A stretch of 64,000 nt of DNA from Dehalococcoidia bacterium (GTDB lineage: Bacteria; Chloroflexota; Dehalococcoidia; SM23-28-2; RBG-16-64-32). Positions within the stretch are counted from its first letter, which is position 1; every line of letters begins with the position of its first letter. A program made the translations under genes and the position numbers. The DNA is taken from NCBI GenBank assembly GCA_963665775.2, contig CAXXTF010000001.1:704001-768000 (forward strand), given 5' to 3'. Below, piece by piece: positions 1 to 64,000 of this stretch. The notes under the pieces were generated by a model, which searched no databases, was not told the DNA's origin, and saw only the letters and a list, made by a program, of their open reading frames with translations.

Positions 1-717
1 ACCTTCCAAGTCAATATCCTCGCGGGCACCGCCGCAACACCGGGAGAGGTGCTAGCCTCGGCATTAGCGACAACAACCACAGCTCCCGGGCGGCAGTGGG
101 TCCACCTAGAGCTGCCCACGACGATCTATACAGAACCCAACGCCATGCTCGTTCTCGAAATCCCAGAGTCTGCGACGTTCGCCTGGACGGGCACCTGCGG
201 TAGTGCGTTTGGCGGCCCGTGCACCACTGCCGATCCGGACCTCTATCCGCCTGGACGGAGCAATTTCACCGATTTCGCGTTTGCCGTCGGTGATTTTGCC
301 TTCCGCACTTATGCCGGACCACCTACCCTTCCCGGACAGGGCGATGTTGACTGTGATGGCGATGTCGACTCCGTCGACTCCCTCAAGGAGTTACGGCATG
401 TGGCCGGGCTGTCCGTGAGCCAGAACGAGCCCTGCCCAGAGATCGGCAGCGAGGTTGCCTCCCTGTTCGGCGATGTGGACTGTGACGACGATGTAGACTC
501 TGTGGACTCGCTGAAGATTCTGCGCTCCGTGGCGGGGCTCTCAGTCTCCCAGATCGAGCCCTGTCCGGACATCGGTATTGCCGTTGAGGTCACCGCGAGC
601 AGCCCTGTTTCCGGTTCGCCGGTCTCGAGCGCAGCAGGGGTTACACCGGCCCTGGCGCTGGGCTTTCTAGGCATGGGCGGGCTCTGGGTTGTTGGCAACC
701 GGTTGAGAAAGCGATAA
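1..717 (+). CDS. Surface protein with two dockerin-like Ca-binding repeats and a C-terminal membrane anchor (5' truncated by window)
   Basis: Frame is open from base 1. Two GDVDCDxDVDSVDSLKxLR repeats, each followed by SVSQxEPCP; Ser-rich linker, hydrophobic helix, RLRKR tail. Confidence 0.75.
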   Translation, partial: TFQVNILAGTAATPGEVLASALATTTTAPGRQWVHLELPTTIYTEPNAMLVLEIPESATFAWTGTCGSAFGGPCTTADPDLYPPGRSNFTDFAFAVGDFAFRTYAGPPTLPGQGDVDCDGDVDSVDSLKELRHVAGLSVSQNEPCPEIGSEVASLFGDVDCDDDVDSVDSLKILRSVAGLSVSQIEPCPDIGIAVEVTASSPVSGSPVSSAAGVTPALALGFLGMGGLWVVGNRLRKR

Positions 718-1008
718 AGCCCTGAGGGCGATCTACAAGGCGATGGCTGGTGCCGAGTCCTGGCCGCACCTGCGCTCCCAGGGCGAGTCATACACCTGCC
801 GCTGCTGCCTGTCTCCAGGGTGGTTAGGGACCCGCATTTGAAAGGCCAGCTTCCGCGGGAGGGTCTCGGGCCCCGCCCATTCCGGCGCCGGCCGCCTCGC
901 TGTGGTGGGCAAGTGCCGACGCGGGCGGGCATTGTGCCCGCCAGGACGCGCTGCTATACTCGTGCTCACCGTTTGGGGTCGCCCTAAGCGCGCTAGGAGA
1001 GGTCAATC

Positions 1009-2217
1009 ATGGATTTCGAGATCACGTTCTCCCCGGAGATGGAGGCGTTCCGCAGCGAGGTGTCGGGCTGGCTGGACCAAAACCGCCCCGACTTTTCGCT
1101 GACCGATACCTACGCCGAGGATGCCGATTACGACGACAAGGAGTGGCAGCGGCGGTTTAGCTTTCGACGCAAGTTGGGAGGGCAGGGATGGCTGTATCCG
1201 ACGGCTCCCAAGGAGTACGGCGGCGGCGCTCTGACACCGGACCACGCGATCATTATCGCGCAGGAGTTGGAGCAGCGGGGCATACCAAACCTGCAAGACC
1301 TCGGCCACATGGCGTCAGGCTGCATCCTGGTGTGGGGTAGCGAGGAGCAGCGACAACGGTTTGCGCGACCCATCCTAACCGGCGAGGCATCGACGTGGCA
1401 GGTTCTAACGGAACCCCAGGGGGGCACGGACCTGGCCAGCGCCCAGACACGGGCGGTCCTGGAGGGCGATAACTATATCGTAAACGGGAACAAAGTCTTC
1501 GTCGCCAACCGTTACCCGGCCGATTTCCTCTGGACCCTGGTCAACACGGATCCAGGGGGGGAACGCCACCAGAACCTGACCTATCTGATGATCCCCGCCA
1601 ATCTCCCGGGAATCACCGTGGTGCCGATGAACCTGCTTAGCGGCTTCAAGGGCGGCCTGTTCTTCGACAACGTGCAGGTGCCGGTCTCCTGCCGGATAGG
1701 CCCGGAGAACGAGGCCTGGACGACGGTGGCCACGAGCAATATGGAGCTGGAGCACGGCGGTGGGGGAAGCATTGGGACGGACAAGCAGCTGCAGGCCGTT
1801 ATCGCCTTCCTCAAGGAGATGAAGGCGAAGGGTGAGTCGCTGCTCGAGCACGAAGGGCTTCGCGATCTATTCGCCCGGGTCTACATCGAGCGCGAGACGG
1901 AGAGGCTGTTCGGGCTCCGGAACTTCTGGATGAGAAACAGCCGCATCCCTATGGGCCATGAGGGACCGCAATTGAACCATTGGCGAAAGGGGCACCCGCA
2001 CAGCTTCGCGCGGGCGGTGCAGAATATCCTGGGATACTATGCCCTCACGCAGGACCTGGCCTACGCACCGGAAGAGGGGATGCTCGAGCGACAGCAGCGC
2101 GGCGCCTTCTCCAGCCACCACGCTGGTGGCGGCTTCAACATCCAGGCGACGATTCTGGCCCGGCGGCTGGGGGTTGGACGGACCAGACGGGAAGAAGCCG
2201 GTCCGGTGAACCTGTGA
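1009..2217 (+). CDS. Acyl-CoA dehydrogenase family protein
   Basis: Motifs PKEYGG, GSEEQRQRF, LTEPQGGTDLAS, VNGNKVF, FFDNVQVP; AGGAG RBS. Confidence 0.9.
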   Translation: MDFEITFSPEMEAFRSEVSGWLDQNRPDFSLTDTYAEDADYDDKEWQRRFSFRRKLGGQGWLYPTAPKEYGGGALTPDHAIIIAQELEQRGIPNLQDLGHMASGCILVWGSEEQRQRFARPILTGEASTWQVLTEPQGGTDLASAQTRAVLEGDNYIVNGNKVFVANRYPADFLWTLVNTDPGGERHQNLTYLMIPANLPGITVVPMNLLSGFKGGLFFDNVQVPVSCRIGPENEAWTTVATSNMELEHGGGGSIGTDKQLQAVIAFLKEMKAKGESLLEHEGLRDLFARVYIERETERLFGLRNFWMRNSRIPMGHEGPQLNHWRKGHPHSFARAVQNILGYYALTQDLAYAPEEGMLERQQRGAFSSHHAGGGFNIQATILARRLGVGRTRREEAGPVNL

Positions 2218-2408
2218 GCGTTAGCCCAAGCTCCAGCTCAAGTGCCATCGCCTAGGGCCGATCGCGCATCCGGCCACGAGACACCCAGCCAAAGAAGTAG
2301 GGTGTGGGTCTCTCCATCCGTATCTAGACGGCTTGCGTCATGACGATCTGTGGCCGCCTCCAAGAGGTGAAAACAGATATACTATGACGAAACGATTCAG
2401 TCAGGTGG

Positions 2409-3050
2409 ATGCGAATGGCGCCTGAAAAGAGTCACCAGTGGTTTGCTGCCGTATACGACCGGCTGATGGCCCGTGCTGAGCGCTCCTATATGAAGGGCGT
2501 CCGCCAGGAGATCGTCGGTGGCGCCGGCGGCCGGATACTAGAGATCGGCGCCGGCACGGGAAGCAGCTTCCCATACTATCCGGACGATGTCGAGGTCGTG
2601 GCCACAGAGCCCGACCCATTCATGCTACGCAGGGCTGAGCGAAGGGCCCGGGAGATCGGCCGCTCTATCGAGCTGAGACAGGCCCCCGCCGAAGCGCTTC
2701 CGTTTGAGGATGGCTCCTTCGACACGGCGGTGTCCACCCTCGTGCTGTGCACGGTCACCGATTCTGCCAAGGCGCTTTCGGAGATAATGCGCGTGCTAAA
2801 GCCGGAGGGTCAGCTCCGCTTCTACGAACATGTCCGCTACGAGTACGCGTTCGGTGCCCTCTGGCAGGACCTCGTTACGCCGGCCTGGCGATGGTTCGCC
2901 GCCGGCTGTCACCCCAATCGCGATACCGCCGGGGCAATCCGGAATGCGGGCTTCTCGATCCAGGAGCTGGACATGACAAAGCCGCTGCCTCCGATACCGC
3001 CTATGATCTTCGCACGGCCGCATATCAAGGGAGTAGCCACCCGCGCCTAG
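2409..3050 (+). CDS. Class I SAM-dependent methyltransferase
   Basis: LEIGAGTG motif I; AEALPFEDGSFD; LVLCTV; GCHPNRDT. Confidence 0.9.
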   Translation: MRMAPEKSHQWFAAVYDRLMARAERSYMKGVRQEIVGGAGGRILEIGAGTGSSFPYYPDDVEVVATEPDPFMLRRAERRAREIGRSIELRQAPAEALPFEDGSFDTAVSTLVLCTVTDSAKALSEIMRVLKPEGQLRFYEHVRYEYAFGALWQDLVTPAWRWFAAGCHPNRDTAGAIRNAGFSIQELDMTKPLPPIPPMIFARPHIKGVATRA

Positions 3051-3710
3051 ACCGGTGCCCATTGTGGCTGGGGCCTATCGTGGCTGGGGATTGTAAGGGA
3101 CAAGATCCAATCCGTATCTGAGAGGTCAAGCAGCGAGCCCCTTGTACTCGTGATGTAGACCACCCAACACGGGCGAGCAACGATCCGCCCGGCCCGCGGT
3201 GGGCCAGCCCGACAGGGCGGCCCTATCGGGAGGCGTCTGCCAGGCGCTTGCGGTTTGCCTCCATCCGGGCCGAGGCGGTGCCGGTCGAGCCAGAGCCCGC
3301 GCCGGAGCCGGTGCCGTGAGTCAACAGGGATGAGTGCGCTAGTCGCCGGAACTCCGTCGGCGCAACGAACTCTGTCGGTCCGTACCCACGGTACCTCAGC
3401 AGCATGCCGATTGGGAGGGAGCGTTGAGCGATGAAGATGGAGTCAATCCTGGCCACGAAGGCTCCCAGACGGTTCTGGGGCGGATGGATCTTGACTGAGC
3501 GGTGATCGGGGTTGGAACAGAGATTGCAGTAACGGTAGGGGGTCTGGTTTCTATTGCCCACCACAGTTCGTAACTGGACTCAGCTGGACTGATCGCCGCC
3601 CCGCGAGCGTCGTTCTAACTGCTACCGGCGTGTAACCTGAGGATGAATGAGGCGACAAAAGCCTCTACGCTGTGCGAACCGGGCGGAAACTATTCTAGAG
3701 GATAGATGCA

Positions 3711-3968
3711 ATGATGACTGCGGTGGGGATTATTGGCGCTCTCTTGATCCTGGTTGGCTTCCTGGCCAACCTGTCCGGGCATATGTCCCGCACAAGTACA
3801 ATCTACCAGGTGATGAACGTCCTTGGTGCCAGCATCCTGGTCTGGTTCGGTATCGCAACAGGGGCATTCATCTTCGTGGGGCTGGAGCTGGTGTGGGCTC
3901 TGGCGGCAGCCTACGGCATCTTCGGCCGTTTGGGCCGGTCTCCGACGGCGGATGATGGCCGGGAATGA
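3711..3968 (+). CDS. Small 3-TM membrane protein (CBU_0592-like)
   Basis: Pattern GIIGALLILVGF...YQVMNVLGA...LELVWAL. Confidence 0.7.
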   Translation: MMTAVGIIGALLILVGFLANLSGHMSRTSTIYQVMNVLGASILVWFGIATGAFIFVGLELVWALAAAYGIFGRLGRSPTADDGRE

Positions 3969-4138
3969 TTGCTAGTGGGGACATGTGAGTCGCGCTGTCA
4001 GGACCCCCTGTGATCAAACCCTCTCGAAAGTGTAAGCAGAGGACGAGACGGCAGTTCTGGATCTCCTTACCGCTGAACGGGAGGGTGCCCTCGCCGAGGC
4101 TACGGCGTGCCATGCCTGGAGACTACGGCCATGGCTCT

Positions 4139-4177
4139 ACTAATATAGCGTGTGGTAGCGTTTATAGGGGCAGGTCA
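4139..4177 (+). mobile_element. IS3-family (IS407-group-like) right-end remnant, copy 1
   Basis: Reverse complement begins TGACCTGCCCC, typical of IS407-group terminal IRs. 36/39 identical to 25538-25576. Confidence 0.6.
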
Positions 4178-4268
4178 CAAGTAGCCCGCCGCCGCTTGCG
4201 GAGCTCACTCAGCGGCGTATCAATCGGGAGGTCGTAGGGGAGATGATTCCCGCATCAAGGTTGCCAGC

Positions 4269-4856
4269 TTGACCGACGCATCGAACCGCTGGCTGGCGGC
4301 CCGGACCACCCCGGGCGACAGCTACGACGAGACGTACGAGCGCCGTGCCGCTGCGGGCGAGGAGGTCCATGGCGAAGCCAATTTCGTGCAACGGTTCTCG
4401 CCATCGTCGGTACTCGATGCCGGTTGCGGGACGGGTCGCGTTGGGCGTGAGCTGGCACGGCGTGGCGTCGACGTGGCAGGCGTGGATATCGACCCGGAGA
4501 TGCTTCGTACGGCGAGCCAAAAGGCTCCCGATGTCGATTGGCACCTTGCCGACCTCGTGAGCGTTGACCTTTCCCGGTCATTCGACGTGATCGTGATGGC
4601 CGGGAACGTAATGATCTTCTTGACGCTGGGCACCGAGGGCGCTGTCATTGCGAACATGGCCCGCCATCTGCAGCCGAGTGGAGTGCTCATAGCGGGATTC
4701 CAGATCATGCGGAGTCGGCTGGCCATCGAGCGGTACGACGAGCTCGCCACTAGCGCTGGGCTTATGGGCGCCGAGCGATGGAGCACCTGGGATCGCGACG
4801 TTTGGGACACGGGTAGCGACTACGCTGTGTCCGTACACAGGAAGGCACAGGCCTGA
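4269..4856 (+). CDS. Class I SAM-dependent methyltransferase
   Basis: HGEANFV; VLDAGCGTGR; AGNVMIFL. TTG start uncertain. Confidence 0.85.
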   Translation: MTDASNRWLAARTTPGDSYDETYERRAAAGEEVHGEANFVQRFSPSSVLDAGCGTGRVGRELARRGVDVAGVDIDPEMLRTASQKAPDVDWHLADLVSVDLSRSFDVIVMAGNVMIFLTLGTEGAVIANMARHLQPSGVLIAGFQIMRSRLAIERYDELATSAGLMGAERWSTWDRDVWDTGSDYAVSVHRKAQA

Positions 4857-5163
4857 CCCCGGAATCCCTCCAGGACGATCCGCACCTTCTCTTCGGGGGT
4901 GCCCAGCAGAGAATTGTGCGGCAAGCTGCTGAAATTGGCGAGATCTACTCAGGAGAGCGTCCAGCAGCGCCCCAAGCACAGCGGCAATCTCGGTTGGATA
5001 TAAAGAGCGCGGAACTCTGGCACCTCATGCGAAACCGCGAGCTTGGCTACCGTTTGTCCCGTGCTATACTTTACAAGTGGAACATAATACAGTCGAATGT
5101 TTCAATATTACAGCGGGGGCCGTGTCCCCGTGATTGGCGCCAAGTCGTAAAGATGCGAGGGCC

Positions 5164-6630
5164 ATGAAGACCCTTCTGATTTCGGTCTATGAGTTGGGCC
5201 ATCAACCCCTTGGCCTCGCCTCGCCGGCCGCCCACATCCTGGACCGAGACTTGCCGGTGGAATGCCTGGATCTCTCCGTGCAGCCCTTTGATGAAGGTGC
5301 GGTGCGAGCGGCGGACTTCGTCGGGATCTCCATTCCGATGCACACAGCGATCCGCCTGGGTGTGAAGCTAGCGGAGCGGGTGAGGAATGTCAATGAGCGC
5401 TGCCACATCTGCTTCTACGGTCTGTACGCCTCGCTGAATGGCGATTATCTTCTGAGGACTCATGCTGACAGTGTAGTCGGGGCGGAGTTCGAGGAGCCGC
5501 TCGTAAACCTCCTGCTGTATCTATCCGGCAGGCCGGTGGATAGCCTGTTTGGGGTCCAGACCAGATCCAGCAGTTCGCCGCCGTTCCTCGGCCGTCAGGA
5601 CTTCCTCCCCCCTTCCCGCCACCTGCTGCCTCCGCTCGAGCACTATGCTCGGCTGGATACGGGAACGGAACTGAAATTGGTCGGTGGCGTAGAGACCAGC
5701 CGCGGTTGTGCCCATCAATGCCTTCACTGCCCTATCACTCCCGTGTACGGGGGGAGGTTGCGCACTGTGAACGAGGAGGTCGTCCTCACAGACATAAGGA
5801 ATCTGGTAGCGATGGGGGCGCAGCATATTACCTTCAGAGATCCTGACTTCCTGAACGGTGTAAAGCACTCCATGCGAATCGCGCGACGGATGCACGAGGA
5901 GTTTTCCCACCTTACGTTTGATGCCACCATCAAGATCGAGCACATCCTGGAGCATCGGACCCTGATCCCCAAGCTGAGGGAGTACGGCTGTATCTTCATC
6001 CCCTCGGCGGTGGAGTCCCTAAATGACGAGGTCCTGCGCTACTACGAGAAGGGACACACCAAGGCGGATGTGGTTGAGGCCCTGGAGATCACTCGCGCTG
6101 CTGGCCTCGCCCTTCGCCCCTCTCTAGTCTCCTTCAGCCCCTGGAACACACTTGAGGACTACCTGGAAGTGCTGGATTTCGTGGAGGAGCACGGTCTGAT
6201 TTACAACGTTGATCCAGTTCAGTATGCCATCCGGCTTCTGGTGCCGCCTGGTTCTAGCCTGCTAAATATCCCGCAAATGATCCCCCATATCCGCGAACTG
6301 GACGAACAGAACTTCAGCTACGTTTGGGAGCACACCGAGCCTCGCGTCGATCTCCTCCAGCGCCAGGTCAGCAGGATGGTCGAGGAGGCTGCCCACAGCC
6401 ACGAAGAGGAACAGGTGACGTTCCAGAGGATCAGGGGCTTAGCCTTATCGGTCCTGCATGGCGGCACCTTCACTTCGCCTGAGGTGAGCGGCACTCCCCA
6501 GGGACGGCGGCCGCCGCGGTTGACCGAATCGTGGTTCTGCTGAGCAGAACCCACCGAGGACCAGTTGGTCCCCTACACAGACAGTACAAGGCACTCGACA
6601 GGTGTGATGTCCAACACCGCCGCGGTATGA
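5164..6630 (+). CDS. CUAEP-tail B12-binding radical SAM selenoprotein (UGA at 6541-6543 read as Sec)
   Basis: ATG at 5164 (MKTLLISVYELGHQPLGLA); CAHQCLHC = CxxxCxxC. The 3' end reads ESWFC-TGA-AEPTEDQL and is open to TGA at 6628-6630. A hairpin follows the first UGA. Confidence 0.88.
6558..6571 (+). promoter_or_regulatory. Candidate bacterial SECIS hairpin
   Basis: GGACC-AGTT-GGTCC; the loop starts 19 nt after the UGA and contains GU. Confidence 0.7.
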
Positions 6631-6667
6631 TACCATAGGCGAGAGATATGTCAGAAGGAGCGAGCCA

Positions 6668-7324
6668 ATGACAGAACGATTGGAAATCGGACACGACCAA
6701 GAGCCGCTGCTCACCGTCACCCAGAACGCGCAACAGAGGATCAGCTCCCTGATGGAGGCGGAAGGCCGCCAGGGACAAGCCATCCGCGTGGTGGTACGCA
6801 ATAGCTCCCCCGGCCGTTTCCAGTACGGCTTAGAGTTCGTGGAGCAGGGAAAGGAAGATCAGGACGATACCGTCGTCGACTTCGGCCCCTTCAGGCTCGT
6901 GGTTGACTCCACCAGTGCGCCCAAACTGAAGGGCGCGACCATCGACTTCGTCGACGACCCGCTAGGCGGCAGCACCGGCCTTCAGGTCGATAACCCGAAC
7001 AGCGCCTGGACAGATCCCATGGCAGCGAAGATTCAAGAGCTGATCGATACCCAGATCAATCCGGGGGTGGCCAGCCACGGCGGACACGTAGACCTCATCG
7101 ACGTCAAGGAGAACGTGGTGTACATCCTCCTCGGCGGCGGCTGTCAGGGATGCGGTATGGTAGACGTTACGCTGAAGCAGGGGATCGAGGTGATGATCAA
7201 GGAAGCGGTCCCCGAGATCCAGGGGGTCGTCGACACCACCGACCATGCCGGTGGTAGCAACCCCTACTACCAGCCGGCCAAGGGCGGCGAAAGCCCTGGC
7301 GAAAGCCCCCTGGCCTCGTCGTAG
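6668..7324 (+). CDS. nfuA: NfuA-type Fe-S carrier (degenerate A-type domain plus NifU C domain)
   Basis: Cys-less HesB-like N domain; INPGVASHGG...GGGCQGC...TLKQGIE...DTTDH...NPYY; AAGGAG RBS. Confidence 0.88.
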   Translation: MTERLEIGHDQEPLLTVTQNAQQRISSLMEAEGRQGQAIRVVVRNSSPGRFQYGLEFVEQGKEDQDDTVVDFGPFRLVVDSTSAPKLKGATIDFVDDPLGGSTGLQVDNPNSAWTDPMAAKIQELIDTQINPGVASHGGHVDLIDVKENVVYILLGGGCQGCGMVDVTLKQGIEVMIKEAVPEIQGVVDTTDHAGGSNPYYQPAKGGESPGESPLASS

Positions 7325-7418
7325 GCGTCAGCGTTCATATAGGCGGTGCTCTAGGCGCCGTTGCATTGAGGGTCTTCTGTCTTTTAAGGCGGGCTAACCG
7401 AAAGGGAGTTGAGTCAGT

Positions 7419-7814
7419 ATGGACACCCAGGAGTTGATCGCTAGGTTTCCCGAAATCCCAGAGGTCCTGCACGAGAAGCCCGTTTTGACGCGGTACGCCG
7501 AGGTGTTCGGCGATCTCTTGCGTACTGCCTGGAAGCCAACTGCCTGCTCGGCAAGCCAACAAACGGCCGAAAACCTGGTTTACATGAAGCTCATTGCGCC
7601 AATGGGAATCCTGGCTTACGGGCTCTCCACTCCCGAGAAGACCGTGGTCCAGCTCGAGGCTTTGCTGGAAGCGTACCGGCCGGATCCGGAAAAGTTCCTG
7701 GCCGAGCTGATCCCTCCGGACGTGGCCCAGACGCCGGGCGGATGCCAGGCGGATGAGAGCCCGGGCGCCGGGGTGGCAACCGCGTCGGACTCCGGGCTTT
7801 CCGGAAGAAACTGA
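7419..7814 (+). CDS. Hypothetical protein with two Cys (KPTAC, PGGC)
   Basis: AAGGGAG RBS; protein-like helical composition; co-oriented with rSAM-nfuA. Confidence 0.7.
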   Translation: MDTQELIARFPEIPEVLHEKPVLTRYAEVFGDLLRTAWKPTACSASQQTAENLVYMKLIAPMGILAYGLSTPEKTVVQLEALLEAYRPDPEKFLAELIPPDVAQTPGGCQADESPGAGVATASDSGLSGRN

Positions 7815-7886
7815 CGCTGAGCCGTTCCCTGGCGGCCATCAACATCAAGAAGTTGCACAGCCCCAACTATCTGTTCCGGTCGTCTG

Positions 7887-9122
7887 CTATCTCGGCTCGA
7901 TGACAAACTCCAACCGGCCGTAAGCCTCGCGCAGCGCCGCCTCGACCCGCTCCGGGGTTTCGCCGCGGGCAAAGATGAACCCCAGGTAACGCGTGCCCTC
8001 CGGCAGGGGGACCACCTCCTGCCCCAGCGGGACGCTTATGAGGACCTGCTCGATCGCCGGCACCCCCTTGGCCCGCTGCTGGCCCTGAACCTCACGCAGA
8101 ACCCCAGCTTGAGGTATCGGGATCATCATTACCCCTGCCGAGCCTCTCTCCCGCTCCAGCGAGTCGACCTCCATCCCTAGGGCGTGTCGCAGGATCAGCT
8201 CCTCCAGCGAGATGCCGGCGCCGAAGCGGAGCGTGCGGGAGCAGAGGCCGCCGATGGACCGAGCGGCGATCTCGATGATCCAGGGCCCTTGTTTATTGAC
8301 TCGCAACTCAGCATGCACGGGCCCATCCCGTAGGCCCAGCGCCCTCGCCGTCGCGTCAGCGCAGGCCGCGATGTCTCCTTGGAGGGTATCTGTCAATCGC
8401 GAAGGCGTGACATAAATCGTCTCCTCGAAGTAGGGCCCATCTAGGGGATCGGGCTTGTCGAAGATCGCCAGCACTCTGAGCTTGCCACTCGTGAGCAGCC
8501 CCTCCAGCGCCACCTCCTGCCCCGGTATGAACGTCTCGACAAGGATCTGGCGCGCGGCCTCGGCGCCCGTCGCAGCCACGTCCGGCTGACGCAGGATGGC
8601 AGCGAGCTTGTGGAAGGCTAGCACAAACTGTTCCGCATCGTCGGCGCGAATGACGCCACGACTGGCCGACAGGAACAGTGGCTTGACCACGCAGGGGAAG
8701 CTCACCGCAGGAGCGAGCGCTACCGGGTCATCGTCAATTGACAGGAGCTGAAAGCTAGGCGAGGGGAGGTGTGCCTTGGCCAGGAGCTGCCGCAGGTCGT
8801 GCTTATTCCGCGTCGCCTGGGCCGACTCCACGGAGTTGTGGGGTAGCGACAGCGCCGCGGCCGCCATCGCCGCCAGAACCGTGGTGTCATCGTCGACGCC
8901 CAGGACGGCGGTCAGCGGGTATCGCTTCGCGAATGCGAGGATCGCCGCCGTCGCTTCCTTTGGCGTGAGGAAATTGAGGGTCAGCGCGCTTCCCGGCACA
9001 AACTCCGACAGCGCCTGCGGCTGGTCGGATCCGACCACCACTTCCACACCTAACCGCCGCGCTGCCTCCAGAAACGAATGGGCACGGTAGGTTCTGGTGG
9101 ACATAAGTAGGAGAACGCGCAT
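7887..9122 (-). CDS. ATP-grasp domain ligase (L-amino-acid ligase-like)
   Basis: FPCVVKP...SASRGV; VETFIPGQEVALEG; IFDKPDPLDGPYFEET; GPVHAELR; IEIAARSIGGLC. Confidence 0.9.
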   Translation of the reverse strand: MRVLLLMSTRTYRAHSFLEAARRLGVEVVVGSDQPQALSEFVPGSALTLNFLTPKEATAAILAFAKRYPLTAVLGVDDDTTVLAAMAAAALSLPHNSVESAQATRNKHDLRQLLAKAHLPSPSFQLLSIDDDPVALAPAVSFPCVVKPLFLSASRGVIRADDAEQFVLAFHKLAAILRQPDVAATGAEAARQILVETFIPGQEVALEGLLTSGKLRVLAIFDKPDPLDGPYFEETIYVTPSRLTDTLQGDIAACADATARALGLRDGPVHAELRVNKQGPWIIEIAARSIGGLCSRTLRFGAGISLEELILRHALGMEVDSLERERGSAGVMMIPIPQAGVLREVQGQQRAKGVPAIEQVLISVPLGQEVVPLPEGTRYLGFIFARGETPERVEAALREAYGRLEFVIEPR

Positions 9123-9468
9123 GACCTATCGGGACCTCCCAGCGTAGAACCGCTGACGGGGAACAATTCTGCGGCCTTGCCGTCTCGGCAACATCAAGTG
9201 AGCTGGCCCCTGGTGTCCAGATGCCAGTCCTGAGTGTACATGATGAGGGCTCCCAAGGGCCGTGCTCTGTGAGGCGCTAGAGGCGCAAGGGGTCGAGTTC
9301 ATCCGTCGTGCCGCCGGGGAGCCGGGGTTTGGCTTTATCTCCACGTTCCTCAACCCAGTGTGCGGCACTTCCTACGGAGGGGGCAAAATGGCATCCTTAT
9401 CTGAGGAGGTCCAGCAGCCAGCCTGTGGGGGAGACTCGGCCACGGTCCGGCTCCTTATATTGCCGCCT

Positions 9469-9873
9469 TCAGGTTCTCGAAGAGATGATCTCAACCTCGT
9501 TGCCGTCGGGGTCGTCGATATACATGCCCTTTAGCGGCAGAAACGGGTGTTCCCCTAAGCGCACATCAAAACCTAGGCCCTGCAGGCGCTGGCGCTCACC
9601 GTCGAAGTCTTCAGGCGCAATTTCGAGGCCCAGATGATGTAGGGAGCGTTTGGAGCGCTCCTGTGGGAAGGCCTCAGTGCCGGCTGGCAGCGGGACGAGC
9701 ACTACTTGCTGCGGGCAGTTGACGGGAGCTTCCCCAGCTCGCAGGAAGACGGCTCCCCTGCCATCAGGCGGGAACAGTGGGTTCAGGCCGAGAACATCGC
9801 GATAAAACGCTAGAGCTGCATCCATATCATGTACCCAGATCACGATCTCCGCCAGACCACGAATCTTTGGCAT
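9469..9873 (-). CDS. VOC/glyoxalase family protein
   Basis: Start moved to ATG 9873 (MPKIRGLAE); FYRDVLG; HHLGLE; YIDDPDGNEVE. Confidence 0.85.
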   Translation of the reverse strand: MPKIRGLAEIVIWVHDMDAALAFYRDVLGLNPLFPPDGRGAVFLRAGEAPVNCPQQVVLVPLPAGTEAFPQERSKRSLHHLGLEIAPEDFDGERQRLQGLGFDVRLGEHPFLPLKGMYIDDPDGNEVEIISSRT

Positions 9874-10054
9874 CGATAATACTCCCTTCTTTCTTCTACC
9901 CCTGACCGCCCGGTTCTCGGCGCGAGGATGCCACGTGGCAGGGTCAAAACGATCCTGCAGATGCATGATTGATCCCTGGTGTCTGGAAGTCAATACGAAG
10001 ATGAGAGGCACCGAGAAGAAGTTCAAAACTCCCGTTCAACGAATACGAAGATCG

Positions 10055-10732
10055 TCAGACTAGATCGAGCATGCCTTCCCGAGCCATCGTTTCAAGGGCC
10101 GCTTCTACGGTCTCCACTACGGCACGATGCATGAAGGCAGCGAAGTCGGCGAGCTGACCCGGACCTCCGAGATCCTGGTCCGGCTCCCCGATATGAAAGG
10201 GCGTCAGCGAATCATTCCCGGCGGTGGTTGCAAGAAGGCTCCGGAAATTCACGAGGTTGCGAAGCCTACGAAGATCCCGGAACCACGACGCGTCACAAGT
10301 ACGCGAAAGCTGGGCACGGAGGGCTTCACAAGCTCCGGGATGATCACAGCTCTCCCTCAGCATTCTCTCGAGGGCTGGAAATTTCACTTCCTCGGTCGGT
10401 TCGAAGGTGTGCGCGGCTACAATTTCTTGTGCCAAGGCGTCGAGTGCGCCGTAGGTTGCGAAGAGAAAGGCGTCCGCTTGACCGGACAACGACTGGAGAC
10501 GGCGAGCCTCACTTTTGCCTTCTACGGTACCGAGAGTCGCGGCAAGTTGACTGAGTCGACCCAGCCAGCGGTTACTTTCGCACAGCTTGATCCCCAGGTA
10601 GGCGTGCGCCTCAAGGATGGATGCTGTTCGCTTGTTCACGGCTGCGGCCGCTCTGAGGTTCAGCATATGACTGTGATACCTAGGCAAGCGCTTCAAGTAT
10701 GTAGTTAGTCTGGAATCAATCAGGCGCGTCAT
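10055..10732 (-). CDS. Helical protein resembling Cthe_2314-type HEPN domain
   Basis: DAFLFATYGALDALAQEI...WFRDLRRLRNLVNFR. Start placed at ATG 10732, uncertain. Confidence 0.5.
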   Translation of the reverse strand: MTRLIDSRLTTYLKRLPRYHSHMLNLRAAAAVNKRTASILEAHAYLGIKLCESNRWLGRLSQLAATLGTVEGKSEARRLQSLSGQADAFLFATYGALDALAQEIVAAHTFEPTEEVKFPALERMLRESCDHPGACEALRAQLSRTCDASWFRDLRRLRNLVNFRSLLATTAGNDSLTPFHIGEPDQDLGGPGQLADFAAFMHRAVVETVEAALETMAREGMLDLV

Positions 10733-11151
10733 GGCTGTTCCACTCTCGCGGTGCTTAGGGGACTTGTGTCTCATCGGCCCTCGTCCGCCCAAAACGCCCG
10801 TCGCCGAGTCTTGGCCGCTTGCCGCGCAATGGGTTACGTTCATCGTAAGTGGAACTTTTTACACTTGCAAGAGACCGAAGCAGACCCAACGTATAAGGTC
10901 TGCTAAACGGCTCCAAACTGCTCAGATCTCGTCTGGCTGGCTGTCATTCCGTATCATCGGCGCTGCCTCGCGCCGAGTGAGTGCACTAACAGGTGCAGGT
11001 GATCGCATTCGAGGCGACCGCCAGAGCCTACGCCGAGACCCTGCGCCGCTTCGCCAGCGCATTTACGGACCATGAGGTAGAATCGTCCTCGGGCCTCAGC
11101 CCCACGCTAGAGTCGAGAAGGTAGACCACCTGGCAAGGATGATGCGCTCCA

Positions 11152-12030
11152 ATGCAGATCGGTGCCACGTTCCCCCAGACCGAAATTGGGACTGACCTAA
11201 GTCTCCTGCGGGACTATGTCCAGGGCGTGGAGGCCCTGGGCTACGACCATATCCTGCTCTACGATCACGTTCTCGGCGCAGATCCGAATCGACCGGGCGG
11301 TTGGTCCGGACCATATACGAATGCCCATCCGTTTCACGAACCGCTCGTTTTCCTGGCCTGGGTCGCTGCGCAGACCGAGCGACTTGGGCTCATGACCGGC
11401 GTCCTGATTCTGCCTCAGCGCCAGACGGCCCTGGTGGCGAAGCAAGCCGCGGAGGTCGATCTTCTTTCCGGCGGTCGCTTGAGATTGGGGGTAGGCATCG
11501 GCTGGAACCCGGTCGAGTACGAGGCGTTGGGAACCGACTTCCACACGCGTGGGCGCAAGATCGAGACGCAGGTCGAGCTCCTCCGACGGCTCTGGTCTGC
11601 TGACTCGGTGGATGTCCACGATGCCTATCACACGATCACCCGTGCCGGCATCAACCCCCGGCCCTTGCGGCAGATCCCGATCTGGATGGGCGGCAGGGGC
11701 GAGCGCCTCCTGCGCCGCATGGCACGGCTCGCGGATGGCTGGTTCCCCATGTCTTCACCGGACCAGGCACTCAGTGCGACCTTAGCTCGCCTACACGATG
11801 ATCTTGCCGCGAACGGACGCGATCCAGAATCCTTCGGTATAGAGGGCGGGGTCAGTATTGGCGGACCGGATACGGACCGCCAGATAGATACTGCCGCCCG
11901 CTGGCGTGATATCGGCGCCCGATACCTGGCCGTGAACACGATGGGCTCCGGACTGGCGCCGCACCAGCATCTGGAGACACTGCGGCGATTCAAAGAGCAG
12001 TGGGGCACCCAGCTCACAGCTTCACTCTGA
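11152..12030 (+). CDS. LLM-class F420-dependent oxidoreductase
   Basis: MQIGATFPQTEIG; YDHVLG; FHEP; LILPQRQTALVAKQAA; GIGWNPVEY. Confidence 0.9.
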   Translation: MQIGATFPQTEIGTDLSLLRDYVQGVEALGYDHILLYDHVLGADPNRPGGWSGPYTNAHPFHEPLVFLAWVAAQTERLGLMTGVLILPQRQTALVAKQAAEVDLLSGGRLRLGVGIGWNPVEYEALGTDFHTRGRKIETQVELLRRLWSADSVDVHDAYHTITRAGINPRPLRQIPIWMGGRGERLLRRMARLADGWFPMSSPDQALSATLARLHDDLAANGRDPESFGIEGGVSIGGPDTDRQIDTAARWRDIGARYLAVNTMGSGLAPHQHLETLRRFKEQWGTQLTASL

Positions 12031-12154
12031 TTGCAGGATTCTCAGGCAACAAAGAACGTGCTAAAGTACATTACGTCCCCGCCGGGCTCAACCAAACGTA
12101 CCATCGGATCGAAGATTAGCAGAGCGCGCGTGGCGCAGAGGGAAGACCAGGGAG

Positions 12155-12853
12155 ATGATTAACAAAGTAGTGCAGACCATGGACGAGGCGGTCTCCGGAA
12201 TTCCTGACGGAGCCACCGTCATGATTGGCGGGTTCGGGAGCGGCATACCCTATAATCTGATCGCTGCCCTCCACCGTCAGGGTGCGAAAGAGCTAACAGT
12301 CATAGCGGTGAATGCCACCACGATGAACCGTACCGACATCGGTTTCTTGGAGCGGGAAGGCCGGATCAAGACGCTTATAAGCCAGGCTGGAGACGGCCGA
12401 TATCCGGGCATCCCGCAAGGCACGATGGTGGAGCGGATCCGGGCGGGCGGCGCCGGCGTCCCCGCATTCTACACCCCTACCGGTGTTGGGACGTTGCTAG
12501 CCGAAGGTAAGGAGCACCGCGACTTCAACGGCCGTACGTATCTGCTGGAGACGGCGCTTACGGCCGACTACGCGCTCATTCCCGCCTGGCGAGCGGATAC
12601 GTTTGGCAATTTGCAGTTCGAGTACACCCAGCGCACGATTAACCCAACTATGGCCCGGGCGGCAAACCAAACGATCGTGGAGGTCGAGGAGATGGTCGAA
12701 GGTGGAGAGCTCGACCCCAGCTTCATCCATTGTCCGGGTGTGTTCGTGAGCCAAGTCGTCAAGATCCCGCCGGAGCCTGAAGGCTTCCACGGTCGACCGC
12801 TGAATATCGCCGGCGTGCCGACGCGAAGCCGGCTGGGTACTAGAGGGGTGTGA
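12155..12853 (+). CDS. 3-oxoacid CoA-transferase subunit A
   Basis: DGATVMIGGFG; PQGTMVERIRAGGAGVPAFYTPTG; ADTFGNL. Confidence 0.88.
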   Translation: MINKVVQTMDEAVSGIPDGATVMIGGFGSGIPYNLIAALHRQGAKELTVIAVNATTMNRTDIGFLEREGRIKTLISQAGDGRYPGIPQGTMVERIRAGGAGVPAFYTPTGVGTLLAEGKEHRDFNGRTYLLETALTADYALIPAWRADTFGNLQFEYTQRTINPTMARAANQTIVEVEEMVEGGELDPSFIHCPGVFVSQVVKIPPEPEGFHGRPLNIAGVPTRSRLGTRGV

Positions 12854-12854
12854 G

Positions 12855-13574
12855 GTGAAAGAAATGACAACCGAAGCGGAGAAGCCCAAGCTTGCCCGTG
12901 AGGAGATCCTTCTCAGGACCATTCTGGATTTTCAAGAAGGATGGCTGGTCAACCTTGGCTCCGGCCTACCCAGCTACATCGCCAACTATTGCAGTCCGGA
13001 ACGCAACGTGGTGTTCCATGCGGAGAATGGTGTCGTCGGGATGGGTCGTATGGCCACACGGGAGGAGGTCAATATCAACCTCACAAACGCCCTGGCGCAA
13101 CACATCCTGCTGGTTCCGGGCGCGTCGATCATTGACCACGTTGACTCCTTCGCTCTCGTCCGAAGCGGCAGGCTGAGCGCAACCGTCATGGGAGCGTACC
13201 ATGTGGCATCTAATCGCGACTTCGCGAACGTGAGCCGCGATCCCAACGTGGGAGGCTCCGGAGGTGGCGCAATGGATATGGCACGCAATGCTCAGCGGGT
13301 GTTCATCGTTATGGAACACGTATCATCGGAGGGCCAGCCCAAGCTCCTGAAGCGATGTACGCTGCCGCTGACATGCCCGGGCGTTGTGACGCGTGTGTTC
13401 ACTGACCTCGGTGTATTCGATTTTGGTGAAGATTGCTTCGTAATCAAGGAGATCGCGCCAGGCTGGACTGTGGATGAAGTCCGGGCTCTGTCGGAGGGCG
13501 ACATCGTGGCCGCTCCAGACCTGAAGGAGATCGATCTCAAGGCCTTGCACGAAGCCATAGCCTCAGACGGTTAG
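12855..13574 (+). CDS. 3-oxoacid CoA-transferase subunit B
   Basis: VNLGSGLP; HAENG (catalytic Glu); GGAMD; CTLPLT. Confidence 0.88.
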   Translation: MKEMTTEAEKPKLAREEILLRTILDFQEGWLVNLGSGLPSYIANYCSPERNVVFHAENGVVGMGRMATREEVNINLTNALAQHILLVPGASIIDHVDSFALVRSGRLSATVMGAYHVASNRDFANVSRDPNVGGSGGGAMDMARNAQRVFIVMEHVSSEGQPKLLKRCTLPLTCPGVVTRVFTDLGVFDFGEDCFVIKEIAPGWTVDEVRALSEGDIVAAPDLKEIDLKALHEAIASDG

Positions 13575-13600
13575 CGTATTGAGTCTGGGAGCGCCACCGG

Positions 13601-14695
13601 TCAGCCTGTTTCCACGGGCACCCAGCGCTTCTCCGTGGAGGCCCGGTCCATCGCGGCCAAGATGTGGTGAATGCGCAAACCCGTCTCGATGCTTGGCTCC
13701 ACGGGCTCTCCGCTGAGGATCGCCCGGCCCAGCATCCGGAAGCTCTGCGCCACGGGGAAGACCGTAGCGTATGGGGGCACCTCAGGAACGAAGCTGAACT
13801 CCTCGGGCGTGGGCAGTTCCTCAAGAGGCTCGTCGCCCTTGGCGCCCAACAGCGCCTGCCGCCGCCGACCGTCGCTCTCCACACGGGTCAGATGGAGCGA
13901 GCCTTCCGTACCGTATATCTCGAAGCGTTGGCCGGAGCCGTTCCAGGAGATGCGGCTGATCGTCAGCGTGCCCACGACACCGCTCTCCATGCGTATGTTG
14001 GCGACCACGGTGTCCGGGGACGAAGGCTCAATCGTCTCTCCAGTGTCGGACCAGGTCACCTTCTTGAGGCGGACGTCAGCCGTGGCGGCCAGCTCCGCCG
14101 GCTGACCCAGGGCCCAGGTTATGACCTGCAGCGCCGCGCCACCATGGAGGCTCAGCGCGCTGCCACCCTCCTCATTGACCCTAGTCCACCAGCGGTCGGA
14201 AGGGGTGGGACGCTGGTACTGTGAGGAGACCTGGCCGAAGTTGAAGTTCAGCACCTCGCCTACGTACCCCTCCTGCACAAGCCGCTGCAGGTTCATGATA
14301 ATCGGCGACCAGCGCGCCTGGAGTCCGACGCTGACCAGGCGGTTCTTCTCTTTGGCGAGCCGTACCAGGTCCTCGGCCTCCGCTACGCTGAGTGCTGTCG
14401 GCCACTCGCAGTAGACATGCTTGCCGGCCTTGAGCGCGGCCTCAGCCAGGGGGTGGTGCAGCGACGGACGGGCGGCTATGGTGATGAGATCGATATCCGG
14501 GTCGCCCACGAGCTGCCCGATATCGTTGTAGGCCTTGGCGGCGCCGGTACGCTCAGCCATGGCGGCGGCAGTCTCGGGGTGGGCGGTGCACACCGCTGCC
14601 AGCTCCATCTCCGGCAGGCTCTTGACCGCCGCCGCGTGCGCTCGCTCTCCCCAGGTGGCACCGATAACCCCTACACGAAGCTTCTGAACTGTCAT
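13601..14695 (-). CDS. Gfo/Idh/MocA family oxidoreductase
   Basis: VGVIGA...; AGKHVYCEWP; GLQAR; IYGTEG. Confidence 0.9.
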   Translation of the reverse strand: MTVQKLRVGVIGATWGERAHAAAVKSLPEMELAAVCTAHPETAAAMAERTGAAKAYNDIGQLVGDPDIDLITIAARPSLHHPLAEAALKAGKHVYCEWPTALSVAEAEDLVRLAKEKNRLVSVGLQARWSPIIMNLQRLVQEGYVGEVLNFNFGQVSSQYQRPTPSDRWWTRVNEEGGSALSLHGGAALQVITWALGQPAELAATADVRLKKVTWSDTGETIEPSSPDTVVANIRMESGVVGTLTISRISWNGSGQRFEIYGTEGSLHLTRVESDGRRRQALLGAKGDEPLEELPTPEEFSFVPEVPPYATVFPVAQSFRMLGRAILSGEPVEPSIETGLRIHHILAAMDRASTEKRWVPVETG

Positions 14696-14887
14696 ATCAG
14701 ACTCCCCCTTATTCTTAGCGTCTCATGATCCGGCGATGGCTATTCTATCACCAGCCGACGACTCCTACCCGGGACCGCTTGCCAGATGAGCAACAATAGT
14801 TCAACTTGTGGTTCTGTCAGAGCCCGGAGGCAACCCTGTCTCAGTCTACACAAGGTACTAGCCGTGAACTGCCCGCATTTTCGATTG

Positions 14888-14915
14888 ACTGTAACTAGCA
14901 AACTGTAACTAGCAA
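14888..14915. repeat. Perfect tandem 14-bp direct repeat ACTGTAACTAGCAA x2
   Basis: Copies read directly at 14888-14901 and 14902-14915. Confidence 0.9.
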
Positions 14916-14921
14916 TTAGTA

Positions 14922-15659
14922 TCATCCCACCTCGGTTCGAAGGAAGAAGGTTTCGCCCGACCGGTAGGCGATGGTCCTACCACCTGCCTGTACTGCCACA
15001 CGACCCTTGCCCAGTACCCGCCAGTTGCCATCCCCAAAGCTCAGGCAGCAGGTTGCCGTGTTAATGATCAGGACTACTACGCTCTCATCAAGATCGAGGC
15101 TTAGCGAGCGTGCCCGGCTCTCAGTTAGGGACTCGCCATGGGGCACCACCGCCACGCCAGGTACGAGGCCCAGGGCCAGCACCACACCGGAACCTGGGGC
15201 TCGCATCTTCTCCGCCAGCACCATGGCCCCAGCGCTGGAGCCCACTACCATCGCGCCTGATCGAAAACGTTCGACAATCGCTTCCCAGGCCGCAGTACCC
15301 CTAAGGGTGTCCAGCAGGTAGCTTGGGCTGCCACCCGTAAGATACAGGACGTCGGCTCCCCGAAAGTCTTGAAACCACCTGGGGTTTTCAGCATCGGCAC
15401 GAGTCAGAATCATGCCGGAGCTGGCCACTGCACCCAGCGTCTCAAAATAGTGCCTGCCGTTTCTGGCGGCCCGCTCCGGGTCCTCTGGTGATGCTGCGGT
15501 GGGTATGACCACCAACCGGGGCCGGACTGTGCCCGTAGCCTCAAGAAGGGCCCTATCCATGGGCTCACAGGGAGGCCTGAATTCATCGCCGCCCATCAAG
15601 ACCAGCGAACCCGTTGGCCCGGAGCTGCGCCTGGGGGCTCCTTGCTCTGGGCTCTTCAT
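14922..15659 (-). CDS. Peptidase S51 / cyanophycinase-like (type 1 GATase-like fold) protein
   Basis: LMGGDEF; VIPTAA; YLTGGSP; GSSAGAM nucleophile motif; VVPH. Start uncertain. Confidence 0.85.
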   Translation of the reverse strand: MKSPEQGAPRRSSGPTGSLVLMGGDEFRPPCEPMDRALLEATGTVRPRLVVIPTAASPEDPERAARNGRHYFETLGAVASSGMILTRADAENPRWFQDFRGADVLYLTGGSPSYLLDTLRGTAAWEAIVERFRSGAMVVGSSAGAMVLAEKMRAPGSGVVLALGLVPGVAVVPHGESLTESRARSLSLDLDESVVVLIINTATCCLSFGDGNWRVLGKGRVAVQAGGRTIAYRSGETFFLRTEVG

Positions 15660-15742
15660 TTCGGTCGACGCGTCACTGCCGGACCCATCCAGTTGTGCGA
15701 GGCACTGTAGGCACAACTACCCACGCTAAGAGACCTCTTTCG

Positions 15743-16816
15743 TCAGGAACTAGTATCGGCCTTGTCGCCACTGTGCCGCCAGCGCGTCCCCTCCGGCGTA
15801 TCCTGAATCTCCAACCCCATGTCGGCTAACTGCTGGCGCAGGGCATCAGCCCGGGCCCACTCTCTTCCTCGCCGAGCCTCTTCTCGCAAGCTTATTAAGT
15901 GAGCCACTTCTGGTGGCAAGGTTGCCGGCTCCAACTGAGATTCAGGCGCCCTTGAGGGCAGACCAAAGGAGGGAAAAGTCGCGGGAAGCCGATAGGGGCC
16001 TAACTCAGTGAGAGGAAAGGAATGGCGCGCAGGATATACCTTCTCGCCGACCTGGGTGCTGATGGTGATGGCACCCTTGCCCAGGACTAAGCCATCGCCT
16101 TCCTGCAAGTCCAAGACTAGCGCAGTGTGTTCCTCGATTCCAAGGACTACTGTAGAGGAAGGCAACTGCTGCCTTAGCGGCTCAAACCGTTGCCGCCCCA
16201 TGAAGCAGCGGCTGGTGTCCAAGTGGGCGCCGCCCTCTCTGTTGTCCCAGTGGGGCACGATGGCGAGCTCCAGACCGAATAGGCTCAAGATGTCCAGTCC
16301 GTCGGCCCAGTATGGGTCTGAACCAGCCTTGAAAATCTCGTAGACCGGCAGGACTCTCGTTCCCACCGCCAGGGTGGCGGCGCTGGCAAAGCAGAGGGAT
16401 GCACCCTGCTGGTGCCGCCCCAGGATGTACTTCAGGGCTAGTGTGTCCTGAAGGTTGCGAACCGTATAGGTCGGGCTTCCCGGTCCCAGGAAAATGTAGT
16501 TGGCATCCAGCAACGGCGCCAAGATCTTAGGATCATCCGGGCTGAAGGGGGTCCCCTTCTTACGGGCGGGGATGATATGTACCTGCGGGTGATAGTTCTG
16601 GAGCCGAGCCTTGAAAAACTCCCCGATCTCGCTGGCAACGTGCTCGCTATTGGGCTGGAAGCCCGCCGGCGTTTCGAGAACAGCAACTGTGACGGGAGGT
16701 GGTAACGTTGACAGCAGCCGGTCGTGAATAGCGCGGCCACTGTCCGAGACCTCACCGGACCCAAACAGTACGATCTTGCCCAGGTGGACTTGCCCGCGTG
16801 CCTTGCCCATCTTCAA
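15743..16816 (-). CDS. Peptidase S51-like hydrolase fused to a CysRS-type C-terminal helical (anticodon-binding) domain
   Basis: LFGSGE; GPGSPTY; FASAA; VPHWDN; GIEEHTA; C-terminus REEARRGREWARADALRQQLADMGLEIQDTPEGTRW. Confidence 0.85.
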   Translation of the reverse strand: MKMGKARGQVHLGKIVLFGSGEVSDSGRAIHDRLLSTLPPPVTVAVLETPAGFQPNSEHVASEIGEFFKARLQNYHPQVHIIPARKKGTPFSPDDPKILAPLLDANYIFLGPGSPTYTVRNLQDTLALKYILGRHQQGASLCFASAATLAVGTRVLPVYEIFKAGSDPYWADGLDILSLFGLELAIVPHWDNREGGAHLDTSRCFMGRQRFEPLRQQLPSSTVVLGIEEHTALVLDLQEGDGLVLGKGAITISTQVGEKVYPARHSFPLTELGPYRLPATFPSFGLPSRAPESQLEPATLPPEVAHLISLREEARRGREWARADALRQQLADMGLEIQDTPEGTRWRHSGDKADTSS

Positions 16817-17027
16817 ACATCTTCATTTTACACGGAAAAGAGGAGGCGGCCCAATGCAATACACGCCGCCGTTCGTCACGGAGCCGAGCACGATGTGTCG
16901 ATCGTGTTCACTGGACATGGGCGCCGCGGGCGAAGACCCGCGTAGGGCGCCCTGGCGAAGACGCCCAATACACGTTTGTCTAGCTGTGATTCGACAGCTA
17001 GTATAGATCTAGAAGGAGGGGAAAGTA

Positions 17028-17993
17028 ATGCCAGCCGTGCGCGTTGATGACCTGTCGTCCCTTCCACGTCTTGGCCCTATAGATATCGCGGTGGCGAGTG
17101 AGCGGAGCGCCCTAAAGGTTGTAAGCGCACCGACGATGCTCGAAGGTGCAGGCTTCGAGGTTCGCCGGGCCTTCGCTGGAATCGACCTCCAGCTTGCGGA
17201 TCCGTTCCTCCTCCTGGACCAGATGGGCGCTGTCGAGTACAGCCCCGGTGAGGCCAAAGGCGCTCCGGACCACCCCCATCGCGGATTTGAGACGGTTACC
17301 TACATGATGGACGGGGAGATCGAGCATAGGGACTCGAATGGTGGCGGTGGCCTCATCACCGACGGCGCGACGCAGTGGATGACGGCGGGAGCCGGAATTG
17401 TGCACTCTGAGATGCCGACTGAGCAGATAGTCTCAAAGGGCGGACTGTTCCATGGTGTGCAGCTCTGGGTCAACCTACCCCAGGCACAGAAGTGGTCCCC
17501 GCCTCAATACCAGGACATTGATGCTGACAAGGTGGTTCTCTTAGCCTCGGAGGACGGAGGGGCGCTGATTCGCCTTATCGCCGGCGATCTCGCTGGGCAC
17601 ATTGGGCCGGGAAGTACGCGAACGCCGATCACTTTTGCTCATGTCAGTGTCAGTCCAGGAGCACGCTTGCAGACGCCATGGCGGCCCGATTTCAACGCGC
17701 TCGTCTACGTTCTTGCCGGCCACGGGATGGTTGGCAGGGAGCGTCGGCCGATCGGCGAGGGCCAGCTGGCGGTCATGGGGGAGGGGGATATAGTCACAAT
17801 ATTCGGCGATCCCAGGCTGGAAAGCCGATCTCCAACCCTGGAGATGCTGCTGCTGGGAGGAGCTCCAATCCGAGAAAGGGTGGCCTGGCACGGCCCGTTC
17901 GTCATGAACACGAACGAGGAGATCTTTCAAGCAATACAAGAATATCATGCCGGACGGATGGGTCGCATTCCGGCGAAGCGAAGCTCGGACTGA
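17028..17993 (+). CDS. Pirin family protein
   Basis: DPFLLLD; HPHRGFETVTY; MTAGAGIVHSE; QLWVNLP; GPFVMNT. Confidence 0.95.
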   Translation: MPAVRVDDLSSLPRLGPIDIAVASERSALKVVSAPTMLEGAGFEVRRAFAGIDLQLADPFLLLDQMGAVEYSPGEAKGAPDHPHRGFETVTYMMDGEIEHRDSNGGGGLITDGATQWMTAGAGIVHSEMPTEQIVSKGGLFHGVQLWVNLPQAQKWSPPQYQDIDADKVVLLASEDGGALIRLIAGDLAGHIGPGSTRTPITFAHVSVSPGARLQTPWRPDFNALVYVLAGHGMVGRERRPIGEGQLAVMGEGDIVTIFGDPRLESRSPTLEMLLLGGAPIRERVAWHGPFVMNTNEEIFQAIQEYHAGRMGRIPAKRSSD

Positions 17994-18149
17994 CCGGCCC
18001 TTCCCTGCAGTTGGCGGTATTGGCCGTCTCGATCCTTGCCCACGGACAGGTTCAGCGTATCGCATTCCGCACACCATGACTTCATTGCCTGTCCACCGCC
18101 CCGCCTATCAGCCTTAATTGACGGCAGCCTCAACCTCTCCCACCTTTAT

Positions 18150-18602
18150 CTAATCGGGGTTGGTGATCAGGTCAACCCTGACGTCAGCGGTCGCCACGGC
18201 GACCGATCCATAAAGCGGTCACCGCCGTTTATAGGTGTCCACCAGCCCCTGGGCCTGGTCGGAGCTGAGCCCTGTGAGGCTAATCTCAAGGCGAAGCTTA
18301 CGGAAGACCGTGACGTTCTCATGGGCCGGCGGAGTCCCTGCGTCACGCGTCGCCTCCACCCTCACATCCGCCCCCCTGAGCGGAAGCTGAGACTCATTTG
18401 CCAGGCGCTCTACCATCCCCACCGCGCAAGCCGAGATGCCCGATAGGAAAGCCTCTATCGGATCGATCGCCTCGCCGGGCCCCCCGACGCGCCTTGATTC
18501 GTCCACGACGAAGTGTTGGTTTCGAGCGTTGCACAGAATCCGCCCCCGAGTTCCGCTCGAGTAGGACCGTACCCGTGTCGTATCTGTTTGCTCCTGTGCC
18601 AT
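18150..18602 (-). CDS. OsmC-family selenoprotein (UGA at 18221-18219 read as Sec)
   Basis: FVVDE...GGPGEAIDPIEAFLSGISAC...YKRR-TGA-PLYGSVAVATADVRVDLITNPD-TAG. The UGA is at the position of the second conserved OsmC Cys (C-P-x-x). GGAGG RBS. Confidence 0.85.
18188..18205 (-). promoter_or_regulatory. Candidate bacterial SECIS hairpin
   Basis: Minus strand CGGTCGC-CGTG-GCGACCG; the loop starts 20 nt after the UGA and contains GU. Confidence 0.72.
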
Positions 18603-18638
18603 TTCATACCTCCGATTAATACTTCACGACGCTGCTTG

Positions 18639-19376
18639 TCAAAAGGCTGGAGCCTCCGTCTTAGGGAACCACATCTCCATCTGAAGGCCACTCGCATCCG
18701 CGGGCGGCTGTCGAGGAATACGGGCGGCCGTATCGCGCCGAATGCAAAGCGATGTATACGCCACGACCAGAGCATCCACAAAGTCATCCAGGGCACACTC
18801 ACCTTGGATTTCCACCGGCAACCGGGGCCGCTCCGGCAGCGACGGAAGAACCCCCCTCAGGACATCCCAGCGTTCATTGAGGCCATCCGGATGCTTCTTA
18901 CTTCGAGCCATTGGGCGCCGCCCATTCAGGGCCCAGAAGCATACCTCTGGGTGCACCTCCTTCATCCGCGCCTGAAGCCTCGGTGTCATCCGCGAATCTA
19001 CCTCAGCGACCTTTGACATGATGCAGAAGGTTTGCTTGCTAAGGCGCTTCCCCGCCACCCTGAGGTTCTCATCGCTCGCGGCCTGATACTGGTTCTGCCC
19101 CTTGAATTGCAGGGCCGGTCGAGAAGGAGAGGGGAAGACGCTGGATGCACGAGGCCTTTTCAGCAATGATCTGGCCTCCACATCGCAAGCCCTCTTGCCC
19201 GGTCCGTTCAATAGTCCTATTGGAATATCAAGGCAGATCAGATCCCCGTCAGAGGCGACCAAGTCGTCAATGGACAGCACCACCGTACGCGCCACAGCAG
19301 CGGATTCACCGGAATCGTCAATGAAAACCGCACACCAGCCTTTGCGGCATCCGTCCGCTCCGATAATCCTGCTCAC
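18639..19376 (-). CDS. DUF429 family (RNase H-like) protein
   Basis: IGADGCRKGW; LDIPIGL; RACDVEAR; EVHPEVCF; DDFVDA. Confidence 0.85.
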   Translation of the reverse strand: MSRIIGADGCRKGWCAVFIDDSGESAAVARTVVLSIDDLVASDGDLICLDIPIGLLNGPGKRACDVEARSLLKRPRASSVFPSPSRPALQFKGQNQYQAASDENLRVAGKRLSKQTFCIMSKVAEVDSRMTPRLQARMKEVHPEVCFWALNGRRPMARSKKHPDGLNERWDVLRGVLPSLPERPRLPVEIQGECALDDFVDALVVAYTSLCIRRDTAARIPRQPPADASGLQMEMWFPKTEAPAF

Positions 19377-19701
19377 TGCAGAGCAATGATAGCACTGCCA
19401 CGGCTTGTCTAATGCGAGATGTTAGGGGGCGATTCAAGCCTAGAAGCGTTCGGCGAAGAGTAATCGCTCACTTAGTCTGCGTAGTCATACGTGAGTGTCT
19501 GATGATACAATTTCGGTACTGAACCGCATCAAGCCGAGTGAGTTCCGAGAAATCCAGTGACGCTCAGAAGTTCAGCACCGTTGGCCGAATCGACGCCCGA
19601 TTAGGCCGGGCCCGTTAGCGCGGTTTCGCCGATTCAACAATGAATATCTGAGCCTTCACCCGTCTCCATTAGGGACGGAGGGATTCGTTGGATGCAAGGA
19701 G

Positions 19702-20547
19702 GTGATCGTGCCTAGCTACAGGGTTCTCATAACCGGTTGTGCCACGGGAGTCGGCAGGGCCACGGCGGAGCTCCTGGCCGAGAAGGGCTATGACGTGTTC
19801 GCGACGATGCGCGACACATCAAGAGGCTACGACCTGGTAGAGGGAGCGACGGCGAAGGGCTGGAAGCTTTTAGCCGTTCACCTGGATGTATGCGATGACG
19901 AATCGGTCGCCGCCGCTATGGGCGATGTGGGTCGGGTCGACATACTCGTAAACGTTGCCGGAATTCAGGACATCGGCCCCATGGAAGAGATGAGCGTCGC
20001 CGACCTCAAGCGGCACTTCGAGACGAACACGGTTGGGCCATTCCGCCTTATGAAGGCGGCCCTTCCGGGCATGCGCGAGCGGCGGTTCGGGGTGATAGTA
20101 AATGTCTCCTCCTACCACGGACGTTTTGCCTCCCCCATGAGTGCTGTGTACAGTTCATCTAAGCACGCCCTGGAAGCCATAAGTGAAGCGCTCCGATACG
20201 AGGTTGGCCAATTCGGTATCCGGGTGCACGTGATTGAGCCGGGCTACATCGTCGATACGGCACTGTTCAAGAAGGGGAGCCTTGTTGGGGCGAGGGGTGG
20301 CGACGAAAGCTCCCCTTACGCCGATCTTGACAGGTTGCTTCAAGAGAATAGGGGCAACCTGATTCCGCTGCCCAGGACTACCACACCGCGGCTTGTTGCC
20401 GGCGTGATCCTTCAGGCCATCGAGAGGGGAGATCAGTTTCGCTACCCAGTGGGGCCCGACGCCGAGTCCATCCTTGCTCTCAGGAACAGCACTGACGACG
20501 TAGATTTCGATCTGCTCCGGCGCAAGGAGCTGAATCTAGGTTGGTAG
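19702..20547 (+). CDS. Short-chain dehydrogenase/reductase
   Basis: ITGCATGVG; NVSS; YSSSK; IEPG. Confidence 0.9.
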   Translation: MIVPSYRVLITGCATGVGRATAELLAEKGYDVFATMRDTSRGYDLVEGATAKGWKLLAVHLDVCDDESVAAAMGDVGRVDILVNVAGIQDIGPMEEMSVADLKRHFETNTVGPFRLMKAALPGMRERRFGVIVNVSSYHGRFASPMSAVYSSSKHALEAISEALRYEVGQFGIRVHVIEPGYIVDTALFKKGSLVGARGGDESSPYADLDRLLQENRGNLIPLPRTTTPRLVAGVILQAIERGDQFRYPVGPDAESILALRNSTDDVDFDLLRRKELNLGW

Positions 20548-20720
20548 CAGTGCAAGTTCGGTCCGAGGCCCTCATTTTATCGCGGGGCGCACTATGTGTT
20601 CTCCGTACGGTTTAGGCTGAGCGAAGCGAAGGGAGTTGACCCGACCACAGCGGCTGCGAAGAGTCTGAATCCGACCCTTGTTGGGACCTCCTTGTGGTCC
20701 GCCAGCCGTCCGCCTGGCCC

Positions 20721-21737
20721 CTAAAGCCGCTTGATTCCTTCCACTATCCGGTCGATCTGCTCCTGCTCCTCGAAGCCCCGGATGGCGAGGCCCAGGGTGG
20801 AGACAACGCCGCCGTAACGCTCCTTGATCTTGGGCAGCAGCTCCTCATGGGTGCCGACGATGGCAAACTCCTCGAGCATTTCATCGCTTATTTCGTTCGA
20901 CATCTCCTGCCACTTCCCCTCCAAAGAGAGGCGGTGAAGGCGCAGGCCTACCTCACCCCAGCCGTGTAGCTCCAGGACTGGGTGGTAGGTGCGGGTGGAA
21001 CCGTAGAAGGCGATCCGCTGCTTCACCGGGCCTTTGGCCCTCTCGACCTCCCCCTGGTCCCTACCGGTTACTACAGTGCAAGCGCCGACGATATCGATAT
21101 CAGAGAGCTTTCGTCCCGCCCTCTTGGCCCCGGCCTCAACGCTGGGCAGGATTATCTCTCTCGTATACCTGGGAGTGTTGAAGGAATGCAACCGGACGCC
21201 TTCACAGAGCTCGCCGCCCAGGCGGCAGTTGTACGGGTTGACGGCAGCGACGTAGATCGGGAGGTGACCATCTGCGTTGGGGCCCGGGTTGAAGACCGGG
21301 GAGATGAGGGTGAACTGGTAATGCTGACCCTTGAAGTCCGCTGGGGCACCGGTCTGAAAGGTATCGAAGATGGCTCTGAGGCAGAGGATGTACTCCCGAA
21401 GGCGGGGGCCCGGTGGTGATGTCCAGGGAGTAGAGTAGCGGCGCTCATTATGGCCCTTGACCTGAGTGCCGAGCCCGAGATGGAAGCGGCCGCCGGAGTA
21501 GCGCTGAAGCTCCCAGGCGATCTGGGCGGTGACGAAAGGGCTGCGGGGGAAGGCGATGGCTACGCCGCTGCCGAACTTGATTCGCCCGGTGTGCTCGGCG
21601 ATGATCATAAGAGGCAGGAAGGGATCGTTGCCTGTTTCGCCGATGGTGATAGAGTCGTAGCCGATCTCCTCCAGACGTTTCGCCTGGCTAGCGAGCGAGT
21701 CGATACCGGCAGCGGCGAGGGAGGTCTCGATGCGCAT
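20721..21737 (-). CDS. LLM-class F420-dependent oxidoreductase (TIGR03617-like)
   Basis: DPFLPL; AIAFPRSP; LGLGTQVKGHNERRY; IAFYGSTRTY. Confidence 0.9.
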   Translation of the reverse strand: MRIETSLAAAGIDSLASQAKRLEEIGYDSITIGETGNDPFLPLMIIAEHTGRIKFGSGVAIAFPRSPFVTAQIAWELQRYSGGRFHLGLGTQVKGHNERRYSTPWTSPPGPRLREYILCLRAIFDTFQTGAPADFKGQHYQFTLISPVFNPGPNADGHLPIYVAAVNPYNCRLGGELCEGVRLHSFNTPRYTREIILPSVEAGAKRAGRKLSDIDIVGACTVVTGRDQGEVERAKGPVKQRIAFYGSTRTYHPVLELHGWGEVGLRLHRLSLEGKWQEMSNEISDEMLEEFAIVGTHEELLPKIKERYGGVVSTLGLAIRGFEEQEQIDRIVEGIKRL

Positions 21738-21960
21738 CCTGTCACTCCTTTCGACTGGCGCCGTGCTGGCGCGGGTCGGCTCTTCACGCGCAGGTAGACT
21801 TTATCCGCTAAGATCGTGCCAGTAAATAGCCACCTCTAACGATCAAACACTATTTGTTGGATAGTTTGGGGCCCGCGATGTCTCTAGGCCAGATCAGCAG
21901 AGATTAGGAAGATGCGAGCGATTTCTCTGGGTCAGTTGGATCTGAATGGTCGATGGGGGC

Positions 21961-23205
21961 CTACAGTCCCCCGGGGTCGGCCTCACGAAGGGGATCGGTG
22001 AAATCCAGCCCCGCGTCCTCCAGTGGTCCCAGAATGTCCTCGCCCTGTGGCTTGACGCCGTTCTCGACCCAGTTCGCGAGGGCCTCGGTAGCGGCGATCA
22101 TCTCCTGGTCGCTGAAGTCGCAGTGGCCGGGCGCCCGGACGGCCCGCTGCACAAGCAGGTCGTCGTTGCCGGCTAGGCGAACGACCTCCGCGTTCAGCTC
22201 CTCGCTTGTCAAGCCGCTGGCCGGGTCGACAGGGTAGACGAAGTCGGTGTTGTCGAAGGCGTCGAGTAGGAGCGGGGCCAGGGCGCCGGCCAGGAAGAAG
22301 TTGGGGAGGTAGAACTCCTCGAAGCCCTCATAACGGAAGGGTCTGGGGCCGCCGGTCAGGGTGGCGACCAGCCCCTCGAAGAGGTCGCGGGCCTCGGCAT
22401 CGGTGGCCAGAGCGGGCACGACACGCACAAGTTGCGCTAAGGCTCCCGTCGAGTCGAACTCCTCCTGGTTAATGCCAGCGGCGTAGGCGGCAAGCGCTAC
22501 GTAATGCCCGATGAAGTCCAACTCGCCCAGCCCAGTCGCGGCGCAAGCGGCCAGGGCGCCGTCATAGCGGTTGGGGAAGAGCTCCAGAGAGAGGAGCGTT
22601 ACGTTACCGCCCATGGAACCGCCGCCGATGTAGGTGTAATCCGGCTGGTCAAACTCGTCCAGGAAGAAGTCGTGCAGGGCCGCCGTCTCGTGAGCCCCCT
22701 GGAAGGGGACGAAGCTGTTGCTGCTGAAAGAGGAAGCGGCCCAGGCGTACCCGTTCTCGATCAGGTACTCGCGGATGGGAGGCTCATCGACGACTAGCTC
22801 GGCTTCCAGGCTGCGAAAGCCGTGGGCCCACAGCAGTAGCCGTCCGTTCCAGTCATCGGGCATCTCGATGCGGTATACCGTCCCGCCCAGCTCTCCGAAG
22901 AAGGCCTGCGCGCCGGGCAGCGCCTGGAAGGAGGGATCGGAGAGGTGGAAACCCTCGGCCGGCTGATCGGGCAGAATGGGCTCCGCCTCGGTCTGCCCGG
23001 GGTTGGAAGCTGGTGTTGGGGTAAGGCTCAGCGTCGGCGTCGCCGTCGCCGGAAGGGACGTCTCTACGGGTGTGGCGGTGGCCTGCGGGCTGGGCGAAGC
23101 CGTCGCGGGCGGGTCGCCATCGCCGCCACAGGCCGCGACGAACGCGAGCAGGAGAGCGATGGGCAGTAGGGCGATGGGCAGCAGGATAGGGGGCCGCAAC
23201 TTCAT
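21961..23205 (-). CDS. Lipoprotein alpha/beta hydrolase (tannase/amidase-like), possibly internally deleted
   Basis: Lipobox VAAC; Thr/Pro-rich linker; WAHG; GGSMGG; GHCDF. Confidence 0.75.
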   Translation of the reverse strand: MKLRPPILLPIALLPIALLLAFVAACGGDGDPPATASPSPQATATPVETSLPATATPTLSLTPTPASNPGQTEAEPILPDQPAEGFHLSDPSFQALPGAQAFFGELGGTVYRIEMPDDWNGRLLLWAHGFRSLEAELVVDEPPIREYLIENGYAWAASSFSSNSFVPFQGAHETAALHDFFLDEFDQPDYTYIGGGSMGGNVTLLSLELFPNRYDGALAACAATGLGELDFIGHYVALAAYAAGINQEEFDSTGALAQLVRVVPALATDAEARDLFEGLVATLTGGPRPFRYEGFEEFYLPNFFLAGALAPLLLDAFDNTDFVYPVDPASGLTSEELNAEVVRLAGNDDLLVQRAVRAPGHCDFSDQEMIAATEALANWVENGVKPQGEDILGPLEDAGLDFTDPLREADPGGL

Positions 23206-23444
23206 GAGGATCGTCCCCTGGCAAGCCCGTGCATCCCAGCCCTGAACTGCAAGCTGCCGGGCCCGATGTCTAAGGCTATCATCGCACTGATTCGTAGAGC
23301 ATGTCGTACTTGGCGCCGATCCGTAACCGCCGCCTTGCGGTACACTCTATCGTAGGCCATGGTAGTGGCCCCGGTAAACGGAATCAACAGCGCCATGCGA
23401 CGTTTGGGCCGTGTCTCAGCGGACGCTGAGGCCGGCTCAACTGG

Positions 23445-24383
23445 ATGAGGATCGTTTTGGATCAGGTCGTTGAAGTCGAAAGGCTAGTGAAGGAGTATGG
23501 TCAGCTCAGGGCGGTGAACCTGGTCAGCTTCAGCGTGCCGAGGGGCGAGATTTTTGGGATTCTAGGCCCCAACGGCGCTGGCAAGACGACGACGCTTGAG
23601 ATCATCGAGGGACTCCAGAAGCCAACTGCCGGCTCCACCCGTGTTCTGGGCATGGATAGCCGGCGCGAGGCTAGCAAGGTAAAGGAGATCATCGGTGTTC
23701 AGCTTCAGGCCTCGGCCTATTTCGACTATCTGACCCTGAGGGAGATACTGGCGCTGTTCGGTAGCTTCTACCGTCGCTGCCTGCCGCCGGACGGGCTCCT
23801 GGCTCGCGTCGGGCTAGAGGAGAAAGCCGATTCGCTGGTGAAGCACCTATCGGGCGGGCAGCAGCAGCGCTTCTCGATTATCGCCAGCATGGTCAACGAT
23901 CCTGAGGTCTTCTTTCTGGATGAGCCGACGACAGGACTGGACCCGCAGGCCCGCCACTCGCTCTGGGAGCTCGTTCAAGCCATTCGCCGGGACGGTAAGA
24001 CCATAATCCTGACGACCCACTACATGGAGGAGGCGGAGACCCTTTGCGATCGGGTGGCGATCATGGATGGCGGTCGCATCGTGGCCCTGGAGACGCCAGT
24101 GAAGCTAATCGAGGGGCTGGAGGCCCCCTTCCACATCCGCCTCCGCCTGTCGTCGCCCGTGGCGCCTGCCGCGCTGGCAGGGGACGGCGTGACGCGAGTG
24201 ACCGTGGACGACCACGACGGCGACCGGGAGTACCTTCTACAGGTCTCGAGCGTCGGCGACTGTCTCCCGGCCCTTCTGGACCGTCTGACGGGCCTCAAGG
24301 CCCAAGTCCTGGATCTCGGTGTGGAGAAGGCGACTCTGGAGGACGTCTTTCTGGCCCATACCGGTAAGGCGTTGCGCGACTGA
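23445..24383 (+). CDS. ABC-2 type transporter ATP-binding protein
   Basis: GPNGAGKTT; LSGGQ; FLDEPT; TTH. Confidence 0.95.
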   Translation: MRIVLDQVVEVERLVKEYGQLRAVNLVSFSVPRGEIFGILGPNGAGKTTTLEIIEGLQKPTAGSTRVLGMDSRREASKVKEIIGVQLQASAYFDYLTLREILALFGSFYRRCLPPDGLLARVGLEEKADSLVKHLSGGQQQRFSIIASMVNDPEVFFLDEPTTGLDPQARHSLWELVQAIRRDGKTIILTTHYMEEAETLCDRVAIMDGGRIVALETPVKLIEGLEAPFHIRLRLSSPVAPAALAGDGVTRVTVDDHDGDREYLLQVSSVGDCLPALLDRLTGLKAQVLDLGVEKATLEDVFLAHTGKALRD

Positions 24384-25444
24384 TGGGACGCCTGCTCCTG
24401 GCCAACCTCAAGATCACCTTTCGCAATCGGATTAGCCTCTTCTGGGCCCTGGCCTTCCCCCTCATCTTCATCGGCGTATTCGCCCTGTTTAACCTGGACG
24501 AGCCCTCGGAGGTGGAGATCGCCCTGGTCGATGAAGCGCCCCGCCCGCTGACCGAAGCCCTTGTCGATAATCTGGAAACCATAGAGCTCTTCGTAGTCGA
24601 GCCTGTGGCGGAGCTGGAGACCGCCCGCCGCGACCTTAAGGACGGCGATTACCATATGGTCCTGCTGCTTCCGCGGGGGCTTGGTGATGACCCTCAGGCC
24701 GTCGCTACGGTGCTCTATAGCCAGTCCAATCCCCTGATCAACCAGCTGGCGCTGGCTGCCCTGCGCCAGCTGTTCAACGAGTTCAACCTCCAGGCCTCCG
24801 GCGTGACTCCTGCGGTCAACCTGGCGGTAGAGTCCATCACCACGCGAGACATCGGCTACATGGACTTTCTTGTGCCCGGCATCCTGGGAATGGGGATGAT
24901 GAACTACGCTATCATCGGCATCGCCACGGTCCTGGTCACGTACCAGGAGAAACGCATCCTGCGTCGTATCCAGGCGACGCCCCTGCCGGTCACCACGTTC
25001 ATTATCGCTCAGGTGGGGGCCTTTCTGGCCCTTTCCGTCCTTCAGACGGCAGTCATCCTGGGTGCCGGCAGCCTGGTGGGAGCCGGCTTCACCACCAATT
25101 TCGTCTGGGCCTTCCCCCTGGCCATGCTGGGGAGCTTCATCTTCCTGAACCTCGGCATCTTGGTGGCCGCCACCAGCAGGTCGGTGAACGCTGCCGCCGG
25201 GATGGGCAACGCCATCGCCCTGCCCATGATGTTCCTGTCCGGGGTTTTCTTCCCCATCGATCAGTTGCCGCCGGCTCTGGAGACAGCGGTCGGGTTTCTG
25301 CCCTTGACACCGCTTCTGGGGGCGCTGCGAACCGTCCTTCTGGACAACGAGTCGATCCTCACCGCCTGGGATGACCTGGCCCTCCTCGGTGTCTGGGCAG
25401 TGGTCATGGTGGCGGCGGCGGCCCGCGTCTTCAGGCTGGAGTAG
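24383..25444 (+). CDS. ABC-2 type transporter permease
   Basis: FWALAFP; DFLVPG; PMMFLSGVFFP; TGATG overlap with the ATPase gene. Confidence 0.92.
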   Translation: MGRLLLANLKITFRNRISLFWALAFPLIFIGVFALFNLDEPSEVEIALVDEAPRPLTEALVDNLETIELFVVEPVAELETARRDLKDGDYHMVLLLPRGLGDDPQAVATVLYSQSNPLINQLALAALRQLFNEFNLQASGVTPAVNLAVESITTRDIGYMDFLVPGILGMGMMNYAIIGIATVLVTYQEKRILRRIQATPLPVTTFIIAQVGAFLALSVLQTAVILGAGSLVGAGFTTNFVWAFPLAMLGSFIFLNLGILVAATSRSVNAAAGMGNAIALPMMFLSGVFFPIDQLPPALETAVGFLPLTPLLGALRTVLLDNESILTAWDDLALLGVWAVVMVAAAARVFRLE

Positions 25445-25537
25445 GGAGGTAGTGGCCCCGGCCACAGGTCATGGCCCGGGCGCCCGCCCCTGGCGCCAGG
25501 CGATGAGGGCACCTGACCAGATGCCGGCCAGCGCTGC

Positions 25538-25576
25538 ACTAACATAGCGTGTGGTAGCGTTTATGGAGGCAGGTCA
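25538..25576 (+). mobile_element. IS3-family (IS407-group-like) right-end remnant, copy 2
   Basis: Ends GGCAGGTCA; contains CTA ACA TAG (L-T-stop); 36/39 identical to 4139-4177. Confidence 0.6.
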
Positions 25577-25597
25577 TTCTCGTGAGGGAAATACCCG

Positions 25598-26329
25598 ATG
25601 CTTGACAAGGAGCAACCGCGGCGGCAGGGACACATCTCAGGCAGTGAGGTCGTGGGGTTTGCCAGCAGCAGAGTGCCCCAGCGGAGCATTCATGAGGGCC
25701 ACTTTGTTCGCCTGGAGCCGCTAGAACCCTATCGTCATGTCGATGAGCTGTGGATCGCAGCCTGGGACCCGGCCGCCGAATCCTCCTTCACCTAGCTGCC
25801 TTACGGGCCATGGGCGAACCGCGGCGATTACCTAGAATGGTTGGAGATGATGGCAGCGCAGGAGGACCCGCTCTTCTTCGCCATTCGCGAGTTGGCGTCG
25901 CGTCGCGCCCTTGGGTTGGCTAGCTATCTCAACATCGAGCCTACGCACGGGTCAGTCGAGATTGGTCACGTCTGGTTCGCGCCCCCGCTCCAGCGCACCT
26001 CGGCCGCCACAGAGGCCATATTCCTGCTGTTAAGGCACGCGTTCGACGACTTGACCTGTCGCCGAATGGAGTGGAAATGCAATGCGCTCAACGTCGCCTC
26101 ACGACGCGCTGCACTGCGCTTTGGCTTCACCTTTGAGGGAATTTTCTACCAGCATCGGGTATACAAAGGACGCAATAGGGATACCGCCTGGTACTCCATG
26201 ATGGACCACGAGTGGCCCGCAATCCGTTCCGCCTTCGAGGCATGGCTCGCTCCCAGTAACGTTGACGAGGACGGCAAGCAGCGCCTCTCATTGAGCGAAT
26301 TGACCAGGGGGCCAGACTTACAGTCTTAG
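25598..26329 (+). pseudogene. RimJ/RimL-type GNAT acetyltransferase interrupted by an in-frame TAG (25793-25795)
   Basis: The two track ORFs are in one frame: GHFVRLEPL...SFT-TAG-LPYGP...EIGHVW...RRMEWKC...KGRNRDTAWYS. Confidence 0.8.
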
Positions 26330-26584
26330 GCACCCTGGGGCTTCGCTCCGGATGACCCCTTGAGCCAGATTGCCTGCGGGTGGCAGAGATTGGCGTAGCC
26401 CCACTGCGACTCGCAGAGGAGGGTCAACCGGTAGGCCTGGTTCCCATCAGCCACGACCTGTCACGAGCGGTCGTTAGCTGGCTCGTAAGATTCGTAATGG
26501 AATAGCAACCGTCAGGCCGCTATCATGTAAGGAGAGGTCCGGCCCCTCCCTGGGGTGAACTTGCCGTAAATGACATCGCTATCC

Positions 26585-27271
26585 ATGAGTGCAGAACGAA
26601 TTCTGGTCGTAGAGGATGAGCCCATGGTGGCTGAGGTGGTCGAGCGCTACCTTCGCCGTGACGGCCATGGCGTGCTGGTAGCCAGCGATGGCAATGCGGC
26701 GATGGAGGCGTTGGAGCGGTTTCAGCCGGACCTCATCGTACTCGACGTGATGTTACCGGGGATCGACGGTATGGAGGTGTGTCGACGCGTGCGGGCCCGC
26801 TCGCAGGTCCCGATCATCATGCTGACGGCACGTGGGGAGGAGACGGACAAGGTCGTTGGCCTCGCTATCGGCGCGGACGACTACGTAACGAAGCCGTTCA
26901 GCCCTCGCGAGCTGGCGGCTCGGGTCGGGGCTGTGCTCCGCCGCTCCAGCCAGCGGACGCTGGCCGGGGAGGATTCCCTACGTTTCGACGATCTGCGTAT
27001 CAACAGGCGCACGCGAACTGCGGAGGACCATCGCGGCCCCGTCAAGCTCACCGCCCGCGAGTTCGACCTGCTCTTCCATCTGGCCAGCCACGCTGGCCAG
27101 GTGTTTAGCCGGGATGAGCTGATGGACGCGGTTTGGGACTACGAGTTCCCGGGGGATGCCAACACCGTGACGGTCCACATGCGCCGGCTTCGCGCCAAGG
27201 TTGAGGTCGATCCCTCGCGGCCGCGGCATCTGAAGACCGTTTGGGGAGTGGGATACAAGTTTGAGCCGTAA
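26585..27271 (+). CDS. OmpR-family response regulator
   Basis: ILVVEDE; LDVMLPG; GADDYVTKPFSPREL; TVWGVGY. Confidence 0.95.
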   Translation: MSAERILVVEDEPMVAEVVERYLRRDGHGVLVASDGNAAMEALERFQPDLIVLDVMLPGIDGMEVCRRVRARSQVPIIMLTARGEETDKVVGLAIGADDYVTKPFSPRELAARVGAVLRRSSQRTLAGEDSLRFDDLRINRRTRTAEDHRGPVKLTAREFDLLFHLASHAGQVFSRDELMDAVWDYEFPGDANTVTVHMRRLRAKVEVDPSRPRHLKTVWGVGYKFEP

Positions 27272-27287
27272 TCTGGATACGGTCGGC

Positions 27288-28544
27288 ATGCCTAGACGGC
27301 TTGTTCAGCCACGGCTGGGCGCTGCCCTGGCTCTGACCCTGGCCCTTGGTGCCGGTCTTCTGCTGGCGGAACTCTTGATGGCCCCGTCGGCGGGGGACCT
27401 GCGCGACCTGGGCGTCTATCTCGCGCTCTCCGGAGCGATCACACTGGGCGTTGGCTGGCTGGCCCTTCGCGCCGCCGACAGCGCCGTTGGGCTGTCGATA
27501 CAGACCAAGGCTTTTCTGAGCGCCGCCATAGGCAGCGGTGTGGCCTTGCTCAACGTTCTCATCGTGGCCCAGCTCATGTTCGTGTCGGTTTCGCACGATT
27601 TGAAGCTGCTGGTGGCGCTCCTCGTGTTCAGTGCAGTCGTGACGATCTTCTTTAGCCTCTGGGTAGCATCGACGATAGTGGGCCGCGTCGCTACCGTGGC
27701 GGCCGGCATCCGCTCTCTGGCGACGGGTGATTACGGCGTCAGCGTGCCTGTGGTCGGCCGGGATGAGGTCGCCCGGCTGGCGGGTGACGTAAACGTCCTG
27801 GCTCAGCGCCTGCGCGCCGGAAAAGAGGAGCGCGAGGCGTTTGAGCGGGAGCGACGGGAGTTGACGGCGGCGGTGTCCCACGACCTGCGCACGCCGCTGG
27901 CCAGCGTGCGGGCGATGGTGGAGGCGCTGGACGACCATGTGGTGGAGGACCCGGTGGAGATTGAGCGCTATTACGACACGATCCGCCGGGAGATCGAACG
28001 TCTGAGCCGGATGATCGACGACCTATTCGATCTGGCGCAGATGGACTCCGGTGCCCTGCGCCTCCACAGGCAAACCCTCGCCCTGCAAGACATAGCGGCG
28101 GAGGTTGTCGACGCTATGCAAGCGCAGGCCCGCCGGCGCGGCGTGGGCCTGGATTTCCGCGTTCGGGGGAGTCCCCCCGGCATCTCTGTAGATGGCGCGC
28201 TCGTTGAGCGGGCGGTCGCCAACCTGGTCCGCAACGCGCTGGCGCATACGCCGGCTGGAGGCCGGGTGGAGGTCAGCGTCGAGTCCGAGGACGGCTGGAT
28301 CAAGGTAGGTGTCAGTGACAGCGGCGACGGCATCGACGAAGCCGACCTGCCGCACATCTGGGATCGCTTCTACCGCGCTGAAAAGTCCAGGAAGCGCGGT
28401 CCAGAGGCGGCCGACGGGGCCGGGCTTGGGCTGGCGATCGTCCGCGGCATCGTCGAGGCGCACAGCGGCCTGGTGGACGTGTGTTCGTCGCCTGATCGGG
28501 GCGCCGTGTTCACTGTGCAGCTTCCTGGCCCTCATCGCCTGTAG
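27288..28544 (+). CDS. HAMP-domain sensor histidine kinase
   Basis: TM helices; HAMP domain; SHDLRTPL; NLVRNA; DSGDG; GLGLAI. Start uncertain (27261 or 27288). Confidence 0.93.
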   Translation: MPRRLVQPRLGAALALTLALGAGLLLAELLMAPSAGDLRDLGVYLALSGAITLGVGWLALRAADSAVGLSIQTKAFLSAAIGSGVALLNVLIVAQLMFVSVSHDLKLLVALLVFSAVVTIFFSLWVASTIVGRVATVAAGIRSLATGDYGVSVPVVGRDEVARLAGDVNVLAQRLRAGKEEREAFERERRELTAAVSHDLRTPLASVRAMVEALDDHVVEDPVEIERYYDTIRREIERLSRMIDDLFDLAQMDSGALRLHRQTLALQDIAAEVVDAMQAQARRRGVGLDFRVRGSPPGISVDGALVERAVANLVRNALAHTPAGGRVEVSVESEDGWIKVGVSDSGDGIDEADLPHIWDRFYRAEKSRKRGPEAADGAGLGLAIVRGIVEAHSGLVDVCSSPDRGAVFTVQLPGPHRL

Positions 28545-28625
28545 TGCCCCGTTGAGGGCGAGCCGACCGGCCTTTTCGTTTGCCAACCCCGCCATTTGGC
28601 GTTTCGTAGCTGAACCGCTATCGCT

Positions 28626-28642
28626 GTAAGGGTTTCGTAAGG
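28626..28642 (+). promoter_or_regulatory. Candidate OmpR-type binding site (GTAAGG direct repeat, 11-bp period)
   Basis: GTAAGG at 28626 and 28637. Related TCGTAA repeats at 26483-26497 upstream of the regulator. Confidence 0.45.
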
Positions 28643-28738
28643 TTCTCTCGCTAGACTGACCCCTAGAGCCTTTGAGGCAGAGAAGATAGCGCCGGCCCTG
28701 GCTACCAGACCAGAGCCGGCTAATAGAAGGAGCGTGGC

Positions 28739-29593
28739 ATGCGGAGCATGAGCCTGACGACGGCTGGCCTGGCCCTAGTTGCCGTGATCGGCGTGGTTGC
28801 GGTGGGGTTGGCGCTGGCCGTGTCCCCGGCGCGGGGCCAGGACGAGATCACCTACAACGTGACTATAGAGAATCTCACAGGCGGGCAGCCCTTCACGCCG
28901 CCAGTAGTCGTGGCGCACTCCGACCAGATAGACCTCTTCGAGCTGGGCCAGGCGGCGTCCGCCGAGGTGCAAGCGATAGCCGAAAACGGCAACAACGATC
29001 CCCTTGTGGCCCTGCTCGGCGGCTCCGCTGCGGTTATCAACATGGCGACCGGCACGGGACCCGTCATGCCCGGCGAGTCGGCGACCATAACCGTCGAGGC
29101 TCCGGAGGGAAGTCTGCTATCCGTGGCCGCGATGCTCATCTGCACGAACGACGGCTTTACCGGCGTGGACTCCTGGCCGCTGCCTGACAGCGGGTCCGCC
29201 AGCGTCGACGCTAACGCCTACGACGCGGGCACCGAAATGAACACCGAGGATTTCGCCGATATCGTGCCCCCCTGCCAGGGGCTGATCGGCGTCTCATCCG
29301 ATGACGATGGCACGGGCATGACGAATCCGGCGCTGGCCGAGGGCGGGGTCATCGCGGCCCACCCCGGAATCCAGGGCGGCACCGACCTGACCGTGGCCGA
29401 TCACGGCTGGACCGATCCGGTCGCCAGGATCACGGTGACCGTGATGCCCGACGAGCTTCCGGGCACAGGCGGCCCTCCCTCCGCTGAGGGCTCCAGCAGC
29501 CATCTGTGGGCGGTCTGGATCGGCATCGGCGCGATCGTGCTTCTGGCTGGCGGCGGCAGTCTGGCCGTAGCAAGGAGGCGCGTTAACCGGTAG
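28739..29593 (+). CDS. Spondin_N domain secreted protein with LPxTG-like anchor
   Basis: Signal peptide; NLTGGQPFTPPV; IAENG; MLICTNDGF; YDAGTE; LPGTGG followed by a TM helix and RRRVNR. Confidence 0.85.
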   Translation: MRSMSLTTAGLALVAVIGVVAVGLALAVSPARGQDEITYNVTIENLTGGQPFTPPVVVAHSDQIDLFELGQAASAEVQAIAENGNNDPLVALLGGSAAVINMATGTGPVMPGESATITVEAPEGSLLSVAAMLICTNDGFTGVDSWPLPDSGSASVDANAYDAGTEMNTEDFADIVPPCQGLIGVSSDDDGTGMTNPALAEGGVIAAHPGIQGGTDLTVADHGWTDPVARITVTVMPDELPGTGGPPSAEGSSSHLWAVWIGIGAIVLLAGGGSLAVARRRVNR

Positions 29594-29620
29594 GATTGGG
29601 TCCTAGCGGGCCTAGCGGGC

Positions 29621-29649
29621 AAGGGCGGCCCCTTTAGGGGGCCGTTCTT
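29621..29649 (+). terminator. Likely intrinsic terminator hairpin
   Basis: AAGGGCGGCCCC-TTTAG-GGGGCCGTTCTT just after the spondin gene. Confidence 0.6.
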
Positions 29650-29703
29650 GCTTCTCTGGATGAGCGGAGATGACACCCGCCTGGTGCTATACTTGGGCTG
29701 GAG

Positions 29704-30378
29704 ATGGTGACGATGCCCAGGACTTATACGAAGCAGCTGAGCCAAAACAGAATAACCCTCCTGGCTGAGCTGGCGACGGAGGTGAAGGACCGCCCCGTCC
29801 TGAATGCCATCGCTCGGGTGCCGCGGGAGCAGTTCATCTCTGAGGACCTTCGCCTGTTCGCCTACGAGAACCGGCCGCTACCCATCGGCTACGGTCAGAC
29901 TATCTCGCAGCCCCTTATCGTCGCCTTGATGACGGCGGCGCTGGAGCTGAAGGGGCACGAACGTGTCCTGGAGATCGGCACCGGCTCCGGCTACCAGGCT
30001 GCCCTCCTCTCCCTGCTGGCGGCAGAGGTGATCACCGTGGAGCGGGTCCAGCCCATGGCGCAGAGGGCGGCTCAGACGCTCTCCGATCTGGGATACGCTA
30101 ATGTGAAGGCATACGCGGCCGGCGAGGAGATAGGCTGGCCCCCGGACGCACCCTACGACGGTATCATCATCACGGCAGGTGCCCCTGAGGTGCCGCGCCA
30201 GCTGCTGGACCAGGTCGCGCCGGGAGGACGGCTGGTGATCCCGGTGGGTGGCCGCGACATGCAGGAGCTGGTGCGCATCGTGAAAACCCCGGAAGGTGCG
30301 CTGCGGCATAACCTGGGCCCCTGCCGGTTCGTGCCCCTCCTGGGTCGAGGCGGCTGGCCAGAAGAGGCGAAGTCCTAA
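29704..30378 (+). CDS. pcm: Protein-L-isoaspartate O-methyltransferase
   Basis: VPREQF; PLPIGYGQTISQP; LEIGTGSGYQAA; FVPLLG. Confidence 0.93.
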   Translation: MVTMPRTYTKQLSQNRITLLAELATEVKDRPVLNAIARVPREQFISEDLRLFAYENRPLPIGYGQTISQPLIVALMTAALELKGHERVLEIGTGSGYQAALLSLLAAEVITVERVQPMAQRAAQTLSDLGYANVKAYAAGEEIGWPPDAPYDGIIITAGAPEVPRQLLDQVAPGGRLVIPVGGRDMQELVRIVKTPEGALRHNLGPCRFVPLLGRGGWPEEAKS

Positions 30379-30584
30379 CCGACGAGCGCTCAACCAGGGA
30401 ATCATAAGGGCAGACGCCGCGTTATACGCTGGCCGAACGGTCGCAGGCCTGCTCTGACATTCTGTTAACCGCAGAGGCTGTGACGCGTTTACCCCAATGG
30501 CATTCTAGACAGGGAAACTTTCCCGGCTTATCAACAAATTAACCCAGCGGCCCGCTGGACAGAGAAAGGAGGTGAAAATAGAAT

Positions 30585-31538
30585 ATGGCCGTTAGTTCCC
30601 CACAGCGGCTAGGCAAGCAGGAGGAGCGATCTTCTATGAAGAAGACCACGGACGCTTTCCTGGTCTTTCTCTCAGTTGAGAAGGGTAGCTCCGCCAACAC
30701 GATAGCCGCTTACCGCAACGACCTCCAGCAGCTCGCCGACTTTATTGGAATGAGGCAGCGTAATGGGGGCTGGGATGGCCTGGATCGCTCGGCAATTCAG
30801 GACTTCATCCTGGACCTCAAGGAGAGGGGCTACTCAGAGACCTCGGTGGCCCGCAAGGTAGCCGCCCTCCGTTCGTTCTTCTCCTTCCTCTCTGCCGAAG
30901 GCGTCATCAAGGCAAACCCTACTGAGGGGCTTAGCTCGCCCCGTGTGGGCAGGACCCTGCCTAAGGCTATCAGTCCCAATGAGGTCGACGAGCTCCTGGA
31001 ACAGCCTTCGCGGCGATCGACTCCCGAGGCCAAACGGGACGGCGCCATGTTGGAGATTATTTACGCCACCGGCATGCGGGTTACGGAACTGGTCTCTCTG
31101 AACATGGAGAACCTCAATCTGGACCCTCGCAGTCCGTACATCAGATGCCTGGGCAAGGGCGCTAAGGAACGCAGCATTCCCATCCACGAACAGGCGCTCG
31201 AGAGCCTCGTCGGGTACCTGGAAGAAGGCGGCCGGCCACTCCTGATGCGAAACAGGAGCGAACAGGCTCTCTTCCTGAACCGTCGCGGCGAGAGACTGAC
31301 CAGACAGGGGTTCTGGCTGATCCTTAAGCGTTACGCCAGGGCCGCCAACCTCAGCGCGGAGATCACCCCGCATACGCTCCGGCACTCCTTTGCCACCCAC
31401 ATGCTGCGCGGCGGTATGCCTCTGAGAAACATTCAGGAGATGCTGGGCCACGCGAACATCTCCACTACCCAGGTCTATACCCACCTCACCAGCGATCACG
31501 TGCGGGAGGTTTACGGACGGGCCCACCCCCGAGCCTAA
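30585..31538 (+). CDS. xerD: Tyrosine recombinase XerD
   Basis: SANTIAAYRNDL; YATGMRVTEL; GKGAKER; LTRQGFW; TPHTLRHSFATH; LGH; TQVY; AAGGAGGTGA RBS. Confidence 0.9.
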   Translation: MAVSSPQRLGKQEERSSMKKTTDAFLVFLSVEKGSSANTIAAYRNDLQQLADFIGMRQRNGGWDGLDRSAIQDFILDLKERGYSETSVARKVAALRSFFSFLSAEGVIKANPTEGLSSPRVGRTLPKAISPNEVDELLEQPSRRSTPEAKRDGAMLEIIYATGMRVTELVSLNMENLNLDPRSPYIRCLGKGAKERSIPIHEQALESLVGYLEEGGRPLLMRNRSEQALFLNRRGERLTRQGFWLILKRYARAANLSAEITPHTLRHSFATHMLRGGMPLRNIQEMLGHANISTTQVYTHLTSDHVREVYGRAHPRA

Positions 31539-31553
31539 TATCGCGAGCCGAGT

Positions 31554-33500
31554 GTGGTAATGAGAAGGGCGATGCGCGGCCGAGCCGCCGTCGCCCTTCT
31601 CCTCTCGTTCTTTCTAGTCGTATTCATCGCTCTTGCCTGCGCGGATAGGGATAACCTTGCCCCGCCTGCCTCCACCGCCAGCCCTCTTTCCTCTACGCCG
31701 ACTGCTGCTTCTAGCTCTCCTACCCAGACCAGCGTGCCACCGGTCCAGACGGAGCCTCCGGGCCGCGACCTTCTGGACCTGGCCCGTCGCTACCGTGGCC
31801 TGCCCGCCGACAGCTCACCTCTGGCCCGCCTGACGCCCTACGGTTACCAGCTTGGCGACGCTCAGCAGTTCACTCTCATCGACCTGGAAGGGCCGAGCAC
31901 CGCCGTGATCTCGGCGACGCTGCATCTGATCACGGATCACGCCTACTTCTTCGTCGAGGACGGAATTCCTGTGCAGGCGATCGACCTGGAGGCCATCGGG
32001 GCCGATTTCGAGGCGCGGGTATATTCACGAGTCACCGCCGCCTTCGGGACAGAATCGTCGCCCGGGGTTGACTCCGACCCCCGCATCACCATCCTGCACG
32101 CCAGCATCTCCGGTGCCGGCGGCTACGTGAGCCTGTCCGACGGATTCCCTGTGGCCGCCGCCCCCCGCAGCAACGAGCGCGAGATGATCTATCTGGACGC
32201 CACCCTCCTCTACCTGGACTCGCTTTTCGGCAGCACGGAGCGAGCCCTGTACAACGCCGTCGCGGCCCACGAGCTTCAGCACCTCGTGCACGCCAACGCC
32301 GATCCCGGCGAAGAAGCTTGGGTGAACGAGGGGCTGTCGGAGGTGGCCTCCGAGCTGGTGGCGATGACGGCGGGGGCCAACACATCCGGCCTGCAATCGT
32401 TCCTGGCCTCCCCGGATACCCAGCTGAACTACTGGCCGGCCGGTGGCGATACAGGCGTCCATTACGCCGCCTCGCAGCTCTTCTTTCGCTATCTTCTGGA
32501 CCACTTTGGGGGCAGGGAGAACGCCTCCCAGCTCTTGCGCATTCAGGAGGACGGCATCGCCGGGGTGGAGGCCTACCTCGTCCCCTTCGATGCCACTTTC
32601 CTGGACGCGTTCGCCAACTGGCTCGTCGCCAACTACCTGGACGAGGAGGACGGCCCCTATTCCCACGCCGATACCAGGGCTCGGGTGACCACAACGACCA
32701 CGGTCCGGCGTCTGGGGCAGGGCAGCGATTCTGTCCACCAGTTCGCCGCTGACTATCTAGAGGTGGAGCCACCGGATGGCGAGGGCATATTCACCTTCCA
32801 GGGGGTGGGCCAGGGGTCCATCGGCGTTCCTCCCCGCGATGGACCCTTCTGGTGGTCCAACCGGGGCGACGGTATCGACAGCCGTCTGACGCGGGAGTTC
32901 GATCTGGGGGGCTTAGAGCAGGCCACCCTCCGTTTCTGGACCTGGTTCGACACCGAGCGCGGTTGGGATTACGCGTACGTGGCCGCTTCCACGGATGGCG
33001 GTCTGACCTGGCAGGCCCTGGGCGGGCGTCATACCACGGAGGATAACCCCGTGGGCCTGGCCTACGGCCCGGGCTTCAGCGGCAGCAGCGGCGAAGATGA
33101 GCCGGTATGGGTGCGGGAAGAGATCGACCTTACACCCTTCGCCGGGCAGAAGCTGCTCCTACGGTTCGAATACGTCACCGACGATGCGACGAACCTGGCC
33201 GGCTTCGCGGTGGACGACATCGAGATCCCGGAGCTCGGCTTCCACGACCCCGCCGACAGCGATCGCGGCTGGACGGCGGCGGGCTTTCGCCGTATCGAGG
33301 GTCCCCTTGAGCAGCGATTCCTCCTGATACTCATCCAGCCGGGCGATCTGCCGATCGTAACCCGCATCCCCGTGGATGCCGGCAATCGGGCGGTGGTGTC
33401 GCTGGACGGGCCAGCCACTATCATCGTAGCCGCCATCACCGAAGGCACTACGGAGGTCGCCCAGTATAGCTGGTCCCTGTCGGCGCCTGCCGGCCCGTGA
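31554..33500 (+). CDS. Lipoprotein Zn metallopeptidase (immune inhibitor A / M30-like)
   Basis: Lipobox LAC; S/T/P linker; SNEREMIY; AHELQHLV; WVNEGLSE; WDYAYV...RFEYVTD. Confidence 0.8.
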   Translation: MVMRRAMRGRAAVALLLSFFLVVFIALACADRDNLAPPASTASPLSSTPTAASSSPTQTSVPPVQTEPPGRDLLDLARRYRGLPADSSPLARLTPYGYQLGDAQQFTLIDLEGPSTAVISATLHLITDHAYFFVEDGIPVQAIDLEAIGADFEARVYSRVTAAFGTESSPGVDSDPRITILHASISGAGGYVSLSDGFPVAAAPRSNEREMIYLDATLLYLDSLFGSTERALYNAVAAHELQHLVHANADPGEEAWVNEGLSEVASELVAMTAGANTSGLQSFLASPDTQLNYWPAGGDTGVHYAASQLFFRYLLDHFGGRENASQLLRIQEDGIAGVEAYLVPFDATFLDAFANWLVANYLDEEDGPYSHADTRARVTTTTTVRRLGQGSDSVHQFAADYLEVEPPDGEGIFTFQGVGQGSIGVPPRDGPFWWSNRGDGIDSRLTREFDLGGLEQATLRFWTWFDTERGWDYAYVAASTDGGLTWQALGGRHTTEDNPVGLAYGPGFSGSSGEDEPVWVREEIDLTPFAGQKLLLRFEYVTDDATNLAGFAVDDIEIPELGFHDPADSDRGWTAAGFRRIEGPLEQRFLLILIQPGDLPIVTRIPVDAGNRAVVSLDGPATIIVAAITEGTTEVAQYSWSLSAPAGP

Positions 33501-33534
33501 CCGGCGGCACGACGGTTGGTATTATGGAGGGGCT

Positions 33535-36119
<2,585 letters not shown>

Positions 36120-36136
36120 GGGGATATAATTAGGCC

Positions 36137-36670
36137 ATGCAGCCTGAACTGGCCGACAACACGGAACAGGCGCTGCCCAGGGCGGTAGCGGCGATCAGCC
36201 GCCGTCTGCCCCTGTCCAGTACGTTCGTCAAGTTCCTCATTGTGGGTGGGATTGGCTTTCTGATCAACCAGTTCATGCTGTTCATGCTGTACGACTCGCC
36301 GACCTTCTGGTTCTTGCCCGCCCAGGATACGCGGCTCGATTTTGGCCTGTTCCGCCTTCCAGATATCCGACTGTTGATCTCCTCAGTGCTGGCGGTAGAG
36401 ACGGCGATCATCTTCCAGTTCAATGCGCACGAGCGATGGACATTCCGAGATCGAGAGCGCAAGGGATGGGGCCCCATCCGCTTCCTGAAGTTCAACCTGT
36501 GTGCCTCCGCCAGCCCGATCATCGTTGTTGTCACCGTAAATACCTTGACGCCGCTAGTCGGGATCAGCCCCTATCTCTCCAACACCATCGGCATACTGAT
36601 CGGGTTCATGTGGAACTGGAGCTGGAACACGCTCGTAATCTGGCCCCAACGTCAGTCGGGCCGAACGTAG
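36137..36670 (+). CDS. GtrA family protein
   Basis: KFLIVGGIG; four TMs; HERWTF; WNW. Confidence 0.88.
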   Translation: MQPELADNTEQALPRAVAAISRRLPLSSTFVKFLIVGGIGFLINQFMLFMLYDSPTFWFLPAQDTRLDFGLFRLPDIRLLISSVLAVETAIIFQFNAHERWTFRDRERKGWGPIRFLKFNLCASASPIIVVVTVNTLTPLVGISPYLSNTIGILIGFMWNWSWNTLVIWPQRQSGRT

Positions 36671-36687
36671 GGGCATATAGGCGGCGC

Positions 36688-37389
36688 CTATATGCCTCTG
36701 ACCCGCAGGCGCAGGCTCACAATGAGGGCCTCAAGCATAATCTTCCACGATAGCTTGGACTTACCGGCCTGCCGATCGATGAACGTGATTGGCACCTCAC
36801 GAAATGTCTTACCGGCGCGGTGGCAGTAGTAACCGATCTCATAGTGGGAGGCGAATCCACGGGACCTGACTATGGTGGGGTCTATACGCTCCAACGTGGA
36901 CCGACGAAAGCACCTGAACCCGCTAGTACAGTCGCGAACGGGCAACCCCAAGAGGAAGCGCACGACCAAGTTCGCCGTCCTGCTGATGAGCCTTCGCCGC
37001 AGGGGCCAACCCTGGGTGGCACCCCCCTTCATATAGCGAGAGCCGATCACCAAGTCCGTTTCCTTCGCGGCCTCTATAAGCCGGGGGATATCCTTTGGAT
37101 TATGAGAATGGTCAGCGTCCATCTGCACTACGTAATCGGCACCCAGACTGAGCGCAACCTTGAATCCGTCCAGGTAGGCGGTAGCGTAGCCCAGCCTTGC
37201 CGGACGCTGGATGAGGTGAACCCGGCCTTCCCCAGCGGCTATCTCGGACACCAGGTAGCCTGTACCATCTGGGGAGTTGTCATCGACCACAACGGCACTA
37301 TAGTCAGGCCCCAAACGTAGGACATCGGCAAGTAAACGAGGGATATTCTCGGCCTCGTTATAGGTCCCGATGACAACTATGCACGACAC
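36688..37389 (-). CDS. Polyprenol monophosphomannose synthase (Ppm1-like GT2)
   Basis: TYNEAENI; VDDNSPDGT; QMDADHSH; DCTSGFR; F.DRQAGKSK. Confidence 0.9.
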   Translation of the reverse strand: MSCIVVIGTYNEAENIPRLLADVLRLGPDYSAVVVDDNSPDGTGYLVSEIAAGEGRVHLIQRPARLGYATAYLDGFKVALSLGADYVVQMDADHSHNPKDIPRLIEAAKETDLVIGSRYMKGGATQGWPLRRRLISRTANLVVRFLLGLPVRDCTSGFRCFRRSTLERIDPTIVRSRGFASHYEIGYYCHRAGKTFREVPITFIDRQAGKSKLSWKIMLEALIVSLRLRVRGI

Positions 37390-37671
37390 GAGTATACGCA
37401 GTTAGAGAATCGCCACACGCTGTTCAAATACTAGCCCAAGCCGCACCCAATTATCCAGCCCGCCCAAGTTTCCGGTTCTGCCACTAGCGGTCGCTGGCCC
37501 AGATCACGCTCGTAGGCGCACGTATCATAAATCACGACATCGCTACGCGAAGGCTGGAACGCACCATACCAGCCGAGCGAAGAGATGCACGGATCTTGTA
37601 TTGCCGGATGGGGCAGTAGTATTGTGGTCGATAGATTGGTGACGGTTAGCGACTAATGTTCCTACAGTGGG

Positions 37672-37752
37672 AGATCAAGAGGCTCAATCCCTGGTGGCGC
37701 AGCAGGCTTCGGATGTATCGGCGCTCAAGGATCTCCTTGGACAGATGGTGAT
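37672..37752 (+). mobile_element. Degenerate IS3-family orfA 3' end
   Basis: Translates LVAQQASDVSALKDLLG, resembling the LVAxQxLDxxxLKDLLxKKW terminus of IS3 OrfA. Confidence 0.5.
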
Positions 37753-38049
37753 GGGGGTGCCGACGGCTATCCCAGAAAATGCGGCGGGCGTTGCCGAAGC
37801 GTAGCGGCCGGCGAGTCTCCAGAATCGCCCAGTTAACGCGACCCTGCCGTGGCCTCGCTTACCCTGTTACGACATTGACGAGCGATCTGTGTGCCACGTG
37901 ATGACCCCTGGTTGTCAAAGCGATAGGCGGCACGTGATGCGACGGCCAGATCCGCCTTTGCCCAACGGTGTCCTGGACATCTCCAACGCCTTGCTCGCTT
38001 CCAAGAGGGCTTAATATCGTGGGCCAGCACAATATGGGGCGAATGATTC

Positions 38050-39528
38050 TTGGCTGAGCAGGCCATGAGGCACTCCGGTGGTCGACTGACGGGCCCGGCT
38101 GGCGTGGGGCGCGTTAAGTCGTTGATGGCCCACAGGCGGTTGGAGCTGTCCTTGACGTTCGGTATATTTGTGGCGGCTCTGCTCGTTTACCGTTTTCTGG
38201 GTCCGCCTGAGACCCCCTTTAATAACTTCGTCCGACAGGCGCAGCTCTTTCTTGACGGCAGACTGGACCTGCCGGCTGATATTCCCTATCTAGAACTGGC
38301 TGTGAGGGAGGGGAAGTACTACATAATTCCGCCGCCGATGCCAGCGATCCTCATTCTGCCGGGAGTCGCATTGTACGGGCTTGCGCTGAATCAAACCTTG
38401 GCCTCTGCCGTTGTTGGTGCCGTTGGCGCTTCTGTAGTTAGCGTCGTCGCGGGAGGAGTTTCAACAAATCGTTCGGCTCAGATTTGGCTGACCATCTTGT
38501 TCATCTTCGGTACTGTGTACTGGTATGCAGCCGCCAACGGTGGCGTGTGGTTCTTCTCACATACCGTGGCTGTCTTGTTTCTGTTCCTAGCTATCTATGC
38601 GACGCTTGCCCGGCAGAATCCGTTCCTAGCAGGCTTGTTTCTCGGTGCTGCTTATTGGTCTCGATTACCGACCGTCCTAGCCTTGCCATTCTTCATCATA
38701 ATGTTCTCTGATCAATGGCTTCCATCGCAAAGGACGGGATCGCTTGTCTCCAGGATCAACGTAAAGCCTCTGCTTTGGCTGGGCTTTGGCGTCGGAATTT
38801 TTGTGCTACTTAACTTTGTCTACAACTATTTGCGGTTCGACACACCTTTAGATGCGTCGTACTACTTCCGAAAACCAGAGATCTGGGATGAGCCGTGGTT
38901 CAACCACGGGCCGCTTCACATCACATACATTCCGCGCCACCTGCCCATTATCTTTGAGAAGCTTCCCATTATTCAAACGGAAGCTCCCTATATTCTACCT
39001 AGCTGGGGAGGCATGGCGATTTGGGCTACGACTCCAGCCTGCCTCTATGCCCTTTTTGCTGGCATCCGTAGTAGGCCGGTCATCGTTTTTGGGTCAGCGC
39101 TGATTTTAATCACCGTGGCGGTCATTACTTCGAGGGCGATTGCCGGGGCCTGGGACCTGGGATGGGCCCAGCGCAACATACCGTTCAACCTTACGGCCTT
39201 CCCTTTCTTGCTGTTGATCGGCTTGGCCGTGGTCACCGCCATAAGAGATGGGAACAAGCTGGTCCTCGCCTGCTGGTCCGCAATAATACCGATCAGCCTG
39301 GCAGTGTTTTCTCACGGGGCTACAGGCTTTGCCCAGTTCGGTTACCGATTCAGCCTGGATTTTCTCCCCTTCCTTTTCCTGCTGACCGCAGTAGGTATCG
39401 GAGAGAGAATTAGATGGCATCACAAGCTGCTAATCCTCTTGGGTGTGATCGTGAACCTTTGGGGTGTCCTGTGGATCTATCAGTTCCAAGAGCACGAGTT
39501 CCTTGGTTTACAGTGGGTCGGTTGGTGA
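38050..39528 (+). CDS. Polytopic membrane protein, probable GT-C glycosyltransferase
   Basis: About 12 TMs; FLDGRL; YYIIPPPMP; YNYLRF; QFGYRFSLD. Start uncertain. Confidence 0.7.
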   Translation: MAEQAMRHSGGRLTGPAGVGRVKSLMAHRRLELSLTFGIFVAALLVYRFLGPPETPFNNFVRQAQLFLDGRLDLPADIPYLELAVREGKYYIIPPPMPAILILPGVALYGLALNQTLASAVVGAVGASVVSVVAGGVSTNRSAQIWLTILFIFGTVYWYAAANGGVWFFSHTVAVLFLFLAIYATLARQNPFLAGLFLGAAYWSRLPTVLALPFFIIMFSDQWLPSQRTGSLVSRINVKPLLWLGFGVGIFVLLNFVYNYLRFDTPLDASYYFRKPEIWDEPWFNHGPLHITYIPRHLPIIFEKLPIIQTEAPYILPSWGGMAIWATTPACLYALFAGIRSRPVIVFGSALILITVAVITSRAIAGAWDLGWAQRNIPFNLTAFPFLLLIGLAVVTAIRDGNKLVLACWSAIIPISLAVFSHGATGFAQFGYRFSLDFLPFLFLLTAVGIGERIRWHHKLLILLGVIVNLWGVLWIYQFQEHEFLGLQWVGW

Positions 39529-39793
39529 TGAATGCGGTGACCGACGTTGGGGAACTGCCGGTTGTTTTCCACTGGACGGTGTGCAGTCGCCGCCGCCGTT
39601 CGCTCGCACGATGACGGTCTCTGCGCCGCTTTAAAGTCTTCGGTCACATCGTTCTGCGCTCCTCGCCTGGCGTGTCGAGAAGCGATGATATTCGTCAATA
39701 TCAGGCGGGAAGAGAGGGCGAGAACCTAGGGAGAGCACAGGCAACAGGCGGAGTCGCCGGGCCGCCCGCTGGGCTTCCCCGGCCGGCTGAAGC

Positions 39794-41185
39794 CTAGCTC
39801 CAATCCCAGACGCCAGTCCAATCGAGCCAGAAATACGAATCGCCCAGCCAGCCAGGCACGGATACGGCGGCGAGGTGCGGGTAGAAGTAGAGAAACGTGA
39901 GAGCGACTACCGCCAGGAAGGCGACCGCCACGGTCCGGCCCTGGCGGTGCTGCCAAAGCCTGTATACGGCATACGCCAGGGCCAGGATCAGGAAGGGCAG
40001 CGCTGGCAAGTAGTGGTAGAGGAACATGATTCGGGGCTGGATAGCCCAGGGCAACCATAGACCCAGATACGTCAACACGACGAACAGCAGCGCGAACCGC
40101 TCCTGCGTCAGCTGCCCCGATATATGGAGGTTGCCTGTCGCGGCGTCCAGCCTCGCTCGTACAGTCCGTACCCCCTGCCACAGGGCGAAGGTCAGGGCGG
40201 GAAGGCCGAACCAGAAGATCATGGGGTTCCCCAGGTTGTAGATCTTGGCGCTATCGGAGAGGTGCTGGAACACCGGCCGCGTCAGGATCGGCCAGGTGTT
40301 CCAGGGAGACTGGTACCCATGGGTGGCGTCCAGGCTGGAATGGAACTCGTACGCCAGGCGGTTCAGGGTCCAGACGTCCCCGAGGCTCTGCCCGTTGAGC
40401 AACATGGGGAGGTACGAGAGGAAATAGACGTAGCCGGGAACGAGGATGAAGAACAGGGGCAGGATCAATGAAGATTCCAGGAGAAACTTACGACGCTGGC
40501 CCTTTTTGGTCTGGAGAAAGCGGTAGATGAAATAGAGGCCGATGGGGAACAGGGTCAGGGCTGCCGTCCACTTGGTGGCCGCCGCCGCCCCCAGGAATAT
40601 CCCGGAGAGCAGGAACCGATCGGACACGAGGAAATACACCGCGCCTAGGATGAAGAACAGGACATAGGTATCCGGCGTCCCGATACGCGATTGGGTGAAG
40701 GCTAGGCCCTCAAACGTTAACAGGAAACCGGCGGCGATGCCGACGAATTCGCTGTTAAACAGCCGCCTGCCCAGGAGGTAGATGAAGACGATCGAGCCTA
40801 CGCCGGCCAGGGCACCGAAGAACCGCCAGGCGAACGGGTTGTCGATCTCGCCTGTCACGGACCCCGACGTCACTATCCCGAACAGAGCCATCCCGCCGGC
40901 CATGATCAGCTTCGAGAGGGGCGGATGGGTGTTCTCGCTACCGTAGAATTCCCAGGGACCGGCCTCGTCTGGTATCAGCTCTCGGCCGAGTATCTTCTGC
41001 GCCGTGTCAGGAAAGTAGACCTCATCGAAGAAGAACTCGCCCGGCGTGCCCAGACGCCAGAAGCGGCTGAACATCGCTGTCGCCAGGAGGGCGATCAGCA
41101 GACCGACCAGGAGCATCTGGCGTCTGTCTAGAGTGGTAAGGCGATGGAGGCCTGGGACCCCCTGAGCGCGGTCCAGGATCCTCAC
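39794..41185 (-). CDS. Protein O-mannosyltransferase-like GT-C (GT39/PMT)
   Basis: FFDEVY; HPPLSK; WRF; QSRIG; TKW; YQSPWNTWP; LGNP; FLYHYLP. Confidence 0.88.
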   Translation of the reverse strand: MRILDRAQGVPGLHRLTTLDRRQMLLVGLLIALLATAMFSRFWRLGTPGEFFFDEVYFPDTAQKILGRELIPDEAGPWEFYGSENTHPPLSKLIMAGGMALFGIVTSGSVTGEIDNPFAWRFFGALAGVGSIVFIYLLGRRLFNSEFVGIAAGFLLTFEGLAFTQSRIGTPDTYVLFFILGAVYFLVSDRFLLSGIFLGAAAATKWTAALTLFPIGLYFIYRFLQTKKGQRRKFLLESSLILPLFFILVPGYVYFLSYLPMLLNGQSLGDVWTLNRLAYEFHSSLDATHGYQSPWNTWPILTRPVFQHLSDSAKIYNLGNPMIFWFGLPALTFALWQGVRTVRARLDAATGNLHISGQLTQERFALLFVVLTYLGLWLPWAIQPRIMFLYHYLPALPFLILALAYAVYRLWQHRQGRTVAVAFLAVVALTFLYFYPHLAAVSVPGWLGDSYFWLDWTGVWDWS

Positions 41186-42465
41186 GGCGGAGCGGGCTCC
41201 TCTCGATCGCGTGAAGACAAGAAGAAAGAGACCAGCAGGAGCAGGGGGAAGGCCAGGAAGGTGAGAAGAGAGAGCAAGGCTGTCGTATCCTGTTCTCCTA
41301 TCCAGTCGAAGACGGGATTCACCCTAAGGAAGTTCTCGTTGTAGTAAGAATACACATAGTAGAGGTTGGAGAAGTGGATCATGCTGAGGACGGCAAAACT
41401 GGCCCAGAGGATACGGCTCTTCGTGAGGACGCAGGCAGCTAGAAAGGGGAGAAAGAAGGGGAAGAGATAGCGCTCGTGCATACGGGTCAAGAAGAGGAAG
41501 AAGGCGAGCACGGAGAGGGCGGTGGCCAGGGCAAGCATATCCGGGCCTTGGGCCTTTCGAAACACGATGATGATGGCCAGAATCGATACGGCGAACAGGA
41601 AGATGCCCCAGACCCGATGCGTAACCCCCAGGTACTCTACGTTATCGCGTCCGAAGACATCCAGGCCGAACATGCCCCAGAAGTTGTAGGCCCAGAAGGA
41701 GTCGTACGGGTACACGTCCGCCGCGTCCCCAAGTCGTCCCACCAACTGCCATGGGCCATCTGGAAAGAACGGGAAGATAAGCAGAATCGCCACTGCCAGA
41801 GAGATCGCCGAGGCCCGTATCACCATCGCCAGAGAGAAGTGCTTCAGATACCAGAAGGCGAAGAACGGGAGCGCTGCCACCGCCTGCGGCTTCACGAGGA
41901 AACCGACGGTAAAGGCTAGAGCACCTCGCACGGGATGGTCCCTGCTCACGTAGTAGACGGCCAGCAGCAGGAAGAAGGCGAGGATGCTGTCCACCTGACC
42001 CCATACCGGCCCGATCAGCAGCGTAGCGGGAAAGAGCAGGTACACGGCCGGACCGGCCAGCCGAAGCAGCGGTCGCTGGCCCTCCAGCAATCGGTACAGT
42101 AGGTAAGCGGAGGCCAGATCGGCGAGGATGGCGGGCAGCTTCAGGACGTAATTGAACGTCCCGGCGTCAAACTGCAGGAATCTGTCCAGCGTACCGATAA
42201 ACCACAGGACATACAGGTAGCCCGGCGCGTAATCCGCGAAGAAACCGCCATCATAGAAGTTCCAGGGCCCGCGGTCGGCCAGTTGGATGCTCCAGGCCCG
42301 AAATGAGCCCAGGTCGATGCCAAAGCCGGGCAGGGCAGCCAGGGCCAGGCGCAGGATCAGCCCGGCCAGCAGGACAAACGCGATGGGTCTGACCGTTACG
42401 AGAAAATCTAACTCGACTGCGCCGCCCGGTGTCGCTTGCGCACTTTCCGCTTCTGACCGTGCCAT
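41182..42465 (-). CDS. GT-C polyprenol-phosphate-sugar-dependent glycosyltransferase
   Basis: DYAPGYLY; KLPAILAD; WGQVDS; KPQ; TRMHERYLF. Confidence 0.85.
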   Translation of the reverse strand: MARSEAESAQATPGGAVELDFLVTVRPIAFVLLAGLILRLALAALPGFGIDLGSFRAWSIQLADRGPWNFYDGGFFADYAPGYLYVLWFIGTLDRFLQFDAGTFNYVLKLPAILADLASAYLLYRLLEGQRPLLRLAGPAVYLLFPATLLIGPVWGQVDSILAFFLLLAVYYVSRDHPVRGALAFTVGFLVKPQAVAALPFFAFWYLKHFSLAMVIRASAISLAVAILLIFPFFPDGPWQLVGRLGDAADVYPYDSFWAYNFWGMFGLDVFGRDNVEYLGVTHRVWGIFLFAVSILAIIIVFRKAQGPDMLALATALSVLAFFLFLTRMHERYLFPFFLPFLAACVLTKSRILWASFAVLSMIHFSNLYYVYSYYNENFLRVNPVFDWIGEQDTTALLSLLTFLAFPLLLLVSFFLSSRDREEPAPP

Positions 42466-42770
42466 CGCCTTCCTACAGCGCTAGCGGCGCGGCCTTCTCC
42501 GGAGGATGTCCAATACGGGGGGATCCCGTAGCGATCGCCTATCTGCCGTCTCCTCAGTCACTAGATAGCTTCAAGGTATGCCCTGTATCTATCTGTTGGT
42601 GGGGCTCTCTCCAATTCTACTTCGGCCTCAGCCTCGGAGCAATCGAAGCCGTCACGGTTGCCGCTCACGGGCGGAACCGACCAGCGGGGCTCAGTTGGGA
42701 GGGCGACCGTTATCCGGGACGAGCGAGGGGGCTCAGATCGGATTACGGCAACTGGTAGGAGATGCCCTCT

Positions 42771-43361
42771 CTACCGGGTAGACAGTGCGTTGACCAGTTG
42801 ATCCGCCTGAACGATCTGCGCCTGCCTGCTTAGGATTTTCTCCATTAGAAAGTCGTGCACGGCCGTGTCACCATCGGTGCAACCGTCCTCGACTACGACT
42901 AGCTCGTAGTCGAGATCGGCGGCAATTCGCACCGTCGAAAGAACGACGCCCGATGTGGCGTAGCCCATCAGAACGAGGGTGGTAATCTCCTTGGCTCGCA
43001 ACACGGTCTGGAGATCGGTCCCTGCGAAGGCTCCCACGTGATGTTTGGTGACGACTACGTCCTCCGGACGAGGGGCTACGGCGGGATCGATCTCCGTGGC
43101 CGCACCGCCGATCAGGAAACGGCCGGACTGCCGGACGCCGCTGAACATCCGGTTGCGAGGACTAACCTCCGGATAGCCTTGCCGGAACCTGACGACAACG
43201 TAGATAACGGGGACCCCCGAGTTTCGTGCAGCGTTTAGAACCCCGGCCACCCGGCTTAGGAAATCCGGCTGGGCCTCTGAGATACCCGGGGTCATCTCCT
43301 GTTGAAGGTCCATGGCGAGGATCGCGGTGTGTTCCCGATCGAGTTTTAGTTCGTCTACCAC
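42771..43361 (-). CDS. Isochorismatase-family (cysteine hydrolase fold) protein
   Basis: TAILAMDLQ; VTKHHVGAFAGTDL; GYATSGVVLST. Start at GTG 43361 inferred from RBS. Confidence 0.88.
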   Translation of the reverse strand: MVDELKLDREHTAILAMDLQQEMTPGISEAQPDFLSRVAGVLNAARNSGVPVIYVVVRFRQGYPEVSPRNRMFSGVRQSGRFLIGGAATEIDPAVAPRPEDVVVTKHHVGAFAGTDLQTVLRAKEITTLVLMGYATSGVVLSTVRIAADLDYELVVVEDGCTDGDTAVHDFLMEKILSRQAQIVQADQLVNALSTR

Positions 43362-43533
43362 TGTTGCCCCTTCCACGTCTGGAGTCGCTCGTCTGCTCCC
43401 GGTCTCGGGACGTAGACCATGATACACGACTGGACCGGCTCTGTGGGCCGGGTGTGGAGGACGCCACCGCTATGGGATCGTGAGGCGGCTGATAGGATGG
43501 ATGAGGCCCTGAGTAGCCGCTGACCAGAGCGCG

Positions 43534-43555
43534 TGGCTGTCAACTTGGCTGTCAA
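43534..43555. repeat. TGGCTGTCAA direct repeat (x2, 2-nt spacer)
   Basis: Copies at 43534-43543 and 43546-43555, just downstream of tRNA-Cys. Confidence 0.8.
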
Positions 43556-43573
43556 ACGCCGGCTCGCTTAGCA

Positions 43574-43601
43574 AGGAAACGGCCCGAGAGGGCCGTTTCC
43601 T
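43574..43601 (-). terminator. Hairpin downstream of the tRNA pair
   Basis: AGGAAACGGCCC-GAGA-GGGCCGTTTCCT, perfect 12-bp stem. Confidence 0.7.
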
Positions 43602-43613
43602 ACCTAGAAACTT

Positions 43614-43688
43614 TGGAGGCGACGGTGGGATTCGAACCCACGATCAGGGTTTTGCAGACCCCTGCCTTAACCACTTGGCCACGTCGCC
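43614..43688 (-). tRNA. tRNA-Cys(GCA)
   Basis: GGCGACG acceptor stem; anticodon loop CTGCAAA; GGTTCGAATCC; encoded CCA. Confidence 0.97.
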
Positions 43689-43695
43689 CCTGTTA

Positions 43696-43782
43696 TGGTG
43701 CCGAGGAGGGGATTTGAACCCCTACGCCCTTACGGGCACCGCCCCCTCAAGACGGCGTGTCTACCTATTCCACCACCTCGGC
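43696..43782 (-). tRNA. tRNA-Leu(GAG)
   Basis: GCCGAGG acceptor stem; loop TTGAGGG; long variable arm; GGTTCAAATCC; CCA. Confidence 0.97.
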
Positions 43783-43940
43783 AGCACCCCTATAATACCG
43801 ACTCGTCAGAAGGCGGGGCAAGGATAACCTGCTGCTTGTGATGAGCCAAACGGCCTACTAGCAGCTGCTTTGCCTCGAGCTATTATAGCATGCAGCTACG
43901 CGTATCAGGGTGCGTATCCTTCTGGGTAGGCCGGTGCGAC

Positions 43941-44340
43941 CTAGGTTACGGGAAGCGGCGGCTCGAAGTCAGCGTCCGACAGGTCGCGGCTGATTTCCGT
44001 GGCCTCCAAGCGGAACTCTCCTGCCTCCCCGTCAGCCTGCCCGGCGGCCGCGAAACGCAACCGGATTGCCATCTTCCGCGAGGCGCCACTCCGCCTTGCC
44101 GGCCTGCTCCTGAGCGGAGCCGCCGACGGAGAAACAGATGGCCTCCTGGCCGGCGGTCTGCTGTGTCGAGTGGCCGATGTCCGCGTCTGCGACCGCTTCA
44201 GCGATCGCCTCGCTGAGGGTCTCGGGCTTGATGGGTCGTCGAGGAATGGGAGGGAGACTGCCTCAAGTGTGGGCGTGTTGACAGACGGCATTGGCCCGCC
44301 CCATCTGTAGACGCAGTACAGCGTAAGGTGTTGTCTCTCA
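43941..44340 (-). pseudogene. Frameshifted remnant of a secreted/lipoprotein-like gene
   Basis: Protein-like segments in alternating frames: CTASTDGAGQC / SLPFLDD / AGQEAICFSV...EWRLAEDG / FRLEATEISRDLSDADFEPPLPVT-stop. Confidence 0.45.
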
Positions 44341-44342
44341 GT

Positions 44343-45305
44343 CTAGCTGCGCCGCTCCAGTATGGAGTCGGTGAGGTCAAGAAGGGCCTGACGGTCAGAT
44401 GTGTCCGGCAGAACAGCCAGGGCCTGGCTGGCGCTGAGGCTGAAGCGCCGCGCCATATTGTAGGACTCCTGGGGGATGTCCGAGGAGCGGATGTTCGCCA
44501 CGGCCTGGGCCAAGCCGTCCTCGCTGGGGTCAGCGAAGTACTTCTGTACGGGGTTCGAGCCGGGATGGCGCTCCATGAGAAGGAGCGAAGGCAGGGTGAG
44601 GGTTCCCTGGATGAGGTCGCTGCCCACGGGCTTTCCCATCTCCGCCTCGTCGCCGGTGAAGTCCAGAATATCGTCCACTATCTGGAAGGCCATGCCGAAG
44701 CTGTAGCCGTAGTCGTGCATCGCCTGGATCCACTCCTCCGGCTGGCCACTTACGACAGCGCCGCCCTCGCAGGCGGTGGCGAAGAGGGACGCCGTCTTGC
44801 CGCCGATGCGCTGGAGGTAGTCGCGCACCGTCTGCCGGCTGTCGTAGGCCGTGAGGTCCTGTCTCATCTCGCCCGTGGCCATGACCATGAGGGTCTGGGA
44901 GAAGAGCCGGATGACGCGGATGTTGCCCGTTTGCGCGATTTGGTCGGCGGCGTGAGCGAACATATAGTCGCCCAGCATGACCGTGGTGGAGTTGTGGAAG
45001 GCGCTGTTGGCGGTGGGGCGGCCGCGGCGGGTGGCGGCGTTATCGATCACATCGTCGTGGACCAGGGAGGCGGTGTGCAGCAGCTCTACGGAGGCGGCCA
45101 GTGGCACCAGGAGGTCTAGATCGTACTTCCCGAATCGCCCGGCAAGGAGGGCCATGGCCGGACGCAGGAGCTTGCCTCCACCGGCCAGTACCAGATCCAG
45201 CATCTCGGCCAGGGGTCTGTAGTCGACCTGCTTCAGCGACTCGAAGGTCTGCTCTACACGGGCCAGGTCTGCCTGGACGAGGCCGTAAGGGAGGTCGGTC
45301 TTCAC
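44343..45305 (-). CDS. Polyprenyl diphosphate synthase
   Basis: GGKLLRP; HTASLVHDDVID; RRG; KTASLF; FQIVDDILD; GKPVGSD. Confidence 0.95.
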   Translation of the reverse strand: MKTDLPYGLVQADLARVEQTFESLKQVDYRPLAEMLDLVLAGGGKLLRPAMALLAGRFGKYDLDLLVPLAASVELLHTASLVHDDVIDNAATRRGRPTANSAFHNSTTVMLGDYMFAHAADQIAQTGNIRVIRLFSQTLMVMATGEMRQDLTAYDSRQTVRDYLQRIGGKTASLFATACEGGAVVSGQPEEWIQAMHDYGYSFGMAFQIVDDILDFTGDEAEMGKPVGSDLIQGTLTLPSLLLMERHPGSNPVQKYFADPSEDGLAQAVANIRSSDIPQESYNMARRFSLSASQALAVLPDTSDRQALLDLTDSILERRS

Positions 45306-45307
45306 CG

Positions 45308-46135
45308 TTACCCTCCGCCGCCCGGGGATGGCAGCTCGCCGATGTCGCCCAGGGCGAAGAGCCAGGCGGTGGCGAGGGAGGTGCGAGTCGCCACTTCTTC
45401 GAGGCTCTCGCCGCGCAGTTCGGCGATGCGCTTAACGGTCTCCGTCAGGTAGGCGGGCTCATTTCTCTGGCCGCGTTGAGACTGCGGTGGCAGGTAGGGG
45501 GCATCCGTCTCCACCGCCATCCAGCGTAAGGGGATGCCGCCGGCTACGGTGCGGACGCGGTCGGCCGAGGGGTAGGTGCAGGTGCCGGGGATCGAGATCA
45601 TGTAGCCGATCTGGATGTAGCGGAGGGCCAGCATCAGGTCTCCGGCGAAGCAGTGCATGACCCCCAGGGGCCGGTCCTTGGGCCAGTCCGGCAGCGCCTG
45701 CTTCTCATGGGCGGAGAGGATTTCGAACGTCTCTTCGTCCGCCTCGCGGGAGTGGATGACGACGGGCAGGCTGAGGGTTCTGGCCAGCTCTAGCTGTTGC
45801 AGAAACGCCTGGCGCTGCCTGTCCGGTGGCGATAGGTTGCGGTAGTAATCGAGGCCGATCTCGCCGATGGCCACAACCTTGGGCGAGTGAGCCAGCCGCC
45901 GGAGCGCGTCTACAACGGGCCCTGTTATCTGCTGGGCGTCGTGAGGGTGGACGCCGACAGCGGCGTAGACGTTCTCCAGGGAATCAGCCAGCTCCACGGC
46001 GCGGCGGCTGCTCTCGAGATCGGTGCCGATGACCACGAGGGTGGAAACGCCGCTCTGGCGGGCGCGGTCCAGCACCGACTGGCGGTCGCCATCGAACTGA
46101 GGGTCTTGGAGGTGGCAGTGCGAGTCTACGAGCAT
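45308..46135 (-). CDS. tatD: TatD family deoxyribonuclease
   Basis: DSHCHL; GVHPH; GEIGLDY; IHSRE; HCF; ETDAPYL. Confidence 0.95.
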   Translation of the reverse strand: MLVDSHCHLQDPQFDGDRQSVLDRARQSGVSTLVVIGTDLESSRRAVELADSLENVYAAVGVHPHDAQQITGPVVDALRRLAHSPKVVAIGEIGLDYYRNLSPPDRQRQAFLQQLELARTLSLPVVIHSREADEETFEILSAHEKQALPDWPKDRPLGVMHCFAGDLMLALRYIQIGYMISIPGTCTYPSADRVRTVAGGIPLRWMAVETDAPYLPPQSQRGQRNEPAYLTETVKRIAELRGESLEEVATRTSLATAWLFALGDIGELPSPGGGG

Positions 46136-46136
46136 C

Positions 46137-47819
46137 TTAGAGTCCCAGCCCGGCCTCTTCCTCTTCCACGATGGCTGGTTCCAGCTTTCTGAACAAGGGC
46201 TTCGGTTCCGTCAGGGGTTGCCCGGGATTCGGTAGGCGAAGGCGCCAGCCGGCGGTGTCCACGAGACCTTCCTGTCCCAGGTAGCCGTGCAGAGTTTGGC
46301 AGGTGAAGGGCAGGTAAGGGTACAGGGCGACCTTGAGGGCGCTGATGGCGCCGATGGCGGTGTACAGCACGGTGGCGCAGCGGTCGCGGTCCTCCTTGAT
46401 AAGCCTCCAGGGGGCGTTCTCCTCTACATAACGGTTCGCCTCTCGGGCGGCGGCCATGGCCGCCTCAATACCGCCCCTGAAGTGGCAGAGGGAGATGTTC
46501 TCGCCGGTTTCCGTGATCGCCTGCTCCGCCCGGGCCAGGAGGGCGCGGTCGTCGGGCGTGAGTTCGGCGGGCTGGGGCACGGCGCCATCGAAGTTGCGGT
46601 AGGCGAAGGTGAGGACGCGATTGACCAGGTTGCCCCAGGTGGCGACAAGCTCATCGTTGTTGCGGCGGAGGAAGTCGGCCCAGGTGAAGTCGGAGTCCGC
46701 GGTCTCGGGCATGCTGGCCGATAGGTAGTAGCGCAGGGCGTCTGGGTCGTATCGCGACAGGAAGTCGGGGAGCCAGATCGCCATGCGACGGCTGGTGGAG
46801 GCTTTGCCGCCGCGGATGGTCAGGTACTGGTTAGCGGGGACATCGTAGGGGAGGTTGTACTGCTCGCCGGTGGCCGCGTTGTAGGCCATGATTTGGGCCG
46901 GCCAGATGAGGGCGTGGAAGGGGATGTTGTCCTTGCCGATGAAGTAGTAGCTCCTGGCGGATGGGTCCTGCCAGAACTGGCGCCAGGCGTCCGGCTGACC
47001 AGCCCGCTCGGCCCACTCCTTAGCGGCGGAGAGGTAGCCGATGACGGCCTCGAACCAGACGTAGATGCGTTTGTGCTGCCAGCCCTCGACAGGGACGGAG
47101 ACGCCCCAGTCGATGTCGCGGGTGATGGCGCGGTCCCGCAGGCCCTCGCCCAGGATGCCCAGGGAGAAGTTGAGGACGTTCTTGCGCCAGTGTCCCTTAT
47201 CGGCGGCCAGCCACTGCTTGAGCTTATCGTTGTAGGTGCTCAGCCGCAGGAAGAAGTGCTCCGAGTCCCTGATCTCGGGGGTAGAGCCGTCGAAGCGGCA
47301 GCGCCGGTCCTTCAGGTCCGCCGGGTCGAGGACGTTGCCGCAATTGTCGCACTGATCGCCGCGGGCGTTAGGGTCGCCACAGATGGGGCAGGTTCCCTCC
47401 ACGTAGCGGTCGAGGAGGAAGCGCTGCTCTACCGTGCAGTAGGGTAGGGGCATGCTGTCCTTGTATATGTTGTCCGTCTCCAGGAGGCGCAGGAAGATGT
47501 CGTGAGTGGTTCGGGCGTGGTTCTCCGTGCCTGTGCTGGTGTACAGGTCCCAGGTGATGCCCAACTGCTCCCAGCTCTTCTGGAACTCCTCGTGAAAGCG
47601 GGCCGCCACCTCCGCGGGCGTGACCCCCTCCTGCTCAGCCCGGACCGTAATGGGGGTGCCGTGCTGGTCGCTGCCGGAGACCATGAGGACCTGGTTGCCG
47701 ACGGCGCGGTGATAGCGGGCGAAGATGTCGGCTGGCAGGTAAGCGCCCACGATCTGTCCCGTGTGCAGGGAGCCGTTAGCGTAGGGCCAGGCGACGCCGA
47801 TGAATATCTTTTCGGCCAT
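46137..47819 (-). CDS. metG: Methionine--tRNA ligase (short form)
   Basis: AWPYANG.LHTG; SGSDQHG; Zn knuckle; YVWFEA; GKDNIPFH; KASTS. Confidence 0.96.
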   Translation of the reverse strand: MAEKIFIGVAWPYANGSLHTGQIVGAYLPADIFARYHRAVGNQVLMVSGSDQHGTPITVRAEQEGVTPAEVAARFHEEFQKSWEQLGITWDLYTSTGTENHARTTHDIFLRLLETDNIYKDSMPLPYCTVEQRFLLDRYVEGTCPICGDPNARGDQCDNCGNVLDPADLKDRRCRFDGSTPEIRDSEHFFLRLSTYNDKLKQWLAADKGHWRKNVLNFSLGILGEGLRDRAITRDIDWGVSVPVEGWQHKRIYVWFEAVIGYLSAAKEWAERAGQPDAWRQFWQDPSARSYYFIGKDNIPFHALIWPAQIMAYNAATGEQYNLPYDVPANQYLTIRGGKASTSRRMAIWLPDFLSRYDPDALRYYLSASMPETADSDFTWADFLRRNNDELVATWGNLVNRVLTFAYRNFDGAVPQPAELTPDDRALLARAEQAITETGENISLCHFRGGIEAAMAAAREANRYVEENAPWRLIKEDRDRCATVLYTAIGAISALKVALYPYLPFTCQTLHGYLGQEGLVDTAGWRLRLPNPGQPLTEPKPLFRKLEPAIVEEEEAGLGL

Positions 47820-47866
47820 GAGGGTTCGGTTGGAATTTTAGCATAGGCGGACGTCTCGCTCCCGCA

Positions 47867-48697
47867 CTATTGAGGTCCGTCGGGTGTCGTCTCCACCCAG
47901 AGGCGGTAGACATCGCGGCGCGGCAGGCTCAGGCGGCGGGCCACCTGGCTCACTGCTTGGCGCGGGGAGAGGCCCTCGGCCTTGAGCTGCCGTAGCTCCT
48001 CCCGCACGACCTCTTCAGGTGCGGATGCCAGGGCCGGCAGGGCGCCCTCGACGACCAGGGTGAACTCGCCGCGCGGTTCCAGGAAGTGCTCCAAGGCCTC
48101 GGCGGTGCGGCCGCGGAAGAGCTCTTCGAAGGCCTTGGTGAGCTCGCGGCAGACGGTCAGGCGGCGGTCGCCCCAGACGGCGAGCATGTCGGCGAGAGCC
48201 CGACGCAGCCGGTGCGGCGACTCGAAGGCCACGATGGTGCGCCGTTCGTCCGCCAGGGAGGCCAGGAGACGGCGTCGCTCGGTCGGACGGCGGGGGAGGA
48301 AGCCGAGGAAGGTGAACTGGCGGCTGGACAGACCAGAGACGGCCAGGGCTGCAGTGATGGCCGAGGGGCCGGGTACGGCTATCACAGGATAGCCGGCTTC
48401 GGTGACGGCTACCACCAGCTCGTGGCCGGGGTCGCTGATGCCGGGCATGCCGGCCTCGGAGACCAGGGCCACGTCGCCGCCGGAGAGGGCAGCCAGAATC
48501 CTGGGAGTGCGCTGGCGCATATTGTGTTCGCTATAGCTGATGAGCCGCTTGCGGATGTCGTAGTGGGTCAGCAGCTTTCGGGTCGTGCGGGTGTCCTCGG
48601 CGGCGATAAGGGAGACTTCGCGCAGGGCCCGCAAGGCCCTCAGGGTGACGTCTTCCAGGTTGCCGATAGGGGTGCCGACGAGGTAGAGAGTGGACAT
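47867..48697 (-). CDS. rsmI: 16S rRNA C1402 2'-O-methyltransferase
   Basis: LYLVGTPIGNLED; AEDTR; SEAGMPGISDPG; FESPHR; RELTK. Confidence 0.95.
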   Translation of the reverse strand: MSTLYLVGTPIGNLEDVTLRALRALREVSLIAAEDTRTTRKLLTHYDIRKRLISYSEHNMRQRTPRILAALSGGDVALVSEAGMPGISDPGHELVVAVTEAGYPVIAVPGPSAITAALAVSGLSSRQFTFLGFLPRRPTERRRLLASLADERRTIVAFESPHRLRRALADMLAVWGDRRLTVCRELTKAFEELFRGRTAEALEHFLEPRGEFTLVVEGALPALASAPEEVVREELRQLKAEGLSPRQAVSQVARRLSLPRRDVYRLWVETTPDGPQ

Positions 48698-48848
48698 TTT
48701 TGGATAGTACCGCGATCTAGTTTATCCGATGGGGAAGGTACACAGCTCCCGCTTCCAAGAGGGCGCTGAGCCGTTGACGAGGGAGCGCCCTTCTTGATAT
48801 ATTATCTGAAAGTCCCCCGGGTGTTTTCCATGACTGAGGCGAGGTAGT

Positions 48849-49985
48849 ATGAGTCTATCTATCGGCAGGGAACTCCGGCCTGCCTACGGGTTCGACGAAG
48901 TGGCCATCGTCCCTGGTTCCGTTACTGTCAACCCGGAGCTCACCGATGTCCATCTTAGCATCCGCGAGTTCAACTTCGACCTGCCAATCGTGGCCGCGGC
49001 GCTGGATGCGGTGGTGGACCCCAGCTTCGCCGCTGCCGTTGGCCGGCGCGGTGGGCTGGCGGTGATGAACCTGGAGGGCGTCCAGACCCGCTACGATGAC
49101 CCCGATGCAGCCATCGCCGAGATCGTCGGTGCGCCTCAACCGGACTCGGCGGCGGTGATCCAGAGACTGTACGCGTCTCCCGTCAAGGAGGAGCTGGTCG
49201 GTCGACGGGTGCGGGCCATCAAGGAGGGCGGTGCCGTCTGCGCCGTCTCCTGCACTCCGGCCAATACCAAGCGATTGGCTCCCATCGCCGTCGATGCGGG
49301 GGCCGATATTCTGGTCGTGCAGTCGACAGTCACCACGGCCCGCCACATCTCGCGCAGCGCCCGCGGCCTGATCTTCGAGGAGCTGTGCGAGAACGTCCGC
49401 GCGCCGGTGCTGGTGGGGAACACTGTAAGCTTCGGCGCCACCAAGGAGCTGATGGAGACGGGGATCGCCGGTGTCCTGGTGGGCGTTGGGCCTGGGGCCA
49501 TCTGCACCTCCCGCGAGGTCTTGGGGGTGGGCCTGCCTCAGGTGACCGCCACCCTGGAGTGTGCGGCCGCTCGAGACCAGTACTACCGGGAGACCGGCCG
49601 CTACGTGCCGATCATCACGGATGGCGGGATGCGTAACGGCGGCGATGTCTGTAAGGCGCTGGCCGCCGGGGCAGACGCCGTCATGTTGGGCTCCGCCTTC
49701 GCGCGGACGGAGGAGGCCCCAGCCAAGGGGTTCTCCTGGGGGATGTCCACGGGCCACGCCGAGCTGCCCCGGGGCACCCGTATTCAGGTCGGCGTGGACA
49801 CGACGCTGGACCGCCTGCTGCTCGGCCCCACGTCCCGTACCGACGGGACGGAGAACCTGGTGGGTGCCATTCGTACCTGTATGGGCGTGTGTGGGGCCCA
49901 GACCATAGGCGAGTTCCACGACACGGAGCTCACCGTCGCGCCCTCGATCAAGACCGAGGGTAAGGTCTACCAGCTCTCGCGCTAA
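48849..49985 (+). CDS. guaB3: GuaB3-family IMP dehydrogenase-related protein
   Basis: YGFDEVAIVP; NLEGVQTRY; GVGPGAICTSR; no CBS pair. Confidence 0.9.
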   Translation: MSLSIGRELRPAYGFDEVAIVPGSVTVNPELTDVHLSIREFNFDLPIVAAALDAVVDPSFAAAVGRRGGLAVMNLEGVQTRYDDPDAAIAEIVGAPQPDSAAVIQRLYASPVKEELVGRRVRAIKEGGAVCAVSCTPANTKRLAPIAVDAGADILVVQSTVTTARHISRSARGLIFEELCENVRAPVLVGNTVSFGATKELMETGIAGVLVGVGPGAICTSREVLGVGLPQVTATLECAAARDQYYRETGRYVPIITDGGMRNGGDVCKALAAGADAVMLGSAFARTEEAPAKGFSWGMSTGHAELPRGTRIQVGVDTTLDRLLLGPTSRTDGTENLVGAIRTCMGVCGAQTIGEFHDTELTVAPSIKTEGKVYQLSR

Positions 49986-50875
49986 AGCGTCATCTTTAGC
50001 TGTCCCATCGTCTGCTGAGGCTCCCGTGGCTGGTTGAAGCCCCACTTTTCGCGTAGCTCCGCCACCTTGGCCAGCACCTCCTGGGTGTACTGCTTGGGGG
50101 CGTAGGAGCCCCGATAATACTTAGCGTATCGGGCCAGCAGGTGAGGGTAGGCGTCCCGCAGGACGGGCATGAACCACTCTTTGGTCCCAGGTTTCAGGTG
50201 AAGGACGTTGGGCCCAATGAAGCTGGCGCCGTGCTCTCTGGCTGCCTGGAGAACTTCCCCTAAGTGTCCTTCGTCATCGGTGACGCCGGGGATGATGGGG
50301 GCCAGCATGACGCCGCAGGGGACGCCTGCCTCCACCAGCCGCCGCATCGCCTGGAGCCGCTTGATTGGCTTGGCCGTGCCCGGCTCCAGCTTCCGCCAGA
50401 CTTCGTCATCTAGGGTTGGCACACTAAAGCCGATGCCGCAATCAGCTACCCGAACTAGACGTCGCCAGACTTCGATGTCCCTTGTGACCAGGGGCGACTT
50501 AGTTAGCATGTGCACCGGCTGCGCGAAGTCAGCCATCGTCTGCAAGATACGCCGCGTGATGGCGTACTTCGCCTCGGCTTGCTGGTAGGGGTCGCAGGCC
50601 GTGCCGAGGACGATAAGCTCCCGCTGCCAACCCGGGCGACGCAGCTCCTGCCGCAAGACTTCCGGTGCGTTCACCTTCACCACGATGCGCGTGTCGAAGT
50701 CGCGGCCGGAGTCATACCCCAGATACTGGTGGGTGCCGCGAGCAAAGCAGTAGACGCAGGCGTGCTGACAGCCGCGATAAGGGTTGATCGACCATCTAAA
50801 GCCCATGCCCGGCGCCTGGACACGGTTGATGAGTGACTTACACTGGATCTCCTCAAAGATAAGGTTTGACGGCAT
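49982..50875 (-). CDS. SplB/Rv2578c-like radical SAM DNA-repair protein
   Basis: INPYRGCQHACVYCFAR; DPYQQAE; LTKS; EPGT. Start at ATG 50875. Confidence 0.9.
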   Translation of the reverse strand: MPSNLIFEEIQCKSLINRVQAPGMGFRWSINPYRGCQHACVYCFARGTHQYLGYDSGRDFDTRIVVKVNAPEVLRQELRRPGWQRELIVLGTACDPYQQAEAKYAITRRILQTMADFAQPVHMLTKSPLVTRDIEVWRRLVRVADCGIGFSVPTLDDEVWRKLEPGTAKPIKRLQAMRRLVEAGVPCGVMLAPIIPGVTDDEGHLGEVLQAAREHGASFIGPNVLHLKPGTKEWFMPVLRDAYPHLLARYAKYYRGSYAPKQYTQEVLAKVAELREKWGFNQPREPQQTMGQLKMTL

Positions 50876-50900
50876 AGTGTGCGCACCTTCTCTTCCACAA

Positions 50901-50922
50901 GTGTAGTACATACGTACTACAC
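50901..50922. promoter_or_regulatory. Palindromic operator, candidate LexA/SOS box
   Basis: GTGTAGTAC-ATAC-GTACTACAC; core AGTAC-N4-GTACT lies about 25 nt upstream of the repair gene. Confidence 0.65.
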
Positions 50923-50940
50923 CCTGTCCAGGGGAAGGTG

Positions 50941-51837
50941 TCACTGAGGGCGAATGCAGAGCACCCGGTCCAGGCCCGACAGGTCTGGCTTGACCTCGAT
51001 CCGCGCTGCGGGGAAGGCCTCTCGCGCCAGCCTACCCGCCGACTCGCCCTGCTGGTCGCCGATCTCCACGAAGAGGGCGCCGCCGGCCTTGAGGTAGCCT
51101 GGGGCCTGCCGCAGGAGACGCTCGATAAGTCGCAGGCCGTCGGGTCCGCCGTCCAGCGCCTCCCTGGGCTCGTGCTCGCGGATTTCGGGCGGCAACCTCT
51201 CCCAAACCGCGGTAGGGACGTATGGGAGGTTGGCGGCGATGATGTCGGCCCTTCGACTCGAAGCCCGGCGGTAGCCGGGATTCGGCTCAGGGTGAGCGGA
51301 GAGGGGCTCTAGGAGCTGGCCGGGGAGGAGGCGGATGCGCTGGTCCAGGCCGTGACGGTGGGCGTTACGCTGCGCTAGTGCCAGGGCTTCCGGGGAGACG
51401 TCTGTGGCGATGATCTGCGCTTGGGGGAGCTCATGGGCGACGGCCACGGCGATGGCGCCGCAGCCCACGCCGACATCTATCAGGAGGAAGGGCTCGTTGC
51501 GGAAGCGGTCCCGGGCGAAGGCCGTCACGAGTCCCACCAGCACCTCTGTGTCCGGTCGGGGGATAAGGGCCGCCGGAGTGACCGCGAAGTCCAGGCCGTA
51601 GAACTCCTTGTGGCCCATGAGGTAGGCCGTGGGCTCGTGGGCCAGGCGGCGCTCCAGCAGGGAGCCGTAGGCCTGCTCCGGCGTGGGGAGCAGCGGGTCG
51701 CGCAGCCGCTGATAGAGGTGGACGCGGTCAATATCGAGGGTGTGGGCCAGCAGGAGCTCAGCCTCCAGGTTCGCCTCGTCGCTTCCGGCCTGGGCCAGGA
51801 GGTGCGTGCCGTGACGGAGCGCCTCCTGGACGGTCAC
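50941..51837 (-). CDS. prmC: Release factor glutamine methyltransferase
   Basis: EP.AYLMG.KEFYG; LIPRPDTE; ANLPYV; EPREALDGG; overlaps prfA. Confidence 0.95.
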   Translation of the reverse strand: MTVQEALRHGTHLLAQAGSDEANLEAELLLAHTLDIDRVHLYQRLRDPLLPTPEQAYGSLLERRLAHEPTAYLMGHKEFYGLDFAVTPAALIPRPDTEVLVGLVTAFARDRFRNEPFLLIDVGVGCGAIAVAVAHELPQAQIIATDVSPEALALAQRNAHRHGLDQRIRLLPGQLLEPLSAHPEPNPGYRRASSRRADIIAANLPYVPTAVWERLPPEIREHEPREALDGGPDGLRLIERLLRQAPGYLKAGGALFVEIGDQQGESAGRLAREAFPAARIEVKPDLSGLDRVLCIRPQ

Positions 51838-52904
51838 GTCAGTTGCGCCTCCAGCAGGCGGGTCTGCTCCTGTTCGGCCAAGGCCTCGATGATATCGTCG
51901 ATATCGCCATCCAGGAGGCCGGGCAGCTTGTGGCGGCTGAGGCCGACGCGGTGGTCGGTCACCCGATCCTGGGGGAAGTTATAGGTGCGGATCTTCTCCG
52001 CGCGGTCGCCGGCGCCTACCTGGGCGCGACGGTTGGAATCGATCTCCTCCCGCTGCTCGCGCTGCTTGATGTCCAGCAGGCGGGAGCGCAGGACGGCCAT
52101 CGCCTTGAGGCGGTTCTTAAGCTGAGAGCGCTCGTCCTGGCAGGCGGCGACAATGCCCGTGGGCAGGTGGGTGATGCGCACGGCGGTGGCGTTCTTCTGG
52201 ACGTTCTGACCACCGTGGCCGCTGGCGTTGAAGATATCGATGCGTAGCTCCTTCTCATCGATGTGAATGTCAACGTCGTCGGCCGCCGGCAGGACAGCCA
52301 CCGTAGCGGTCGAGGTGTGGATGCGGCCGCTGGCCTCGGTCAAGGGGACGCGCTGCACGCGGTGGACACCGCTCTCGTACTTGAGGCGGCTGTAGGCGCC
52401 ACGACCGTGGACCTCGAAGGTGATCTCCTTGAGGCCGCCCAGGTCGCTGGGGTGGGAGTCCAGGACCTCGGTGCCCCAGCCTTGACGCTCAGCGTAGCGG
52501 CTGTAGACGCGGAAGAGATCGGCGGCGAAGAGAGAGGCCTCCGTGCCCCCGGCGGCGGCCCGAATCTCCACGATGACATCCTTGTCGTCGTAGGGGTCCT
52601 TGGGCACCAGGACGCGGTGAAGCTTCTCCTCCAGGCCCTGCACCTGGGCCTCGTCGCTGGCGATCTCCTCACGGGCCAGGGCCACCAGCTCCGCATCGCC
52701 GCCTTCCTCCATGATGCTGCGGGCCTGGGCCAGCGAGTCCTGAAGGCGGCGGTACTCGTTCAGGAGCGTCACGATCCCCTCCAAGGAGGCGTGCTCCCGG
52801 GCCAGGGCCTGTAGCCGATCGAAGTTGGCGGCTACCTCGGGCCGGGCCATCTCGGCCTCGGTCTGGTGATAGCGCTGTTCTATCTCTTTTAGCTTGTCCC
52901 ACAT
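51834..52904 (-). CDS. prfA: Peptide chain release factor 1
   Basis: ESGVHRVQRVPLTE (PxT motif); GGQNV; IRTYNFPQDRVTDHR. Confidence 0.97.
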   Translation of the reverse strand: MWDKLKEIEQRYHQTEAEMARPEVAANFDRLQALAREHASLEGIVTLLNEYRRLQDSLAQARSIMEEGGDAELVALAREEIASDEAQVQGLEEKLHRVLVPKDPYDDKDVIVEIRAAAGGTEASLFAADLFRVYSRYAERQGWGTEVLDSHPSDLGGLKEITFEVHGRGAYSRLKYESGVHRVQRVPLTEASGRIHTSTATVAVLPAADDVDIHIDEKELRIDIFNASGHGGQNVQKNATAVRITHLPTGIVAACQDERSQLKNRLKAMAVLRSRLLDIKQREQREEIDSNRRAQVGAGDRAEKIRTYNFPQDRVTDHRVGLSRHKLPGLLDGDIDDIIEALAEQEQTRLLEAQLT

Positions 52905-53008
52905 GGTATCTCTATCCAGACGCAGATAGGCCCCCAGATACGGGGGCCCGATGTGATTATAGCACGCAAGCCGGATAGCTGGTGGAGTCGGAACTCTCGC
53001 TAGGAGCC

Positions 53009-53209
53009 CTAGTCGTCGCTGCTAGTTCGTTTTCCGCCCGGCTTCAGAGCCTTCGTCATCTCGCTTAGCAGGCTCTCATCAGCCTGGTCGGCATCTTGGA
53101 GAATGCTCTGGAGAGCCGGGTCAGGCTGGTCTGCGATTTCACTGGCCGTTGTCGCCTCTGGCTGACTATCGGCAGTCGTTTCTTCTGAGGGCGCCTGCTC
53201 CTGCGTCAT
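53009..53209 (-). CDS. Small acidic hypothetical protein
   Basis: GAGGT RBS directly after the preceding ORF; 66 aa. Confidence 0.5.
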   Translation of the reverse strand: MTQEQAPSEETTADSQPEATTASEIADQPDPALQSILQDADQADESLLSEMTKALKPGGKRTSSDD

Positions 53210-53219
53210 TTCTACCTCT

Positions 53220-53717
53220 TCAATCTGATGCGCGCTGTAGCATCAGCGCGATTACGAGGGTAAGCGTCTGAATCACTAAGAGTATTATAGCAGCTTTGAT
53301 GTTCCATACCTTTGATTCAAGGAGTGCGCTGTTCAATTCAAATGATTCAATTCTATTAGCGGTGACCCGGCGCTTCGTGAAGTCAGCTGACTGGAACAAG
53401 TATAGGTCTCTGAGGGGCCTTGGCTCGGGATCTCGCCGGAAATTGCGTAACCAGTAGCCGCGGAACGCAAACAGCATCGCAAATGCATAAAAGATGGTGC
53501 CTGCCAAGAGTAATATGAGCGGCCAGCCGTCGAGATCCTCTCGGGACATCGTGGCCTGTAATCCGGCAGCGATCGTCATGACAAGGCTTGCGACTGATAG
53601 AACGGTGCCGGCTTTGGCATCTAATGTATCGACTTGGTGTAGCTGGATATCCAGCCTCTCCTTTACTTCCTCGTAAACGATGTCTAGGCTTGGCGGATGA
53701 GGCAGCTGCTGGATCAT
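53220..53717 (-). CDS. Hypothetical 3-TM membrane protein
   Basis: ATGA overlap with the hisS stop; DTLDAKAG followed by hydrophobic helices; visibly AT-richer than neighbours. Confidence 0.7.
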   Translation of the reverse strand: MIQQLPHPPSLDIVYEEVKERLDIQLHQVDTLDAKAGTVLSVASLVMTIAAGLQATMSREDLDGWPLILLLAGTIFYAFAMLFAFRGYWLRNFRRDPEPRPLRDLYLFQSADFTKRRVTANRIESFELNSALLESKVWNIKAAIILLVIQTLTLVIALMLQRASD

Positions 53718-54982
53718 TTTGGTTCCTCTTGGACGCGCGCGGCCACGTCGGTCATCGGCACCGTCTCCTGGAAGCCGTCGGCCAGGCGGCGCAGCGTGAC
53801 CGTGCCCCCTTGCAGCTCGCGCTGGCCAATGATGGCGGCGTAGGCGACGCCCAGGGCGTCGGCCTGCCGCATCTGGGCCTTGAGGGAGCGCTTGCCGCCG
53901 GCGGCCAGAGTGGCGACGCCCTGTCGCCGCAGGTCGGAGGCGAGGCGAAAGGCCTGCGAACGGGCGGCCGCCGTCTGGAAGGCGACGAAGACCTGGATCT
54001 GTTGGGCCGCCGGGACCGGCTGACCCTGTCGCTTCAGGTTAATGATGACCCGCTCCACGCCGCAGCCGAAGCCGATGCCCGGCGTGGGCCGGCCTCCCAG
54101 CTGCTCGATGAGGCCGTCGTAGCGGCCGCCGCTGCCGATGCTGCTTTGAGCCCCCTCCTCCGACGGCTGGACCTCGAAGACGGTTCGGGAGTAGTAGTCC
54201 AGGCCGCGCACCAGGCGGGGGTTCAGAGCGCAAGGGATGCCTACCTCATCCAGGTAGGAGCGCAGCCGCTGGAAGTGCTCGCTGCAGTCGTCGCACAGGT
54301 AGTCGGTGAAAGGCGGCGCTTCAGCGATGAGCGGCTGGCAGCGTTCCTGCTTGCAGTCCAGCAGCCGTAGCGGGTTGTACTCGTAGCGGCCCTGGCAGTC
54401 GTTACAGACCAGCTTGAGCTTATCGCGGTAGTAGTCGCGCAAGAGCTGGAGGTAGGCGGGCCGGCAGTTGGCGTCGCCGATGGAGTTCAGGTGAAGGGTG
54501 AGACCGGTCAGGCCCAGCTCCTCGAAGAGGCGCCAGAGGAGCTCGATAACCTCGGCGTCCACGGCGGCGTCGGCCTCGCCGATCGCTTCGATACCGAACT
54601 GAGTGTGCTGGCGGTAGCGCCCGGCCTGGGGTCGGTCGTAGCGGAAGATGGGCGACCAGTACCAGAGGCGGACCGGCTGGGGCAGGACGTGCATGCCGTT
54701 CTGGAGATAGGCGCGGCAGATGGGGGCTGTTCCCTCGGGCCGGAGGGCCAGCTCCTGACCTCCCCGGTCCTGAAAGACGTACATCTCCCTCTGGACGATG
54801 TCCGTGGCCTCCCCGACGCTGCGGCTGAACAGGGATGCTTCCTCGAAGACGGGCGTCTCCAGGCGCTTGTAGCCGAAGGCAGCGCAGAGGCGGCTCGCGG
54901 TATCCTGAACGAAGTCCCGGTAGGGTTGATCCTGAGGGAGGACGTCCAGGGTGCCCCTGGGTGCCCGGTACTGTAGCGGCAT
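53714..54982 (-). CDS. hisS: Histidine--tRNA ligase
   Basis: APRGT.D; LRPEGTA; FRYDRPQAGRYRQH; LVRGLDYY; GGRYD. Confidence 0.97.
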   Translation of the reverse strand: MPLQYRAPRGTLDVLPQDQPYRDFVQDTASRLCAAFGYKRLETPVFEEASLFSRSVGEATDIVQREMYVFQDRGGQELALRPEGTAPICRAYLQNGMHVLPQPVRLWYWSPIFRYDRPQAGRYRQHTQFGIEAIGEADAAVDAEVIELLWRLFEELGLTGLTLHLNSIGDANCRPAYLQLLRDYYRDKLKLVCNDCQGRYEYNPLRLLDCKQERCQPLIAEAPPFTDYLCDDCSEHFQRLRSYLDEVGIPCALNPRLVRGLDYYSRTVFEVQPSEEGAQSSIGSGGRYDGLIEQLGGRPTPGIGFGCGVERVIINLKRQGQPVPAAQQIQVFVAFQTAAARSQAFRLASDLRRQGVATLAAGGKRSLKAQMRQADALGVAYAAIIGQRELQGGTVTLRRLADGFQETVPMTDVAARVQEEPK

Positions 54983-55142
54983 GGGTCTCCTTGTCCTGTA
55001 ACTCGATGCCGAGCATACTAGAAGCTCATAGGTGATGCAAAAGGAGGGAGTGCTAGGACAGTCCCGCCTGAAGACGGGGGCAGCGAATGGAGCTATCGAT
55101 GCCGCAGCCCTCGGGCTGTGGTGGCATTGCTAAGGAGGGATT

Positions 55143-55958
55143 ATGAAGCTGCGTGGTCGTACCGTCATCGTAACTGGGGCCTCCAGCGGAATAGGGCGGG
55201 AGACGGCGCGCGAATTCGCCCGGGCGGGCAGCAACCTGACGCTGGCCGCCCGCAATCGGGAGGCGCTAGAAGAGTTGGCGGAGGCGCTGGCGGGTCTGCC
55301 TGGGCGCCGTCTTGTGGTACGCACTGACGTGAGCGATCCGGAGGCGGTGAACGCCATGGTGGCGCGGACGGCGGAGGAGTTCGGCTCGGTGGATGTGCTG
55401 GTGAACAACGCCGGTGTGGGCCTGGACGCCACTGTGGCCGAGGGGAAGATCGAGAATATGCGGTACCTGCTGGAGGTGAACCTGTTTGGCCCGATCTATG
55501 GGGTGCAGGCCGCGGTTCCCCTCATGAAGCGTCAGGGCTCCGGCTGCATCGTTAACGTCTCCTCGGTGGCAAGCCACATCACTACTCCCTATAACGGCCT
55601 GTATAGCGCCGCTAAGGCTGCCCTGACCGCCATGACCGACGCCCTACGGCAGGAGGTGGAAGGGGCTGGGATCAAGGTCATCAACATATATCCCGGCTTA
55701 ACTCACACCCGTTTTCACGAGAACGCCATCCGCGAGTTGGAGTTGCCAACCCATTCGCGCTTGCTCCGATGGGTGTCTGCCGGCACTGTCGCCATGGCCA
55801 TCGTGCGGGCGGTCCGCCGGGACCGGCGGGAGTCGTACGTTACCTTCGGTGACGCGGTGGGGGTGGCCGTGAAGAACGTGTCGCCGCGGCTGGTGGAGTG
55901 GGGGACTCGCCGCCTGTGGCTCTCTTCGGGGGATCCCACGCCGATCAGTGGGTCGTAG
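55143..55958 (+). CDS. Short-chain dehydrogenase/reductase
   Basis: TGASSGIG; NNAG; YSAAK. Confidence 0.92.
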   Translation: MKLRGRTVIVTGASSGIGRETAREFARAGSNLTLAARNREALEELAEALAGLPGRRLVVRTDVSDPEAVNAMVARTAEEFGSVDVLVNNAGVGLDATVAEGKIENMRYLLEVNLFGPIYGVQAAVPLMKRQGSGCIVNVSSVASHITTPYNGLYSAAKAALTAMTDALRQEVEGAGIKVINIYPGLTHTRFHENAIRELELPTHSRLLRWVSAGTVAMAIVRAVRRDRRESYVTFGDAVGVAVKNVSPRLVEWGTRRLWLSSGDPTPISGS

Positions 55959-55992
55959 ATGGCTGGACAGACGTGCTAAACTTGACGGGAGG

Positions 55993-58185
55993 ATGACGAC
56001 CAAGCAGGCTGAGATTGGTCAGGATCTCCTGACCAAAGTCACTGAGTATCTGCCCGCCCAAGGGGTGGCGCTGGTGCGTGATGCCCTGGAGTTCGCCATT
56101 CAGTGCCACGCCGGCCAGGTACGACGCTCCGGCGACCCGGTTATTACCCACCCCCTGCACGCGGCCACGACAATCTCCACCCTGCAACTGGATGCCGACA
56201 CGATCGCGGCGGCGCTGCTCCACGACGTGCAGGAGGACTGCGACGTCCGGAATGATGCGATCGCAAAGCGGTTTGGCAAAGAGGTGGCCACCCTGGTTGA
56301 GGGTGTTACCAAGCTAGGCCAGATCCCCTGGCAGGCGGCTGAGGTGCGCCCTGGTGCGGAGAGCATCCAGGCGGAGAATCTGCGCAAGATGTTTCTGGCC
56401 ATGGCCCAGGACCTGCGGGTGGTCATCATCAAGCTGGCGGATCGGCTGCACAACATGATGACGATTTGGGCGCTGTCGCCGGAGGATCAGCATCGCATCT
56501 CCAGCGAGACGATGGAGATATTCGCGCCGTTGGCGGCCCGGTTGGGGGTGTGGGAACTCAAGTGGCAGCTGGAGGACCTGGCTTTCCGCTACTTACAGCC
56601 GGAGCCGTACAAGCTGATCGCCCATATGCTGGACGCAAAGCGGGCGGCCCGCGAGTCCTACGTGAGCGGCGTAACGGATATCCTGCGGGCGGAGCTGGCG
56701 GGCCAGGAGCTGAAGGCGGAGGTGCAGGGCCGAGCCAAGCACATCTACAGCATCCATCAGAAGATGGAGAAGTACGCCGCCGAGGGGAAGAGCGTGGATG
56801 AGATCTACGACCTCTTAGCCGTGCGCATCCTGGTCGATACCGTTTCCGATTGCTACGCCGCTCTGGGCATCGTTCACGGTCTCTGGCGGCCCCTGCCCGG
56901 CACCTTCGACGATTACATCGCCAATCCGAAGGAGAGTATGTATCAGGCCCTCCATAGCAGCGTGATGAGCCCTAATGCCCACCCGCTGGAGGTGCAGATC
57001 CGCACCCACGATATGCACCGCACCGCCGAATATGGCATCGCCTCCCACTGGCGCTACAAGGAAGGCTCCTCGCGAGATCTCCATTACGAGGAGCGGCTGG
57101 CCTGGCTACGGCAGTTGCTCGACTGGCAGAGGGAGATCTCCCAGGCCGAGGAGCTGGTGGAGGCGGTTAAGACTGACATCTTTCAGGATCAGGTGTTCGT
57201 GTTCACACCCAAGGGGGAGGTAAAGGACCTGCCTAAGGGGAGCACGCCCCTGGACTTCGCTTATCGGGTCCACACAGACCTGGGCCACTTTTGTGTGGGC
57301 GCGAAGGTGAACGGCCGACTGGTTTCCCTGAGCCATCAGCTCCAAAACGGGGCCGCCGTGGAGGTCTTGACCAGCCGATCGTCTAAGGGGCCCTCAAGGG
57401 ACTGGCTGAACCCCAACCTCGGTTATATCCGCACGAGCCACGCCCGGGCGAAGATCCGGCAGTGGTTCAAGCAGCAGAAGCGGGCAGAGAATATTGTTCG
57501 CGGTAAAGAGATGCTGGAGAAGGAGTTGCACCGCCTGGGTGCCACTCTGCCGCAGGTAGAGGAGCGGATACTCAAGATGTTCCGACGTGATAACCTGGAC
57601 GACTTCTGCCTCCAGGTGGGATATGGGGACATCAGCACGCATCAGATTGCCACGAAGCTGGCACCGCTCCTTCAGGAGGAGGTGAGGACGACCGCGCCGA
57701 CGGAGCCCCCCGCCGGCGCTACCTACACCACGAGCGTGCGCGTCCTGGGCACCGGGGACCTACTGACCCGGCTGTCTCGCTGCTGCAACCCCGTCCCTGG
57801 CGATGCCATCATCGGCTACGTCACCCGTGGCGAGGGCGTGTCCGTCCATCGCCGGGACTGCCGCAATATCCTGTATGAGGATGAGCGCGAGCGGTTGGTG
57901 GAGGTAGAGTGGGGCCGCCGCGGCCACCTCTACCCGGTAGCGGTGCGCATTGAGGCCTGGGACCGGGTAGGGCTCATCCGGGACATCAGCACTATGGTGG
58001 CCGAGGAGCGGGTCAATATGGTGGGGTTGCACACCCAGGCGCGCGACGATGAGGAGATCTCCGTCTTCGTAACCCTGGAGACCACCGGCATCGAGCAGTT
58101 GACGCGGCTCCTCAGCAAGCTGGAGTCGGTGCGAGGGGTGCTATCTGTCGGTCGGCGGCTGGAAGGCTCGCCGGGGAGAGCGTAG
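55993..58185 (+). CDS. rel: Bifunctional (p)ppGpp synthetase/hydrolase
   Basis: HD domain (LLHDVQED); KLADRLHN; YDLLAVR; EVQIRT; TGS; CCNP; ACT. Start at ATG 55993. Confidence 0.95.
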   Translation: MTTKQAEIGQDLLTKVTEYLPAQGVALVRDALEFAIQCHAGQVRRSGDPVITHPLHAATTISTLQLDADTIAAALLHDVQEDCDVRNDAIAKRFGKEVATLVEGVTKLGQIPWQAAEVRPGAESIQAENLRKMFLAMAQDLRVVIIKLADRLHNMMTIWALSPEDQHRISSETMEIFAPLAARLGVWELKWQLEDLAFRYLQPEPYKLIAHMLDAKRAARESYVSGVTDILRAELAGQELKAEVQGRAKHIYSIHQKMEKYAAEGKSVDEIYDLLAVRILVDTVSDCYAALGIVHGLWRPLPGTFDDYIANPKESMYQALHSSVMSPNAHPLEVQIRTHDMHRTAEYGIASHWRYKEGSSRDLHYEERLAWLRQLLDWQREISQAEELVEAVKTDIFQDQVFVFTPKGEVKDLPKGSTPLDFAYRVHTDLGHFCVGAKVNGRLVSLSHQLQNGAAVEVLTSRSSKGPSRDWLNPNLGYIRTSHARAKIRQWFKQQKRAENIVRGKEMLEKELHRLGATLPQVEERILKMFRRDNLDDFCLQVGYGDISTHQIATKLAPLLQEEVRTTAPTEPPAGATYTTSVRVLGTGDLLTRLSRCCNPVPGDAIIGYVTRGEGVSVHRRDCRNILYEDERERLVEVEWGRRGHLYPVAVRIEAWDRVGLIRDISTMVAEERVNMVGLHTQARDDEEISVFVTLETTGIEQLTRLLSKLESVRGVLSVGRRLEGSPGRA

Positions 58186-58248
58186 GGCTCCGGCTCCTGG
58201 CATCAGCTTCTAACCGGAGCCTGGCTCTGGTATCATGCGGCCAGTCGC

Positions 58249-59310
58249 ATGCTCTCCAAGGTCAACAGCTGTGCCGTCGTCGGCCTCGACGGCGAGATCG
58301 TCGAGGTGGAGGTGGATATCGCCCAGGGGCTGCCCGCCTTCGCCATCGTTGGTCTGCCGGATACCGCCGTCCAGGAGGCGAAGGAGAGGGTGCGCTCCGC
58401 CATCCGGAACTCCGGCCACACCTTCCCGCAGCAGCGGATCACCGTTAACCTGGCTCCGGCCGACCTGCGGAAAGAGGGGCCCGGCTACGACCTGCCCATC
58501 GCTGTCGGGATACTGGTAGCTTCCGGTCAGGCGCCGCCACCTGAGGAGCAGGCGCTTTTCCTGGGGGAGCTCTCGTTGGACGGTCGGTTGCGGCACACTC
58601 ACGGCATTCTGCCCATGGTCGGCTTGGCCCGCGATCACGGGTTTCAGGCCGCCTATGTGCCGGCGGCTGATATCGAAGAGGCGTGCCTGATCGATGGCCT
58701 AGAGATCTTCCCGGTGGAATCTCTCAATCGCCTGGTCGAGCACCTGCGGGCTGAGGAGCCTATCGCCGCTTTCGTTAGGGATCGGCCACGGGATGCAGAT
58801 GCGGAGGCTCCCCCGGACGGCGTTGACTTCCGGCATATCAGAGGCCAGGAGCACGTGAAGCGGGCGCTGGAGGTGGCGGCCGCCGGCGGGCACAACGTGC
58901 TTATGGTGGGGCCTCCGGGGGCTGGGAAGACGCTGTTGGCCCGGGCCACGCCCACTATCCTGCCCCGGTTGACCGGCGGCGAGGCCCTGGATGTCACGAA
59001 GATATACAGCGTGGCCGGAATGCTGCCTGGGGATACACCTCTCATGAACCACAGGCCCTTCCGGGCGCCACACCACACCATCTCGCATGCCGGCCTGGTG
59101 GGTGGAGGGCGGCAGCCGCGGCCCGGTGAGATCACCCTCAGCCACCGCGGCGTCCTCTTTCTGGACGAGCTGCCGGAGTTCGCACACTCTGTGCTGGAGT
59201 CGATCCGCCAGCCCCTGGAAGATCGGGTTGTCACCGTGAGCCGTGCCCAGGGTAGCGTGACCTTCCCGGCGAACTTTATGCTCCTGGCCGCCATGAACTC
59301 CTGCCCCTGC
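58249..59310 (+). pseudogene. comM: comM/YifB Mg-chelatase-like ATPase, 5' part, interrupted by an integrative element
   Basis: [10 protein letters not shown]; NLAPADLRK; GPPGAGKT; RPFRAPHH; LFLDELPEF. Similarity stops after AAMNSCPC. Confidence 0.88.
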
Positions 59311-60871
59311 AAGTCGAGACTACAGAGGGAAACCTATACTCAACGACCGCGCTCGCGTGCTTGCGGCCGTCGCGCAGTTCCGTCTGCACCGTGATGCGTC
59401 TAACGAGCAGACGCACGATTTCTTGACGCTCCTCATCGCGGAGCCCTCCATCCAGGCGGCGGGTTATTTCGGCCAGGAGGTCGGGCGTCACCTCCAGCGC
59501 CTCCTCCGGATCTTCCTCGGGGCCCAAAGCGACAAGCCGCCGCTCTATCTCCGTCCGCTTGGAGGCGATCTCGCCCAAACAGGTTTCCAGTTCTTCTGGG
59601 GTGAGATGCCCCCGAATGCGGAGGTCAAGGGCCCTCTTACGCTGCTGGTCGAGGTCGCGAATTGCAGCGGTAAGCGTGATGGACTCCGCCTCAGCAACGG
59701 CTGCCTGGCCGCCGCCGCAGGATTCGATCGCCAGCTCGTCGAGCAGCTCGCCTGGGCTTCGGAGAAAGCGTTCGATGTCGGACCAGATGAGGGGCTCGAT
59801 GGTATCGCTTTTGACCGACTTCCCGCTGCAAGGTCCCTCTATGGGGCCGCGCTCGACTAGCTGGCCGTTGCAGCGATACCAGGCGGCGCCGTTGCTCGTG
59901 GTTCCACAGTAGTTCAGACCACAGATCCCGCAGCGGATTACGGAGCGTAGTAGGTAGATGCGCTTGCTGTTCTTGGGGATGATCCGGTTGCGATCTAGGG
60001 TTTCCTGCGCGGCGTACCAGATCTCATCGGACACCAGGGCCTCGATAGTGGCAGAGATGACTTCCCGTCCGCCTACCCGGCTGCTACGGCGACCAAATTG
60101 CAGCACGCCGCGATACACAGGATTGACCACCAGGTTGCGAATGCGACCTGGTCGCCATATTCCTTGCGTTCGTTGGCCACGGATGCCCCGGTCGTCTCGC
60201 TCGTACACTGTGGGGACACAGAGGATGTTCAATTCATTCGCAATCCAGCGGCAGCTCTTCCCTTCAACGCCGAGCCAGTGATAGATACGCTTGACCAAGT
60301 CCGCAGTACTCCAGTCCCCCCAGATGAGGGCCTCGTCTGGGATGAGCCGGGCGGTCTGACGTCGCCCATTTACCTGGTATCCTAACGGCACGATTCCGCC
60401 GGTGTAGCGGCCTTCCCGTGCGGCGCGCTCCATGCCCCGAGCTGAGTCCGCGAGGAACTGGCGTCGGACATATCCCGCCATGATGGACTGGAATCCGAAC
60501 ATTGTCCGGTCGCCCAGCGATTCGGCGACCCCGATCAGCTCAATGCCGAGCAGGTCGACGAACAGGTTGTAGGTGGTCAGGAGGTCAATCTCCTCACGGC
60601 CGAGTCGGCTCGCCCGCAGCACGATGATCTTGAGGAACTTCGCGGCCTTTGCGTCGGCGACCAACTGGCTGCCGGCCGGGCGTAGTGCCATTGGTATAGT
60701 CCCGGAGACGCCGTCATCCTCGTAGTAGCGGTAGAGGCGGTAATGGGGGTTCTGGGCGAGATAGCGATCGATGGCCTCCCGCTGCGTCTTGATGGTCTCC
60801 CGGTCGCGCTGGTCATCGCTAGAAACCCGGAGATACGCGGCCGCGAGGGTAGCTTCTTGGTCTGTCATCAC
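59276..60871 (-). CDS. Large serine recombinase (integrase)
   Basis: YLRVSS nucleophile motif; DDGVSG; SRLGR; PLGY; Zn ribbon CGICG...YRC; coiled coil; LVRRITV. Confidence 0.93.
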
Positions 60872-61029
60872 TAGGCCTCCCGCCCGGAGGTTAGCGGCTG
60901 GCGAGGGAGCCCAAGGACGATCCGCAGGGCCGCCAGCATCGCGTTCCGGTCAGGTGTGTATGTACGCGTTACTGAGAGCCGGTTATCAAGTGGGGATCTA
61001 GCAGATCGGGAGTACAATGCATCAACCAT
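60871..61029 (-). CDS. 52-aa ORF translationally coupled to the recombinase (absent from ORF track)
   Basis: MVDALYSRSARSPLDNRLSVTRTYTPDRNAMLAALRIVLGLPRQPLTSGREA. Its TAG overlaps the GTG start (TAGTGATG). Confidence 0.5.
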   Translation of the reverse strand: MVDALYSRSARSPLDNRLSVTRTYTPDRNAMLAALRIVLGLPRQPLTSGREA

Positions 61030-61034
61030 GTCTA

Positions 61035-61268
61035 TCAGCTACCAGTGATAGGTATCTCCAAGTCTTGGAGCGCAATGCGGATGGCCTCGATGTTGCCCTT
61101 GGCCTTAGCACGGAGGGAGGGGTCGGACCGTGCGTCGCTTGCGAACGACCAGATTTCCTGAAGCCCGCTCTCCAGTGCTAGCCGCACGGGCTCTGGTGCA
61201 CTGGTAATAGCGATCGGGAACCCGCCTGTGGTGGCGTCACCACGAAAGACTACAACGTAGCTACTCAT
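61035..61268 (-). CDS. Small hypothetical protein
   Basis: GGAGGAG RBS; 77 aa. Confidence 0.55.
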   Translation of the reverse strand: MSSYVVVFRGDATTGGFPIAITSAPEPVRLALESGLQEIWSFASDARSDPSLRAKAKGNIEAIRIALQDLEIPITGS

Positions 61269-61380
61269 CGCCTTACTCCTCCAGATAGTCGGAAGCCCCG
61301 ATTAGCATCCGGGGCTTCCACTGTATTCCCGCTGGCGCGGGGTGAAAACTTACGGCTCCGCAGCGCTAATGCGCCCGATC

Positions 61381-62313
61381 TTAAGAGGCTGCTTGGATCA
61401 GACGAAGCACGGCTGACGGAGATCGACGGAGACGATAGAGAGCTTGATGCTGACAATTGGTGAGCGGGCGATTTTCGATTCGGGCGAGAATCGCATTCCG
61501 TTGACTGTGCGGAAGATCGCCGATGGCCTGGCGAATAGCGCGTTTGGCCTCGGCCAGCTCGGCCTGGTATTCCAGATCATCCTCGTCGGGCAGTGGTTCA
61601 TCCTGATCGTTGGAAAGGGCCAGCTCCTTGCCATCTCCCGCTCTTCGCCATCCAGGTCCGGCGAGGTCGTCCATCAAGATGTTGGCCAAGGGGGCTCGGC
61701 ACGTAGTAATGAAGTCGGGTATCAACGTATCTTCCGGGATTGCTGCGAATACAACGGGGAGCGCCTGTATCGTGTCCAGTTGCAGTTCACGATTCATTGA
61801 TGTTCCGTGTTGACCGGCCCGTCGGAGCAATTCCGGCTCGACCAGTCGCCAGCGGCGCGGGTGTATCGGTCTCTTGAACCACCGGACTGCTAGTCGCTCA
61901 GCGGCTTCTTCACGCTCGATCTCTGGGTAACGCGAAGATGTGACCCGCGACCAGTCTCCCAGGAACGTGCCGGGCCGGAACGCATCGTCAAAGGCCTTCT
62001 GCATGGCCTCCGACAAGGTGTCGAGGAGGGGCAAGAGGGTATGGCGGAACTTAGCCGCAATCTCATTCATACGGCGGGCCATTTCCGCCACAGGCCGAAA
62101 GTCGATGACCACGTGCCTTAGACCCAGGTGAATTGGAGGGAGGCTAAGAGCTGGGTTAATAGAGCCCGCGAGCTTCACCATGTTAGGACTCCTCAGTAGT
62201 AGCGCTGATGAGTTGATAGCCGAAAGAGCATCGGTCAGCGATCTGCCACATGGTATGGTCGCCCCCGGTCTAATCCGTATCGTCACTTCATTTGTGTCTC
62301 TCAGCATGCTCAC
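61381..62313 (-). CDS. Hypothetical protein with a sigma-70 region 4-like C-terminus
   Basis: ELAEAKRAIRQAIGDLPHSQRNAIL...QALYRLRR. Confidence 0.5.
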   Translation of the reverse strand: MSMLRDTNEVTIRIRPGATIPCGRSLTDALSAINSSALLLRSPNMVKLAGSINPALSLPPIHLGLRHVVIDFRPVAEMARRMNEIAAKFRHTLLPLLDTLSEAMQKAFDDAFRPGTFLGDWSRVTSSRYPEIEREEAAERLAVRWFKRPIHPRRWRLVEPELLRRAGQHGTSMNRELQLDTIQALPVVFAAIPEDTLIPDFITTCRAPLANILMDDLAGPGWRRAGDGKELALSNDQDEPLPDEDDLEYQAELAEAKRAIRQAIGDLPHSQRNAILARIENRPLTNCQHQALYRLRRSPSAVLRLIQAAS

Positions 62314-62481
62314 TCGTTCCGCTCAGACGCGGCTCCAGACTATTTGGGGCAGCTGCTAAGACCCTTTACGCCCCATCATATTATACCCGCCCGGGCGATG
62401 TGGTTTCTTACGCGTTCTCGCCGGCCGGAGGCGGCAATTCTGAAATCCGAGACTGCTGATTCAATGAGCGGGAATGAGGGG

Positions 62482-63414
62482 TCACACTTGGAGTGCTCGT
62501 GCCACCATCTGCCAGCCTCGATCCTCCTGTCCCTCCAGCCGTCGCAAGTAGACCGTCGTCACCGCCAGGGAGCTGTGATCCAGGAATTGGCTTACGTCCT
62601 CCACAGATTCACCGGCGTCTCGTCGCAGCTTGGCTGCCGAATGACGGAGGATGTGAACGCCTGCCGGCGGCAGTTCGGCGTGGCGCTTGTAGCGTCGAAG
62701 GTTTCCGTAGAAGCTCCCGCTCGTGATGCCACGGCCTTCAACCGAGTGGCGGGATGGCCAAAGAGATTCGTCGGGGCTCATCGTGTCCAGGCTCTTGCCC
62801 CAGGCCGCAAGGGAGCGCTCGATAGCCTCGAATGCTGGTCGTGGAAGTTCTCTCTTCCCCTGCTTGCCGCCCTTGCCCCGATACGTGTAGAACAGGCCGC
62901 CGGTCTGCAAGATGTCTCCTGCCTTTAGGTTGAGTACCTTGGAGCGTCGTCGCCCGGTCAGCGTTAGGGTCAAGATGATGGCACGGTCGCGGAGGCCGGT
63001 TGGGGAGTCCGGAATTACCTCCAGCAAGCGGCGTATCTCCTCGGCGCTGAGTCCTCTGGGTGGACTAGGTGATGTGCGTGGCCGCTCGATCTCGTCACAC
63101 GGATTCGAGGATACGATCTTCATCCGGATGAGGAATCGGTAGAACGAGCTCAGGCAGGCAAGCCGGGCTCCCACCGTGATCGACGAGGGCTTCTTGCCGG
63201 AGAGCCTCACGCCGTGCGCGAAGACGAACACTTCCTGGCTGGTGATCTCGTTGGGCGGCTTCCCAATCGAGCCGAAGAAGTGCTGCAACATGCGGGAGTA
63301 GCTTTCGACGGTCCGGCGGGAGCCGCTGCGTCGCTCCTTCTCGGCGAGAAAGGCGTAAAAGGCCTGCTGCCAGCCTGGCGTCCGCTCGTCAAAGAGTACA
63401 ATATCGTCAGTCAT
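62482..63414 (-). CDS. Tyrosine recombinase/integrase
   Basis: SRRTVESY; LSSFYRFL; RDRAI...TGRR; GKGGK; HILRH; LDH; TTVY; AGGAGG RBS. Confidence 0.9.
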   Translation of the reverse strand: MTDDIVLFDERTPGWQQAFYAFLAEKERRSGSRRTVESYSRMLQHFFGSIGKPPNEITSQEVFVFAHGVRLSGKKPSSITVGARLACLSSFYRFLIRMKIVSSNPCDEIERPRTSPSPPRGLSAEEIRRLLEVIPDSPTGLRDRAIILTLTLTGRRRSKVLNLKAGDILQTGGLFYTYRGKGGKQGKRELPRPAFEAIERSLAAWGKSLDTMSPDESLWPSRHSVEGRGITSGSFYGNLRRYKRHAELPPAGVHILRHSAAKLRRDAGESVEDVSQFLDHSSLAVTTVYLRRLEGQEDRGWQMVARALQV

Positions 63415-63611
63415 GCTCACCTCCTATTCTCAAGTCAGTTAGCATGTTCCCTCTACCGCACACGAAGTCAAGTTAGTGTGCGCTTCTATTGCCACTAGTT
63501 GGTCGCTATAATCGCCCCAGGAAACACGCCATATCCAGAAATGCGGCCGGGCTCAGGCATCAACTGGATGCACGCCGTAGCGGGGGCCGCGCCCAGAAGG
63601 AGGCGGTAATC

Positions 63612-63824
63612 ATGGCTAAGGGGGCCACTCTGAAGGTCCCGGCTATTCATTGTCGCGGCTGCTCGAACACCGTAACGAGGACCCTCGAAGCGCTGCCCAC
63701 CGTCCAGGTCACCCAGGCCGATCCAGAGTCGAAGCTGGTGCGTGTGCAGTTCGAAGAGTCAGCCGTTACCCTGGACCGGATCCGGGAGCGCCTGGACGAG
63801 ATCGGCTTCTGCCCAGAGGACTAG
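63612..63824 (+). CDS. Heavy-metal-associated (CopZ-like) chaperone
   Basis: LKVPAIHCRGC metal motif; GGAGG RBS. Confidence 0.85.
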   Translation: MAKGATLKVPAIHCRGCSNTVTRTLEALPTVQVTQADPESKLVRVQFEESAVTLDRIRERLDEIGFCPED

Positions 63825-63843
63825 TGCACTAGGTAGCGCAACA

Positions 63844-64000
63844 ATGGCTACATCTCCGCTCGAAGAACCTCGCAAGGCCCTATGGGCCCGCGGGGGCGAG
63901 ACAGGTCAATTCTTGTTCGCGTTGGCCGTAGGGGCAGGCCTGGCCCTCATCAGCTGGTGGGCGGGGATACTGGACACTAACGTGTTTGGCGGCGTCTCGA
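63844..64000 (+). CDS. Membrane protein, 3' truncated by window
   Basis: ATG 63844; MATSPLEEPRK...FLFALAVGAGLALISWW; open to the window end. Confidence 0.55.
   Translation, partial: MATSPLEEPRKALWARGGETGQFLFALAVGAGLALISWWAGILDTNVFGGVS

Follow-up and report, generated by a model that had tools for sequence, protein, structure and literature searches.

A widely conserved unit of a CUAEP-tail radical SAM selenoprotein, an NfuA-like carrier and an amino-acid-ligase-type ATP-grasp enzyme in a Dehalococcoidia genome

Background

Judged by model scores, the nearest studied relative of the radical SAM protein described here is, by a wide margin, ArsL (NF040542), the RCCLKC-tail enzyme of the arsinothricin arsQML cluster, and not a B12-dependent methylase. 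In the parts of the ArsL literature available to us, the enzyme forms a 3-amino-3-carboxypropyl (ACP) radical from SAM, binds arsenite through its C-terminal cysteine motif and transfers an aminocarboxypropyl rather than a methyl group, and it is described as the sole canonical radical SAM enzyme so far shown to make this radical. The same sources report reconstitution in vitro with ArsL and ArsM, cobalamin not being mentioned in the available text, and an ArsL whose tail was engineered to a vicinal cysteine pair ("MCCA"), which acted on a methylarsenic substrate more efficiently than the other forms. The family to which our protein is assigned, NF040546, is mentioned in the available literature in one paper, as uncharacterised only, and Haft and Gwadz place its CU motif among those that may contact a heavy-metal atom.

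Two further described systems are relevant. The L-amino-acid ligases BL00235 (PDB 3VOT) and BacD/YwfE (bacilysin) contain ATP-grasp_4, LAL_C2 and ATPgrasp_N domains, while E. coli NfuA (TIGR03341) consists of a cysteine-free A-type domain and an Nfu domain with a CxxC motif. NfuA has been linked with LipA and MiaB, and lipoyl synthase sacrifices its own cluster. Mercuric reductase (MerA) and thioredoxin reductase bear a C-terminal Cys-Cys or Cys-Sec arm which delivers either a soft metal ion or reducing power to the active site; in thioredoxin reductase and in ribonucleotide reductase the tail is a swinging redox arm that re-reduces an active-site cysteine. MerA and thioredoxin reductase have protein folds unrelated to that of the radical SAM protein, and the likeness is one of design only.

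The locus lies in a 64,000-nucleotide stretch (the window) of contig CAXXTF010000001.1 from a Dehalococcoidia bacterium, where the original prediction had proposed a selenium-linked cluster of four genes.

Results

Gene arrangement

The four genes are where they had been placed, with those encoding the radical SAM protein, NfuA and a 131 amino acid hypothetical protein converging on the ligase gene and the two facing stops 72 nt apart (positions 7815-7886; Table 1). Metatranscriptome contigs from two libraries of one study were identical to all four genes, although DNA carry-over is possible.

Table 1. Positions of the genes and sequence features of the locus within the window
Feature	Position	Strand	Remarks
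CUAEP-tail radical SAM selenoprotein gene	5164..6630	+	ATG 5164; stop TGA 6628-6630; 488 aa; Sec is residue 460
CxxxCxxC motif (C182, C186, C189), predicted radical SAM [4Fe-4S] cluster binding	5707..5730	+	Sequence reading
Tail motif Cys459-Sec460-Ala-Glu-Pro	6538..6552	+	TGC-TGA at 6538-6543; Sec codon UGA 6541-6543; translation with TGA=U
SECIS hairpin	6556..6573	+	5' arm GAGGACC, loop AGUU, 3' arm GGUCCCC; five consecutive loop-side pairs
NfuA-like Fe-S carrier gene, nfuA	6668..7324	+	Pfam Fe-S_biosyn and NifU
131-aa hypothetical gene, two Cys	7419..7814	+	No family match; lineage-restricted
L-amino-acid-ligase-type ATP-grasp enzyme gene	7887..9122	-	411 aa; Pfam ATP-grasp_4, LAL_C2, ATPgrasp_N

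The radical SAM protein and its selenocysteine

In the radical SAM protein, a Rossmann-like (B12-binding-like) domain at the N-terminus precedes the radical SAM core (PF04055, 50.6 bits; cut-off 29.5), and the C-terminal tail is conserved. It scored 636.5 bits against NF040546, above the cut-off of 500 and over positions 2-466 of the 468 in the model, and a search of the genome with NF040546 found it at 630 bits. By these scores and by its tail motif it is a member of the CUAEP/CCAEP-tail radical SAM (seleno)protein family, as originally predicted, a family that comprises more than 7,800 protein clusters (90% identity) at an E value of 1e-30. All three cysteines of the CxxxCxxC motif were invariant in 80 of 80 homologs, and Cys276, nearly universal at 77 of 80, is the sole such cysteine beyond the cluster triad and the tail. 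The window protein differs from its family in having valine at position 8, a site occupied by cysteine in 70 of 80 homologs, and in an extension after the tail motif that is longer than in the aligned homologs.

Residues 457-463 read WFC-U-AEP, and the frame past codon 460 stays open until the TGA that ends the gene. Tails were compared in 80 independent radical SAM loci together with the window copy; among the 77 that were readable, the Sec position was TGA in 58 and a cysteine codon (TGC or TGT) in 19. The SECIS hairpin starts 15 nt downstream of the UGA. Folded alone, the window hairpin did no better than shuffled sequences, and it matched none of the Rfam SECIS families; across the family, a hairpin of at least five consecutive pairs at the same fixed place was present in 54 of the 58 Sec forms versus 2 of the 19 Cys forms, with 22 distinct arm pairs. 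The genome also encodes selD, selB, selA and tRNA-Sec, each over its cut-off. Because of this covariation and this machinery we regard the protein as a genuine selenoprotein, and the comparative evidence shows UGA 460 to be decoded as selenocysteine with the help of the SECIS, which yields a vicinal Cys-Sec pair on the conserved tail. The label "selenium-linked" stands for the protein itself; it is not supported for the pathway, in view of the 19 cysteine tails and of the lack of any selenium gene recurring nearby.

Comparison with ArsL

The second-best model for the protein was that of ArsL, at 330.7 bits, under its cut-off of 450, and models after ArsL reached at most 60 bits. The ArsL model aligned to residues 3-409 over its positions 1-414 of 423, and the two proteins have the same domain build, a canonical CxxxCxxC motif and a vicinal chalcogen pair near the C-terminus; in ArsL, according to the available text, the tail cysteines bind the arsenic on which the ACP radical ends up. 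The match stops, however, before the ArsL tail, and the tail of our protein lies about 50 residues further out, reads WFC-U/C-AEP with frequent Sec, and offers two chalcogens against the three cysteines of RCCLKC. A Cys-Sec tail is equally compatible with a redox role.

The partners differ as well, being an amino-acid ligase, Nfu/YggX and DUF169 here and ArsM and the ArsQ permease in the case of ArsL. No ars context surrounds the module, and no conserved ArsM-type neighbor was seen in the 80 loci. The two methyltransferases encoded upstream in the window score far under the ArsM model cut-offs and were found in 0 and 2 of the 80 radical SAM loci, and they fall outside the module. The relation to ArsL is one of homology only, with a score below the cut-off and differing tails.

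The ligase, the NfuA-like protein and the hypothetical protein

The ligase scored 119.3, 56.8 and 42.9 bits for ATPgrasp_N, ATP-grasp_4 and LAL_C2, all above the cut-offs, and its nearest solved structure is that of BL00235 (E value 1e-39), with BacD at 1e-14. Domain content and structural similarity class it as a free-amino-acid (LAL) type ligase. The motifs DKPDPLDGPYFEET and RSIGGLC, to which attention had already been drawn, are present, and across 34 aligned orthologs they vary little or not at all. Unlike BL00235 and BacD, the protein belongs to a separate group of orthologs marked by invariant motifs of its own (DKPDPxxGPxFEET and RxIGGxC), and this group is tied to NfuA/YggX as well as to the radical SAM enzyme. 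The ligase has only two conserved cysteines and no Fe-S motif.

The nfuA product consists of a cysteine-free A-type N-terminal domain followed by an Nfu domain with CQGC. Its TIGR03341 score (153.2 bits) is below the equivalog cut-off of 269, and since it nevertheless has both domains and the CxxC motif, we call it NfuA-like. Other differences from E. coli NfuA are that many related loci carry the short Nfu domain only, and that NfuA of the module is conserved beside the ligase, with which its predicted docking has weak support. It was the one match when NifU-domain genes were sought in its own genome.

Complex prediction, which had been proposed as a check, gave a median ligase-NfuA docking score of 0.56 (runs of 0.61, 0.56 and 0.52) against 0.01 for the best control, with runs agreeing in at least 61% of contacts and a partner pLDDT of at least 70. 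In calibration the pass mark was met by 58 of 80 solved complexes and by 2 of 110 mismatched pairs, and passes scoring 0.60 or less comprised 7 of the 80 solved complexes and both mismatches, counts that hold only roughly here as the docking was run on its own alignments. We take the prediction as weak support for docking.

The 131 amino acid protein had been counted as a member of the unit. It was absent near the radical SAM gene in all 80 loci and from the module of another genome of the same class (G348), and only 15 homologs (53-100% identity) were found among 5.8 billion proteins. The gene sits inside the cluster here yet is not part of the conserved module.

Conservation across genomes

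A ligase ortholog (42-66% identity) lay within 10 kb of the radical SAM gene in 33 of the 80 loci, which represent many phyla, and an Nfu domain was encoded in 29. Among the 41 loci with at least 5 kb of sequence on both sides, the ligase was no more than 3 kb away in 18. The loci bearing the ligase came from Gemmatimonadota, Acidobacteriota, Chloroflexota, Nitrospirota, Planctomycetota, Rokubacteria and KSB1, with varying gene order. This arrangement is beyond chance.

In 401 genomes of the phylum, both genes were found in 103, the radical SAM gene only in 3, the ligase only in 28 and neither in 267, so that the ligase ortholog occurs in 103 of 106 genomes with the radical SAM gene as compared with 131 of 401 overall. 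Co-occurrence across unrelated genomes, set beforehand as the test, is therefore strong and spans many phyla. In five genomes of other groups whose radical SAM locus had no ligase nearby, the ligase (54-63% identity) was encoded elsewhere in all five, and in three of these an Nfu gene adjoined it. Conversely, in 12 ligase-only genomes the ligase adjoined NfuA/Nfu in 11 and YggX in one; when five ligase-only genomes were rechecked, a search even at an E value of 1e-8 gave no radical SAM match in four, and in the fifth it gave a fragment located at the end of a contig. These data reveal a one-sided dependence, new here, in which the ligase with NfuA is also found without the radical SAM gene (the ligase in up to 28 of its 131 genomes) and the reverse almost never occurs.

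The commonest neighbors of the radical SAM gene were iron helpers, an Fe or Fe-S helper (Nfu/NfuA, YggX or IscA) being present in 51 of all 80 loci and, where only the 41 loci with full flanks are counted, in 32. Such frequent Fe-S helpers could reflect mere general cluster supply; in this genome nfuA is the one gene with a NifU domain. DUF169 and YggX belong to the module more loosely in other genomes, and in this genome are encoded elsewhere. Within the 80 loci, no arsenic, antimony or selenium gene recurred beside the module (an ArsB/CitMHS permease was seen in 7, mostly of one lineage), and no thioredoxin or reductase gene recurred. The module is single-copy and occurs in 46 of 218 sampled genera of the phylum; neither an exporter nor a resistance gene is conserved with it, which sets it apart from typical antibiotic clusters. 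The radical SAM protein, NfuA and the ATP-grasp ligase form a real, widely conserved and uncharacterised unit, which upholds the central proposal of the original prediction for three of its four genes.

Discussion

The module probably makes an amino-acid-derived compound. The reading that we tentatively prefer, as possible and somewhat short of an even chance, is that the radical SAM protein works like ArsL, moving the aminocarboxypropyl group from SAM to an atom bound by the Cys-Sec tail, with the ligase handling the resulting amino acid and NfuA serving the cluster. By homology to ArsL, the enzyme would cleave the C-gamma-S bond of SAM to give methylthioadenosine and the ACP radical. The radical might then be caught by a soft atom on Cys459/Sec460, possibly together with Cys276; candidates for this atom are a trivalent (organo)arsenical or antimonial, or a chalcogen. 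The efficiency of the "MCCA" form of ArsL implies that a two-chalcogen tail would be chemically competent for such a transfer. The transfer would yield a 2-amino-4-(X)-butanoate, an amino acid which, from the co-occurrence and the family of the ligase, could be joined by a peptide bond, and NfuA may load or repair the [4Fe-4S] cluster of the radical SAM protein and may dock on the ligase. Because the ligase can exist without the radical SAM protein, it might instead supply the scaffold, which the radical SAM protein would tailor afterwards; its presence alone in up to 28 genomes means that it must have a substrate not made by the radical SAM protein. A more specific version seems distinctly unlikely in full, namely that the product is a SAM-derived amino acid in which carbon is bonded to a metalloid or a chalcogen, an analogue of homocysteine or arsinothricin with arsenic, antimony or selenium in organic linkage. 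It would be assembled on the Cys-Sec tail and made into a dipeptide by the ligase, with Nfu docking on the ligase.

Another reading, which we hold to be rather unlikely, has the radical SAM protein act by standard 5'-deoxyadenosyl radical chemistry, such as reducing or dehydrating the ligase product, and makes the Cys-Sec tail a swinging arm that re-reduces Cys276. Thioredoxin reductase likewise has selenocysteine next to cysteine on a flexible C-terminus, Cys276 is conserved well enough to pair with such a tail, and the ligase-only genomes fit a radical SAM protein that acts as an optional tailoring step. In an AF2 model of the protein (mean pLDDT 89.9), the best fold matches were AprD4, TsrM and OxsB, with the diol dehydratase AprD4 at the top (TMq 0.68). 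Similarity to ArsL is, however, far above that to AprD4 (331 versus 31 bits), no reductase gene recurs in the loci, and the vicinal cysteine pair at the same end of ArsL serves, in the available text, to bind substrate.

It is also unlikely, in our judgment, that the core of the module is the ligase with NfuA or YggX, the ligase acting on or with the carrier or making a small thiol or peptide ligand for the cluster, and the radical SAM protein being a frequent client or add-on that is perhaps cluster-sacrificing like lipoyl synthase. Such a core would agree with the company of the ligase in all 12 ligase-only genomes, with the Nfu gene that stays beside it in three of five dispersed cases, with the iron helpers of 32 of 41 full-flank loci and with the docking score. 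Against it, the ligase has the three-domain build of a free-amino-acid ligase and lacks an Fe-S motif, NfuA may be a housekeeping protein, and a docking verdict this weak is by calibration more often wrong than right unless the pair was likely beforehand.

The original lead, a B12-dependent radical SAM methylase that passes a methyl group via the Cys-Sec tail, with all four genes in one selenium-linked pathway, now appears very unlikely. The N-terminal domain does have the cobalamin-binding radical SAM fold, as the TsrM, OxsB, TokK, CysS and MgmA matches indicate, and methylase models match weakly (HpnR at 60 bits, for example). The B12-binding model PF02310, however, reached only 25.7 bits, below the Pfam threshold of 32.1, and AprD4, the best fold match, has no cobalamin in the title of its structure entry and is presumably cobalamin-free. 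The ArsL score of 331 bits exceeds that of any methylase model, and the available account of ArsL reconstitution with ArsM makes no mention of cobalamin. A four-gene, selenium-linked pathway is further at odds with the poor conservation of the hypothetical protein and with the cysteine forms (19 of 77).

That the genes are unrelated and adjacent in this genome only is scarcely credible, for although the ligase converges on the other three genes and so lies outside their operon, and the window radical SAM protein and ligase have different best-matching lineages, chance adjacency is contradicted by the co-occurrence in 103 of 106 genomes, by the adjacency in 33 of 80 loci in many phyla with changing gene order, and by the presence of the ligase elsewhere in all five dispersed cases.

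Conclusions

The one-sided dependence, with the ligase occurring without the radical SAM protein and the reverse almost never, narrows the logic of the pathway. The product of the NF040546 family, a sister family much larger than that of ArsL, would show whether ACP radical chemistry is widespread; it would explain why selenocysteine is selected at the vicinal Cys-Sec site, and would assign a role to a conserved amino-acid ligase and account for its tie with Fe-S carriers. Were the organometalloid product real, such amino-acid chemistry would be common in soil and sediment bacteria of many phyla and not a rarity of a few Burkholderia.

The four ORFs and their recurrent neighbours

The four ORFs that the original prediction had joined into one selenium-linked cluster, the rSAM (the CUAEP-tail radical SAM gene), nfuA, a 131-aa ORF and the ATP-grasp ligase, were present exactly as described. 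A purine-rich, Shine-Dalgarno-like stretch was read by eye ahead of the start codon of all four genes. A promoter and terminator scan gave no above-chance result with a bearing on the operon structure.

Features of the window (positions on the forward strand)
Feature	Position	Strand	Remarks
Second upstream methyltransferase	4269-4856		weakly TehB/CpaM-like
rSAM	5164-6630	+	ATG 5164 to TGA 6628-6630; 488 residues, TGA at 6541-6543 translated as Sec
rSAM residue 8 codon	5185-5187	+	Val
CAHQCLHC	5707-5730	+	inside the rSAM ORF
TGC-TGA	6538-6543	+	rSAM tail; after Sec reads AEPTEDQL...
Candidate SECIS hairpin	6556-6573		five pairs
nfuA	6668-7324	+	starts 37 nt past the rSAM
131-aa ORF, two Cys	7419-7814	+	downstream of nfuA
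ATP-grasp ligase	7887-9122	-	72 nt between its stop and that of the 131-aa ORF
RNA-library contigs, rSAM parts	5514-5812, 6152-6478
RNA-library contigs, nfuA through 131-aa gene	6628-7543 and 6639-7896
RNA-library contigs, ligase parts	7964-8157, 8816-8996
ChlI/ComM-type Mg-chelatase-like gene	58249-59391		overlaps the end of the serine recombinase gene
Large serine recombinase gene	59279-60871		strand opposite to the ChlI/ComM-type gene
Tyrosine integrase	62485-63420
Small HMA (heavy-metal-associated) domain gene	63489-63821		follows the integrase

A one-genome-per-species scan gave 584 confirmed rSAM relatives. The 80 best loci were retained; judged by record titles, they represent at least eight phyla. 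They were searched with the window's proteins by tblastn, and further recurrent neighbours were collected by de novo clustering of all ORFs.

Neighbours of the rSAM in the best 80 loci from 584 relatives
Gene	Loci by tblastn	Loci by clustering	Remarks
ATP-grasp ligase	33		45-66% identity; 31 within 3 kb; upstream, downstream or convergent
Nfu domain	29		mostly a short C-terminal domain located directly downstream
YggX	21	20
Formyltransferase paralog	16	15	one lineage
DUF169	15	13
IscA	10	6
ArsB/CitMHS permease		7
ATG22-type MFS		6
131-aa protein	0
First upstream methyltransferase	0
Second upstream methyltransferase	2		both distant
Other flanking genes	0-2 each

Where at least 5 kb was available on both sides (41 loci), the ligase lay within 3 kb in 18 and an Fe or Fe-S helper (Nfu/NfuA, YggX or IscA) was present in 32. 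In 15 of the Ktedonobacteria-type loci (L034-L078; 16 by tblastn) a paralog resembling methionyl-tRNA formyltransferase is encoded upstream of yggX-rSAM in divergent orientation, and a partial copy of this paralog stands beside YggX and the ligase in a genome lacking the rSAM (G271, locus L103). Cultivated carriers include Thermogemmatispora carboxidivorans PM5 (L035) and Ktedonosporobacter rubrisoli (L039). The two upstream methyltransferases were considered as ArsM-like partners and ruled out, since they are not conserved. The second has a 53%-identical homolog in the rSAM-less genome G083 (L104:8895-9662), where NfuA and the ligase are about 1 kb away, and is missing from nearly all other loci. 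The literature searched on DUF169 contained incidental mentions only.

One-sided dependence of the rSAM on the ligase

A sample of 401 genomes of the window's phylum was searched for both genes. The rSAM was found in 106 (103 over the cut-off) and a ligase ortholog in 131 (E 1e-40 or better, 44-64% identity). Both genes were present in 103 genomes, the rSAM alone in 3 (one a partial match), the ligase alone in 28 and neither in 267, counts to which no P value is attached because related genomes are not independent. The association that had been predicted for the rSAM and the ligase is thus borne out. Omitting three unpublished genomes, G038 (both genes), G173 and G344 (ligase only), changes the counts to 102, 3, 26 and 267 of 398. 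Five genomes outside the sample, whose rSAM locus has no ligase within 10 kb, all encode a ligase elsewhere (54-63% identity), with Nfu beside it in three. In Candidatus Manganitrophus (G401:C1:1088227-1089451, locus L115) the ligase match is split into two pieces that overlap, of which the second contains four TGA codons, and may be a frameshifted or decayed copy.

NfuA or Nfu adjoins the ligase in 11 of the 12 ligase-only genomes that were fetched and YggX in the other; these genomes have no further ligase neighbour in common. When five ligase-only genomes (94-100% complete) were searched for the rSAM at E 1e-8, four gave no match and the fifth had an rSAM fragment at a contig end, so the 28 ligase-only genomes are an upper bound. 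The profiles, the neighbourhoods and this search together indicate that a genome with the rSAM nearly always has the ligase too, whereas the ligase and Nfu do occur where the rSAM is absent. Either the ligase product is tailored by the rSAM, or the rSAM provides one substrate among several possible ones. In the rSAM-less genome G028 three same-strand genes run head to tail (L106:4201-7212): one for a PLP enzyme of Cys/Met metabolism, one for a short Nfu and one for the ligase. This PLP enzyme may be an alternative source of a homocysteine-like substrate.

The Pfam DUF169 domain was found in 71 of the 106 rSAM-positive genomes, in 4 of the 28 ligase-only genomes and in 43 of the 295 rSAM-negative genomes, the last count being inflated by the inclusion of other DUF169 subfamilies. 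The window's own genome has a DUF169 gene (31% identical to a module-linked one) and yggX, both at other sites.

Selenocysteine in the rSAM tail

The tail codon of the rSAM in the 80 loci and the window is TGA in 58 (including the window) and TGC or TGT in 19; it could not be read in four loci: in three the sequence ends no more than about 75 nt from the match, and the fourth (L033) showed no motif. Downstream of the TGA a hairpin occurs at a fixed distance, with its 5' arm at nt 16-22 followed by a loop AGUU(N). At least five consecutive pairs are formed in 54 of the 58 Sec forms, but in only 2 of the 19 Cys forms, and the 22 distinct arm pairs seen across the loci point to compensatory change. 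The window hairpin is by itself no more stable than shuffled sequences (z 0.84), so the support for a SECIS element comes from the cross-locus comparison only. An Rfam scan of 4800-9400 found no SECIS or other credible RNA family, and one chance lncRNA match (E 0.059).

The genome encodes selB, selA, tRNA-Sec and selD, the last with two matches over the cut-off (G000:C2:1214863-1215795 and C2:1465008-1465940; L082 and L083). An in-frame TGA in one of them makes it a probable Sec-containing SelD, and a TAG lies within the matched stretch of the other. The alternation of Sec and Cys in the tail, the hairpin found mostly with Sec forms and the Sec machinery in the genome uphold the predicted selenoprotein, and Sec460 is established as far as sequence analysis permits.

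Family and fold of the rSAM

By profile search the window rSAM is a member of NF040546 (636.5 bits, cut-off 500). The second-best model by far was NF040542, that of ArsL, a radical SAM enzyme that makes a C-As bond (330.7 bits over residues 3-409). Since the rSAM passes neither the ArsL score test nor the tail test, its sequence places it outside ArsL's family. Pfam found Radical_SAM, and the B12-binding match was under threshold; with all methylase models at or below 60 bits against 330.7 for ArsL, the suggestion of a B12-dependent methylase was not supported.

The AlphaFold2 model, built from 25 homologs, was confident, with a mean pLDDT of 89.9, values of 67-82 over tail residues 441-470 and the last 16 residues disordered. 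In a structure library without ArsL, its best fold match was AprD4 (TMq 0.68), followed by TsrM, OxsB, MgmA, TokK, CysS and MiaB/RimO, and a PDB sequence search, likewise without an ArsL structure, gave weak matches only. An auxiliary cluster formed by four conserved Cys was unsupported: Cys83 occurs in 65 of the 80 homologs and Cys at position 8, in the N-terminal LLISCYELGHQP motif, in 70, this residue being Val in the window.

The NfuA-like protein and the ligase

The NfuA-like protein combines a Cys-free A-type domain with an Nfu domain carrying CQGC and scores under the NfuA equivalog cut-off. It is encoded by the only NifU-domain gene found in the 2.35-Mb, 91%-complete genome. As background, NfuA has a role in restoring the clusters that LipA and MiaB sacrifice. 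The ligase has three L-amino-acid-ligase domains, is nearest to BL00235 (3VOT, E 1e-39), which prefers Met/Leu, and also matches BacD; by these similarities it is classed as an L-amino-acid-ligase-type enzyme in an orthologous group of its own. An atlas look-up returned nothing beyond automatic ATP-grasp/LAL cluster names. The idea that the ligase is itself an Fe-S protein was ruled out, as it has only two conserved Cys and no Fe-S motif.

Complex prediction for the ligase and NfuA gave a median of 0.56 (runs of 0.61, 0.56 and 0.52; best control 0.01), with contact agreement of at least 61% between runs and partner pLDDT of at least 70. Of 80 solved complexes, 58 attained the mark used, as did 2 of 110 mismatched pairs; at values of 0.60 or less, only 7 of those solved complexes attained it, along with the two mismatched pairs. 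These counts are only approximate here because our own alignments were supplied. The modeling thus lends weak support to docking of the ligase with NfuA.

The 131-aa gene, lineage and RNA-library contigs

The 131-aa protein had no family match in profile and Pfam searches and only 15 homologs (53-100% identity) among 5.8 billion proteins. Among the other sampled genomes of the same class only G348 has the module, and there the 131-aa gene is lacking; with its absence from all 80 loci as well, its proposed membership of the conserved unit is not supported. The rSAM had no match in 42 genomes of families f2-f21, which hold every genome labelled as the same class except G348 (f22), and the window copy is 40% identical to that of G348 and up to 60% identical to Longimicrobiales copies. 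From this distribution we infer that the module was acquired laterally and now encloses a small gene specific to this lineage. Elsewhere in the window, 58249-63821 may be an integrated element within a comM-like gene.

Contigs from two metatranscriptome libraries of one study matched the window without any difference, and one contig in each library bridges nfuA and the 131-aa gene. Such libraries can contain DNA, contigs cannot show a single transcript and parts of the stretch without a contig are uninformative on expression there; the matches are consistent with expression of the rSAM, nfuA, the 131-aa gene and the ligase. The long contigs of the two libraries begin at 6628 and 6639, just past the rSAM stop and before nfuA. 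In these strand-less data this hints weakly that nfuA has its own transcript start or that the RNA is processed there.

Mechanism and meaning

NF040546 is described as uncharacterised, and its CU motif as among those hinting at contact with a heavy-metal atom, in the preprint of Haft and Gwadz (10.1101/2022.07.06.499078), the only relevant paper of the literature searched in which "CUAEP" or "CCAEP" occurs. According to the ArsL reports, ArsL cleaves SAM to a 3-amino-3-carboxypropyl (ACP) radical and forms the C-As bond, arsenite binding requiring the RCCLKC tail (10.1101/2024.02.01.577332); all three Cys of the tail bind arsenic, and six Cys are absolutely conserved (10.64898/2026.04.29.721666). 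Methylated arsenicals are also accepted, and a methylarsenic substrate was used most efficiently by a variant with only a vicinal Cys pair left in its tail ("MCCA") (PMC13598754). The natural C-U/C tail therefore resembles one with demonstrated activity in transferring ACP to a two-coordinate soft centre. We regard the module as an ArsL-type radical SAM system that differs in its tail and in its partners.

The rSAM would then act by an ArsL-like mechanism, with the substrate held by the tail, a reading that we rank first while giving it somewhat less than an even chance. Cys276, present in 77 of the 80 homologs, is the only near-universal Cys beyond the cluster triad and the tail, and could be a third ligand or a redox partner. 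Second comes a tail that works as a redox arm. C-terminal tails with a vicinal pair are known from MerA and thioredoxin reductase, and ArsI has a vicinal Cys pair. An Fe-S-centred role of the ligase-Nfu pair ranks third. This order was set by the ArsL tail literature together with the conservation of Cys276.

Overall, what the original prediction had observed is confirmed, and its interpretation as a modification or biosynthetic pathway is supported in part. No description of the module as a whole was found in the literature searched. The present analysis adds the phylum-wide two-by-two table, the one-sided dependence and a ligase-Nfu pair that persists without the rSAM, as well as the Sec-versus-Cys control of the SECIS hairpin, a weak docking signal and a tie, drawn from the literature, between this family and the engineered two-Cys tail of ArsL.
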